A stretch of DNA of 50,194 nucleotides from an uncultured Armatimonadetes bacterium (GTDB lineage Bacteria; Armatimonadota; Armatimonadia; Armatimonadales; Armatimonadaceae). Numbering within the stretch: position 1 is the first letter of the stretch; every line of letters begins with the position of its first letter. The position numbers and the translations under genes were made by a program. The stretch is from positions 1 to 50,194 of the forward strand of contig CADCTO010000001.1 in assembly GCA_902805585.1 (NCBI GenBank), given 5' to 3'. The notes under the pieces were generated by a model. That model saw nothing but the letters and a program-made list of their open reading frames with translations. It made no database searches and was not told the DNA's origin. Positions 1 through 50,194 of this stretch are shown here, piece by piece.

Positions 1-1
1 G

Positions 2-184
2 TTCACCGACATGTACCGGGTCCACGGCCAGGTCTCGCCGCTCCGCCACAGCACGACCATCGACGAGGTGGGCGACGCCTGCGCCTTCCTGGTCTCGCCC
101 TGGGCGCGCGGCGTGACGGGCGAAGTGCTGTACGTGGACTCCGGCTACCACATCCTGGGCTTCCCGACCATGCCGACGGAATAG
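2..184 (+). CDS. fabI: enoyl-[acyl-carrier-protein] reductase, C-terminal fragment (5' end lies outside the window)
   Basis: Frame-2 translation FTDMYRVHGQVSPLRHSTTIDEVGDACAFLVSPWARGVTGEVLYVDSGYHILGFPTMPTE ends at TAG 182-184. The pattern '..A.FL.S..A.G.TGE.LYVD.GYH' is the typical FabI/SDR C-terminus. It is absent from the ORF track because there is no start codon in the window. Confidence 0.8.
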   Translation, partial: FTDMYRVHGQVSPLRHSTTIDEVGDACAFLVSPWARGVTGEVLYVDSGYHILGFPTMPTE

Positions 185-187
185 CCG

Positions 188-2230
188 TTGGCCGCCGCAC
201 CCGCAAAGCCCGCCGCCTCCCTCCGTACGACGCGCCGCCTGGAGGCCGTGTTCGGCGCGGGCGGCCCGCTCGCCGAACACCTGCCCGGTTTCTCGTACCG
301 GATGGAGCAGGTCGCCCTCGCCCGCGCCGTCGAAACGGCGCTTTCGCAGGGGCGGCCTTGCCTGGCCGAAGCAGGGACCGGCGTCGGGAAAAGCCTGGCG
401 TACCTCGTTCCCCTGGTCCGGTGGCTGGACCGCCACGGCGGGCGGGCGGTCATCTCCACGCACACGCTCGCGCTCCAGGGGCAGCTCGTGGAACGGGATA
501 TCCCCACGCTCCTGGAAGCGCTGCCCGACCTCGATATCCGGGCCGCCGCCCTGAAGGGGCGCGGCAACTTTTTGTGCCTGCAGGACCTAGAGGGCGCGTC
601 GGGCGAACTGTGGACGCAGGGCGACCCGCTGTTCGCGCGGCTCCAGCGCTGGGCGCGCGAGAGCGACACGGGGGACGTCGCCGAACTCGATTTCACCTTC
701 CCGGACTGGCAGGAGATCGCCGCGAACCCGGACACGTGCCGGCAGCGGGAGTGCCGTTTCTTCGAGCGCTGTTTCTATTTCAAGGCCCGCAAGAACGCCG
801 AAGAGTGCAATCTGCTCGTCGTCAACCACGCCCTGTTCTTCGCCGACCTGCGCCTGCGCCGCGCGAACCCGGGCGGCCCGACGCTGCTGCCGCCCTACGA
901 CGCCGTGGTCTTCGACGAAGCGCACCACGTCGACGAGATGGCCACGCGCGCCTTCGGCCTGGAGTTCGGCTCGCGGCGCGTGTCGCAGCTCGTATCGCGC
1001 GCCAAACGCCTGCCGGAAGGCGTCGACGGGCAGCGCCTCGCCTCGCTGGAAGCCCTGAACCAGGTGGTGTTCGACACGTTCCTGGGCGCCGAGAACCCGG
1101 AGGCCTTCGTGGACGAGTTGGTCCGCGGCGACGGCGACCGCGAAGCCTTCCACCATCGTGTCGCGGACCTGACGGCGGGGCTGGGGGCGCTCGCCAAGGA
1201 GCTGAACGCCCTGGCCGACAACGCCAACGACCCCGCGTCGCGCGAACGCGCCGGCGGGCTCGGCCGGACCGCGTCGCGGCTCGCGACGGAGCTGCGGCAG
1301 GTGACCAGGGAGGCGGACGACGAGGAGGACTCGCCGGGCTACTTCCGCTGGTACCACACGCGGCGCGCCCGCAGCGGGCAGGCGCACGCGACCCTGGTCA
1401 AGACGCCGCTGGACGTGGCCGGCACGCTCCAGAACCAGCTATTCGCGGACACGCCCCGCGTCATCCTCACCTCGGCCACGCTCGCGTCGGGCCGGGGCTT
1501 CGCCTTCCTGAAGGAGCGGCTCGGGCTGAACAGCCCCGAGGCCGAGGCGCCCGTCGAGATCGTCGAGGGCTCGCCGTTCGACTTCGAGCGCGACTGCCTG
1601 CTCTACGTCCCGCGCCACCTGGGCGCGCCCGGCGGCGGCTACGGCGGCGACCAGTCTTCCTACGCCGACCGGCTTGCCGACGAAGTGCTGGCCCTGATCG
1701 AAGCGGCCCGCGGGCGCACGTTCGCCCTGTTCACGTCGCACCGGATGCTGCGCGCGGTCCACGACCGGCTGTGGCAGAAGTCCGACTACCCGCTGTTCGT
1801 CCAGGGCGAGATGCCGAACGCCCGGCTCGTCGAGGCGTTCAAGGCGTCGGGCGACGGCGTGCTGCTGGGTACCAGCTCCTTCTGGGAAGGGGTGGACGTG
1901 CCCGGCCCGGCGCTCTCGTGCGTCATCATCGACAAGCTGCCGTTCGCCGCGCCCGACTCGCCGGCCCAGCGGGCCCGCGAGGACGCCATCAAGCAGACCG
2001 GCGGCGACGCGTTCCGGGAGTTCTCCCTCCCCCAGGCCCAGCTCCGCCTGAAGCAGGGCTTCGGCCGCCTGTTGCGCACCGCCACCGACCGGGGCGTCGT
2101 CGCTATCCTGGACGGCCGCCTCTACACCAAAGGCTACGGGCGCGACTTCCTGCTGGACCTGCCCCCCTGCCCGCGCACCGACCGCATCGAGGACGTGCAG
2201 CAGTTCCTTGCCCACACCGTGGGGGAATAG
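188..2230 (+). CDS. dinG: ATP-dependent DNA helicase, DinG/Rad3 (XPD-like Fe-S) family
   Basis: 680-aa ORF with Walker A 'AEAGTGVGKSLAYLVP', a DEAH box 'VVFDEAHH', and Cys residues around 'CRQRECRFFERCFYFKARK' typical of the Fe-S domain. C-terminal helicase motifs 'TSATL' and 'GTSSFWEGVDVPG' are present. TTG start lies 3 nt after the fabI stop. Confidence 0.85.
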   Translation: MAAAPAKPAASLRTTRRLEAVFGAGGPLAEHLPGFSYRMEQVALARAVETALSQGRPCLAEAGTGVGKSLAYLVPLVRWLDRHGGRAVISTHTLALQGQLVERDIPTLLEALPDLDIRAAALKGRGNFLCLQDLEGASGELWTQGDPLFARLQRWARESDTGDVAELDFTFPDWQEIAANPDTCRQRECRFFERCFYFKARKNAEECNLLVVNHALFFADLRLRRANPGGPTLLPPYDAVVFDEAHHVDEMATRAFGLEFGSRRVSQLVSRAKRLPEGVDGQRLASLEALNQVVFDTFLGAENPEAFVDELVRGDGDREAFHHRVADLTAGLGALAKELNALADNANDPASRERAGGLGRTASRLATELRQVTREADDEEDSPGYFRWYHTRRARSGQAHATLVKTPLDVAGTLQNQLFADTPRVILTSATLASGRGFAFLKERLGLNSPEAEAPVEIVEGSPFDFERDCLLYVPRHLGAPGGGYGGDQSSYADRLADEVLALIEAARGRTFALFTSHRMLRAVHDRLWQKSDYPLFVQGEMPNARLVEAFKASGDGVLLGTSSFWEGVDVPGPALSCVIIDKLPFAAPDSPAQRAREDAIKQTGGDAFREFSLPQAQLRLKQGFGRLLRTATDRGVVAILDGRLYTKGYGRDFLLDLPPCPRTDRIEDVQQFLAHTVGE

Positions 2231-2325
2231 CCGGCAGCCAACGAAGGCTTTTTGACTGCCATAGCCTGACGTACTTGACGCGCAACGTACAGGGGGCAAG
2301 AAGTATACGGCGAGCGGGCCTTTGG

Positions 2326-3099
2326 CTACTCGCCGCGATCGAACACGGTCTGCCGGGCGCCGCACCAGTCGATCAGGCACAGGCCGTTCGCGGCGGCGTA
2401 CGTTCTCAGCGCTTCGGGTGCGTCCTCGGTACCGTGCAGGCACAGCGCGGCGACACGGCGGCCGTCGTCTTCATAGCCGTACACGGTCCCGACAGGCACC
2501 CCGAACGCGAAGCCGCCCCGGACGATGCCGCCGTCCGCGAAGCGAATGCCGTCATACGTGAGGGCGGGGTCGAGGAGTGCACGCAGTTCGTCGAGGGTGA
2601 CTGCCGCCCCGTCCAGCGGCGCCGGGATCTCGGTACGCACGTGCAGGTTCCGGAACCCGATTCCCGCGCGCTCCTCGGCATAAACGCGCCGGATGGCATC
2701 GAGGCAGGCGTCGATCTGCTCCTGCCAGCGCAAAGCGACGAACTCGACCTGCCGCCAGTCGTCCTCGTGCAGTTCCAGGAAGCGCCCGCCCGCCGCTGCA
2801 CCGTACTCGACCGGGGGCAGCACGTTTTCGAGGGTCGGGAGCGAGAACAGGATATCAGCGGGGTCCGCCGTGCGCTCTTTCCGCAGCGTCAGGCGCAGGC
2901 GGCCGCTCGCGCCGAATTCGGCGGCGGTCGGCGGATCGGCGCGGACGACGGACCACGGCTCGTCCCCCAGATGCAGGGTCGTCGCGGCGGCGAACGATTC
3001 CGGCAGGCTCTCGACGGGCAGGTCGGCTTCGGCGAAAGACGCGCCGGTGCCGGCATCGACAAACTCTACGTGGACCGTGCGGCGTGGTTCGTCGGGCAT
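2326..3099 (-). CDS. hypothetical protein (257 aa)
   Basis: Part of ORF 2326..3411(-). The upstream third is Arg/Pro-rich junk and overlaps the next gene, so the start is placed at the internal ATG (3097-3099, 'MPDEPRRTVHVEF'). Codon usage is coding-like. No domain recognised. Confidence 0.6.
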   Translation of the reverse strand: MPDEPRRTVHVEFVDAGTGASFAEADLPVESLPESFAAATTLHLGDEPWSVVRADPPTAAEFGASGRLRLTLRKERTADPADILFSLPTLENVLPPVEYGAAAGGRFLELHEDDWRQVEFVALRWQEQIDACLDAIRRVYAEERAGIGFRNLHVRTEIPAPLDGAAVTLDELRALLDPALTYDGIRFADGGIVRGGFAFGVPVGTVYGYEDDGRRVAALCLHGTEDAPEALRTYAAANGLCLIDWCGARQTVFDRGE

Positions 3100-3152
3100 G
3101 AGCGTGGCAACCGGCGTCTCGGCAGTGTCCGGACCCGCGCGGGCGGGCGTCG

Positions 3153-4037
3153 TCAGTCCGACAGGATGCGCGAGCGGAACTCGTGCTGCCCGCGCACGGG
3201 GCGGTCCAGGGTGACCTGGAAGAGCGTGCCGTCCACGTCGGCGCTGTCGGGCTCGCCGCCGCCCGCCGTGGTGACATACAAGGTTTCGAGTTCGAGTCCG
3301 CCGAAGAAGAGCGACGTCACCTTGGCCGCCGGGAGCGTGATACGGTCCAGGACCCGGCCGTCGTCCGGCGCGTGCTTGAGGATGGCGGAGCCCCGGAACC
3401 GAGCGGACCACACGAACCCCTCGCCGTCCACCGCCATGCCGTCGGGCGTGCCCTCCTCCGGGCTTCCCTGATAGAACACGGTCTCGTCCGACAGTTCGCC
3501 CGTCGCGCGGTCGTAGCGGTAGCGGTAGATGCGCTTGGCCGTCGAGTCGGTCCAGTAGAAGCGGCTCCCGTCGGGGGTGAAGCCCATGCCGTTGCCGTTG
3601 CCCGTGCCGCTTCGGACTTTCGTGACCGCGCCGTCCGTGTCGATGCGGTACAGGCCGCCGCTCTCTTTGGTGACCCCGATGGTGCCGGCGAAGACGCGCC
3701 CCTCCGGGTCGGCGATCACGTCGTTGAAGCGCTTGGCGCCCTCGTCGCGGAACGGCAGAACGGTGCGCACGTGGCGGCCGTCGGCGGCCATAGTCGCGAT
3801 GTCCGTCTCGCGGAAAAGCAGCCAGTCGCCGTCCGCCTGGAGCGTGAAGCCGCCCACCTGCGCCCCCGGGTCGTCGTAGACGGTCTCGTGTGCGCCCGTC
3901 GCCGGGTCGTAGCGGTAGATCCTGCCGTTGGGGATGTCGGTCCAGTAGACGCGGCCGTCGTCGGGACGCCAGTACGGGTTTTCGCCCGTCGCGCAGTGCT
4001 CGTTGACCAGCGGGGTGGTGGTGTAGGTGGTGCTCAT
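3153..4037 (-). CDS. SMP-30/gluconolactonase/LRE family protein
   Basis: 294-aa ORF with repeated beta-propeller motifs: 'GENPYWRPDDGRVYWTDIPNGRIYRYDP', 'RFNDVIADPEGRVFAGT', 'NGMGFTPDGSRFYWTDS', 'PDGMAVDGEGFVW'. Confidence 0.85.
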   Translation of the reverse strand: MSTTYTTTPLVNEHCATGENPYWRPDDGRVYWTDIPNGRIYRYDPATGAHETVYDDPGAQVGGFTLQADGDWLLFRETDIATMAADGRHVRTVLPFRDEGAKRFNDVIADPEGRVFAGTIGVTKESGGLYRIDTDGAVTKVRSGTGNGNGMGFTPDGSRFYWTDSTAKRIYRYRYDRATGELSDETVFYQGSPEEGTPDGMAVDGEGFVWSARFRGSAILKHAPDDGRVLDRITLPAAKVTSLFFGGLELETLYVTTAGGGEPDSADVDGTLFQVTLDRPVRGQHEFRSRILSD

Positions 4038-4059
4038 AACGGCGTGTGTCAGGATACCG

Positions 4060-4113
4060 CAGGCCGAACCGCCCTGATGCCGGTCCGCACCGGCATCAGG
4101 GCGGTTCGGCCTG
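4060..4113 (-). terminator. 25-bp perfect GC-rich hairpin abutting the prc stop codon (no U-tract)
   Basis: caggccgaaccgccctgatgccggt (4060-4084), loop ccgc, accggcatcagggcggttcggcctg (4089-4113). The arms are exact reverse complements. The prc stop (tca on +) is at 4114-4116. Confidence 0.5.
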
Positions 4114-6369
4114 TCACCTGGGCCTGGCGGAGAGCGTGATCCAGTCCATCAGGATGCGCTTCGTCTCGTCCAGCGCGACGTCCCTTCCCACCGAGATACC
4201 GGTGCCGGCGATCGCGTCGCCTTCCGAACTCGTCGACGTCCCCGCGGCGGCCCGGGGCACCGGAGGCGGCGCGGGCTTCGGCAGGGTCGGCGCGTTCACG
4301 TCCCGCAGCGCCAGCGCGAACACCTTCTCCTTCGGGGCCGGGCGAGACCGCATCTCCTTCTTGCGGGCTTCGGAACGGGCCACGGCCGCCTGCCGCTCCC
4401 GCATCCGCTGCTGCTCGTTGAGCGATACGCGTTTCTGCTGCACGGTCTTCCGGATCTGGGCGATCTCCTGGCGCAGGAACGCGAAGTCCCGGTCCCCGGC
4501 GAGGCGCGTGGCGGACCGCTTCCTCAACGGCGCGAGGTAGGGCTGGACCCGGTTCACCTTCCGGTACTGCGCGGTGCGGATGGTGTCCCAGGGGAGCGGG
4601 TTGTCCAGCGTGCGCTCGCCCACGTCCAGCACGCTGCTCGGGGACGGCAGCACGATCTCCGGGACCACCCCCTTGAGCTGTGTCGAGGCGCCGCCCGGAC
4701 GGTAAAACTTCTGGATGGTCAGGTGCAGCGAGCCCGGGTTCTGGGCGCCGCCGCCGCCCAGGCCGGCCCGCTGCAGGATGGGCGCCAGGTCGATCACCGC
4801 CTGCACCGTGCCTTTGCCGAAGGTGGAGGTGTCGCCGACGATGAGCGCGCGCCCGTAGTCCTGGAGCGCGCCGGCCACGATCTCCGACGCCGACGCGCTG
4901 AAGCGGCTGATCAGCACGATCAGCGGGCCGTCGTAGGCGACGGAGGGGTCGGTGTCCCGGGCCACCTCCACCTCCCCGCCCGAATCGCGCACCTGCACGA
5001 CGGGCCCGTCTTTGATGAACAGGCCGGTGAGCGAGATGGCTTCCGGCAGCGCGCCGCCCCCGTTGCGCCGCAGGTCCAGGATGACGCCCGCGACCTTCTC
5101 CTTCTTGAGCCGGCCGAGGAGCCGGGCGACGTCGCCGGTCGCGCTGCGCTTGGTGTTCGGGTCGTAATAGAACGACGGCAGGTCCACGACGCCCAGGCGA
5201 ACGGCCTTCTTGCCCGACGGCACCTCGATGACCTGCGCCTTCGCCGCCTGCTCTTCGAGCTTGATCTCGTCCCGGAGCAGCGAGATGGTCGTGCGCGTGG
5301 ACGGGTCGGGCGCGTCGGCGGGGATCACCGTCAGGCTGACCGGCGTACCCTTGGGGCCGCGGATCAGCTGCACGACCTTGTCGATCTTCATGTCGACCAC
5401 GTCGACGGGCTCCGCACCCCCCTGCGCCACCGCCACGATCCGGTCGCCGGGCTTCAGCCGGCCGCTTTTGGCCGCCGGACCTCCCGGTATCAGCTCCATG
5501 ATCTTGGCGTACCCGTCTTCGGACAGGAGCTGCGCGCCGATCCCGACCAGCGACAGGCGCATGCTGATGTCGAAGTTCTCGGACGAGGCCCGCCCGAAGT
5601 AGCCGGAGTGCGGGTCGTAGACGCGCGTCAGCGTCGTCAGGTACAGCTCGAAGATGTCGTCGTCGTCGTACTCGTGCAGGGTGCGCGCGAGCCGCGTGTA
5701 GCGCCGGTTCAGGGTGGTGACGATGTCGGCGGGCTTCGACTTGTTCAGTTTCTCCTGGAGGTACTCGTAGCGCAGCCGATCCCGCCACAACTGCTTCGCC
5801 TCCTCAAGATCCCGGGGGCGCGGCTGGTTCTCGCGTTCCAGAAGATACGTTTCGTTCCCGGCAAAGGCGAAGGTTTCCGACTGGAGCGCTTCCTGCGCGT
5901 ACGCGACCTGGGCGTCGACGCGCTCCAGAAAGCGGCTGAAGATCTGCCGGGCCGGGGCCGTGTCGCCGCGCTGCGCGGTCCGGTCGTCCAGCGTCGTGCG
6001 GAGGGGTTCGAACGCTTCCACATCAGACTGGAGGAAGGACACGCGCTGGGGGTCCAGTGTGTCCAGGAACCGGTCCAGGAGCCGCGACGACAGCGCGTCG
6101 TCGAGCGGCCGCTGCAGGTAGTGCTGCCGCGCCAGGAGCTGCGCCGTGACCAGAGCGATCGGGGCATCCCCGGAGGCCGCGCCGGCCGGGCCGGCAGCCG
6201 GCGCCGAAACGGCCCGGCCGGCGCGCGGCGGCGTACCGGGCGTCGCGGAGCCGGCCACCTGCTGCACGCGGCTTCGGCCGCTCTGTTCGGCCAGCGTGGC
6301 CGTCATCATCCCCGCCGCGACGATACTGGTCGCGGCGGCGACGGCGAATACGAGACGGGAAAACTTCAT
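4114..6369 (-). CDS. prc: tail-specific (C-terminal processing) protease, S41 family with PDZ domain
   Basis: ORF 4114..6492(-), start placed at ATG 6367-6369 giving the signal peptide 'MKFSRLVFAVAAATSIVAAGMM'. It has a Prc-type N-domain ('LDTLDPQRVSFLQSDVEAFE'), a PDZ domain ('GIGAQLLSEDGYAKIMELIPGGPAAKSGRLKPGDRIVAV'), an S41 core ('DLRRNGGGAL', 'LISRFSASASEIVAGALQDY') and a long C-terminal tail. Confidence 0.85.
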   Translation of the reverse strand: MKFSRLVFAVAAATSIVAAGMMTATLAEQSGRSRVQQVAGSATPGTPPRAGRAVSAPAAGPAGAASGDAPIALVTAQLLARQHYLQRPLDDALSSRLLDRFLDTLDPQRVSFLQSDVEAFEPLRTTLDDRTAQRGDTAPARQIFSRFLERVDAQVAYAQEALQSETFAFAGNETYLLERENQPRPRDLEEAKQLWRDRLRYEYLQEKLNKSKPADIVTTLNRRYTRLARTLHEYDDDDIFELYLTTLTRVYDPHSGYFGRASSENFDISMRLSLVGIGAQLLSEDGYAKIMELIPGGPAAKSGRLKPGDRIVAVAQGGAEPVDVVDMKIDKVVQLIRGPKGTPVSLTVIPADAPDPSTRTTISLLRDEIKLEEQAAKAQVIEVPSGKKAVRLGVVDLPSFYYDPNTKRSATGDVARLLGRLKKEKVAGVILDLRRNGGGALPEAISLTGLFIKDGPVVQVRDSGGEVEVARDTDPSVAYDGPLIVLISRFSASASEIVAGALQDYGRALIVGDTSTFGKGTVQAVIDLAPILQRAGLGGGGAQNPGSLHLTIQKFYRPGGASTQLKGVVPEIVLPSPSSVLDVGERTLDNPLPWDTIRTAQYRKVNRVQPYLAPLRKRSATRLAGDRDFAFLRQEIAQIRKTVQQKRVSLNEQQRMRERQAAVARSEARKKEMRSRPAPKEKVFALALRDVNAPTLPKPAPPPVPRAAAGTSTSSEGDAIAGTGISVGRDVALDETKRILMDWITLSARPR

Positions 6370-6532
6370 AGTGTGAACATGCTTTCGAGGGCAACTTGTA
6401 CGACCGCGCGGTGCGGCACAGAGAAGCAGGCCCGGACGTGCGGCCGTTCCTGCGGCCGCGCTTTCACCCATGATACCCAAACGGACCCCCACACCGGTTC
6501 CCGAACGGGCAGAAAAACCTTGCCGGCCACGC

Positions 6533-7402
6533 CTACGGGTAGTGGTTGTGGTCCGAAACGGGCAGAGGCGGTGCGGGGGCGGCTTTCAGGACGCGCCGCG
6601 TTTCTTCGCGGGCGCCCTCCTCCTGATCCAGACGCCAGGTCGCATCCTGCGCCGCGCGGACGATGATGTCGCGCACCTCCTCGGGCGAGTCGCTGATCAG
6701 CAGCAGGTCCAGGTCCCGGGGGCTGATCTTGCCCTCGGCCAGCATCGTGTCCCGAAGCCAGCCCACCAGCCCCGCCCAGTAGGAGGAGCCGAACAGGATG
6801 ACCGGGAAGTTCCGGACCTTGCCCGTCTGGATCAGCGTCAGCGCCTCGAACAGCTCGTCCATCGTGCCGAAGCCGCCCGGGAAGATCACGAACGCCTGGG
6901 CGTACTTGATGAACATCGTCTTTCGCACGAAAAAGTAGCGGAACTCGACGTCGATATCGACGAACGGGTTGCTCCCCTGCTCGAACGGCAGCTCGATGTT
7001 CAGGCCGACCGATTTGGTGCCGGCTTCCCGCGCGCCGCGGTTCCCTGCCTCCATGATGCCGGGCCCGCCGCCGGTGATGATCACGAAGCCGGCCTCCCCG
7101 AGCAGGCGCGCGACCTGAACGGCCGCCTGGTACGCGGGGTCGTCGGGGCGGACGCGGGCGCTGCCGAACAGGGTCACGGCGGCCCCGAGGCCGGCCATCA
7201 CGTCGAACCCTTCCACGAACTCGCCCTGGATGCGCAGAACGCGCCACGGGTCCGTGCGCGTGAAGACCTCCTGCTCGGGCCGGGGCGTTTCCAGCAGTTG
7301 CTCGTCCTGCGTGGCCTTCCCGGCGCGCGAGGCGCGGTTCAACGACGAGTGCGCCGTCGGGACAACACCGGGCGCTTCGGGAATGGGTTTCTTGGTAGCC
7401 AT
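6533..7402 (-). CDS. LOG family protein (TIGR00730, cytokinin riboside 5'-monophosphate phosphoribohydrolase-like)
   Basis: Motifs 'VTLFGSAR', 'IITGGGPGIMEAGNRGA' and 'PGGFGTMDELFEALTLIQTGK'. Start placed at ATG 7400-7402 ('MATKKPIPE'), preceded by AAGGAGAG. Confidence 0.85.
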   Translation of the reverse strand: MATKKPIPEAPGVVPTAHSSLNRASRAGKATQDEQLLETPRPEQEVFTRTDPWRVLRIQGEFVEGFDVMAGLGAAVTLFGSARVRPDDPAYQAAVQVARLLGEAGFVIITGGGPGIMEAGNRGAREAGTKSVGLNIELPFEQGSNPFVDIDVEFRYFFVRKTMFIKYAQAFVIFPGGFGTMDELFEALTLIQTGKVRNFPVILFGSSYWAGLVGWLRDTMLAEGKISPRDLDLLLISDSPEEVRDIIVRAAQDATWRLDQEEGAREETRRVLKAAPAPPLPVSDHNHYP

Positions 7403-7541
7403 GGCTCTCCTTCTTTGGTTGTAGCCGGTTCCCGTTCGGGGGAGGTACGCCGGGTTCCGTGCCGGGACGGCTTGACCTCTTGGTACCGCAAGACGGGGTC
7501 TGCGGAACCTTGGTAAGGCGGAGACTGACGCGGGGAGGTTC

Positions 7542-7573
7542 GTGCCCCGGGCGCGGGAAAGCGCCCGGGGCAC
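7542..7573 (-). terminator. 13-bp perfect GC hairpin 9 nt after the DUF1552 gene stop
   Basis: gtgccccgggcgc (7542-7554), loop gggaaa, gcgcccggggcac (7561-7573). No U-tract follows. Confidence 0.45.
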
Positions 7574-7582
7574 TCGCGGACA

Positions 7583-9016
7583 CTACGCCGGCTTCGGCAC
7601 GACGCCCTGGAACGAAGGGTCGGAGATACCCCGGAGCTCGCCGGTGCTGTCGCCGAAAGCGCTCACGGGCGTGCCCATCGACCGGAGCATCGAGCGGTAC
7701 AGGTTGCACAGCGGGGTCTTCTTCTCGTACACCAGGTGGCGCCCGGAAGCGATGGTGCCGCCGCCCCGCCCCGCGAGCACGATGGGCAGGTTGTGCGGGC
7801 TGTGCGCGTTTCCGTCCTTCATGCCGCTGCCGAAAAGCACGAGCGAGTTGTCGAGCAGGGTGCCGTCTCCCTCCTTGATCGACTTCATCCGCCCCAGCAT
7901 GTACGCGTACTGCTCCATGTGCCAGAGGTTGATCTTTTTGTACTCTTCGAGCTTGTCCTCGTGGTTCTCGTGGTGCGAGATCTGGTGGTGGCCGCCGCTG
8001 ACGCCGGGCAGGAACGAGAAGTTCTTGCCGCTGACCTCGTTGCCGAACATGAACGTGGCGACGCGGGTCGAGTCGGTCCAGAAGGCGAGCACGATGATGT
8101 CGAGCATCAGGCGCACCTGCTCCGTATGGTCGATGCCGCGCTCCGAAAGGCGCGCCGGGTCCTTGTAATAGTCCCGGATGCGCCCGCCCAGCCGCTCGAT
8201 CTCCTTGCGCGCCAGCGGGTCGCCTTCGTACTCGGCGCGGCGGCGCGTGGCGTCGTAGGCGATGCGCTTTTCCACAGAGCGGACCGCATCGAAGTACTCG
8301 GTCAGCTTGAGGCGGTCCGCCTTCCCGACCCTGGCGTTCAGGCTCCGGGCGTCCTCCAGCACGGCGTCGAGCACGCTCTTGTCGCCCGCGGTCGATCCCT
8401 TCGCCTTGATGGCGTCCCGCCGGAAAAGCCGGTCGAAGGCGAGCTGCGGGTTGATCTCGCGCGAAACGGGGGTCGTGGGCGTGCTCCACGAGATGTGCGA
8501 GCCGTACAGGCGCGTGAAGCCGACGTTGACGTCGACGCCCATGGTGACGGGCTCGACGGAAAGCTCCAGCGAAGGCAGCGGCGTCAGGTTCCCGACGCGC
8601 TGCGCGACGAGCTGGTCCAGCGACACCCCGCCGGAGCGCAGGTCGCTGCCCGTGGTCTTGGTGACCGCCGTACCGGTCAGGAACGGCGCGACTTTGACGT
8701 AGTGCCCGTCGCCCTCGATGCTGGCCTTGTTCATCATCTCGGTCAGCACCAGGATGTCGGACTTCACGTTCGCCAGCGGCTGGAGGATCGGCGACAGTTC
8801 CCAGTTGCTGCCGTACCCCTGCGGCGTCCACGCCTTCGCGTTCACCCCGTTCGGCATGTACAGCGCGGCCATCCGCACGGGCGCCTTGCTCTTGCCCTTC
8901 GGCCCCGCGCCGAACGCGGCGAGCGGCCCCATGGCCTCCAGGAACGGCAGGCACATCGTCACGCCCACGCCCTTCAGCACGGCCCGCCGGGATACCGACA
9001 ACGACTCTCGATCCAT
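7583..9016 (-). CDS. DUF1552 (HXXSHH) domain-containing protein
   Basis: 477 aa with a Tat-like N-terminus 'SRRAVLKGVGVTMCLPFLEAM' and the family-defining 'GGHHQISHH' (HxxSHH) motif. ATG 9014-9016 is preceded by GGGAGAG. It sits directly downstream of its usual DUF1592-type partner. Confidence 0.8.
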   Translation of the reverse strand: MDRESLSVSRRAVLKGVGVTMCLPFLEAMGPLAAFGAGPKGKSKAPVRMAALYMPNGVNAKAWTPQGYGSNWELSPILQPLANVKSDILVLTEMMNKASIEGDGHYVKVAPFLTGTAVTKTTGSDLRSGGVSLDQLVAQRVGNLTPLPSLELSVEPVTMGVDVNVGFTRLYGSHISWSTPTTPVSREINPQLAFDRLFRRDAIKAKGSTAGDKSVLDAVLEDARSLNARVGKADRLKLTEYFDAVRSVEKRIAYDATRRRAEYEGDPLARKEIERLGGRIRDYYKDPARLSERGIDHTEQVRLMLDIIVLAFWTDSTRVATFMFGNEVSGKNFSFLPGVSGGHHQISHHENHEDKLEEYKKINLWHMEQYAYMLGRMKSIKEGDGTLLDNSLVLFGSGMKDGNAHSPHNLPIVLAGRGGGTIASGRHLVYEKKTPLCNLYRSMLRSMGTPVSAFGDSTGELRGISDPSFQGVVPKPA

Positions 9017-9026
9017 CAATCTCTCC

Positions 9027-10988
9027 CTATGAACTTTTCCGGTACTGGAACGGGTAGCTCTTCACGATCTCCAGGATCAAAGTCGAGCTGCGGTAGCCGT
9101 CCTTTTCGAGCCGGGTCGTGATTCGGCGCACGGCCGGAAGGTCGTACGGCTCCAGGCCCCGCCCGAGGGAATACGACAACATTTTCTCGGCCAGGTTACG
9201 CACGAAGTCTTCCTTGCGCGTCAGCAGGTGCTTCTTAAGCTCCGACGGCCCGACGAACTTTTCGCCGTTGGCCAGCGTACCGGCCGCGTCCACCGGCGCC
9301 CCGCCGATCTCGTCGCGCCAGCGGCCGATGCCGTCGAAATTCTCCAGGCCGAAGCCCAGCGGGTCCATCCGCACGTGGCACGACACGCATTCGGGCTTTT
9401 CCCGGTGCTTCTCCAGCCGCTGCCGGAAGGTCAGCCCTTCCTTGGGCGCGTCTTCCTGGCCCAGGACGGCCACGACCGCCGGCGGGGGCGGCGCCGGGGT
9501 GCCGAGGATCTCCTCCAGAACCCACTTTCCGCGCAGGACCGGGCTCGTGCGCTGCGGATAGGACGTGAGGGTCAGCACGCTCGCCATCGTCAGCACCCCG
9601 CCGCGCCGCCCGTCGGACAGGCGCACGCGGCGCAGCTTCGGCCCGGTCACGTTCGGGATGTTGTAGTGCTTGGCGAGGTCTTCGTTCAGATACGTGTAGC
9701 CGGCGTCGAGCAGGTGGAGCAGGTTGCGGTCCTCGCGGAGCACGTCGTCCACGAACGCGATGGTCTCGCCGTACATGGCGTCGCGCAGCGCGGGCGTGAA
9801 GCCGGGGAACCGGCGCGGGTCGGGGTTCGAGACCGTGTACAGGTCGCGCACCCGGAGCCACTGCCCGGCGAAGCTGTCCGCGAGCGCCGCGGATTTGGGG
9901 CTCTTCAGCATCCGCTGTACCTGCTGCTCCAGCACCTTCGGGTCGCGCAGGCGCTTCTGCGCCGCGAGCTTGAAGAGGGTGTCGTCCGGCATCGAGGCCC
10001 ACAGGAAGTATGAAAGACGGCTCGCCAGCTCCCAGTCGCTGATCGGGTAGGCCCGGGTGCCGGGGCGGTCCCGCTCGACGCGGAACAGGAAGTTGGGCGA
10101 GATCAGGACGGCCTTGAGCGCGAGCTTGACGGAATCCTCGAACGAGGCGCCGCGCCTGGCGGACCCGTCGTACAGGCGCATCAGCCGATCGACTTCCGGC
10201 GTCTCGACAGGGCGCCGGAACGCCCGCATCGCGTAGTGCCCCACGATCTTGCGGGCCGCCGCGCGCGGTGCCAGCGTCTTCGACGGCCGCACGAAGAAGA
10301 GGCGGGCCGGCTTGGTCTCGTCCAGGATCTCGCCCGCCGCGCCGAGGTAGCGCTCCATCAGGATCGGCGGGACGAACAGCGTGTCGGCGTTGTTGTCGAA
10401 GCCGCCGCCCCCGCCTCCGTCGGCCGGGAACTTGTCCGCGGGCTTGGAGGTCACGCCGAACAGGTCGCGGACGGTGTTGTTGTACTCGGCGCGGCTGAGC
10501 CGGTGGATGAGCACGCGGCCGGGGTTCTTGGGCAGCAGGCTCTCGTCGACGTTGTTCAGGGTGTGCGCCAGCCACTGCGACAGGCGGTCGCGCTGGTCCG
10601 GGCTCGGCTGGGGCATGTTGCTCGGCGGCATGCTGCCTTCGCGCACCGCGGCCAGCACCTTGCGCCAGGTCGCCTGGTCCCGCTGGACCGCCGTCACGGT
10701 CTTGAACGACGACAGGTTCACGCCGCCGCTGGCCTTGGCGTCGCCGTGGCAGCCGGTGCAGAACTGGTCGAGCACGGGACGGATGTGCTGCTCGTACGTG
10801 GCCTGATCGGAGGCGGCCTTCTTCGGGGCGACGGTTTTTGCGGGAGCAGCTTTGGGCTGCTCGCCGCCCCGCGCGATGCCCGCGCCGAGCAGGAGCAGCG
10901 GCATCGCCAGATAGGCCAGCAAGAGTGGGGACGCCTTTCGGCGAAGGGTCAGCGTCTGATCATCCGGTCTGCGGTTACGGCCATGCAT
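9027..10988 (-). CDS. DUF1592/DUF1588/DUF1585/DUF1587/DUF1595-type protein with a cytochrome-c-like CxxCH motif
   Basis: 'FCTGCHGD' haem-binding-like motif near the N-terminus and 'CVSCHVRMDPLGFGLENFDGIGRWRD' near the C-terminus, typical of the Planctomycete PSD/PSCyt family. The start is uncertain: ATG 10988 ('MHGRN') or ATG 11000. The latter overlaps a TATAAT box. Confidence 0.75.
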   Translation of the reverse strand: MHGRNRRPDDQTLTLRRKASPLLLAYLAMPLLLLGAGIARGGEQPKAAPAKTVAPKKAASDQATYEQHIRPVLDQFCTGCHGDAKASGGVNLSSFKTVTAVQRDQATWRKVLAAVREGSMPPSNMPQPSPDQRDRLSQWLAHTLNNVDESLLPKNPGRVLIHRLSRAEYNNTVRDLFGVTSKPADKFPADGGGGGGFDNNADTLFVPPILMERYLGAAGEILDETKPARLFFVRPSKTLAPRAAARKIVGHYAMRAFRRPVETPEVDRLMRLYDGSARRGASFEDSVKLALKAVLISPNFLFRVERDRPGTRAYPISDWELASRLSYFLWASMPDDTLFKLAAQKRLRDPKVLEQQVQRMLKSPKSAALADSFAGQWLRVRDLYTVSNPDPRRFPGFTPALRDAMYGETIAFVDDVLREDRNLLHLLDAGYTYLNEDLAKHYNIPNVTGPKLRRVRLSDGRRGGVLTMASVLTLTSYPQRTSPVLRGKWVLEEILGTPAPPPPAVVAVLGQEDAPKEGLTFRQRLEKHREKPECVSCHVRMDPLGFGLENFDGIGRWRDEIGGAPVDAAGTLANGEKFVGPSELKKHLLTRKEDFVRNLAEKMLSYSLGRGLEPYDLPAVRRITTRLEKDGYRSSTLILEIVKSYPFQYRKSS

Positions 10989-11069
10989 GCTGTCCGTCAT
11001 TATACCGCGAGCCGGGCGGGCGGCGCCAGGCAACGCATGGCATCGTTCCCGCCCGGGGGAGCATCCCGC

Positions 11070-11244
11070 CCGTGAAGGAGCCCCGCCCTGAACGGCGGGC
11101 TGAGGGGAACGCTGCCCGCCTTCGCGGGCGCCGGAAAGTGCATCGCCTCCGGCGGAACAAGGGGCGGTCCCTGCCACCTCCGGCGCCCGCGAAGGCGGGC
11201 AACACTCCCCTCAGCCCGCCGTTCAGGGCGGGGCCTCTTCACGG
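11070..11244. repeat. composite palindromic element (about 63-65-nt arms, about 45-nt centre) in a divergent intergenic region
   Basis: Arm 11072-11134 (gtgaaggagccccgccctgaacggcgggctgaggggaacgctgcccgccttcgcgggcgccgg) against the reverse complement of 11180-11242: 57/63 identical, with mismatches clustered in two patches. Each arm also holds small local hairpins (gcccgc-cttc-gcgggc). Confidence 0.8.
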
Positions 11245-11334
11245 CGGGGCGCGATCCGCGCAGGGGACAGAAGACCGCACCGCGCACGATCGCGAAGCGC
11301 ATCCGGCGTTGCGGCAAGCCCGGCTCCGGTGCGT

Positions 11335-11340
11335 TATAAT
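11335..11340 (+). promoter_or_regulatory. TATAAT -10 box 7 nt upstream of the dusB ATG (leaderless configuration)
   Basis: gcgtTATAATggaagtcATGcgt. No convincing -35 element. Confidence 0.35.
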
Positions 11341-11347
11341 GGAAGTC

Positions 11348-12358
11348 ATGCGTATCGGCGATCTGAACATCTGGCCCGACGTGGTGCTCGCCCCGATGGC
11401 GGGCATCACCGCGCACCCCTTCCGCGTCCTTTGCAAGCGGCACGGGGCCGGGCTCGTCGTCACCGAGCTGATCTCGTCGCACGCCATCCACTACAAGAAC
11501 CAGAAGACCTTCGGCATGTTCGACTGGGACGACGAAGAGCGGCCCGCCTTCTGCCAGCTCTTCGGCGGCGACCCCGACACCATGGCCGAGGCCGCCCGCG
11601 TCGTCGTCGAGCACGGCTGCGACGGCGTGGACATCAACATGGGCTGCTGGGTGCCCAAGGTCGCAAAAACCGGGGCGGGCGCGGCGCTGCTCAAGGACCT
11701 TTGCCAAGCCGAGAAGGTCGTGCGCGCCGTCGTGGACGCCGTGCCCGAGGTCCCCGTGACCGTCAAGGTGCGCTCGGGCTGGGACCCGCGTGACGTCACC
11801 GCCGTCCGCTTCGCCCGCGCCGCCGAACAGGCGGGCGTCAAGGCAGTGACGGTCCACGCCCGGTTCGCCTCGCAGGGCTTCTCCGGCGAAGCCGACTGGG
11901 ACATCATCGGACAGGTGAAAGCGGCGGTCAGCGACATCCCGGTCATCGGCAACGGCGACATCGAGACGCCCCAGGACGCCCGGCGCATGCTCCGCGAAAC
12001 CGGCTGCGACGCCGTGATGGTCGGGCGCGCCGCCATGGGCAACCCGTGGCTGCTCGGGCGCATCGGTTTGTTCCTCGAGACCGGCGTCCTGTCCCCCGAG
12101 CCCACCCCCGAGGAGCGCGTCGCCGTCGCCCGCGAGCACGCCCGCCTGATGGTCGTTCAGGCCGGCGAGAACATCGGCGTGCGCGAGCTGCGCGGCCTGC
12201 TCGGCCACTACTTCAAGGGGCTGACCGGTGCGCCCCGTTTGCGCGAAGCGCTGACCAAGGTGAACACCCTGGCCGAGATCGAGGCCATCCTCGACGGCGC
12301 GCGGGAGCGCCTGACCCAAACGCCCCCCGCCGAGCGCGAGCCCACCGCCGTGGCGTGA
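11348..12358 (+). CDS. dusB: tRNA-dihydrouridine synthase (DusB-like)
   Basis: 'MRIGDLNIWPDVVLAPMAGITAHPFRVLC', 'DINMGCWVPKV', 'VTVKVRSGW' and 'VTVHARF' are Dus family motifs. An alternative ATG lies at 11339. Confidence 0.85.
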   Translation: MRIGDLNIWPDVVLAPMAGITAHPFRVLCKRHGAGLVVTELISSHAIHYKNQKTFGMFDWDDEERPAFCQLFGGDPDTMAEAARVVVEHGCDGVDINMGCWVPKVAKTGAGAALLKDLCQAEKVVRAVVDAVPEVPVTVKVRSGWDPRDVTAVRFARAAEQAGVKAVTVHARFASQGFSGEADWDIIGQVKAAVSDIPVIGNGDIETPQDARRMLRETGCDAVMVGRAAMGNPWLLGRIGLFLETGVLSPEPTPEERVAVAREHARLMVVQAGENIGVRELRGLLGHYFKGLTGAPRLREALTKVNTLAEIEAILDGARERLTQTPPAEREPTAVA

Positions 12359-12430
12359 CCGGCCGGGGCCGGGAACGGGAACCGACACGCTTCCGCCGAC
12401 GTTCCCCTTTAGGAAAGAGACATCACGCCG

Positions 12431-13591
12431 TTGCACCACCCGCTGTCCGCCATCACCTATTTCCGCCGCAATCCCGGCAAAGTGCTGCCGATGGGGTTCG
12501 TCATCGTGCTGTCGGTCTTTTTGATCGCCTCGATCTCCTCGCTCGCCAACAGCATCGACCGCACGATCCTGACCATCTACGGGTACACCAACTACTTCAC
12601 CTACGTCATCCCGCAGCGGGTCACGCAGCGCGTCCCGGAAGAACAGCTCGCCGTCATCCGCGACGACGCGCGCGTGGAACGGGTGATGGAAGCCAGCCTG
12701 TTCTTCACCAACATCAAGACCGTGATGGGGCAGCTCCCGTTCGTCGTGCTCGGTTTGGAGCCCGAGGACCGCGCGTACCTGACGGGGCGCATCGGGACCA
12801 GCCTGCTTTCGGGGCGGATGCCGGCAGAGGGGATGCCCGAGGCGGTCCTGTCGGAGGCGCTGGCGCGCAACAAGAACGTCAAGATCGGCGACGTCATCGC
12901 CGGACCGACGGACGAAGGCGGGATCGCCGGCTCGCCCGTGCCGGTCCGCTGCGTGGGCATCCTGAAGGGCACGGTCTGGATCGCGATGACGACCAAATCC
13001 TTCTGCGACGCCACCTTCCTGACGGCCCCCCGCAGCACCGTGTTCACGACCAGGAACCGGGCGGACCTGACCGCCGTCAACGAGGACCTGATGCCGGCGC
13101 GGCGGCGCACGCAGGGCAAGCTGTCGCCGTCCAAGGTGCTCGTTCTGTCCCGGCAGAACCTGATCAACCAGGTGCGCGACAGCCTTTCGACGCTGTTCCT
13201 GATCATGGGCTTCGTCAACGGGACGGTGATCTTCGTGATCGCGCTGATGAGCGGGATGCTGTCCAACATCTACTTCACGCAGCGCATGGCGGAGTTCGCC
13301 GTGCTGGCCGCCATCGGCTACCAGCGCACCCGTCTGGTCACCCGGATCGTGGGCGAGACGTTCCTGCTGACCTGCATCGGCTGGGCCATCGGCGCGCTGG
13401 TGACGTTCCTCTTTCTGTCGGCGTTCCGGACGACGCTGTTCGAGCCCAAGGGGCTGTTCGTGGACCCGCTCGACCCGTTCGCGTACCGCTACACGATCCC
13501 GATCCCGTTCTCGATCACCCTGTTCGCCGTCGCGACGATCGCGCTGCGGCTGATGCGGCTGGACCCCGTGACGATCATCGAAAGGCGGTAG
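12431..13591 (+). CDS. ABC transporter permease, FtsX/MacB-like
   Basis: 386 aa with an N-terminal TM helix, a large extracytoplasmic domain and three C-terminal TM helices ('FLIMGFVNGTVIFVIALMSGMLSNIYFTQRMAEFAVLAAIGY'). TTG start. Confidence 0.75.
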   Translation: MHHPLSAITYFRRNPGKVLPMGFVIVLSVFLIASISSLANSIDRTILTIYGYTNYFTYVIPQRVTQRVPEEQLAVIRDDARVERVMEASLFFTNIKTVMGQLPFVVLGLEPEDRAYLTGRIGTSLLSGRMPAEGMPEAVLSEALARNKNVKIGDVIAGPTDEGGIAGSPVPVRCVGILKGTVWIAMTTKSFCDATFLTAPRSTVFTTRNRADLTAVNEDLMPARRRTQGKLSPSKVLVLSRQNLINQVRDSLSTLFLIMGFVNGTVIFVIALMSGMLSNIYFTQRMAEFAVLAAIGYQRTRLVTRIVGETFLLTCIGWAIGALVTFLFLSAFRTTLFEPKGLFVDPLDPFAYRYTIPIPFSITLFAVATIALRLMRLDPVTIIERR

Positions 13592-13618
13592 CAGGCAGTG
13601 GGAGGACGTGAAGGCGAG

Positions 13619-14338
13619 ATGCTGGGCTGCGAGCGGGCGTCGCTGGCGTACACGGACGGCGAGCGGACCACGTACGCGCTTCGGGACGTGACGGTCACGC
13701 TCGCGCCGGGGCGTTTCTACGGGATCATGGGGCCGTCCGGTTCGGGGAAGTCGTCGCTGCTGTACGTGCTGTCCGGGCTGAAGCCGCCGACCGAGGGCTC
13801 GGCCCGTTTCGGCGGCTTCGTCTACAACCAGCACTCCAGCGCCGACGTGACGCGGCTCCGCCGCGAAAAGTTCGGCTTCGTGTTCCAGCAGCCGTTCCTG
13901 ATGAGCTATCTTACCGTGGCGGAAAACGTCGTGCTGGCCGCGCCGCAGGTGGACCGGGCCGCGCGCGACAAGGCGGCCCGGTTCCTGGACGATCTGGGCC
14001 TGTCGGACATGATCCACAAATTCCCCTCACAACTTTCGGGCGGCGAGAAGCAGCGGGTGTCCGTGGCGCGCGCCATGATGAACGACCCGGAGGTGATCTT
14101 CGCCGACGAGCCCACCGCCTCGCTCGACCACGCCAACGGCCACCGCGTCGTGGACACCCTCGCCGCGTGGCGCACCCGCGGGACCGTCGTGGTGGTCACG
14201 CACGATCCCGAAATGCTCGCCGACGCCGACGAGGTGCTCCTCCTGCGCGACGGCGTCCTGGTGGAGTCGCGTCCGCCCGAATCGCTACCGAGCGAGCCGA
14301 AGGCGCTCCACAGGACGGGGACGGTCGCGCCGATCTAG
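13619..14338 (+). CDS. ABC transporter ATP-binding protein (MacB/LolD-like)
   Basis: Walker A 'GPSGSGKSSLL', signature 'LSGGEKQRVSVARA', Walker B 'VIFADEPT'. An alternative GTG start lies at 13598. Confidence 0.85.
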   Translation: MLGCERASLAYTDGERTTYALRDVTVTLAPGRFYGIMGPSGSGKSSLLYVLSGLKPPTEGSARFGGFVYNQHSSADVTRLRREKFGFVFQQPFLMSYLTVAENVVLAAPQVDRAARDKAARFLDDLGLSDMIHKFPSQLSGGEKQRVSVARAMMNDPEVIFADEPTASLDHANGHRVVDTLAAWRTRGTVVVVTHDPEMLADADEVLLLRDGVLVESRPPESLPSEPKALHRTGTVAPI

Positions 14339-14341
14339 TTC

Positions 14342-14375
14342 CGTCGGCATGACGGACCGACGTTTTTCCGTTTTA
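14342..14375 (+). terminator. intrinsic terminator after the ABC ATPase gene
   Basis: Stem cgtcgg (14342-14347)/ccgacg (14357-14362), followed by tttttccgtttt. Confidence 0.55.
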
Positions 14376-14546
14376 CTCCTGAATATGCCCCGCCGCTTGC
14401 GGCGCGGGAACCGGTTATCGGGGAGTCCAGAGGGCAGCCCTCTGGCTAAGGGCGGGGTTCATGCCCCGCCCGCAGGGCCGGCGTGCGCGGCGGCGGAGTT
14501 GCGAAGCAACGCAGTCGCAAGCCGCCGTTGACTCCTCTCGGAACGG

Positions 14547-14576
14547 TTGACAACGCCGCGAAACCTGTGCTAACGT
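14547..14576 (+). promoter_or_regulatory. sigma70-type promoter for the pseudopilin operon
   Basis: TTGACA (14547-14552), 18-nt spacer, TAACGT (14571-14576) with an extended TGc. A 5'-UTR hairpin ggcgac-aacttta-gtcgcc follows. Confidence 0.5.
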
Positions 14577-14648
14577 AATGGCGACAACTTTAGTCGCCGA
14601 TGCAGGTGGTCGTAGTTGTTGAAGATAAACCCGCTTGAGGAGACGCTT

Positions 14649-15482
14649 GTGTCTGTGCTTCCACGCCCATCAGTTACGGACCGCCTACGACCCTGCACGC
14701 CGGATCGGCGCACCGGGTTCACCCTGATCGAACTGCTCGTCGTGATCGCCATAATAGCGATCCTGGCGGCCATCCTCTTCCCCGTTTTCGCGCAGGCCAG
14801 AGAGAAGGCGCGGCAGGCGTCGTGCTCCAGCAACCTGAAGCAGATCGGCACCGCGCTGGTGATGTACGTCCAGGACTACGACGAGACCTACCCGAACCGC
14901 CGCTTCGAGCCGTTCGACACGGCGAACAATAACGCGCGCTATGATGACAACAGCTGGCGCTCCGTCATCCAGCCCTACATCAAGAACACGCAGGTCCTGG
15001 CCTGCCCGTCGAACCCGGACAAGGACACGCCCTCCTGGGACCCGGAGTTCCCGGTCTCCTACGCCGCCAACTTCACCGACCCGGCGAACGTCCCGGCCGA
15101 CGGCAAGGGGCGTGGCCTTTTCGGCCAGCAGCGCTCCCCCGGGGTGAGCCTGGCCGAGATCGAGAAGCCGGCGGAACTCATCGCGGTGACCGAGATCGAA
15201 AAGGTGCCGTGGGTGACGTTCGTGGTGGATCGCGGCGACCTGTCGCACACGTGGGCCCTGGGCAAGTACAACGGGCGGACCTTCAGCAACGTCTACACGA
15301 ACGCTCTGTTCAAAGGGCACAGCGGCATGACCAACTACGTCTTCGCCGACGGGCACGTCAAGGCCCTGCGCCCCACGCAGACCTACAAGGCCGGCACGTT
15401 TAACTACTGGTACCGGGACGCCTCCGAGCTTTCCGACCAGGGCAAGGCCGTGCTCACGGCGGCCGAAGCACGCGCCCGGTGA
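14649..15482 (+). CDS. prepilin-type N-terminal cleavage/methylation domain protein, DUF1559 / H-X9-DG family
   Basis: '[45 protein letters not shown]' and the C-terminal '[13 protein letters not shown]' (H-X9-DG region). GTG 14649 is preceded by GAGGAG at 7 nt. The ORF track's TTG is at 14616. Confidence 0.85.
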
Positions 15483-16654
15483 GACGGTCTGCGCTGCGCA
15501 GGATCCTGTTCCACCTCCACCTGTACGCCGGCGTGACGCTCGGATTGCTCACCGTCGTGGCGGGCGTGACGGGGAGCCTGCTCGTCTTCCGGCACGAGAT
15601 CGACGCCGTGATCGCCCCCGGTCTGCTCCACGTCCGGCCAAGGGGCGAGCGCGTGCCTTTGCAGGCGGTCGTCGACGCGGCGCGGCGGGCGCATCCGGGG
15701 GCGGTGATCCAGCACCTCTTCCTGTCGCGGGAGCCGGGACAGGCGCACGCGGTGTGGCTGAAGGGGGAGGGCGCGCCCCGCGTGTACGTGGACCCGTACA
15801 CCGGGGCCGTCCTCGGCGCCCGCGCCCCCGAGGGGACCGCCACCGGCTGGCTCTTCGCGCTGCACACCGAGCTTCTGACCGGCACGCGCGGGGAGGTCGT
15901 GGTGCTGATCGGCGCCCTGTCGCTCGTCCTGCTGAGCGTGACGGGCCTGCTGCTGTGGTGGCCCTCGGCGTGGAGGCTGTTGCGATCCGCCGTGACCGTG
16001 AAGTGGCGCGCGGGGTGGCGGCGGGCTACTTTCGACCTGCACCGGGCGTTCGGCTTCTGGGCGGCGGGCCTGCTGTGCCTGGCGGCGGTGTCCGGCGCGA
16101 CGTTCGTGCCCCCGTTCCGCGACTGGTTCGCGTCCGCAGTCACCGCAGCCACCGGGGCGCCGGCGCGCGCGCCGGCGCCCAAAGTCGTGCCGCCGCGCAC
16201 CGGCGCCGAACCGCTTCCCGTGGACGTGCACGTGGCGAACGCGGAGGCGGCCCTGACGGGCGGTCGCGTGACGCGCATCGGCCTGCCGGCGAAGCCGGAC
16301 GCGCCGATCGTCGTGCGTAAATGGACCCCGGGCGAGCTGCACCCGAACGGGATGAACTTCGTGTATCTCGACCCGTACACGGCGCGCGTGCTGAAGGTGG
16401 AGCGCTCGGACGCCGCGTCCACGGGCCCGCGCCTGATGAACCTGCGCTACCCCGTGCATATCGGCGTCTGGGGCGGGACGCTGACCCGCGTGCTGTACGT
16501 GCTGCTCGGGCTCGCGCCGCTCGCGCTGCTGGTCAGCGGCTGCGTGATGTGGTGGAACCGGGTGGCGGCGCCGCAACGTGTCCGGCGTGGCGCGGCGCGC
16601 GCCGGGTATCCGGTGCGGGCGCGTGCTACGCCTCCAGCTGAAGGAACAGGTTGA
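15479..16654 (+). CDS. PepSY-associated TM helix domain protein (PiuB-like)
   Basis: '[37 protein letters not shown]', '[10 protein letters not shown]', 'LHRAFGFW' and the C-terminal '[10 protein letters not shown]'. The GTG start overlaps the pseudopilin stop (GTGA). Confidence 0.8.
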
Positions 16655-18020
16655 TCAGCGCTTCGGACAGGGTCGGGTGGGCGAGGATCGTGTCCCGCAC
16701 GTCGGTGTAAGACAAGCCGCCGCGCATCGCCATCTGCACGACCGACATGATCTCGCCGCCCTCCCGGCACAGCAGGGCGCACCCCAGTATTCGGCCGGTA
16801 TCCTCTTCCACGACCGCTTTCAGGAAGCCGCGCGTTTCTCCCGTTTCGACCGTGCGCGCCGCCTCCGTCATGGGCAGCTTCGCGACCCGGATGCGGCGTC
16901 CGTCCGCCCGCGCCTCCCGTTCGGTCATCCCCACCCGGCCGAGCTGCGGGTCGATGAACACGGTGTAGGGGATGATGCGGCCTTCGGTCGTGGCGTTCTC
17001 CCCGCCCAACAGGTTGCGCGAAAGGATGCGGAAGTCGTCATACGAGACGTGCGTGAAGGCGGGGCCGCCCGTCACGTCGCCCATCGCCCACACGCCCGGC
17101 GCGCTGGTCGCGAGTCGTTCGTCCACACGGACGTAGCCGGCGTCGTCCGTCTCCACGCCCGCCGTTTCCAGGCCAAGTCCGTCGGTGTTGGGCACCCGGC
17201 CCGTCGCGACCAGGAGGTGGGAGCCGGCAAGCATCGGCGGGCTGGCGTCGCCGCGCACCGTCAACGCGACCTCCCCGCCTGACGACTGCGCGCGAACCGC
17301 TTCCGCGCGCAGCCGAACGTCGACGCCGTCCTCCCGCAGGATGTCGGCGACCGCGGCGGCGACGTCCTCGTCCTCGCCGGGCAGCAACCGGTCGCCCTGC
17401 TCGACGATCGTCACGCGGCTCCCGAATCGGCGGAACATCTGCGCGAACTCCAGCCCGATGTAGCCGCCGCCCAGGATGATCAGGTGCGGCGGAAGGGCAT
17501 CGTCCATCTCCAGGATCGACGTGGAGTCCAGGTACGGGATCTCCCGGAGTCCCTCGATGGGCGGCGCGGCGGGCCGCGTGCCGGTGTCGATGACGATCCG
17601 ATCGGCGGTGAGCGACAGCTCCTCACCATTAGCTCGCTGCCGCACCGAAAGCGTCTTCGGGCCGGTGAAGCGCGCCTCGCCGAAGATCAGGTCCAGCCCG
17701 TTCGTCGCTTCGAGTTGCCGCCGCGACTCGTGGCGGAAACGGCGGACGATGTTATCCCTGCGCCGCCGCACGGCCGCCACGTCCACCTCGACGGGCCCGG
17801 TGCGGACGCCGTACTCGTGTGCCCGGCGCGCCAGGTGGGCCACGTGCGCACTCGCCAGCATCGTCTTCGTGGGCGTGCAGCCGCGGTTCGTGCAGGTCCC
17901 GCCGACCTGCCCCCGCTCGATCAGCGCCGTTTTGCGCCCCGCTCCCGCCAGCGCCCGGCTCAGCGGGTCCGCCCCGTGCCCGGCGCCGATCACGATCGCG
18001 TCGTAGTGCTCCACTGCCAT
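16626..18020 (-). CDS. class I pyridine nucleotide-disulfide oxidoreductase (dihydrolipoyl dehydrogenase / MerA-like, no metal-binding N-domain)
   Basis: 'YDAIVIGAGHG' FAD fold, redox-active 'GGTCTNRGCTPTK', 'LIILGGGYIGLEFA' NAD fold, 'GVWAMGDV' and a dimerisation domain. Its 3' end overlaps the PepSY gene by 29 nt, in convergent orientation. Confidence 0.8.
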   Translation of the reverse strand: MAVEHYDAIVIGAGHGADPLSRALAGAGRKTALIERGQVGGTCTNRGCTPTKTMLASAHVAHLARRAHEYGVRTGPVEVDVAAVRRRRDNIVRRFRHESRRQLEATNGLDLIFGEARFTGPKTLSVRQRANGEELSLTADRIVIDTGTRPAAPPIEGLREIPYLDSTSILEMDDALPPHLIILGGGYIGLEFAQMFRRFGSRVTIVEQGDRLLPGEDEDVAAAVADILREDGVDVRLRAEAVRAQSSGGEVALTVRGDASPPMLAGSHLLVATGRVPNTDGLGLETAGVETDDAGYVRVDERLATSAPGVWAMGDVTGGPAFTHVSYDDFRILSRNLLGGENATTEGRIIPYTVFIDPQLGRVGMTEREARADGRRIRVAKLPMTEAARTVETGETRGFLKAVVEEDTGRILGCALLCREGGEIMSVVQMAMRGGLSYTDVRDTILAHPTLSEALINLFLQLEA

Positions 18021-18127
18021 GCAGACAAGCCCCTTCTGGAAGCCTGCCTTCGGCGAGCGACCGTTCTATTTTACCCGCGCCCGCGGCGTAGCTATCCCGC
18101 TCACGGTGCGGGGAGCAGGCAGCCCGC

Positions 18128-18156
18128 TTGCTGGTGGATTTTGCCCGTGATACCCT
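18128..18156 (+). promoter_or_regulatory. promoter placing the transcription start at or near the ATG of the thioredoxin-fold gene (leaderless)
   Basis: TTGCTG (18128-18133), 17-nt spacer, TACCCT (18151-18156) with an extended TGa. The ATG is 6 nt downstream at 18163. Confidence 0.4.
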
Positions 18157-18162
18157 GACACC

Positions 18163-19503
18163 ATGCGCCTCCCCGCCAAAGCATTGTCGCTCTTCGCCGC
18201 TGCCGGCCTCCTGGTCGCCGGCGGGGTCGCCGTCGCGCGCCTGCCGCACACCGGGGCCGAGGCGGTTCGACCGGCGGGAGCGGCCCGGACGGTGGCGCAC
18301 GCGCGGTCCGTCCCGGCGCCGGCGCCGCCGCAAAAGCCCACCGGACGGCTCGCCGCGGTCCTGCCGAAGCCCGAAGAAGAGCGGTGGCTCCAGGTACCCT
18401 GGCGCACCGACGTCACCCGGGCCCGCGCGGAGGCGCAGCGCACCGGCAAGCCGCTGTTCTTCTGGATCATGGACGGCAGCCCGCTGGGCTGCACGTGAGG
18501 GAACGGCCAGGTCAACCGGCGGTTGACCTTCAGCGACCCGGCCGTCATCCGGCGCCTGCAAACGCGCTTCATCCCCGTCGCCGGCAACACGCACGAACTC
18601 CAGATCCGGCCCTCGCCCGGCCAGCAGTGGTTCGTTCGCATGGCGTTCGCCCCAGAGGTTCCCGGTAGCGGCGAACTGCGCCGCCAGTACCGGCGCGACC
18701 ACACCGTCCAGGGCTTTTTCGTCGCCGGGGCGGACGGGACGAACTACGGCTGGCGCAACGAGCGCAGCCCCCGCATCGTCGCCCGCTTCCTGGACGCCTC
18801 TCTGGCAGCGTACCGAAAGCGCGCGCCGCGCACGGTGTCCTTGACCGGCGCGGCGCCGCACCGATCAGCCGTGAAGGTGCCGAACGCGTCCACCTCCGTT
18901 GTCCGCGTCTTCAGCCGCATCCGCCCGGTCCCGGCCGGCGCGGATCCGCGCAACAAGGATGTCGGCCGGGACCACTTCTGGGTCCTCTCCAGCGACGTGC
19001 GCGCGCTGCGCGCCGCCTCCCCCGGCGACGGGCGGCCGTTCCCGATGCCGCCCGCGCTGGTCGCCCGCCTGGTGCGGTTCCACCTCGTGGACAACGTGCG
19101 CGGGGAGCCCGATATGTGGACGGCGGAAGACGTCCGGAAGGCGGACTTCACGGCGCGGCGGCGGCGCAGTGCGAACGGCGCGGACTCCTTTGTCTTCCAC
19201 GGCGCGTTCGCGCAGCGCACCCCGAACGGCCGCCGGGGGCTGGAGGGGCGCATCTGGGGCGAGTTCGACGTGCCGTCGGCGACTGATAAGGTCGTCCGGT
19301 TCCGCGCCTTCGGCAAGGGGCAAGCCTGGGGCCGGTCCCGGTACACGCCCCGGCCGCCCCGCCGGCGGTTCCCGATGGTCTTCGCCCTGGTCGAGGCCGA
19401 CGACGCGGCCGCGCGCACCGTGTCGCCGCAGGCCGTCTCGAGCGGCGAGGCGTACCCCGAACTGCGCATCGGCCTGCGCGAGTACCTGGACCCGTCCACG
19501 TAG
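18163..19503 (+). CDS. secreted thioredoxin-fold protein with an in-frame UGA (18496-18498): candidate selenoprotein, otherwise a pseudogene or split gene
   Basis: ORFs 18163..18498 and 18523..19503 share a frame, and the TGA is the only stop between them. The joined sequence is signal peptide, then '...KPLFFWIMDGSPLGCT-U-GNGQVNRRLTFSDPAVIRRLQTRFIPVAGN...', so the stop sits where the thioredoxin-fold redox residue is expected. The second ORF has no SD or promoter. Confidence 0.5.
18509..18529 (+). promoter_or_regulatory. SECIS-like stem-loop 10 nt downstream of the in-frame UGA
   Basis: a-ggtcaacc / ggc / ggttgacc-t: a 9-bp perfect stem with a G-rich 3-5-nt apical loop. The ORF finder's TTG 'start' at 18523 lies inside the 3' arm. 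Confidence 0.45.
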
Positions 19504-19567
19504 GCCCGGCTGCCGTCGCGCCGCCCCCATTTCGTTCCGGCGCCCAAGTGGGTACACTGCGTTCACC

Positions 19568-20665
19568 ATGGAGAACGAGATGAACCCCGGCCTGCGCCCG
19601 GTGCTCCTGCAGTTCCACCCGGAACTGAGCCGCACCGAAGACGGCGAAGAAGAGCGCGGCGACCTGTCCGTCGCCGTCGAGATCGGCGACACGCTCTGGG
19701 TCGCCTCCGACGAGACCGTGCGCCTCACCCGCCTGTCGCGACAGGGGGAAGACGCGTACGGCAGCCACGCCGTCTTCAACATCGCCGATTTCGTCAAGCT
19801 CGCCGGCAAGAAGGACGCCGAGGCCGACCTGGAAGGTCTCGACCACGCCGACGGGTACCTGTGGATGACGGGCTCCCACAGCCTGAAACGGGCCAAGCCG
19901 GACCGGGACGACGACGCGCAGGCGAACCTCGAGGCGCTGGCGGAGGTGACCACCGACAGCAACCGGTTCCTGCTGGCGCGCATCCCCGTGGTGACGGAAA
20001 ACGGCGTCCCCACGCTGGCGGCGGAAGCGAACAACGGGAAGCGGCGCCGCACGGCCGCCCTGCTGCGCGGCGGCACGAACGGCAACGATCTGACCCGGGC
20101 GCTCGCGAAGGATGAACACCTCGCCCCGTTTCTGAAGATCCCGAGCAAGGACAACGGTCTGGACATCGAGGGGCTGGCCGTGTCGGGGAGCCGCGTCTTC
20201 CTCGGGCTGCGCGGGCCGGTGCTGCGCGGCTGGGCCGTGGTGCTGGAGGTGGAACCGGCCGCGGCCGACAAGGGCCTGCTGAGGCTCAAGAAGATCGGGC
20301 CGGAAAAACGCCGGTACCGGAAGCACTTCGTCGATCTGCGCGGCCTGGGCATCCGCGAACTGTGCATCGACGGGGCCGACCTGCTGCTCCTCGCCGGGCC
20401 GACCATGGACCTGGACGGCCCTTCCGTGGTGTACCGCTGGAAGGGGGGCGCCGACCCGCCCGGAGACGAGGACACGGTCGTCTTCGAGGGCGACATCGAG
20501 AAAGTGCTGGACGTGCCCCACGGCGTCGGCGAGGACCACGCGGAGGGGATAACGTTCCGCCGCCTGGACAGCCAGCGTCGCTCGCTCCTCGTGGTATATG
20601 ACTCGCCCGCGCCCGCCCGCCTGCGGGGCCGCGGCGGCTTCATCGCCGACGCCTTCGACCTGTGA
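19568..20665 (+). CDS. DUF3616 domain-containing protein (tentative)
   Basis: 365 aa from ATG 19568 ('MENEMNPGLRPVLLQF'). Contains 'ADLEGLDHADGYLWMTGSHS', 'DNGLDIEGLAVSGSRVFLGLRGP' and 'HAEGITF'. The family assignment is from memory. Confidence 0.6.
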   Translation: MENEMNPGLRPVLLQFHPELSRTEDGEEERGDLSVAVEIGDTLWVASDETVRLTRLSRQGEDAYGSHAVFNIADFVKLAGKKDAEADLEGLDHADGYLWMTGSHSLKRAKPDRDDDAQANLEALAEVTTDSNRFLLARIPVVTENGVPTLAAEANNGKRRRTAALLRGGTNGNDLTRALAKDEHLAPFLKIPSKDNGLDIEGLAVSGSRVFLGLRGPVLRGWAVVLEVEPAAADKGLLRLKKIGPEKRRYRKHFVDLRGLGIRELCIDGADLLLLAGPTMDLDGPSVVYRWKGGADPPGDEDTVVFEGDIEKVLDVPHGVGEDHAEGITFRRLDSQRRSLLVVYDSPAPARLRGRGGFIADAFDL

Positions 20666-20720
20666 CGCAGTCGCCGGGCGGGCGGTACCACCTCGGAGAA
20701 CGCAACGGGGAGAATCAAGA

Positions 20721-21275
20721 ATGACAGGCAGTGCGGCGGTTCGCAGACTGGTGGCCGGGCTGGCGGGGGTCGCGGCGATGACGGCTGCGGAAAAGCTGGA
20801 GCAGGCGTTCACGCGCCGGCCCAACTCCTACGTGCCGGCGCACACGCTGGAGCGGCTGCTCGGGCTCCCCTACAAGCCGGACGAAGAGCGATTGGTAATG
20901 AACTGGGCCATGCACTGGGGCCAGGGCGTGCTGCTCGGGGCCGTGCGGGGGGTGATGGCTGAGCGCGGCGTGCGCGGCCCCGCCGGTTCGTTCCTGTTCA
21001 TGAACCTGCGCTTGCTCAACGACCAGGCTTTAGAAAATGCAACCCGCGTCGGCGCTCCGCCCTGGAAGTGGCCCGTGGACGAGCAGGTGGTCGACTTGCT
21101 GCACAAGGCCGTCTACGCCTTCGTCTCCGGTGCCGTTGCCGACCGTCTCATCGCCGGCCCGGACCGGCCCCCGGAACTGAGTCTGGGGCAGCCGAACCCC
21201 AGAGCGGAGCGTGACCAGGCATCGCCGCGTCCGAGGGCGGGAACGGACGGAGGCGGCGAAGAGGCGACCGGGTGA
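20721..21275 (+). CDS. hypothetical protein (184 aa)
   Basis: ATG 20721 preceded by GGGGAGA. Coding-like GC3. Hydrophobic N-terminus 'LVAGLAGVAAMTAA'. Confidence 0.55.
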   Translation: MTGSAAVRRLVAGLAGVAAMTAAEKLEQAFTRRPNSYVPAHTLERLLGLPYKPDEERLVMNWAMHWGQGVLLGAVRGVMAERGVRGPAGSFLFMNLRLLNDQALENATRVGAPPWKWPVDEQVVDLLHKAVYAFVSGAVADRLIAGPDRPPELSLGQPNPRAERDQASPRPRAGTDGGGEEATG

Positions 21276-21600
21276 TACTATCCGCTATCGAGGATTGGAA
21301 ACCGGAACCGTGTCAGGGCGGGTGCGTCTAGGCCGAACCAGGCCGCCCCGAACGCTCTGGCCTTTCGGTGCAGGCGACGCGAAAGCAGCCGGTCGTCGCG
21401 TGGCGATGCTCAGCGCCTCGCACGCCTGAACCTGGTCGTCAGGTAGCGGCCGTCCTCGTGTCAAGAGCTTATGGCGCCCGCTCCCGGGAAGGGATAAGGA
21501 CCCGCTCCGGTTCGCCTCTGCCTGTACCGATAAAGGGTCTGCCGCTTGCGGCGCGGACCTCCGATTCTCCGCGAGGCGGGTGGCGGGGTGGGGGCAGCTA

Positions 21601-21629
21601 TTGACAGCCTAGCTTGCGCGCGGTACACT
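21601..21629 (+). promoter_or_regulatory. sigma70-type promoter of the menaquinone operon
   Basis: TTGACA (21601-21606), 17-nt spacer, TACACT (21624-21629). GGAGTAGGA SD lies ahead of ATG 21670. Confidence 0.6.
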
Positions 21630-21669
21630 ACCGTAGAGCTTGTGAAATTTCGCACGGAGTAGGATCTTC

Positions 21670-23133
21670 ATGGCGTACGCCGGCTTTCAGGACTTCCTGA
21701 AGGCGCTGGAAAAAGCGGGGGAGCTGAAGCGGATCAAGGCGCCCGTGGACCCGGAACTGGAGATCACCGAGATCGCCGACCGCGCCGTCAAGGGCGCCGG
21801 GGGCGGGCCCGCGCTCCTGTTCGAGAACCCCCGGGGCCACACCGTCCCCGTCGCCATCAACACCTTCGCCACCCGCAAACGTATCTCCATGGCTTTCGGC
21901 GTCGAGGACGTGGACGAGATCGCCTGCGAGATCGAGAAGCTCGTCAAGCTCCCCGGCAACATGCCGCCCGGCCTGATGGGCAAGGCCGCCCTGCTCCCCG
22001 GGCTGGCGCGCATCGGGCGCCACACCGCGCCCCGGATCGTCGGGGGCGGCGCGCCGTGCCAGGAGGTCGTGAAGCTGGGCGAAGCCGCCTCGCTCGACGA
22101 ACTGCCGATCCTCAAGTGCTGGCCGCTCGACGGCGGCCGGTTCATCACGCTCCCGCTCGTCTTCACGCGCGAGGCCAACACCGGCAAGCGCAACGTCGGC
22201 ATGTACCGCATGCAGGTCTACGACAAGCGGACCTGCGGGATGCACTGGCAGCGCCACAAGGTCGGCAGCCGCCACTACGCCGAGTACGAGGCGCAGAAGC
22301 GCGACATCCCGGTCGCCGTCGCCCTCGGCGGCGACCCGGTCCTGACCTACGCCGCCACCGCCCCGCTGCCCGACGAGATCGACGAGATGGTGTTCGCCGG
22401 CTTCATCCGCAAGAAGCCCGTCGATCTGGTGCGCTGCAAGACCGTGGACATCGCCGTGCCCGCCGACGCCGAGTACATCATCGAGGGCGTGGTCCCCGCG
22501 GGCGAGCGGCGCACGGAAGGCCCGTTCGGCGACCACACCGGTTTCTATACGCTGGAAGACGACTACCCCGTGTTCCGTGTGACCGCGATCACGCACCGGC
22601 GCAGCCCCGTCTACCCGGCCACCATCGTGGGCCGCCCGCCCATGGAGGACGGCTGGCTGGGCAAGGCGACCGAGCGCCTGTTCCTGCCGCTGGTGCGCCT
22701 GTTCGTGCCCGAAGTGGTCGATTACAACCTGCCGGTCGAGGCGTGCTTCCACAACCTGTGCATCGTGAGCATCAAGAAGCGCTACCCCGGCCACGCCCAG
22801 AAGGTGATGCACGCGCTGTGGGGGTTGGGGCAGATGATGTTCACCAAGGTCATCATCGTGGTCGACGAGTGGGTGGACGTGCAGAACCTCCAGGAAGTGC
22901 TGTGGGTGGCGACCAACAACATCGACCCCGAGCGCGACACGACGTTCGTCAAGGGGCCCGTCGACGTGCTGGACCACGCGAGCCGCGCGATGGGCTTCGG
23001 CTCGAAAATGGGTATCGATGCGACAAAGAAACTGCCCGAAGAGGGGCACACGCGGGCGTGGCCGCCGGTCATCGAGATGGCGCCGGAGGTGAAGCGGCGT
23101 GTGGACGCTCTGTGGAGCGAACTGGGGTTGTGA
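21670..23133 (+). CDS. UbiD-family decarboxylase (menaquinone biosynthesis decarboxylase, futalosine route)
   Basis: 487 aa with 'FQDFLKALEKAGELKRIKAPVDPELEITEIADR', 'GPALLFENP' and 'NVGMYRMQVYD'. It is clustered with UbiX, a UbiA-like prenyltransferase and MqnA. Confidence 0.85.
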   Translation: MAYAGFQDFLKALEKAGELKRIKAPVDPELEITEIADRAVKGAGGGPALLFENPRGHTVPVAINTFATRKRISMAFGVEDVDEIACEIEKLVKLPGNMPPGLMGKAALLPGLARIGRHTAPRIVGGGAPCQEVVKLGEAASLDELPILKCWPLDGGRFITLPLVFTREANTGKRNVGMYRMQVYDKRTCGMHWQRHKVGSRHYAEYEAQKRDIPVAVALGGDPVLTYAATAPLPDEIDEMVFAGFIRKKPVDLVRCKTVDIAVPADAEYIIEGVVPAGERRTEGPFGDHTGFYTLEDDYPVFRVTAITHRRSPVYPATIVGRPPMEDGWLGKATERLFLPLVRLFVPEVVDYNLPVEACFHNLCIVSIKKRYPGHAQKVMHALWGLGQMMFTKVIIVVDEWVDVQNLQEVLWVATNNIDPERDTTFVKGPVDVLDHASRAMGFGSKMGIDATKKLPEEGHTRAWPPVIEMAPEVKRRVDALWSELGL

Positions 23134-23699
23134 AAACGTTGACGCGGCGACAACGAGCGGCGATGCCGGCGGGCGCCTGGCAGGTGTCGGAGGCGCTGTG
23201 GGGCGGCAAGCAGCGCGTCCGGCTGATCACGGGCGCGCCGTCGCTCCTGGCCGACCCCGAGCGCATCCGCTCGCTCCACGCCGTCGGCTTCGTGCATTCT
23301 GCGGAGAACGTCCTCCTGGTGCACAACAAGGACGGGACGTGGACGTTCCCGGGGGGCAGACTGGAAAACAGCGAGACGCCGGAGGAGGCGCTGGCCCGCG
23401 AGCTGTGGGAAGAGGCGCGCGCCACGCTCGCGCCGGACCCGATCCCGATCGCCGCGACCCGGATCGAGTTCATCAACCACGTCCCCGGCCGCGTGTATCG
23501 GTTCCACCCGACGTTCCTGCTGTGGGTCGCCGGCCGCGTCGCCGACCTTTCCGACGAGCCGCACCACGACCCGTCGGATTTCGTCACCGGCCGCCGCGTC
23601 GTCACCGTGGAGGAGGCGCGCGCGCTGCTCAAGCCGCTCGAAGCGCGCGTGCTGGAGGCGGCTTTGACCGCCTGGCAGAGCCGGGGAAGCAAATCATGA
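23130..23699 (+). CDS. NUDIX hydrolase
   Basis: Nudix box 'GGRLENSETPEEALARELWEEA'. GTG 23130 overlaps the UbiD-like stop (GTGA). An alternative ATG lies at 23163. Confidence 0.75.
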   Translation: MKTLTRRQRAAMPAGAWQVSEALWGGKQRVRLITGAPSLLADPERIRSLHAVGFVHSAENVLLVHNKDGTWTFPGGRLENSETPEEALARELWEEARATLAPDPIPIAATRIEFINHVPGRVYRFHPTFLLWVAGRVADLSDEPHHDPSDFVTGRRVVTVEEARALLKPLEARVLEAALTAWQSRGSKS

Positions 23700-23721
23700 A
23701 CGGGGGAGGCTGATCCCCACC

Positions 23722-24324
23722 ATGGCAGGGGACCCGAGCCGGCGTGTGGTGGTGGCGATGACCGGGGCGAGCGGCGCCATCTACGGCGTCCGCTTCCTGC
23801 GCCAGGCCGTGCGCCACTTCGACGAGGTGTATCTGACCCTGTCGGGCAACGCGCCCGCGGTCCTGGCGACCGAGTTGGGCGTCCGGCTTTCCGAGCGGCC
23901 GACGGCCGCCCAACTGCTGGGCATGGAGGCCCCGCAGCTCCGTATCTGTGAGCGGGGCGACTACTTCACACCGCCCGCCTCGGGCTCGTTCCGGCACGCG
24001 GGCATGGTCGTCATCCCCTGCTCGATGGGCACGGCGGGTCGCATCGCCCACGGCATCTCCGACGATCTGACGACCCGCGCCGCCGACGTCTGCTTGAAGG
24101 AGGGGCGCAGGCTCGTCCTCGTGGTGCGCGAGACGCCGCTGAACCTGATCCACCTGCGCAACCTGACGCAGCTCGCGGAGGCCGGCGCCACGATCCTTCC
24201 CGCCGCTCCGTCGTTCTATAACAAGCCGCAGACGATCGAAGACCTGGTGGACACCATCGTCGCCCGCGCGCTCCAGGCGCTGGGCGTGGAACAGGATCTG
24301 GTCCGGGAATGGAAGCACGCCTGA
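23722..24324 (+). CDS. ubiX: UbiX-family flavin prenyltransferase
   Basis: 'VVVAMTGASGAIYGVRFL', 'VVIPCSMGTAGRIAHGISDDLTTRAADVCLKEGRRLVLVVRETPL' and 'PAAPSFYNKP'. Confidence 0.9.
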   Translation: MAGDPSRRVVVAMTGASGAIYGVRFLRQAVRHFDEVYLTLSGNAPAVLATELGVRLSERPTAAQLLGMEAPQLRICERGDYFTPPASGSFRHAGMVVIPCSMGTAGRIAHGISDDLTTRAADVCLKEGRRLVLVVRETPLNLIHLRNLTQLAEAGATILPAAPSFYNKPQTIEDLVDTIVARALQALGVEQDLVREWKHA

Positions 24325-25199
24325 GACTCCCGCAGACGCCGTGGCAGAAGCTGCGCGTCGTGCTGGAGATGATCAAGATCGAGCACACGCTGTTCGCGCT
24401 CCCCTTCGCGCTGATGGGGGCGCTGCTGGCGGCGGGCGGCCTGCCCACCGGTGCGCAGATCGTCTGGATCCTGGTCGCCATGGTCGGCGCCCGCTCGGCG
24501 GCGATGGCGTTCAACCGGCTGGTGGACCGCGACATCGACGCCCGAAACCCGCGCACGGCCAACCGCGCGCTCCCGGCCGGTCTGGTGTCCGTGCCGTTCG
24601 TCGTCGGCTTCACGGTCGTCGCGTCCGCGCTGCTCGTCGGCGCCGCGTACCGGCTCAACCCGCTCGCCTTCGCGCTGTCGCCCGTCGCGCTCGTGATCGT
24701 CTTTTTCTACTCGTTCACCAAGCGCTTCACCGCCTGGTCACACGCGTTCCTGGGGCTGGCGCTGGCGGTCGCGCCCGTCGGCGCGTGGATCGCGGTCCGG
24801 GGCGCTTTCGGCGTGCCCGCCCTCTGGCTCGGGGCCGCCGTGGTCTGCTGGCTGATCGGCTTCGACATCATCTACGCCCTGCAGGACGTGGGGTTCGACC
24901 GGACGGCGGGCCTGCGTTCGCTTCCGGCGTCGCTCGGACCGCGCCGCGCCCTTTCGGTCGGCCGCGCCGCCCACGCCGTGATGATCGGGTGCCTGGCCGG
25001 GGTGGGGGTGACGGCGGGTCTCGGCGCCTGGTATTACGCGGGCGTGGCCCTCGCCGCCGTGCTCATCGCGTGGGAGCACGCCATCATCCGCCCCGACGAC
25101 CTGCGGCGGCTGAACGTCGCGTTTTTCAACCTCAACATCGCCGTGTCGTCGGGGCTGCTCCTATTCACGGCGCTGGATATCTGGCTAAGGAAGGGATGA
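24309..25199 (+). CDS. UbiA-family polyprenyltransferase (MqnP-like)
   Basis: 'MIKIEHTLFALPFALMGALLA', 'NRLVDRDIDARNPRTANRALPAG' and 'DIIYALQDVGFDR'. It overlaps the ubiX 3' end by 16 nt. Confidence 0.85.
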   Translation: MEARLRLPQTPWQKLRVVLEMIKIEHTLFALPFALMGALLAAGGLPTGAQIVWILVAMVGARSAAMAFNRLVDRDIDARNPRTANRALPAGLVSVPFVVGFTVVASALLVGAAYRLNPLAFALSPVALVIVFFYSFTKRFTAWSHAFLGLALAVAPVGAWIAVRGAFGVPALWLGAAVVCWLIGFDIIYALQDVGFDRTAGLRSLPASLGPRRALSVGRAAHAVMIGCLAGVGVTAGLGAWYYAGVALAAVLIAWEHAIIRPDDLRRLNVAFFNLNIAVSSGLLLFTALDIWLRKG

Positions 25200-25283
25200 G
25201 GGACGAGGGATGAGGGATGAGAAAGACTGGTCGTGGGAGCCGCAGGGGGATTCTCATCCCTCGCCCCTCATCCCTCGTCCCTT
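25191..25283. repeat. inverted repeat built from tandem GAGGGAY heptamers, spanning the UbiA-like stop and the mqnA start
   Basis: The left arm aagggatgagggacgagggatgagggatgagaa (25191-25223) matches the reverse complement of 25251-25283 at 29/33 positions. Two of the four mismatches would be G-U pairs in RNA. Loop is 27 nt. Confidence 0.75.
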
Positions 25284-26082
25284 TATCACCATCGGCACCG
25301 TCCCGTACCTGAACGCGCGGCCCCTGGTGCGGTGGTTCGGCGACACGGAGGAAGGGCGCGGCTCGGGCGTCCGGGTGGTCGAGGCCGTTCCGTCGGAACT
25401 CGCCCGGATGCTCCGGCGCGGCGAGTGCGCCGCCGCCCTGGTCTCCTCCTTCGAATTGCTGCGGCGCCCGGACCTGTGCTACGCGCCCGGCGTCGCCGTG
25501 GCCGCCGAGGGGCCGGTCCTTTCCGTGCGGATGCTGTCGAAGGTGCCGATCCCCGCGGTGCGCTCCGTCGCCCTGGACACGTCGTCCCTTACCTCGGTCG
25601 CGCTGCTCAAGATCCTCCTGGCGGAGCGTTTCGGCGTCGCGCCGTGCTATCTGCCGCACGGCCCCGACCTCGACCGCATGCTGTCGGAAGCGGACGCCGC
25701 GCTGCTGATCGGGGATCTGGGCTACCGGGAGTACGACCCGTCGCTGCATACCCTCGACCTGGGGGCGGCCTGGCGGGAGTTGACCGGACTGCCGTTCGTG
25801 TACGCGCTGTGGATCGGGTCCCCGGACCGGCTGACACCGGAGGTGGCGGAGGTTCTGCTACGCGCGAAGGAGTGGGGTGCCGCGCACCTGGAGGCGATCG
25901 CCCGCACGGAATACGAGCGCCTGGGGGAAACCTACGAGCGGACCCACGGCTACCTGACGAAGGTCATGCGCTACGGGCTCGGCGCGCGCGAAGTCGAGGG
26001 GCTGCGCGCCTTCGCCGGGAAGGCGCTGGCGAACGGCCTGATCGACGCGCCCGCCCCGCTGTCGCCCTGCACGTCCCGATGA
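25210..26082 (+). CDS. mqnA: chorismate dehydratase MqnA (futalosine pathway)
   Basis: 'ITIGTVPYLNARPLV', 'SVALDTSSLTSVALLKILL' and 'DAALLIGD'. The only in-frame start is ATG 25210, which adds a roughly 25-aa extension encoded by the heptamer palindrome. Confidence 0.8.
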   Translation: MRDEKDWSWEPQGDSHPSPLIPRPFITIGTVPYLNARPLVRWFGDTEEGRGSGVRVVEAVPSELARMLRRGECAAALVSSFELLRRPDLCYAPGVAVAAEGPVLSVRMLSKVPIPAVRSVALDTSSLTSVALLKILLAERFGVAPCYLPHGPDLDRMLSEADAALLIGDLGYREYDPSLHTLDLGAAWRELTGLPFVYALWIGSPDRLTPEVAEVLLRAKEWGAAHLEAIARTEYERLGETYERTHGYLTKVMRYGLGAREVEGLRAFAGKALANGLIDAPAPLSPCTSR

Positions 26083-26741
26083 ACCCGAAGAACCGCCACG
26101 TCGCCCGCACCATCGAGGCGCTGCGCCGCTCCAACGCGATGGCGGGCAGCGAGAGCGTTTTGTACGTCGCGCTGGGTGACTCCGTAACCGCCGGCTGGCT
26201 GGAGCACGGCGTCCTCGACAGTGATGCCGCCTACCCGGCCCTGTTCCGCCGCCGCCTCGCCGCGCTCTTCCCGCGGGCCATGGTCTCCGTCCTGAATGCC
26301 GGGCTGGGCGGCGAGAACACCGAGGGCGCGCTGACCCGCCTGGAGCGCGACTGCCTCCGGCACACCCCGAACCTGGTCACCGTCTGCCTCGCGCTGAACG
26401 ACGCCCGCAGCGGCCGCGACGGGATACCGTCCTTCCAGGCGAACCTGACGGCCCTGGTGCGGCGCATCCGCGCCGAGAGCACGGCCGACATCGTTCTTGT
26501 CACCCCGAACACGCGCGGCGACGCCCTGCAGGAGGACGGCACGACCGGGGACTACGTCCGCGCGGTCCGCGCCGTCGCCCGCGCCGAGGACGTGGGGCTG
26601 GCGGACGTGCACGCCGTGTATCAGGGCTGGATCCGTGCGGGCGCGGCGCCGGCCGACCTCCTTTCCAACCGCGTGTCCCACCCCACGCGCGAAGGGCACC
26701 ACATCTTCGCCAACGCGCTCATCGAGTTCTTCCAGCCGTGA
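26079..26741 (+). CDS. SGNH/GDSL hydrolase family protein
   Basis: 'VALGDSVTAGW' (block I GDS), 'NAGLGGENT' (block II), 'LALNDA' (block III) and 'HPTREGH' (block V). The ATG overlaps the mqnA stop (ATGA). Confidence 0.8.
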   Translation: MNPKNRHVARTIEALRRSNAMAGSESVLYVALGDSVTAGWLEHGVLDSDAAYPALFRRRLAALFPRAMVSVLNAGLGGENTEGALTRLERDCLRHTPNLVTVCLALNDARSGRDGIPSFQANLTALVRRIRAESTADIVLVTPNTRGDALQEDGTTGDYVRAVRAVARAEDVGLADVHAVYQGWIRAGAAPADLLSNRVSHPTREGHHIFANALIEFFQP

Positions 26742-26759
26742 GCGCCCCGGGCGCGCGCG

Positions 26760-26789
26760 TTGACACCGCTTTTCGGCGTGTGCTATACT
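26760..26789 (+). promoter_or_regulatory. sigma70-type promoter upstream of the response-regulator operon
   Basis: TTGACA (26760-26765), 18-nt spacer, TATACT (26784-26789) with an extended TGc. Confidence 0.6.
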
Positions 26790-26830
26790 TGGGCGTGGGA
26801 AACGGGGGGCGGGAAGGTTCGGGGGAAGGT

Positions 26831-27235
26831 ATGGCGCGCAAAATCCTCGCCTGTGATGACGAAGCGGCCATTCTCAGATTGGTCCAAACGAACCTGGAAC
26901 GCGCAGGCTACGACGTAGCCACGGCGGCCGACGGGCGTGAAGCCCTCGAAAAGCTCGGGGCCGAGCGGCCGGACCTCGTGATCCTCGACGTCATGATGCC
27001 CTACGTGGACGGCTTCGGGATCCTCCAGGAGATACGGCGGGATCCGGCGACCCGTGACCTGCCGGTCATCCTGTTAACGGCGAAATCCACGGACGCCGAC
27101 ACGCTGCGCGGCTGGCAGGAAGGCGCCGATTCCTACCTGACCAAGCCGTTCAACCCGAAAGAGCTGCTCGCGTTCGTGGACCGCATCTTCGCCGCGCTGG
27201 AGGGGCCGCCGGTGTCGACCGAGGCAACACCATGA
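26831..27235 (+). CDS. single-domain response regulator (CheY-like receiver)
   Basis: 'KILACDDEAAILRLV', 'DLVILDVMMPYVDGF' and 'PVILLTAKS...YLTKPFNPKEL'. ATG 26831 follows GGGGGAAGG. Confidence 0.85.
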   Translation: MARKILACDDEAAILRLVQTNLERAGYDVATAADGREALEKLGAERPDLVILDVMMPYVDGFGILQEIRRDPATRDLPVILLTAKSTDADTLRGWQEGADSYLTKPFNPKELLAFVDRIFAALEGPPVSTEATP

Positions 27236-27480
27236 GTAATACCGGCGCCGCAGCGGCGCCCCCGCCCGCATATAAGGCGTACCTCATCGTCGGCGTCGTG
27301 GCCGCGGCGGTGTCCGCGGCCACGGCCGCCTACATCTTCTGGTCGCGCTCCCGGCACCTGGTCCCGCAGGTGGAGACGGTGCAGGACCTGCTCGACCGCG
27401 CCCACGACCAGGTGCGCGACATCGAGCACCGCCTGAACGAACTGCGCGAGCAGCCGCCCGGCCTGACCCGCGCCGGCTGA
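27232..27480 (+). CDS. small membrane-anchored protein (82 aa)
   Basis: The ATG overlaps the regulator stop (ATGA). One TM helix 'YLIVGVVAAAVSAATAAYIFW' is followed by a charged helix. Confidence 0.55.
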   Translation: MSNTGAAAAPPPAYKAYLIVGVVAAAVSAATAAYIFWSRSRHLVPQVETVQDLLDRAHDQVRDIEHRLNELREQPPGLTRAG

Positions 27481-27518
27481 CGCGAACGCGGCACGGCTGC
27501 GCGCCGCCGCGGCACGGC

Positions 27519-28064
27519 TCACGCGAACACCACCCGCACCCCGATGTAGTCCGCGATCTCGGCGGCCAGCACGTCCACGTCCCCCTCCGCGTAGGACCGG
27601 TCGATGGTGATCCGGTGGCCGTCCGCGTAGACGACGGCCAGATCGTACAGGTCGCGCTCCGCCGGGTCTTTCCCGCGCTTCACGCACACGTGCTCGATGC
27701 GCCGCAGGGTCGTCACCACCTTCCGGTTGATTGTGAAGACCCCGTTGATTCGGTCGAAGGCGTAGACGACGCGCGAGTCGTAGACCGCGTACACGTAGAA
27801 CGTCGCCAGGACCGCCGTGAGCACCAGCGCGCCGAGCCAAAGCGCGCTGAAATGGTTGGCGAGGGGTTCCGGGGTGCCGGCGGTTCCGCCCATGCTCCCG
27901 GCGTTCGGGCTTTGCGCGTCGAGAACCAGGCTGAGCAGGGCGAGGATGAGCACGGAGACGAAGGCGATCCCGAACCACACGCACCCGTTCACCATGCGGG
28001 CTTCATCCGTTGCGACGGTGAGCATCAGGCGCTCGTCGTCCCGCGACACCTCGAACCGGCTCAT
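27519..28064 (-). CDS. hypothetical membrane protein (181 aa, two TM helices)
   Basis: GAAGGGA sits ahead of ATG 28064. TM helices 'CVWFGIAFVSVLILALLSLVL' and 'ALWLGALVLTAVLATFYVYAV', then a soluble C-terminal domain. Confidence 0.6.
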   Translation of the reverse strand: MSRFEVSRDDERLMLTVATDEARMVNGCVWFGIAFVSVLILALLSLVLDAQSPNAGSMGGTAGTPEPLANHFSALWLGALVLTAVLATFYVYAVYDSRVVYAFDRINGVFTINRKVVTTLRRIEHVCVKRGKDPAERDLYDLAVVYADGHRITIDRSYAEGDVDVLAAEIADYIGVRVVFA

Positions 28065-28275
28065 CGCCGTTATCCCTTCCCGGATACCCGCGCCACGTGG
28101 GTGCTACGGTCGTTGTACCCGGCGCGCACCGGTTTCCGTTTCAGGGCCGGGCGCGATCGGCGGGAAATGTCCAGCGGAGTCGAGACAGGGAAGGGTTGAG
28201 GGGGTGCGGAACCGGCCGAACGGGCGGCCACGGATCCGGCGGCGGGCCCGGTAGGGGCCCGCGCGGTGTCGGTAC

Positions 28276-28313
28276 GGCGGCGAGCGGCGCGGCCTGCCGC
28301 GCCGCTCGCCGCC
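28276..28313 (-). terminator. 16-bp perfect GC hairpin 2 nt after the PhoU-like stop
   Basis: ggcggcgagcggcgcg (28276-28291), loop gcctgc, cgcgccgctcgccgcc (28298-28313). Confidence 0.45.
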
Positions 28314-28315
28314 CG

Positions 28316-28993
28316 CTACTTTGCCACCGCATGGCGCGCGGCCACGCGCGCCATGCTTTCGGCCGCGACCACGACGCTCCACAGGAGCGCGCACGTCACG
28401 CGCTGCACACACGGCGGGACCTCGCCCGCGGTATGCCGGAACGAGGCTTCGGCGTCCCGCCGCGCCCGCTCGACGTCGCGGAAGCGCGCGGCGGCGTTCA
28501 GCGCCTCGCGCGGGTCCCGTGACGCCAACGCCGACGCCGTTTTGCCGGCCAGGTCCGCGGCGAAGACGCCGACCGAACAGACGGGATCGGGGACGGCGAT
28601 ACTGGCGGAAGCCTGGAGTGAGCCCGCGACGACCGAGGTGAAGAGGCGAGACAACTGAGCGACGATCCGCGCGCCGCGGGCGACGCAGTGCAGGTCGGCG
28701 GCGCACTTGATAAGGTCGCTGACGTGTCTCTCTTCGGCCGGGGAGAGGTGCGACTGGGTCAGGAGGGCGCGGGCCCGTGTTTCGATCTCCGTCGCCAGTG
28801 CGGAAACGTCCTCCGGCGCGTGCCCTGCGTCGTCCCCGCTCATCTGCCGCAGGGCGCCACTGAAGTCGTTGCCGGCCATCCGCGCCATCGTTGCCAGTCG
28901 TTCGTCCAGCGCCGCCACGGCAGGATTACAGGGAGCCGGCTTTTCGGCCGCCTTGCGGTTCACACACTTCGCACGTTCCTGAAGCGCCAACAT
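28316..28993 (-). CDS. PhoU-domain-like helical protein (tentative)
   Basis: 225 aa. GAGGTGA sits ahead of ATG 28993. Two repeated helical segments ('HVSDLIKCAADLHCVARGARIVAQ' and 'ALLWSVVVAAESMARVAARHA') resemble the PhoU repeat. Assigned by eye only. Confidence 0.5.
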   Translation of the reverse strand: MLALQERAKCVNRKAAEKPAPCNPAVAALDERLATMARMAGNDFSGALRQMSGDDAGHAPEDVSALATEIETRARALLTQSHLSPAEERHVSDLIKCAADLHCVARGARIVAQLSRLFTSVVAGSLQASASIAVPDPVCSVGVFAADLAGKTASALASRDPREALNAAARFRDVERARRDAEASFRHTAGEVPPCVQRVTCALLWSVVVAAESMARVAARHAVAK

Positions 28994-29118
28994 CCGGTCT
29001 CACCTCGCTGTTGCATTGCCGAAGAATCACGATCCTTCGATGCAAGAAGCATGCCCGGGCGGGGAAGGGGTAACGGCGCGGGAGAAGGGGGACGCGGAGC
29101 CCCGCAAAAAACGACCGG

Positions 29119-30516
29119 CTAGCGGAGCATCACCTCGGCCGCGGCCGACGGCACGCGCTCGACGGCGAGCACCGGGCGATCGACCGCGCGCTCCAGGTCT
29201 TCCACGGTCATCTCGTCCAGGAAGACGCGCTCGCCGTCGCGCAGCGCGACGGAGGGCAGAAGCACGGTGTCACCGAGGGGGAAACCCGGGCGCGTCAGCG
29301 TGTCGGCGATGTCCCGACCCGTGAGCAGCCCGGCGACCGAGATGTTCCCCTCGAAAAAGTGGTTGTGGACCACGCAAACGTTGACCGCCAGGTTGTCGAC
29401 GCGGTTCATCGTGTCGGCGAACTTGCGCACCAGTTCGGCGGGCATCTCCCCGGTCACGAGCGTGAACGAGCGGGGCGTCGCGACGGCGCGCGGCAGCGAC
29501 TTGGCGACGCGCTCGACGTCCTCCAGGAACAGCCGCACCAGACCGACGCCGTCTTCGAGCTGCGGGAACCCCTCATAATGACCGCGCGGCGGCACCTCGC
29601 GCCCGGCGTTCAGGTAGAACTCGTCGGACAGGAACACGAAGCGCGAGCCGAGCGTTTTGCGGAACCGCTCGCGGCGCACCTCGGCCCAGTCCAGAAGCTC
29701 CCCGGCGTAGCGTGCGTCGACCGTCGTCAGCGGCGCCTGGCGGTCGCGGAACTGGGTGATGCCCACCGGCACCACCGCGAGCGAAAGGACGCCGCCGAAC
29801 GTCCCGCGCGCCGCCGGGTGCATCTCGGCCAGTTCGCGCACCGTCTGCTCCAGATGCTCTCCGTCGTTATAGCCGGGGCAGAGGACGACCTGCCCGTGTA
29901 TCTGTATATTCGCGTCCGCGAGCTGGCGCAGGCGCGGCAGGATCGGCTCCGGCCCCTTCCGGCCCAGCATGCGGCCCCGCACCGCCGGGTCCGTGGCGTG
30001 GATGCTGACGAACATCGGCGACAGCTTCTGTTCGGTGATCCGGTCGAACTCCTCGTCCTTCATGTTGGTCAGCGTGATGTAGTTGCCGTGAAGGAACGAG
30101 AGCCGGTAGTCGTCGTCCTTGACGTACAGCGAGTGCCGCATGCCCTTGGGCTGCTGGTACAGGAAGCAGAAGACGCACTTGTTCTTGCAGATGTGGATGC
30201 GGTCGAACAGGTCGTCGGCGAACTCCAGCCCCAGCGGCTCCTCGTAGCCCTTCTCGACGCGCACCCGATGGCGCTCCGCGCCGCGCTCGAACTCGATCTC
30301 GACCGCCTCGCCCGCCGTGTGGAACCGCCAGTCCACGATGTCGCGCAGGGCCGCCCCATCTACGGCGACGACCCGGTCGCCGACACGGACGCCCGCGAGA
30401 TCCGCCGCGCTCCCGGCCTCGACCGCCTCGACCGTGTTCTTCGGCTTACGGCGCTCCAGCAAGGGTAGGACATTGGGCTCGTGACTGGCAAGTGGCATAA
30501 CAGGCCATTGTACCAT
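29119..30516 (-). CDS. DUF512 domain protein (PDZ + radical-SAM-like)
   Basis: 'AGSAADLAGVRVGDRVVAVDG' (PDZ), 'ICKNKCVFCFLYQQPKGMR' (Cys cluster) and 'DDDYRLSFLHGNYITLTN'. Start placed at ATG 30516 after GGAGG. The ORF track extends to 30555. Confidence 0.8.
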   Translation of the reverse strand: MVQWPVMPLASHEPNVLPLLERRKPKNTVEAVEAGSAADLAGVRVGDRVVAVDGAALRDIVDWRFHTAGEAVEIEFERGAERHRVRVEKGYEEPLGLEFADDLFDRIHICKNKCVFCFLYQQPKGMRHSLYVKDDDYRLSFLHGNYITLTNMKDEEFDRITEQKLSPMFVSIHATDPAVRGRMLGRKGPEPILPRLRQLADANIQIHGQVVLCPGYNDGEHLEQTVRELAEMHPAARGTFGGVLSLAVVPVGITQFRDRQAPLTTVDARYAGELLDWAEVRRERFRKTLGSRFVFLSDEFYLNAGREVPPRGHYEGFPQLEDGVGLVRLFLEDVERVAKSLPRAVATPRSFTLVTGEMPAELVRKFADTMNRVDNLAVNVCVVHNHFFEGNISVAGLLTGRDIADTLTRPGFPLGDTVLLPSVALRDGERVFLDEMTVEDLERAVDRPVLAVERVPSAAAEVMLR

Positions 30517-30771
30517 GCCCCCTCCGAGGCTCGCCAAAGCCCCTTCGCTGAGCACAAATCACCGGCAGGTTCCTTTGGCAGTCAGGGAACAAAGGGGCCG
30601 GAGAAGGAGGGCCTGAACGAGGTCGAGCACAGGCAGCGGCGTCAGGCGTTCGTCCGCCCCGCTGGACTACGCCGGCCCGGTAAAGGGTCCGACCTCCCAG
30701 ATCGTTTGCCTACGGGGCAGGAGTCCTGACGGAGCGGCTGGCGCCGTATCTTCCCCAACAGCGCGCTCTGC

Positions 30772-31026
30772 CTATTTGCCCCAAACGGCTCTGAAAAGAG
30801 CGACGGCCCCCCGCCGGATCGGCCGTAAGCCGCCCCACACGATATGGAACGTGTAGACGCGCCGGGCGCTGACGTCGGCGCCCGCGCCGGTGGAGACTCG
30901 GGCCGGAGGCGCGGAGGCGAAGGCGGCCGCCCGGGCGGCGCCCGCGGCGGGGCCGAGCACGGCGGTGGAAGCGAGTGCGGCGGCGAGAGCGGCACGGCGG
31001 CGGCGGTTCGGGCACGAGATAGGCAT
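30772..31026 (-). CDS. small secreted protein (84 aa) with an RRRR-containing signal peptide
   Basis: GGAG lies 6 nt ahead of ATG 31026. Sequence begins 'MPISCPNRRRRAALAAALASTAVLGPAAGAARAAAFA'. Third-position GC is strongly coding-like. Confidence 0.45.
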   Translation of the reverse strand: MPISCPNRRRRAALAAALASTAVLGPAAGAARAAAFASAPPARVSTGAGADVSARRVYTFHIVWGGLRPIRRGAVALFRAVWGK

Positions 31027-31256
31027 CAAACACTCCGTTACGGTGGGGCGGGCGGATTGGATTTCGGGTGCCCGCGGCCCACGGGCGCGCTGCCGGCGGG
31101 TGTCCCCGCCGCGTCGTCGCCCAGGTGTTTATGCCGTGTTCCCGCGCTGGTTTGAGATGGGCCGCCAAATACTGGTACAAGTACTGGCCGCGGAAGCAGG
31201 GGAGAGTAAAACTCGTGCCGCAGCCGACCTTGGGTGGCGGCTACAGCACGGCGCCT

Positions 31257-31307
31257 GCGGGAGCGCGGGGAGGGGTACGCCCCACGTACCCCTCCCCGCG
31301 CTCCCGC
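31257..31307 (-). terminator. 23-bp perfect GC hairpin downstream of the TPR gene
   Basis: gcgggagcgcggggaggggtacg (31257-31279), loop cccca, cgtacccctccccgcgctcccgc (31285-31307). It lies 28 nt past the stop at 31335. Confidence 0.45.
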
Positions 31308-31334
31308 CGTTATCGCTGCGCCGGCCCTTCGGGG

Positions 31335-33038
31335 TCAGTGCTTGCCCGGCTGGCAAAAGCAGGACGAGGCGAGCTTTACGTCCGAGCGCTTCCAGGCCGC
31401 GGCGAAACGCGCCCGGACACGCGCCGCTTCCTCCCGCTTGTTCTGCGCCTCCAGGCTCTGCGCCAGGCCGAACAGCGACCAGCCGTTCTCCGGCCACTTC
31501 CGCAGGTCTTCCCGGTACACCTGCTCCGCTTCGGCGGCCTCGCCCACCTGCATCAGGGTGGCCCCGAGGGCGTGACGCACCGGCTGGATCCAGTCTGGCG
31601 GTTCGGAGTAGCGCAACTGGTCTTCCTTGGCGACCGCGGTCCGGAGCGCCGCCAGCGCTTCCGTCTGCTTGCCTTCCTTGAACAGGATCTCGCCCTCCAG
31701 CATGGGCTCGGCGACGGCGAAGAGCGACGTTGCGGCGTTGTTGCCGAAGGACGCGGTGGGTGGGGTCTTCCCGACCGCTTCCCGGAACGCAGCCTGGGAG
31801 GCGCGCGCCTCGGTCGTTTTGCCCAGCGCCGCGTAGGCGACACCGCGCGCCGCGTGGCGGAGTGCCCGCGCGATGGGGAAGTAGGCCGGGGGCTCGGGCT
31901 CGGCCAGCAGCGCTTCCCACTGCCCGAAGCGCAGCATCAGCTCATAAGGCATGGCGTGGAAGCCGTCCGCGATGAACGCATTTTGCTGCTTCCAGTCGGC
32001 GGGCATCTCGGCAGTCAGGGCCCGGAGGTGCTCCCGGGCGAGGCGGCTCTCACCCTGCATCATGGCGCCGAACGCGAGCATGTGCCGGTTGTGCGCCATG
32101 TAGAGGCGGTAGAACCCCGGCTTCTTCGCCTTCGCCGTGTATTTCCGGTCCGCCTCGATGGCGCGGCGGTTGGCCTCGTTGTTCTTTTGCCACTTGCCCA
32201 GCCGGACGTCGATGTGCGACGGCATGTGGACCAGGTGGCCCAGGCCCGGCGCCACGTTCCGCAGGCGGTCGGCGGCGGCCGCCGCCCTGCCCGGGTTCGT
32301 CGAGGCTTCCACGGCGTGGATGTACAGGTGCAGCGCCAGCGGGTGGTAGGGGGAGCGCGCCAGCACCTTCTCCAGCGTGGTCACGACCTCAGGGGTACCC
32401 GGCTGCGGCTTGCCGTCGGGCGTCCACAGGTCCCACGGGCGCAAGTCCATCATCGCCTCGGCGAAGAGGGCGCCGATGTCGGCGTCGTTCGGGTAGCGCT
32501 TCCACAGGTCGCGCATGGCCGCGGCGTACGCTTCGTCCAGGGACTTGCGGTCTTCAGGCTGCGGGTCGGCGTAGCGCCGGCCGAGCGTCTCGATGAGCGC
32601 CTTCTCCACCGGCGTTGTGGTTCCGGCCAGCTCCCGGGCGCGCGTCAGCGCCTGCCATGCGGCCTTGGCCCGGTCGGGCGGGACGAGCGGGAAGTTGATG
32701 TGCGGGCCGTTGGCGGTCGCGATCCCCCAGTAAGCCATGGCGCAGCCCGGATCGATGGCCGCCGCCTGCGTGAAGGAGCGGATGGCCTCGTCGTGGTTGA
32801 AGGCGTACAGGAAGTTCAGGCCCTGGTCGAAGTAGCGCTGCGCCAGGGGGCTTTTCGTCGTGATCTTCCGTTTATGCTTGCCCATGCCCTCGAACAAGGG
32901 GGTGACCGGGCTCGCCGACGGTTCCGCCGCCGTTGCCGCCGGCACGTCCGCCGCACCGGCGATTCGCGGCGCAACGCAGAGACCGAAGGTGGTGAGAAAG
33001 GCCAGCAGGAGCCGGACGGGTTGTGGGATGTTTTTCAT
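31335..33038 (-). CDS. secreted tetratricopeptide-repeat protein
   Basis: 567 aa from ATG 33038 (GGAGA SD). Signal peptide 'MKNIPQPVRLLLAFLTTFGLCVAPRIAGA'. TPR-like helices run throughout ('AQRYFDQGLNFLYAFNHDEAIRSFTQAAAIDP'). Confidence 0.75.
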   Translation of the reverse strand: MKNIPQPVRLLLAFLTTFGLCVAPRIAGAADVPAATAAEPSASPVTPLFEGMGKHKRKITTKSPLAQRYFDQGLNFLYAFNHDEAIRSFTQAAAIDPGCAMAYWGIATANGPHINFPLVPPDRAKAAWQALTRARELAGTTTPVEKALIETLGRRYADPQPEDRKSLDEAYAAAMRDLWKRYPNDADIGALFAEAMMDLRPWDLWTPDGKPQPGTPEVVTTLEKVLARSPYHPLALHLYIHAVEASTNPGRAAAAADRLRNVAPGLGHLVHMPSHIDVRLGKWQKNNEANRRAIEADRKYTAKAKKPGFYRLYMAHNRHMLAFGAMMQGESRLAREHLRALTAEMPADWKQQNAFIADGFHAMPYELMLRFGQWEALLAEPEPPAYFPIARALRHAARGVAYAALGKTTEARASQAAFREAVGKTPPTASFGNNAATSLFAVAEPMLEGEILFKEGKQTEALAALRTAVAKEDQLRYSEPPDWIQPVRHALGATLMQVGEAAEAEQVYREDLRKWPENGWSLFGLAQSLEAQNKREEAARVRARFAAAWKRSDVKLASSCFCQPGKH

Positions 33039-33120
33039 CGTTTTCTCCAATCGTTTTCGTCTGTCTGCCCACCAGGGACAGGGCATACATTGGTGTGTCC
33101 GGAGCGCGGCGCGGGCCGCA

Positions 33121-33756
33121 CTACGGCCTGGCTTCGACGACCAGATTGAACGGCGTCTGCGTCGCGCGGCGGAAGCGGGTGAACCCGCCCGCCGTCACGA
33201 TGGCCCGCAGGCGCGATTCCGTAGCCTGCCCGCCGGCGAACGGCTCGACGATCATCCAGGCACCGTCGGCCGCCAGCGACCGGCGCACGTGCGCGGCCAC
33301 GCCGGCGGGGACCCGCGTGTCGTGGTGCACGCCGCCGAACGAGGTCACCAGGTCGTATCCAGTGCCCGGAAACGTGCCGGCGGATGCCGCGCGGAACGTG
33401 GCACGGCCCGGAAGCCCCGCTCTGGCGGCCGCGTAACCGGCCCGCACGATGGCGGTCGCGTCGGTGTCGAAGCCGACGACCCGGGAGGCCGGGTATGCCT
33501 GTGCCATCACGATCGTGGACGCACCACAGCCGCAGCCGATGTCGGCCACGCTCGCCCCGCCATTGAGCCTGGCATTCATGCCGTCGAGGGCGCGGAGCCA
33601 CGACGTCACGTGGTCTGGACGCGTCGCGGCGGCGAACGCGGGGGAAACCCTCACGTTCGTGCCTGCCGCGACCCCGCGCCGGACGGCCTTTTCGCGTATC
33701 GGCAGGCGCACCGCGTTCCCGATCAGGGCTTTCCGCCGGCCCGTGTCAACCGCCAT
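33121..33756 (-). CDS. class I SAM-dependent methyltransferase, shortened paralogue
   Basis: 211 aa from ATG 33756 (GGGGAGAAG SD). SAM motif 'VADIGCGCGAS' and 'YDLVTSFGGVHH'. It lacks the N-domain and an internal segment found in the 369-aa neighbour. Confidence 0.7.
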   Translation of the reverse strand: MAVDTGRRKALIGNAVRLPIREKAVRRGVAAGTNVRVSPAFAAATRPDHVTSWLRALDGMNARLNGGASVADIGCGCGASTIVMAQAYPASRVVGFDTDATAIVRAGYAAARAGLPGRATFRAASAGTFPGTGYDLVTSFGGVHHDTRVPAGVAAHVRRSLAADGAWMIVEPFAGGQATESRLRAIVTAGGFTRFRRATQTPFNLVVEARP

Positions 33757-33805
33757 TTCGCTTCTCCCCTCGTGATACAGTTTCGTCCCGCGGCTGTTGC
33801 AGCGG

Positions 33806-34474
33806 TCAGCGGGGCTCGCGGACCATCGGGAAGATCGGCGGCGACGCCCCCACCTGGACGGTGCCGAGCAGCGCGAACCCGTGCCGCTCATAGAACGGCA
33901 CATTCGTCGGGTTGGAGGATTCGAGATACGCCGGTATGCGGTCGCGGTCGCACGCCGACAGTACAGGCTCCAGCAGCGCCGAGCCGTAGCCTTTGCCCTG
34001 GAGGGCCGGCTCCACCCCGATGAGCGCCAGATACCAGTGCGGCTCGCTCGGATGATAGGCCGCCATCTGCTCGAACACCGCAAAGACTTCCTCCTGGTCC
34101 TGAGGAGGAACGGTGCGCTCGATCAGCGCCGTCAGCGCGTCGTCGTCGGGGTGGACGCCGGGCGGTAGCCAGAGCGCCGCGCCGGCGTAGTCGTTCACGC
34201 CGTAGGCCGTGCCGTGTTCGAAGGCCCTCCCCGCGAACGCCCGGACGAAGTCGGGGAAGTGGGCGCGATACTGCGCGGCGCCCGGGTAGCACCAGCGCAG
34301 CGCAGGGTCTGCGCGGAACGCCCGCACCAAAACGGAGACGACGCGTTCCACCTCCGACGCCTTCGCCGTTTTGACCGGCCATGCCGTCGTGATTCGCTCT
34401 TGGAGGCGCGTGGGCGCTCCGTCAAGCGGAGCGGGATGTCGCGCGGACTGGGTTCTGATCGTGTCGACAGCCAT
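33806..34474 (-). CDS. GNAT family N-acetyltransferase
   Basis: 222 aa from ATG 34474 (AGGAGGA SD). 'LIGVEPALQGKGYGSALLEPVL' (acetyl-CoA motif A) and 'AYLESSNPTNVPFYERHGF'. Confidence 0.8.
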   Translation of the reverse strand: MAVDTIRTQSARHPAPLDGAPTRLQERITTAWPVKTAKASEVERVVSVLVRAFRADPALRWCYPGAAQYRAHFPDFVRAFAGRAFEHGTAYGVNDYAGAALWLPPGVHPDDDALTALIERTVPPQDQEEVFAVFEQMAAYHPSEPHWYLALIGVEPALQGKGYGSALLEPVLSACDRDRIPAYLESSNPTNVPFYERHGFALLGTVQVGASPPIFPMVREPR

Positions 34475-34496
34475 CAAGGTTTCCTCCTGTGTCGTT

Positions 34497-35606
34497 TCAG
34501 ATGTGCAGCCGGTAGAACCGGAAGAAGGTGTTGTCGATGGGCAGGATCTCGGTGTGGCGGAATCCCGCCGCTTCGGCGTAGCCGCGCAGCGTGTCGGGGC
34601 GCATGACGGTGCCGGTCGCGGCCGAGGGTTTGTCGGCCATGCCCGACGGGAGGCAGTGGAACACGCTCCAACCGTACATAATGGCCTCCACTTCGCCGGC
34701 ATTCGGGGTGAAGTGCTCGCAGACGCGCTCGTCCATCACGAGCACCGACCCGCGCTCCCCCGCCAGACGGCGCATCGTTTGCAGCACCCCCACCGGGTCG
34801 GACAGGTCGTGGACGCACTCGAACGCCGTCACCAGGTCGTACTCGCCCTCCACGCTGGCGTCCCCGGCGTCCCGGCAATGGATGCCGACCCGGTCCGCCA
34901 GGCCCTCGTCGCGCACGTTGGCTCGCGCCCGCTCCGCCGACGCCTCGTCCAGGTCGAAGCCGTCTACCCGGACGTGGCGGTAGCTCCGGGCGATGCCGAT
35001 GCAGGACCAGCCCAGCCCGCAGCCGATGTCGGCCACACGGGCCGGCGGGTCCGGGGTCAGCAGGCGGGCGTGCACGTCGGGGATGGACGGGAGCCATTCC
35101 GCGCCGAGCTGCCTCAGGAACGCCGGGCGGTTGGTGTCCGCCTGCCCCTCGCGCAGGTCGGCGCCGTAGGCGCTGAACGGGACGCCCCCGCCGGTGCGGA
35201 ACGCCTCCACGACCGCGTCGACGGGCCGCACGGCGCCCACCAGAAGGCGCGCGAAGCCCGCCAGGTAGCTCAGGCTGTCCCGGTCCGCCAGCACTTCCGC
35301 GTGCCCGGCGGGCAGCCGGAAGCGCCGGTCGGCCGGGCCCGCGGTCGGGTTCTCCGCATGCAGCACGCCCGTCACCGCCTGCTGCTCCAGCCACTCGCGC
35401 ACGTACCGCTCCGCCGTTCCGGTCCGGGCCGCGAGTTCCCCGGACGTCATCGCGCCGGCACGGGCCAGGGCGCGGTACAGTCCCAGACGGTCGCCGAGGT
35501 AGATGCTGAAGATGTCGAAGGTGCCCGCCGTGGATTTCAGCACCCGCTCCACGAACGCGTCCCGCTCCCACTCCGCCTGCTCGATCAGGTTGCCCGTCGC
35601 GATCAT
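34497..35606 (-). CDS. SAM-dependent methyltransferase with N-terminal winged-helix domain
   Basis: 369 aa. 'LGLYRALARAGAMTSGELAARTGTAERYVREWLEQQ' (wHTH), 'VADIGCGLGWS' and 'YDLVTAFECVHD'. GGGAGGG SD. Confidence 0.8.
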   Translation of the reverse strand: MIATGNLIEQAEWERDAFVERVLKSTAGTFDIFSIYLGDRLGLYRALARAGAMTSGELAARTGTAERYVREWLEQQAVTGVLHAENPTAGPADRRFRLPAGHAEVLADRDSLSYLAGFARLLVGAVRPVDAVVEAFRTGGGVPFSAYGADLREGQADTNRPAFLRQLGAEWLPSIPDVHARLLTPDPPARVADIGCGLGWSCIGIARSYRHVRVDGFDLDEASAERARANVRDEGLADRVGIHCRDAGDASVEGEYDLVTAFECVHDLSDPVGVLQTMRRLAGERGSVLVMDERVCEHFTPNAGEVEAIMYGWSVFHCLPSGMADKPSAATGTVMRPDTLRGYAEAAGFRHTEILPIDNTFFRFYRLHI

Positions 35607-35699
35607 CTCTGCGTCCCTCCCATGGCCGCCGCCGCGCTCCCGATGCCGGGAGCGGCGGGGCTTTCGTTTCGATGGGCACAGTATCGCAGGGCGGCGTTA

Positions 35700-35729
35700 T
35701 CGGGACCGTTATCAAGTGGCAGACAAACG
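35700..35729 (+). promoter_or_regulatory. possible promoter of the SARP gene embedded in GTTATC repeats
   Basis: TTATCA (35700-35705), 18-nt spacer, TATCAT (35724-35729). AAGGAGG SD lies ahead of GTG 35771. Confidence 0.3.
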
Positions 35730-35770
35730 TGTTATCATAGGAAAAAATCCGGCGTAAGGAGGCGATAACC

Positions 35771-38700
35771 GTGGCACCGTCAGAGCAGCCTCCAGCAGAT
35801 CCGTCGCTGGAAATCCGATTGTTCGGCCCCTTCGCCGTGCGCGTCGAGGGGCGCCCGCTCCCGCGCCTGCGCACGCGCAAGGGGCAGTGGCTTCTCGCCC
35901 TGCTCGTGCTGCGCTCGGGCCGCGAGGTGGATCGGGAATGGCTGGCGGCCACCCTGTGGCCCGAGAGTTCCGAGCAGCAGGCGTTCGCCAACCTGCGCCT
36001 GAGCCTGACGGACCTGCGCCACGCGCTGGGCCGGCAGGCAGGCCGCCTGACCTCGCCGTCGCCCCGCACGCTCTGTCTGGACCCGGCGGGCGCCGAGATC
36101 GACATGCTCGCCTTCGACGCGGCCCTCGCGCGCGGCGGCGACGTGGCGTCGCTGGAGCGGGCCGTCGCGCTCTACCGCGGCCCCCTGCTGGAGGGCTGCC
36201 TCGAAGAGTGGGTGCTCCAGGAGCGCGAGGCGCGCGGGCAGGCGTACCTGCAGGCGCTGGAGTCGCTGGCGTCACAGGCGATGGGGCGGGGCGACGCCGC
36301 GACCGCCGTGCGCCACCTGCGCGCCGCCGTCGCCGCAGACCCTCTGCGCGAATCGGCGCTGCGCGCCCTGATGCAGGCGCTGGCGCGCGGGGGCAGCTAC
36401 GCCGCCGCCGTGATGGCCTACCGCCACTACCGGGACTTCCTGCGCCGCGAGATGGCCGCGGAGCCCGACCCGGAGACGCGCGCCGTGTTCCGGCAGATCC
36501 GCACCGACGCCCGCCGACGCGCGCAGACAACGGCGGCCCCGGCCGTCCCGCCCGAAGAACGCGGCGCGTCACCGCCCCTCCCGGAAACCGCCGCGGCCGC
36601 CCAGGCGCCCCTGCCGGCGCGCGAACCGGCCCGCCCGATCCCGTCCGGCAATCTGCCGCACCAGCGGACCTCCTTCATCGGGCGGCAGCCGCAGATCGAG
36701 GCGGTGCGCGCGGCGCTCCTCCCGCCGTGGGGCGATGCCGATCTTCCCGTCGGGCCCGGACAGGCACGACTGGTGACGCTCACGGGGGCGGGCGGCTCCG
36801 GCAAGACGCGGCTGGCGCTGCGCGTCGCCGAAGGCCTCCGTGAGGCGTACACCGGCGGCGTCTGGCTGGTCGAACTCGCCCCGCTGCTCGATCCCGCGCT
36901 CGTGCCCCAGGGGGTCGCCGCCGCGTTAGGGGTCCACGAACAGCCCGAGCGCGCCCTCGCGGAGACGCTGGAGGAGTACCTGGGACCTCGCTCGCTCCTT
37001 CTGGTGCTGGACAACTGTGAGCACGTTCTGGAGGCCTCCGCGCGGCTCGCGGACCGGCTCCTGCAATCCTGCCCCGGCCTGCGCATCCTGGCGACCAGCC
37101 GCGAGCGGCTCCGCCTTTCCGGCGAGTTCGAGTACCGGGTCCCCGCGCTCGGATCGCCGGCGGACTCGGAAACGCTCTCCGTCGAGGAGGCGCTGGCGCA
37201 CGAGGCCGTCCAGCTTTTCGCGGAGCGGGCCGTCTTTTCGCGGCCGGATTTCGCGGTGACGAAGGAAAACCTGCCCGCCGTGGCCCTGGTGTGCCGGCGG
37301 CTGGACGGCAGCCCGCTCGCCATCGAGCTGGCGGCCGCGCGCACGCGGGTCCTGACGGTGGAACAGCTCGCCCGCCGCCTGGACGACCGCTTCCGGCTGC
37401 TCACCGACGGCAGCCGCGCCGCGCTGCCCCGGCAGCAGACGCTGCGGGCCGCCATCGACTGGAGCTACGACCTGCTCGACGAACCGGAACGGGCGCTCCT
37501 GCGCCGCCTGAGCGTCTTCGCGGGCGGGTGTTCCCTGGAGGCGGCCGAGTCCGTCTGCGCCGGCGAGGGGATCGAGGAATGGGAGGTGTTGGAACGGCTG
37601 TCGAGCCTGGTCGAGAAGTCGCTGGTCGTCGCGGAGGACCGGGGCGGGGCGGACGGGATGCGCTATCATCTCCTGGAAACGGTGCGACAGTACGGACAGG
37701 AGCGGCTGGCCGAAACGGGCGAGGCCACGCGCGTGCGAAAGCGGCACGTGGAGCGGTCGCTGTGGCTGGCCGAACAGGCGGACGGCAAGATCTGGGACGA
37801 GGACGGCCCCGTCTGGATGGGGCGCCTGGATTCGGAACACGACAACCTCCGCGCCGCCCTGGAGTACAGCCGCGACATCGGGGACGAGTGCGAATCCGGG
37901 ATGCGCCTGGCCGGTGCGCTCGCCCAATTCTGGTACATGCGCGGCCACTGGAGCGAGGGGCGGGACTGGGTGGAGACGATGCTCCGGCAAGGGCACGAGC
38001 GGGCCTCGTTCGGTCGGGCGAAGGCGCTCCTCGGGGCGGGGATCCTGGCCTGGGACCAAGACGACTACCGTAACGCCCGGCCCTATCTGGAGCAGAGCCG
38101 GGCCCTGTGGCGGCAGATCGGCGACAGCCCGGGCTACGCCGAAACGGTCCTCGTGCTGGGCTGTGTTCTCGGAACTCTGGGCGAGTACGCGGAAGGGAAA
38201 CGGCTGCTGGACGAAGCCCTGGAGTACAGCCGGCGCACGGGTTCCGAGAGTGGAACGGTGTTCTGCCTCGCCTATCTCGCGCGTAACGCCTTCGAGCAGG
38301 AAGACTATGCCACGGCCCGTTCCCTCAGCCGGGAGTGCCTGGCGCTGTCGCAAGAGATCGAGCACCGGTGGGGGAGCGCCTTCGCCCTGATGATCCTCGG
38401 CTCGGTGGCGGGGAAAGAGCGAGACTTCGACCGGGCCATCGGACTCTGTCAGGAGAGCCTGGCGCTGTCGCAGGAACTGGGCAACCGGCGCGGTCAGGCG
38501 CGCTGCCGGCTGGTGCTCGGCCTGATCGCCTGCCGACGGGAACGGTTCGAAGAAGCGACCCGGCATTTCCGGGAATGCCGGAGCGACTTCCAGGACCTGG
38601 GGGATAAAGAGGGGATCTGCTACACCCTGGAAGGCATGGCCCTGATGTCGGCCCTTTCGGGGTTCCCGGAGCGGGCCATACGCCTGCAGGCGACGGCGCA

Positions 38701-38878
38701 GGGGCTGCGCGCCGCCATCGGCATCCCGCTGCCTCCCTCCAGCCGTACCATGATGGAGAGCTGGCTCGCGGGCGCGCAGGCTCAGCTGGACGTCCGGTCC
38801 TTCTCCGAAGTGTGGGCCGAAGGGCTCCGCACCGACGGCGGCCGGGCGATGCGGACCGTATTCGAGGATGTTTCGTGA
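35771..38878 (+). CDS. SARP/BTAD-family transcriptional regulator fused to a STAND (NB-ARC-like) ATPase and TPR domain
   Basis: 1035 aa. N-terminal OmpR-type wHTH ('LEIRLFGPFAVRVEGRPL...RTRKGQWLLALLVL'), BTAD ('YRGPLLEG...DPLRESALRALMQAL...AYRHYRDFLRREM'), P-loop 'LTGAGGSGKTRLA', Walker B 'LLVLDNCEH' and C-terminal TPRs. Confidence 0.85.
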   Translation: MAPSEQPPADPSLEIRLFGPFAVRVEGRPLPRLRTRKGQWLLALLVLRSGREVDREWLAATLWPESSEQQAFANLRLSLTDLRHALGRQAGRLTSPSPRTLCLDPAGAEIDMLAFDAALARGGDVASLERAVALYRGPLLEGCLEEWVLQEREARGQAYLQALESLASQAMGRGDAATAVRHLRAAVAADPLRESALRALMQALARGGSYAAAVMAYRHYRDFLRREMAAEPDPETRAVFRQIRTDARRRAQTTAAPAVPPEERGASPPLPETAAAAQAPLPAREPARPIPSGNLPHQRTSFIGRQPQIEAVRAALLPPWGDADLPVGPGQARLVTLTGAGGSGKTRLALRVAEGLREAYTGGVWLVELAPLLDPALVPQGVAAALGVHEQPERALAETLEEYLGPRSLLLVLDNCEHVLEASARLADRLLQSCPGLRILATSRERLRLSGEFEYRVPALGSPADSETLSVEEALAHEAVQLFAERAVFSRPDFAVTKENLPAVALVCRRLDGSPLAIELAAARTRVLTVEQLARRLDDRFRLLTDGSRAALPRQQTLRAAIDWSYDLLDEPERALLRRLSVFAGGCSLEAAESVCAGEGIEEWEVLERLSSLVEKSLVVAEDRGGADGMRYHLLETVRQYGQERLAETGEATRVRKRHVERSLWLAEQADGKIWDEDGPVWMGRLDSEHDNLRAALEYSRDIGDECESGMRLAGALAQFWYMRGHWSEGRDWVETMLRQGHERASFGRAKALLGAGILAWDQDDYRNARPYLEQSRALWRQIGDSPGYAETVLVLGCVLGTLGEYAEGKRLLDEALEYSRRTGSESGTVFCLAYLARNAFEQEDYATARSLSRECLALSQEIEHRWGSAFALMILGSVAGKERDFDRAIGLCQESLALSQELGNRRGQARCRLVLGLIACRRERFEEATRHFRECRSDFQDLGDKEGICYTLEGMALMSALSGFPERAIRLQATAQGLRAAIGIPLPPSSRTMMESWLAGAQAQLDVRSFSEVWAEGLRTDGGRAMRTVFEDVS

Positions 38879-39172
38879 CCGACGGTCTGCCGGGAACCGG
38901 GACGCCGATACCGTCGGGGAGACACGATCGAGATCGATAGCATTGGGCCGCCGCGGGCCACGCACGGCGGTAGGCTGCCACTTTCCTTCTGCGCGCGACG
39001 GCGTTAGCGTGGCCCGGAAACGCACGCGAGCGAGGCCCGACAGCGACGGAAGAGCGACTTCGGTTGCTGTCGGGCCCCGGAATCGGATAGTAATTACTCT
39101 CCTTTTACACCAATGCCCGCAGTCTCAAACGCGGATGTGAGCTATCTCACACCCGAGTTGCCAAGCGGGCTC

Positions 39173-39201
39173 TTGACAACGAGGCGACCGGGCGGTATAG
39201 T
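39173..39201 (+). promoter_or_regulatory. sigma70-type promoter of the TetR-efflux operon
   Basis: TTGACA (39173-39178), 17-nt spacer, TATAGT (39196-39201). Confidence 0.65.
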
Positions 39202-39225
39202 TGATTGACCAGTCAATCAACTATA
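39196..39225. promoter_or_regulatory. perfect 14-bp inverted repeat, candidate TetR operator overlapping the -10 and transcription start
   Basis: TATAGTTGATTGAC-CA-GTCAATCAACTATA. It ends 2 nt before the tetR ATG (39228). Confidence 0.65.
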
Positions 39226-39227
39226 CC

Positions 39228-39848
39228 ATGACACGACGAAACGACGAGGAATTTGAGGAGCGGCGGCAGCGTATCATCGACGCGGCGCTCCACGTGTTCG
39301 CCGGCAAGGGGTTCGAGCGGGCGACGAACAAGGAGGTCGCGCAGGCGGCCGGGATCGCCTCGCCGGGCCTGATCTATCACTATTTCAAGGATAAAGCGGA
39401 CCTGTTCCGCCAGGTCGTCGAGCAGCGCGTGCCGCTGTTACAGCTTCTCGCCCATCCCGAAGAGCTGATGGCGCTGCCGCCGGAAGAGGCGCTGACCCGT
39501 TTCGGCCGCGCGTATCTGCGGATCTCGGAGAACCGCGAGGCGGTCGCCTTCATGAAGCTGGTGGTGGGGGAGGCGGTCCGGCGTCCCGCGGTCGCCCGCC
39601 TTCTCGACGAGATCGGGCCGAGCCGTGCGTTCCGGTTCCTCGTTCTCTACCTGGAACGCCAGATGGACGCGGGCGTGCTGCGGCGTGTAGACCCCGCGGG
39701 CGCGGCACGCTCGTTCTTCGGGCCGCTGATCGTGTTCCTGGTCACGCGCGAGGTGCTGCAGCACCCGGACGCGACCCGGGCGGATCCGGAGGCCGTGCTC
39801 GCGACCAGCCTGGACATCTTCCTGCGCGGTATGCGGCCCGACCCCTGA
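39228..39848 (+). CDS. TetR/AcrR family transcriptional regulator
   Basis: 'RRQRIIDAALHVFAGKGFERATNKEVAQAAGIASPGLIYHYFKDK'. Start taken as ATG 39228. The ORF track's TTG 39201 lies inside the operator. Confidence 0.85.
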   Translation: MTRRNDEEFEERRQRIIDAALHVFAGKGFERATNKEVAQAAGIASPGLIYHYFKDKADLFRQVVEQRVPLLQLLAHPEELMALPPEEALTRFGRAYLRISENREAVAFMKLVVGEAVRRPAVARLLDEIGPSRAFRFLVLYLERQMDAGVLRRVDPAGAARSFFGPLIVFLVTREVLQHPDATRADPEAVLATSLDIFLRGMRPDP

Positions 39849-39870
39849 ACGTTTCGGAACGGAGGTTGAC

Positions 39871-41328
39871 GTGATGAAGCATGCTAATCCTCGCCTTCTC
39901 GTACCGCTCGCCCTCATCGCGGTCCTCGGCACCGGCGGTTATGTGGTGGAAGCCCGCCGCGCCGAGGCCCGCAGCACGCTGTCCGGCTTCTGGGAAAGCC
40001 AGCCCTCGGCCGTCGCGTCCCGCGTCGGCGGGCGCGTGGTAAAGGTTCTCGTTCAGGAGGGGGAGGAGGTCCGCACCGGCCAGAACCTGGTGATCCTGGA
40101 GACCGATGCCGAGCGCGCACGTTCGCAGGCGCAGGACGCGCTTGCCGAGCAGGCTCGGCAGCAGCTCCGCGAGACGCAGCGTGGTCCGCGGGCGGAAGAG
40201 ATCCGCCGCCAGGCCGCCGTGGTCGCGGAATCGGAGGCCGCGCGGGACCGGCTCGTGAACGGGGCGCGGCCCGAAGAGATCGCGCAGGCGCGGGCCCGGC
40301 TCCGGCAGACCGAGGCCGTCTACCGGCGCGTCCGTGCGGGCGCGCGGCCGGAAGAGGTCGCGCAGGCGCGGGCGGCGGAGCGGGAGGCCCGGGCGCGCCT
40401 CGACCAGGCCAGCCGCGGGCTGACGGCGGAGGAGCGGGCGCAGGTGCGTGCGCGACGGGATGCGGCCGCGGCCGTGGCGACGCTGGCGCGCGGGGAACGG
40501 GTCCGCGCGGACAGTCTGCTCGCCGAGGGAGCGATCAGCCGCCAGGAACGGGACCGGGCCCAGGCGGAGCAGGCGGCCGCGACGGCGCGCCTCCAGGAAG
40601 CAGAGGAGGCGCTGCGGCGGGCAGAGGCCGGCACCCCGGCCGAGGAGCTGGAGGCGGCGCGGCAGGCGCACCGGCAGGCGCGGGCGGCGCTCGACCTGGT
40701 CCTGGCGGGTGCGCGGTCCGAGGACATCGCGGCGGCGCGATCCGAAGTCGACGCGGCCCGCGAGGCGGTGCGCCTGCTGGAACGGGGAACGCGGTCCGAG
40801 GACCTGCGGGCGGCCGAGGCGCGGGTGCGCCAGGCGCGTGCGGCGCTGGACGCGCTGCGCGCGGGCAGCCGCACCGAGCAGATAGCGCAGGCCCGGGCGG
40901 CCGAGCGCGCCGCGAACGCCCTCGCCCGGAGCAGCCGCCAGAACGTGCGGGAGGGCGTCGTCGTCGCCCCCGGCCTGGCGACCGTGGAGCGCGTGCTCGT
41001 CGCCGTCGGCGACCTCGTGTCGCCCGGAGCGCCCGTCGTGCGGCTCGCCGACCCCTCGGACCTGTGGCTGCGCGTGTACGTGCCCGAGCGCGACCTCGCG
41101 AACGTTTCCGTCGGCGGTCCCGCGAGGGTGCGGGTGGACGGTATCGCGGAGCCCGTCGCGGCCGTAGTCGAGACCGTCGCCACCCGGGGCGAATGGACCC
41201 CCGCGAACCTGCAGACCCCGGAGGAGCGCGGCAAGCAGGTCTTCGCGGTGCGCCTGCGCCTCCGGCGGCCCGACCCGCGCGTCAAGGCCGGCATGTACGC
41301 GACCGTGCTGAGGCTCGGGCGACCGTGA
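39871..41328 (+). CDS. HlyD-family periplasmic adaptor (YbhG-like, extended coiled coil)
   Basis: N-terminal TM, 'VGGRVVKVLVQEGEEVRTGQNLVILE' (lipoyl-like), many 'GARPEE(I/V)AQARA' hairpin repeats and a C-terminal beta-barrel 'GMYATV'. GGAGG SD. Start is GTG 39871 or ATG 39874. Confidence 0.85.
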   Translation: MMKHANPRLLVPLALIAVLGTGGYVVEARRAEARSTLSGFWESQPSAVASRVGGRVVKVLVQEGEEVRTGQNLVILETDAERARSQAQDALAEQARQQLRETQRGPRAEEIRRQAAVVAESEAARDRLVNGARPEEIAQARARLRQTEAVYRRVRAGARPEEVAQARAAEREARARLDQASRGLTAEERAQVRARRDAAAAVATLARGERVRADSLLAEGAISRQERDRAQAEQAAATARLQEAEEALRRAEAGTPAEELEAARQAHRQARAALDLVLAGARSEDIAAARSEVDAAREAVRLLERGTRSEDLRAAEARVRQARAALDALRAGSRTEQIAQARAAERAANALARSSRQNVREGVVVAPGLATVERVLVAVGDLVSPGAPVVRLADPSDLWLRVYVPERDLANVSVGGPARVRVDGIAEPVAAVVETVATRGEWTPANLQTPEERGKQVFAVRLRLRRPDPRVKAGMYATVLRLGRP

Positions 41329-42263
41329 ACGCCATCGACCTGCACGGCCTGACGCGGCGCTTCGGCGACTTCACGGCGGTCGACGCGCTCACGTTCTCCG
41401 TGCCGAAGGGCGCGATCTTCGGGTTCCTCGGTCCGAACGGGAGCGGCAAGAGCACCTGCATCCGCATGCTCTGCGGCCTGCTGCTCCCGACGTCCGGCAC
41501 GGCGACGGTCAACGGCCACGACATCGTGGGCGAGGCCGAAGCCGTCAAGCGGTCCATCGGGTACATGAACCAGGCGTTCAGTCTGTACCGCGACCTGACC
41601 GTGGAGGAGAACCTGGCGTTCTTCGGCGGGGTCTACGGGCTGACCGGCGAGGCGCTGCGGCGGCGCAAGGCAGAGGTCATCGACCTGGTCGGCATCGGGG
41701 ACTACCGCGGCCGGCGGAGCGGCCTGCTGTCCGGAGGCTGGAAGCAGCGCCTGGCGCTGGCCGCCGCGCTGATCCACGAACCGGACCTGCTGTTCCTGGA
41801 CGAACCTACGGCCGGGATCGACCCCGTCGCCCGCCGCGACCTGTGGGACCTCCTGTTCGCCCTGGCGGGGCAGAACAAAACGCTGTTCGTGACGACGCAC
41901 TACATGGACGAAGCCGAGCGGTGCAGCGAGATCGGCTACATCTACCTGTCCCGCCTCATGGTGCAGGGGACCCCCGCCCACCTGAAAGCGCTCCCCGAGG
42001 TGTCGCCGTCCGGCACGCGCCGGATCGCGGTCGCCGCGCCCTTGCCGGCGCGGGCGCTCCAGGCACTGCGGGGCAAACCGTGGGCCCTGGACGCCACCCT
42101 CGTCGAGTCGGAGGTGCACCTGCTCCTGCCCCGCGAGACCGGCGACGGCGAGATAGTCCGCGCCCTGGAGGCGGTCGGACTACCGCCGGCAGGCGTCCGC
42201 CCGATCGATCCGTCCCTCGAGGACGTGTTCGTCACCCTGACCCGGAGCCTGGCGAAACGATGA
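41325..42263 (+). CDS. ABC transporter ATP-binding protein (ABC-2 subfamily)
   Basis: 'GFLGPNGSGKST', 'LSGGWKQRLALAAAL' and 'LLFLDEPTAGID'. The GTG overlaps the adaptor stop (GTGA). Confidence 0.85.
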   Translation: MNAIDLHGLTRRFGDFTAVDALTFSVPKGAIFGFLGPNGSGKSTCIRMLCGLLLPTSGTATVNGHDIVGEAEAVKRSIGYMNQAFSLYRDLTVEENLAFFGGVYGLTGEALRRRKAEVIDLVGIGDYRGRRSGLLSGGWKQRLALAAALIHEPDLLFLDEPTAGIDPVARRDLWDLLFALAGQNKTLFVTTHYMDEAERCSEIGYIYLSRLMVQGTPAHLKALPEVSPSGTRRIAVAAPLPARALQALRGKPWALDATLVESEVHLLLPRETGDGEIVRALEAVGLPPAGVRPIDPSLEDVFVTLTRSLAKR

Positions 42264-43357
42264 AGGCCGCGCTGCGCGGATTCTGGAGCGTCACGGCCAA
42301 GGAGGTACTCCACCTGCGGCGGGACACGGCGACCCTGGTCATCGCGCTGGCGATCCCGATCCTCCAGCTCACCCTGTTCGGCTTCGCGATCGACTTCGAC
42401 ATCCGCCACATCCGCACCATCGTGATCGACCTGGACCGCAGCCGCGAAAGCCGCGCCTACGTCGACCGGATCCGCGCCACGCAGTACATCGACGTGATCG
42501 GCTACGGCGCGAGCCCGGAGGAGGCCGAACACGTCCTGCGCCGGGGCGAGGCACGGGTCGCCGTCATCATCGGGCCGGACTTCGCGCGCCGCAGCGGCGT
42601 GCCCGGGGACGCCCCCGCCGTGCGGGTCCTGATCGACGGCTCGGACAATCAGGTTGCCACGCGCGCCCGCCTCGCCTTCCTGTCGCCCCCGGGCACGGAA
42701 GCGCCCGCCCCGGGCGCCGTGGAGGCACGCGTCAACGTGCTGTTCAACCCGGAGATGCGGACCGAAACGTTCCTGATCCCCGGCCTGATCGGGGTCATCC
42801 TCCAGCTCGTCACGGTTTCGCTCACCAGTTTCAGCCTGGTGCGCGAGCGCGAGCAGGGCACGCTGGAGCAGCTGATGGTCAGCCCGGTCGGCCGGCTCGG
42901 CCTGATGCTCGGCAAGCTGACGCCGTACGCCGGCCTCGCCCTGTGCGAGATGGCCGCGGTCCTGATCCTGGGCCGACTGGTCTTCGACGTGCGCGTCGCC
43001 GGCAGCGTCGTGCTGCTCCTCCTGCTCTCGCTCCCCTTCATCGCGGCGGCGCTGTCACTGGGCCTCCTGATCAGCACCCTCGCGCAGAACCAGGCGCAGG
43101 CGCTCCAGATGACGCTGCTCATCACGCTCCCCTCGATCCTGATGTCGGGCTTCGTCTTCCCGCGGGAGACGATGCCGGGCCCGCTCTTCCTGGCCGCGCA
43201 CGCGATGCCCGTCACGTTCTTTCTGGACATCCTGCGGGGGGTCGTGGTTCGTGGCGCGGGGCTCGCGGACCTGTGGCCGAGCGTGCTGGCGCTGCTGGGG
43301 ATCACCGCCGTCCTGCTGACGCTCGCGACCGCCCGCTTCCGAAAGAGCGCGGCATGA
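42260..43357 (+). CDS. ABC-2 type transporter permease
   Basis: 'KEVLHLRRDTATLVIALAIPILQLTLFGFA', 'REREQGTLEQLMVSP' and six predicted TM helices. The ATG overlaps the preceding stop (ATGA). Confidence 0.85.
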   Translation: MKAALRGFWSVTAKEVLHLRRDTATLVIALAIPILQLTLFGFAIDFDIRHIRTIVIDLDRSRESRAYVDRIRATQYIDVIGYGASPEEAEHVLRRGEARVAVIIGPDFARRSGVPGDAPAVRVLIDGSDNQVATRARLAFLSPPGTEAPAPGAVEARVNVLFNPEMRTETFLIPGLIGVILQLVTVSLTSFSLVREREQGTLEQLMVSPVGRLGLMLGKLTPYAGLALCEMAAVLILGRLVFDVRVAGSVVLLLLLSLPFIAAALSLGLLISTLAQNQAQALQMTLLITLPSILMSGFVFPRETMPGPLFLAAHAMPVTFFLDILRGVVVRGAGLADLWPSVLALLGITAVLLTLATARFRKSAA

Positions 43358-43368
43358 ATCGTGCTCCC

Positions 43369-43397
43369 TTGCTACACGGGGGCGGATGTGCTATACT
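43369..43397 (+). promoter_or_regulatory. sigma70-type promoter upstream of the LuxR-type gene
   Basis: TTGCTA (43369-43374), 17-nt spacer, TATACT (43392-43397) with an extended TGc. Confidence 0.5.
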
Positions 43398-43458
43398 CCC
43401 GCCAGAATTAGCGAGAAGGGCAGGACTGCTGCGCTGCCCGGGGGGATGGAGGCACACG

Positions 43459-43824
43459 ATGAGCAGGTTTCGTCCGCCGCTGATACACGCCATTCGTTCT
43501 CAAACGCCGTCCCGGACCGCACGACACCGGGCGCCCGTCCCGGCCGCGCTGCGCGACGAAGGCGGCGACGCGAACGGCCCGCGCCAGCCGACCGCCCCTC
43601 ACGACGCTCCCCTGACGCGGCGCGAAATCCAGGTACTCCGGCTCGTGTGCGAGGGCCGCTCCAACCAGGAGGTGGCGGACCAGCTCTTCCTGAGCAAGCG
43701 CACGGTCGATTTCCACCTGAAGAACGTCTACACCAAACTGGGCGTGAACAAGCGCGTTCAGGCGCTGCACGTCGCGACCCGCCGCGGCTTGATCTCCCTG
43801 GGAAACCTCGGCACCCAGGTCTGA
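43459..43824 (+). CDS. LuxR/GerE-family helix-turn-helix protein (121 aa, no receiver domain)
   Basis: 'LTRREIQVLRLVCEGRSNQEVADQLFLSKRTVDFHLKNVYTKLGV'. GGAGG lies 7 nt ahead of ATG 43459. Confidence 0.8.
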   Translation: MSRFRPPLIHAIRSQTPSRTARHRAPVPAALRDEGGDANGPRQPTAPHDAPLTRREIQVLRLVCEGRSNQEVADQLFLSKRTVDFHLKNVYTKLGVNKRVQALHVATRRGLISLGNLGTQV

Positions 43825-43849
43825 GCCGGTCGGCCCGTGAGCGTCGTGT

Positions 43850-43879
43850 TTGACAGGCGCCGCTCCGGGCCCCTATAAT
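43850..43879 (+). promoter_or_regulatory. near-consensus promoter giving a leaderless metallophosphoesterase mRNA
   Basis: TTGACA (43850-43855), 18-nt spacer, TATAAT (43874-43879). GTG 43885 and ATG 43888 follow at 5 and 8 nt. Confidence 0.6.
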
Positions 43880-43884
43880 CCGTC

Positions 43885-45402
43885 GTGATGGACGCTGACG
43901 AGGGAGCCGCCACCGGGACCGTGCCGCGCCGGAGCTTACTGCGACGCGCCCTCCTCGCCCTGGGCTTTTTCGTCCTTTCGGTGTCCGCCGGGGGCGCCGT
44001 CGTCGGCACGTTCGGGACCTGGACCTACCACTGGCGCGCCTTCGAAGTCCAGGTGGGCGTCGGGCCCGCGCTGCGGGGTCAGACCCGGTTGATCTTCACG
44101 CCGCTGGGCGAAGTCCACGCCCCGACCCATCCGACGCCGGTCGCCCTCAAAGTCAGCCTCCGCGGCATCGCGTTCGACGAGATGAAGCGGCTGGTCATCG
44201 AGCCGCCGCCGCGCCCGGAACTGGAACGCGACTTTCGACAGGCGCTCCTGCGAAGCGGGCGCGATTTTTTCCTGAGGCAGATCGCGCTCGGGGCGGCCGG
44301 CGCGCTTCTGGTCCCGCTCCTGCTGCGCGTCTGGCGGGCGCGCTATTGGTTCGCGGCGGCCGCGTGCGGCGGCGGATTCGCGGCCCTGGTGCTCTGGGGC
44401 ACGCTGCACACGTTCGAGCCGCGCGCCTTCCGCAGCCCCACGTATACCGGTTCGCTCCAGCAGGCGCAGTGGATCATCACGCTGGTGGGGGACGCCGCCA
44501 CCAACCGGGAGGCGCTGGGGAGCAAGCTGCGCAACGTGGCCGGCAACCTGAGCGTCCTGTACGGCCGCATCAACGCCGGCGGCGAGCCGAGCGAGAACGG
44601 CGACACCCTGCGGGTGCTGCACATCTCCGACATCCACAACAACCCCGCCGCCGTCGATTTCGTCCGCGACCTCACCGACCGCATTCCCGTCGATCTGGTG
44701 CTCGACACCGGCGACCTGACCGACTTCGGCACGCCCCTGGAGAACCAGCTCTCGCGCGGCCTGACGCGGCTCAACGTTCCGTACGTGTTCGTGGCGGGTA
44801 ACCACGATTCCGAGGCGACGGTCCGGGCGCTGCGGGCGAGTCCCGGCGTGGTGGTCCTGGACGGCGGCGGCGGGCCGGTCACGGTCGCCGGGCTGTCGCT
44901 CCTGGGCGCGCCGGACCCCAGTTCCGCCCGCCCGGGGGCAGGGAGCGTGAACACGGGACCCGAAGCCCTGCGCGCTTCGGGGGAGGCGCTGCTCGCCCGC
45001 TACCGGAGCGCCGCCGTCGCCCCCGACATCGTGTGCGTCCACAACCCCCGGCAGGCCGAGCCGCTCCTGGGCGTTGCCCGCCTCGTGTTGTGCGGCCACA
45101 TGCACGCCGCCTCCATCACCGAGGAGCGCGGCACCGTCGTCTGCAACGCGGGCACCACGGGCGCGGCGGGCGCCCGCTACTTCGACAAGCCGGGCGGCGT
45201 CCCGTTCTCCGCCGCGCTGCTGCACTTCACGCGCGGCCCGTCGCCGCGCCTCCTGTTCATCGACCAGGTGGTCCTCGACGGCTCGCTCCGCCAGTACTCC
45301 ATCACCCGCCGCACTTTCGACGCGCCCGCACCCTCCACAAATACCGACGCGGCCGCGCTCCCGGTGAGCGCGGCCGCGTCGGGACCACCCACGCCCCGCT
45401 GA
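43885..45402 (+). CDS. membrane-anchored metallophosphoesterase
   Basis: N-terminal TM segments, then 'LRVLHISDIHNN', 'VLDTGDLTDFG', 'VFVAGNHDS' and 'VLCGHMH'. Confidence 0.8.
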   Translation: MMDADEGAATGTVPRRSLLRRALLALGFFVLSVSAGGAVVGTFGTWTYHWRAFEVQVGVGPALRGQTRLIFTPLGEVHAPTHPTPVALKVSLRGIAFDEMKRLVIEPPPRPELERDFRQALLRSGRDFFLRQIALGAAGALLVPLLLRVWRARYWFAAAACGGGFAALVLWGTLHTFEPRAFRSPTYTGSLQQAQWIITLVGDAATNREALGSKLRNVAGNLSVLYGRINAGGEPSENGDTLRVLHISDIHNNPAAVDFVRDLTDRIPVDLVLDTGDLTDFGTPLENQLSRGLTRLNVPYVFVAGNHDSEATVRALRASPGVVVLDGGGGPVTVAGLSLLGAPDPSSARPGAGSVNTGPEALRASGEALLARYRSAAVAPDIVCVHNPRQAEPLLGVARLVLCGHMHAASITEERGTVVCNAGTTGAAGARYFDKPGGVPFSAALLHFTRGPSPRLLFIDQVVLDGSLRQYSITRRTFDAPAPSTNTDAAALPVSAAASGPPTPR

Positions 45403-45409
45403 TCCGGGG

Positions 45410-45955
45410 CTACTTCTTCGGCACGAACTTGAGGGCGGCGGAGTTCATGCAGTAGCGCAGGCCCGTCGGCCTGGGGCCGTCGTCGAAGACGTGCCCGAGG
45501 TGCGCGTCGCACCGCGCGCACAGCACCTCGGTACGCGTCATGAACATGCTCCGGTCCACCTCGGTGTGCACGTTCTCGCGCGCGATCGGCTGGTAGAAGC
45601 TGGGCCAGCCCGTTCCCGAGTCGTACTTGGCGTCCGACGAGAACAGCGGCAGCCCGCAGCAGACGCATTCGTACGTCCCCGTGCGCTTGGTGGCGTGGTA
45701 CGCGTTCAGGAACGGGGGCTCGGTGCCCTTCTGGCGCGTCACGCGGAACTGCATCGTGCTGAGCTGCTTGCGCCATTCGCGGTCGGTCTTCACGACCTTG
45801 GGGCCGATCTTGGCTTGCGTCTCGCCGGCGGCGGACGCGGACGCGTCGGCCGGTTTTCCGGGGGCGGCATCCTGCGCCCGGACGGCAAACGTGGCGGCCA
45901 CGCCGAAGGCGGCCAGAGACGCCAGCGCCAGCACGCCCCGATGTAGTTTCTTCAT
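45410..45955 (-). CDS. msrB: peptide-methionine (R)-S-oxide reductase with signal peptide
   Basis: Signal '[27 protein letters not shown]', '[28 protein letters not shown]', '[16 protein letters not shown]' and 'RYCMNS' (catalytic Cys, not Sec). GGAGG SD. Confidence 0.9.
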
Positions 45956-45977
45956 GCTTTTTCTCGCCTCCGTCGTG

Positions 45978-48029
45978 TCAGTTTCCGGGCGCCGCGCCGG
46001 CGACCGGCGCGCGCAGGGTCAGGTTCGTGCCGCCGCCGTCGGCCACGGTGTAGGGCGCGCGGAACCGCAGGGTCTTGAGTTTGCAGACCGTTTCGGCCTC
46101 CGAACAGTAGAAGACCGTGGCCGTGACGAGCGCCGCGCCCGAAGTGCCGACCGCGCCGCTCGTGAACGGGAGGCGGAGCGGGAGGGTGAACTCGCTGGAG
46201 GGGACGGTGTTGCGGGCGAGTGCGAGCCCCTGGCCCTCGACGCGCGCCTCGACGCGCTGCGGCGACCCGGGGTTCAGCTTGTGCCGCGCCGGCAGAACCA
46301 CGTCCAGCACCAGCTCGCCGCGCGCGTTCGGCGCGAGCGTCGCGGCGGGGAGCGTGATCGTGTCTTTGCCCGCCGCTATGGGGCGCACGGGCCGCTCGGG
46401 TTCGGCCGGAAGCGCGGCGGGCAGGTTCTTCAGAGCGAGCGTCGTGGCGGTTCTGGTCGCGACATCCACGACGCGGACGCGGTGGTTGTTCGTGTCGGCC
46501 ACGTAGAGCTTACCGCCCGCATGGCTCAGGCCGCCGGGCTCATAGAACTGCGCCTGCTTGCCGTCCCGGCTGCCCTGCCCGCCGCCGAGCCACGTCTGCG
46601 TCCTGCCGGTCGCCGGTTCGATGGTCTTGATCTTGTGGTTATAGGTGTCGGCGACGTACAGGACGCCGTTCACGTACTCCACGCCCAGCGGGTGCTGGAG
46701 CCGCACCGAAAGCCCGGTCCCGTCCCGGTCGCCGAAGTCGAACAGGTCGCCCCCCGCCAGCGTCCGCACTTTGTCGCCGGTTTGGGGCAGGTCCACCGCC
46801 CGTATCGCGCTGATCTCGCTGTCGGCGATGAAGAGCGTCTTCCCGTCCGTCGCCAGCCCCGACGGCTGCGCGAAGGCGGCCGCCGCACGGCTGCCGTCGG
46901 TGCGCGCCTCCCGACCCGATCCGGCGAACACACCCACACGTCCGGAGGAAAGGTCCATCGCCCAGATCTGGTGCGGCCCGGCCATGGCGATGTAGAGCGT
47001 GTCGCCCAGGAGGAGCAGGTCCCAGGGCGACGCCAGCGCGGCGCGGGTCCCCCGGCCTCCCGTGCTGCGCCACGGCGCCTGCCGCCCCGTCCCGGCGATC
47101 GTCTTCACGATGCCCGTCTTCAGGTCCAGCGCGCGGATGGAATGGTTGTTGGTGTCGGCGACGAGCAGCGTGGGCGCCCCGTCCGGCCCTTTCCGGAGCG
47201 CCATGCCCTGCGGGTTCCGGAAGGTCGCGCGGTCGAACGGGCCATCTTCCAGGCCCGCCACGCCCGTCCCGGCGACCGCATGGACGTTCCCCTCCAGGTC
47301 GGCGATCACGATGCGGTTGTGGTTCGAGTCCGCCACGAACAACCGCCCGAGGGCCGCGTCGGCGAGCACCTTGCCGGGGTACCAGAGCGGCGTCGCGGGC
47401 GTTTTGGCCGCCTCCAGCGCGAACCGCACCGGCGTCGCGTTCAGCTTACCTGCGGCACGGAACTCGCGGGCGACCTTGCCGATGGTCTGGTCGAGCACGT
47501 TGTAGTTGCCCTCGCCCGATACCGCGCCGACCACGTTGCCGGCCGGGTCGATCAGCACGAACGTCGGCCACGCGTTGACGCCATACGCCTGCCACATCTT
47601 CATGCCCACGTCGTTCAGGATCGGGTGCTCGATGTTGTAGCGGAGCAAAGCGTTCTTGATGTTGGGCGTCTCGTCCTCGTTGTCGAACTTGGCCGAATGC
47701 ACGCCGATGACGACCAGCTCTTTGGCGTACTTGCGCTCCAGCCGCTTGAGGTCCGGCAGGATGTGCATGCAGTTGATGCACCCGTAGGTCCAGAAGTCCA
47801 GCAGAACCAAATGTCCCTTCAGCCCCCGGAGCGACAGCGGCCTGCCACCGGTGTTCAGCCACACCGACGGGTCCTGCGGGAACTCCGGGGCGGGCGGCCC
47901 GCCCGACGGCGACTGCGCCGATGCGGGCGATCCGGCGGAAAGCAGGGTGGCAGCCAGCGGCGGCGAGAGCAGGGAGAGCGCCAGCGTCAACCGCTGGCGG
48001 CGCATGCGCGTGAAGGAGTCGGATTCCAT
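45978..48029 (-). CDS. secreted thioredoxin-like (redoxin) domain fused to an NHL-repeat beta-propeller
   Basis: '[15 protein letters not shown]' CxxC motif and '[11 protein letters not shown]', followed by repeated 'ADSNHNRIV', 'ADTNNHSIR', 'ADTYNHKIK' and 'ADTNNHRVR' NHL blades. Signal peptide present. An alternative ATG lies at 48005. Confidence 0.85.
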
Positions 48030-48092
48030 GTCCCTTATAACGACCAGGCGAGGGCGCGAGTTCCCGGGCGGGCCGGGAGTGACGGGAAGCGC

Positions 48093-48098
48093 TATAAT
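48093..48098 (+). promoter_or_regulatory. TATAAT box 6 nt upstream of the ankyrin gene ATG (leaderless configuration)
   Basis: gcTATAATgaaggcATG. No clear -35 element. Confidence 0.35.
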
Positions 48099-48104
48099 GA
48101 AGGC

Positions 48105-48788
48105 ATGTGGGCGTGGGACGGATTCGTGGAGGCCGCGGCGCGGCGGGCCCGGAAACGAGAGCGCGAGGCGCTGTACGAGCGGCTCTCGGACGCCATCATA
48201 GGCGGCGACCGTGACGCCGTCGTTGCCTTTCTGGACGCGGGCGCGGAACCCGGCGGGGCGAAGGCGGAAAACGGGATGACCATGCTGATGTACGCGGCCT
48301 ACGGCGGGCGCGCCGAGGCGGCCCGCCTGCTGCTGGGTCGGGGGGCGGACCCCAACGCCGCCACGGCAAGCGGATTAACCGCGCTGATGTACGCCCAGCA
48401 GAGCTTCGACGGGCACCCGGACGCGGTACGGGTGCTGCTGGAGCATGGCGCCGACCCAAACGCCGCGACCGACGACGGCTGGACGGCACTGATGATGGCC
48501 GCGACTTCGGATTCCCACCTCGAAGCCGCCCGCGCTCTGCTCGACGGTGGCGCGGGCGTGAACCGACGGGATTCCTGCGACGCGCGGCGTCTGACCTCCG
48601 GCATGACCGCGCTCATGTGGGCGGCTTCGCTGGGGTGCGGGCGCACCGTCGCTCTGCTCGTGGAGCGGGGCGCGGACGTGGACCTCGTGGACGGCGAAGG
48701 ATTAACAGCACTGGACATGGCACTCCGGGGCCTTGGCAATCCCCGCGAAAACATCATCAACGTGCTCCGGCGCGGGGGTGCGGTCTGA
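48105..48788 (+). CDS. ankyrin repeat protein
   Basis: 227 aa with repeats 'GMTMLMYAAYGGRAEAARLLLGRGADPNA', 'GLTALMYA...VRVLLEHGADPNA', 'GWTALMMAA...ARALLDGGAGVN' and 'GMTALMWAASLGCGRTVALLVERGADVD'. Confidence 0.85.
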   Translation: MWAWDGFVEAAARRARKREREALYERLSDAIIGGDRDAVVAFLDAGAEPGGAKAENGMTMLMYAAYGGRAEAARLLLGRGADPNAATASGLTALMYAQQSFDGHPDAVRVLLEHGADPNAATDDGWTALMMAATSDSHLEAARALLDGGAGVNRRDSCDARRLTSGMTALMWAASLGCGRTVALLVERGADVDLVDGEGLTALDMALRGLGNPRENIINVLRRGGAV

Positions 48789-48793
48789 GCTTG

Positions 48794-48816
48794 GCACCGC
48801 GCCGGGAGCGCGGTGC
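48794..48816 (+). terminator. 9-bp GC hairpin 5 nt after the ankyrin gene stop
   Basis: gcaccgcgc (48794-48802), loop cggga, gcgcggtgc (48808-48816). No U-tract. Confidence 0.4.
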
Positions 48817-48980
48817 ACGGCCCAGCGCACCCGCCGGCTACTCCTGATCGTCCGTCGCGCGCCGCCGGTACAATGATACGGGAATAACGCTCATGGGAGC
48901 GAGCGGCGAAAAAGCCTGCGGCAGGTACCGGCGCACCATTCGGGCGTCTCCGCCGCCGGTCGAAAGGACAAGGTTCGACG

Positions 48981-49160
48981 ATGCAACAGCGGCCCGCGAA
49001 GCGCGGAGGCTCACCTCTTCTTCTGATTCTGGCGGTGCTGCTCCTGGTCGGCATGCTCGCCGTCGTCAACCGGATGAGCCGGCAGAACGCGACCACGTAC
49101 GAGGCCCACGACCACAACCGCGACGGCAGACCCGATCACGGAGCCGACGCGCACCGCTAA
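48981..49160 (+). CDS. possible small membrane protein (59 aa, below the ORF-track cutoff)
   Basis: My own translation: MQQRPAKRGGSPLLLILAVLLLVGMLAVVNRMSRQNATTYEAHDHNRDGRPDHGADAHR, ending at TAA 49158-49160. AAGGA lies upstream, there is one TM helix, and third positions are GC-rich. Confidence 0.4.
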   Translation: MQQRPAKRGGSPLLLILAVLLLVGMLAVVNRMSRQNATTYEAHDHNRDGRPDHGADAHR

Positions 49161-49204
49161 CGGGCTTCCTTCCGGAGTCGGTGAGCGCCGAGCAGAGGGC
49201 ATGT

Positions 49205-50050
49205 CTACTCCGAGCGTTTTCGGAGGCGCGCCAGCAGTTCGTCGCGGCGGTGCTGGTACTCGTCGCGTGCTCGCCGGTACCCGCCCGCCTTCGAGAGTGC
49301 ACTGGCGGTTGCCGCGATGACGCCGCCGATACCGACGACGCCGAACAGGAGGAAGAACGAGGGCGCTTCGTGGGATCTCGCCATCGAGATCCAGAAGATC
49401 AGGAAGCCGATTGCGAGCAACCCCATCACGATAGTGCCCGCGTCCGCCAGTTCGCCCTCGGGGTAGCTGGTGCCGTGTTTGCCGTGCGTCGCGTACCGCT
49501 CGCGCTCGATGAGCCACTCCCGATCCAGCCGCTCCAGTTCGTTCTGTAGCTGGAGCCGCTGCAGTTCGCCCCGTAGCGCGGCGACCTCCGCGCCGCCCGG
49601 CTCCGGAACGGTCAGAACTCGCTCTTTGGCGCGGGCGAACTCCTCCTCGTTGAGCACGCCGCTGGCGCGGAGTTCCTGGAGCTGCCGGATCTGCTCGGCC
49701 TGCCCGCGCGGAGCCTGTGCCTCGGCGTGGCGCGCCTCCGCCTCCGCCCGCCGCGCCTCGGCTTCGGCCAGGCGGGTCGAGCTGTCGAGCCGCTCCCGGG
49801 CCGCTTCCAGGGCTGCCCGCTGCTTCTCCTCGGCCCGTTGCGCCCGTACCTGCTCCAGCAGGCGCACGGCTTCGGCGGGGCTGACATCCAGCCCTTCGGC
49901 CACATCCGCGACCGAGGGCAGCGCGTCGACGCCTTCGCGCTCGCTACGCTCCCGCGACCACAGAGCCACCACGGCCCGCATCTCCTCGGGCGTCACGCGT
50001 TGGGCCCGGAGCGCTTGTTGCGTCTCGAGCTGCTGCTGCTGCTGGTTCAT
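49205..50050 (-). CDS. SHOCT-domain membrane protein
   Basis: 281 aa with a coiled-coil N-half, 'LQELRASGVLNEEEFARAKERVL' (SHOCT-like) and two C-terminal TM helices ('GTIVMGLLAIGFLIFWI' and 'FFLLFGVVGIGGVIAATA'). Confidence 0.65.
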   Translation of the reverse strand: MNQQQQQLETQQALRAQRVTPEEMRAVVALWSRERSEREGVDALPSVADVAEGLDVSPAEAVRLLEQVRAQRAEEKQRAALEAARERLDSSTRLAEAEARRAEAEARHAEAQAPRGQAEQIRQLQELRASGVLNEEEFARAKERVLTVPEPGGAEVAALRGELQRLQLQNELERLDREWLIERERYATHGKHGTSYPEGELADAGTIVMGLLAIGFLIFWISMARSHEAPSFFLLFGVVGIGGVIAATASALSKAGGYRRARDEYQHRRDELLARLRKRSE

Positions 50051-50194
50051 GATCTCCCGGGCCGAGCGAGGAAAACGCGGGCGCGGCCTGTGACGGCACG
50101 ATTCCCGAGAAGGGTGCCGGAATCCTGCATCGCGACGGGGGCGAGCAGGTAAGCGGCGCCCTTCGTCGAAATGGTAGGCTATGCGGCTCTCGTT

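Follow-up and report, generated by a model that had tools for sequence, protein, structure and literature searches.

Most selenoprotein families have many cysteine (Cys) homologues. The best NCBIfam match to the protein described here is NF041383 (VPGUxxT type 2, 'hypothetical protein OS_HP5'), a thioredoxin-like selenoprotein with selenocysteine (Sec) first in the equivalent of the CxxC motif and a residue other than Cys at the resolving position. A second model, NF041199 (Trx7/PDZ), describes a selenoprotein built on a Thioredoxin_7-type domain, and its motif is CxxU, with Sec second (PMC13188914 Table 1). Proteins of the Thioredoxin_7 (PF13899), Thioredox_DsbH and DUF255 type (structures 3f9u, 3ira and 7tkv) have the same fold with the active site Cys-x-x-Cys. 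The RNA signal for Sec insertion in bacteria, for which fdhF of E. coli provides the prototype, is a hairpin located in the open reading frame (ORF) just past the UGA. The distance from the UGA to the loop of a bacterial SECIS ranges from 16 to 37 nt (PMC10778597), and the apical loop is small and contains a conserved guanosine (PMC1088965).

The gene analysed here is located in the window, the whole 50,194-nucleotide stretch of DNA that was examined. In kind the gene is ordinary, with a Sec UGA and a bacterial SECIS in a thioredoxin fold, and in its details it departs from each of these systems. NF041383 matched the same N-terminal thioredoxin region, residues 77–140, but with only 15.3 bits against a cut-off of 275; the motif here is GC[TV]UNNG (GCTUGNG in the window) rather than VPGUxxT, and the present family has an additional C-terminal domain of about 210 aa that lacks a match. 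The score for NF041199 was 10.5 bits against a cut-off of 300; no PDZ match was found in the present protein with Pfam, and Sec is first rather than second. The family shares with the Thioredoxin_7-type proteins their fold, their register, and the helix motif F-S-D-P-x-V...F-[IV]-x-V, but has Sec-x-x-Gly in place of Cys-x-x-Cys and an active-site loop longer by about five residues. The hairpin resembles that of fdhF in its position in the ORF just past the UGA and in its small loop with a G (here G-U), whereas its sequence is unrelated and no bulged U is evident in the family stem of 5–9 bp, for which SelB binding is putative. We conclude that positions 18163–19503 are almost certainly a single gene for an exported thioredoxin-fold protein in which the UGA is read as Sec. 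We also consider it highly probable that this one gene encodes an exported two-domain selenoprotein and that the hairpin at 18509–18529 acts as a bacterial SECIS.

Translation from ATG 18163 to TAG 19501–19503 gave 447 codons in one frame with a sole internal stop, TGA 18496–18498. This bore out the preliminary description, in which two ORFs had been assigned to the same frame with that TGA as the only stop between them and with GNGQVNRR as the intervening codons. These eight codons were present in the translation ahead of the nominal TTG start of the downstream ORF. The last residues of the upstream piece before the TGA are ...KPLFFWIMDGSPLGCT, and the downstream piece reads on as LTFSDPAVIRRLQTRFIPVAGN. 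The GC content at third codon positions (GC3) was 0.90 in the upstream half and 0.93 in the downstream half, which is the coding signature of this genome (GC 70%). No promoter-like or terminator-like site was found between the two halves, in agreement with the earlier claim that the downstream ORF lacks a promoter, and the nominal TTG start (18523–18525) does lie within the 3' arm of the hairpin, as had been noted. The product of the joined gene is homologous over its full length to loci of at least five phyla. The features of the gene are listed in Table 1. All support for selenium incorporation in members of the family is comparative and computational.

Table 1. Positions of the gene and of its predicted features in the window
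Feature	Position	Strand	Remarks
Complete predicted selenoprotein gene	18163..19503	+	446 codons including one Sec codon, then TAG
N-terminal signal peptide or membrane anchor (predicted)	18163..18243	+	Hydrophobic core about residues 8–26
Thioredoxin-like domain (Thioredoxin_7/DsbH/UAS type), site C-T-U-G-N-G	18385..18792	+	Boundaries approximate, mapped from P0026
UGA predicted to be read as selenocysteine, residue 112	18496..18498	+	TGA 164/164; Cys in P0026/P0170; register with 3ira/3f9u
SECIS-like hairpin within the ORF	18509..18529	+	9-bp stem, GGC loop; fold and family covariation
C-terminal domain, about 213 aa, beta-rich (predicted)	18862..19500	+	AlphaFold model pLDDT 90.3, pTM 0.88

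The first homologue search produced 29 matches, all 250–380 aa in length, which spanned only the downstream 56–79% of the joined protein. The matched database copies were all unnamed or 'hypothetical', and all were N-terminally truncated. Three independent contigs with relatives at 60%, 42%, and 30% identity contained a short upstream ORF in the same frame that ended in TGA at the aligned position. The locus sample consisted of 80 loci from GTDB species genomes, among whose contigs 479 relatives were reported, and 80 from metagenomes. The sampled genomes belonged to Armatimonadota, Obscuribacterales, Planctomycetota (including Kuenenia, Tautonia, Gemmataceae, and Pirellulaceae), Verrucomicrobiota, Polyangia, and Poribacteria. 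The protein sequence was conserved on both sides of the TGA across the sampled phyla, and the conserved motif around it was G-[HN]-P-[LM]-G-C-[TV]-U-N-N-G, with GHPLGCT*NNG found 98 times.

The upstream piece had been described as carrying a signal peptide. A hydrophobic segment is present there (Kyte-Doolittle mean 2.35 over a 12-aa window at residue 8), and a similar signal-peptide-like segment was found in 99 of 121 family N-terminal fragments. In two fusion proteins, P0170 and P0102, the family module is placed after a membrane segment. Because of this placement and the hydrophobic N-terminus, the protein is predicted to be extracytoplasmic.

The fold was examined with an AlphaFold model of P0026, a full-length form with Cys at the UGA site (pLDDT 78, pTM 0.78). 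The model consists of a thioredoxin-like unit, with the order beta-alpha-beta-alpha-beta-beta-alpha, followed by a beta-rich domain; its least confident part is the active-site loop, with pLDDT below 50. A Foldseek search with the first domain matched 2dlx, 3f9u, and 7tkv (UAS, Thioredoxin_7-type, and Thioredox_DsbH) with E values from 2e-4 to 8e-4 and a probability of 1.00. The Pfam match to Thioredoxin_7 (PF13899) covered residues 80–141 and was below threshold (16.9 bits against a gathering threshold of 27, E 0.007). With a 26-sequence domain profile, STCHWC of 3ira and YGCVNC of 3f9u aligned with C-T-U-N-N-G; these alignments were weak (E 0.19 and 0.56), and both agreed on a register that places Sec opposite the first Cys of CxxC. 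Thus, the Thioredoxin_7/DUF255-type fold and the position of the UGA at the first, nucleophilic Cys, both of which the preliminary description had proposed, were supported by the Foldseek result and by the two concordant alignments. As judged from the model and this register, Sec would replace the nucleophilic first Cys of CxxC, and Gly would replace the resolving Cys.

The local motif is C-T-U-G-N-G in the window and C-[TV]-U-N-N-G in the family. The Cys at −2 relative to Sec is usually present, is missing in about 14% of the family fragments, and is replaced in one locus (L067) by a Cys at +1. The fragments that lack it show that resolution through a C-x-U selenenylsulfide cannot apply to the whole family.

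Folding of the region downstream of the UGA confirmed the perfect 9-bp stem that had been reported to start 10 nt past it. The stem consists of GGUCAACC/GGUUGACC plus an A-U pair, with 18509–18517 paired to 18521–18529; the loop is GGC at 18518–18520, and the spacer between the UGA and the hairpin is 10 nt. The free energy of the 71-nt region was −34.3 kcal/mol, with z = −2.3 relative to shuffled sequences, a value that is modest on its own at 70% GC. The hairpin is nevertheless more than chance because it is conserved and covaries across the family. This was determined from an alignment of 131 distinct 48-nt segments that were anchored on the TGA and free of gaps. In the drawn structure 74% of the cells were paired, compared with 29–44% when the 3' partners were slid by 1–3 columns, and neither the observed pairing nor the observed covariation score was reached in any of 500 shuffles. 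The five core pairs (columns 20–24 with 30–34), which map to 18512–18516 paired with 18522–18526 in the window, were paired in 93% of the cells and had double compensatory changes in each pair; RNAalifold, run unguided, drew the same five. For example, pair 21-33 was GC in 68 sequences and CG in 54, and pair 23-31 was AU in 87 and GC in 32. A model of a lower stem (columns 12–16 with 39–43) was weak, with 47–79% pairing. Four Fimbriimonadaceae sequences that failed the core pairing had the same stem and loop shifted 3 nt downstream.

The arms of the hairpin vary complementarily by lineage in ways that alter the encoded amino acids: LD..ST, VG..LT, AG..LA, and LD..FS in the family, and VN..LT in the window. 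Complementary changes that alter the protein argue for selection on the RNA itself. The 5-nt family loop was CGUGC in 57 and CGUGA in 36 of the sequences (93/131). Counted from the UGA, the loop begins at a distance of 18 nt in the family and 19 nt in the window, both within the 16–37 nt known for bacterial SECIS elements, and the loop contains a G. The geometry claimed in the preliminary description, a stem-loop directly past the UGA with a small G-containing loop at the proper offset, is therefore that of a bacterial SECIS. An Rfam scan of the window gave no match; as no Rfam model fits the hairpin, this outcome carries no information.

Rare forms of the family have a sense codon at the UGA site. 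The preliminary description had suggested looking for homologues with Cys at the U position, and two were found: P0026 (GAVCNNG, codon TGT) and P0170 (GHPLGCTCPGG), in which the module is joined to a Ser/Thr kinase and a membrane segment. In a third form, P0102, the residue is Asp (GSPLGGTDPFG) and the fusion partner is an ECF-sigma-like region. Cys forms were very rare, at roughly ≤2% of the sample, of which Sec accounted for >98%. As judged from the aligned sequences, the UGA position is Sec or Cys, the pattern expected of a selenoprotein, with Sec dominant. The hairpin of P0026 is degraded, its core containing a central mismatch and a wobble pair, and the stem of the Asp form P0102 is lost, with Watson-Crick pairing in just 2 of 7 pairs. 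This comparison suggests that the stem is tied to the TGA, and with two non-Sec sequences it is anecdotal.

Read-through of stop codons stimulated by downstream RNA structure is known generally. The UGA might accordingly be read through by insertion of something other than Sec, for example near-cognate insertion of Trp or Cys stimulated by the hairpin, and none of the sel genes lies in the 50-kb window. No tRNA was found there by ARAGORN, and no SelA, SelB, or SelD by Pfam analysis of about 28 ORFs or by tblastn with the E. coli proteins, although in 50 kb of a multi-megabase genome the absence of sel genes says nothing either way. We consider read-through without Sec unlikely for several reasons. 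At the site, which lines up with the catalytic Cys of CxxC, the rare sense forms include Cys; this is the usual Sec/Cys pattern of selenoproteins. A Cys product would be encoded more simply by TGY, yet this codon is almost never used. Both the position of the hairpin and its loop fit a bacterial SECIS (PMC10778597, PMC1088965). Finally, genes for Sec use were found beside family genes. In a Pirellulaceae metagenome-assembled genome (L084) a tRNA-Sec is located 243 nt downstream of the family gene (ARAGORN; Rfam RF01852, 66.8 bits against a cut-off of 47). At a second locus, L138, a SelD-family fragment lies about 1 kb from the family gene (TIGR00476, 116.6 bits on the C-terminal half alone); it was the only match when E. 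coli SelA, SelB, and SelD were compared by tblastn with the window and all of the loci. Two such co-locations were seen among 160 loci, where about 0.5 would be expected by chance; they show that the hosts have the Sec trait and do not show linkage. Complete sets of selA, selB, selC, and selD have been reported in Gemmata, Isosphaera, and two other planctomycetes (PMC4807772, S8 Table). A 465-aa ORF past the L084 tRNA-Sec, whose size had suggested SelA, proved to be a galactokinase.

The family is annotated as split by every gene caller, and in the window a TTG codon occurs 25 nt past the TGA; one could therefore propose two genuine genes, a small secreted protein ending at the TGA and a second protein starting downstream, with the hairpin serving in translational coupling or regulation. 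If a gene boundary were shared by phyla that differ so much in base composition, TAA and TAG should occur there alongside TGA. The aligned site was TGA in 164 of 164 cases (142 distinct sequences), with no TAA, TAG, or sense codon, even though the genomes have very different GC contents. In the stretch from the TGA to the called starts, the amino acid sequence is conserved and the variation falls at third codon positions. In the three codons past the TGA the entropies at codon positions 1, 2, and 3 were 0.06, 0.10, and 1.05, and a similar third-position excess was found in the 30 codons before the TGA and in codons +13 to +32. The variation past the TGA is almost confined to third positions, as in translated sequence, and both flanks are under purifying selection. 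There was no in-frame ATG within 32 codons of the TGA in 122 of the 142 sequences, and the starts chosen by gene callers were scattered from 12 to 144 nt downstream. In the P0026 model, a split at this point would separate strand 1 of the thioredoxin fold from helix 1. Lastly, the Cys and Asp forms are continuous proteins. We therefore rejected the view that the homologues are two separate proteins, and regard two genes as very unlikely for the window as well. The alignment of the joined protein proposed in the preliminary description thus yielded orthologues that carry both the TGA and the hairpin, and the comparative evidence shows that the UGA is recoded.

The upstream piece by itself gave a consistent picture. 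An exhaustive search with the N-terminal 111 aa against 1.84 billion representatives, which were clusters at 50% identity, produced 774 matches with E ≤ 0.001. Among the best 150 of the 774, about 146 are proteins whose own C-terminus coincides exactly with the TGA point; the tails were GCT in 94 and GCV in 13, with a few GAT, GCG, GST, and GGT. Two matches, P0170 and P0102, read through. Nothing further was found by word-indexed searches of proteins, whether with the mid-region or with the family profile.

A pseudogene, or a sequencing or assembly error peculiar to the window, has a negligible probability: a nonsense mutation or a base-calling error would also appear as a single in-frame stop, but 160+ independent assemblies have this codon at the same place, the coding signature persists in both halves, both flanks are under purifying selection, and the hairpin is conserved with compensatory changes, unlike that of a decaying gene.

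In the preferred reading, Sec insertion into the product of a single gene, a ribosome would reach UGA 18496–18498 with the hairpin 10 nt downstream acting as the SECIS. The hairpin would recruit SelB with Sec-tRNA(Sec), a role for SelB taken from the known bacterial mechanism; Sec would be inserted, and translation would run on to TAG 19501. The protein would function outside the cytoplasm as a selenol-based oxidoreductase. Once the selenol has reacted with substrate, either the −2 Cys, through a selenenylsulfide, or an external thiol might resolve it, and the C-terminal domain may supply substrate or ligand binding. From these features we infer a role as an extracytoplasmic selenol oxidoreductase or as a sensor module.

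The window's own C-terminal domain was modelled with high confidence (Table 1). It contains many invariant charged or aromatic residues, including the motifs RFHLVDNVRGEPDxW and GxAWG. It had no Pfam or NCBIfam match, and Foldseek gave no credible match in the PDB (best E 0.028, probability 0.44, TM 0.28). A likeness to the lipid-binding or beta-trough proteins START, LmcA, VioE, and ApoB was considered and rejected, since the Foldseek probabilities were low and too weak for assignment of function. Nor did the full-length profile find any significant sequence match in the PDB. The domain is a candidate for a new fold or a ligand-binding module. The rare Cys and Asp versions, which reuse this C-terminal domain as the external part of a Ser/Thr kinase and of an ECF-sigma-like fusion, provide a hint of sensing or binding.

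In NCBIfam release 20 no selenoprotein model was reached by the family. None of the 119 prokaryotic selenoprotein families in a 2026 inventory has this architecture or motif (PMC13188914 Table 1), and none of the new families in the GOS and deep-Sep papers fits it. On the open-access literature and preprints, we lean slightly towards the view that the family is uncatalogued, widespread, and nearly free of Cys forms, with a Sec-x-x-Gly site and a C-terminal fold unrepresented in the PDB. A plausible reason for its having been overlooked is the near absence of Cys homologues. The family exposes a blind spot that affects finders relying on Cys/TGA pairs and also deep-Sep; the developers of deep-Sep acknowledge that a selenoprotein lacking Cys homologues may go undetected by it (PMC12013277). 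In the public annotations that were inspected, the gene appears as two: a small orphan ORF (about 90 aa) and a 'hypothetical protein' that lacks its N-terminus. The gene is thus mis-annotated in hundreds of species, which a single profile with a Sec-aware rule would mend.

The family may also serve as a marker of Sec use in phyla whose selenoproteomes are little studied, including the Obscuribacterales, which are non-photosynthetic relatives of cyanobacteria. If the reading is correct, it may rank among the commonest selenoproteins of Planctomycetota, Verrucomicrobiota, Armatimonadota, and Obscuribacterales. With Sec so strongly dominant, it would be a good system for learning what Sec does beyond Cys and a natural test case for why Cys cannot replace it.

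The preliminary description had pointed to redox-related neighbours. The divergent gene upstream, at 16626–18020 on the minus strand, was identified with Pfam as a pyridine nucleotide-disulphide oxidoreductase, so that part of the claim stood. The association was not conserved across loci: clustering of ORFs from 84 loci gave no conserved neighbourhood, and only the gene's own halves and ORFs in overlapping frames recurred. The oxidoreductase is probably cytoplasmic and probably unrelated to the family gene, and it adds no weight to the redox assignment. The window, whose content is PVC- or planctomycete-like, also carries DUF1552, PSD1-5, and PSCyt1 domains, as detected with Pfam.

Selenium-utilisation genes were found beside two of the family genes that encode the exported two-domain thioredoxin-fold protein (coordinates of features are listed in the table below). 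At locus L084, from a Pirellulaceae MAG, the family gene was followed, at a distance of 243 nt, by a tRNA-Sec gene with the anticodon TCA. The ORF next after this tRNA gene was considered as a candidate SelA gene and rejected, as it encodes a galactokinase. At locus L138 a fragment of a SelD-family gene was convergent with the family gene, lay approximately 1 kb downstream of it and extended past the end of the locus; TIGR00476 and the SelD-related fusion model TIGR04369 scored this fragment almost equally.

Coordinates of features in the window and at the family loci
Feature	Location	Strand	Match
DUF3616 gene	window 19568-20665	+	425 bits
MsrB (SelR-domain) gene	window 45413-46018	-	
Thioredoxin_8/AhpC-TSA domain and NHL-repeat gene	window 45981-48374	-	
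Tandem family paralogue, first	L067:3040-3282		
Tandem family paralogue, second	L067:4276-4518		
tRNA-Sec gene	L084:4269-4368	+	Rfam RF01852, 66.8 bits
SelD-family gene fragment	L138:3579-4101	-	TIGR00476, 116.6 bits
P0026 (Cys form) gene region	L166:1773-2799	+	

Five MAGs of the Obscuribacterales (Melainabacteria; L006, L007, L008, L012 and L015) carried the family with both the TGA codon and the hairpin. On the sequence evidence, this distribution implies that selenocysteine would be used in non-photosynthetic relatives of the Cyanobacteria.

Several members departed from the usual arrangement of the site. The tandem paralogues at L067 had the motifs GST-U-CNS and GNT-U-CNS, which place the accessory Cys at +1 instead of −2 relative to Sec; L115 likewise had two family sites, representing tandem paralogues. 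In the Fimbriimonadaceae members (L022, L025, L029 and L097) the SECIS-like stem was 3 nt (one codon) further downstream, approximately 20 nt after the TGA, and the displaced stems retained the CGUGA loop.

Forms lacking Sec were rare. In the Cys form P0170 a Ser/Thr kinase was followed by a membrane segment and then the module (the thioredoxin-like and C-terminal domains); in the Asp form P0102 (L167:1001-3091), from which the −2 Cys was also gone, an ECF-sigma-like region preceded the membrane segment and module. Because these rare versions are fusion proteins, they hint that the two-domain module may be able to act as an external sensor domain. The gene for a further Cys form, P0026, was directly followed by radical SAM and SPASM-domain ORFs, a context not seen at the Sec-form loci.

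In the window, the DUF3616 gene began 65 nt past the stop codon of the selenoprotein gene on the same strand; this neighbour was not conserved at the other family loci. Positions 21670-26082 (+) had Pfam matches to Flavoprotein, UbiA prenyltransferase and VitK2_biosynth and are probably a futalosine-route menaquinone cluster, the first ORF of which looks UbiD-like, as judged from its N-terminal sequence only. A DUF1552 gene adjoined a PSD1-5/PSCyt1 ("Planctomycete cytochrome C") gene at 7583-11210 (−), forming a PVC-type pair, which suggests a planctomycete-like bacterium as the origin of the window. A second redox pair occupied 45413-48374 (−), where the MsrB gene overlapped the end of the Thioredoxin_8/AhpC-TSA and NHL-repeat gene.
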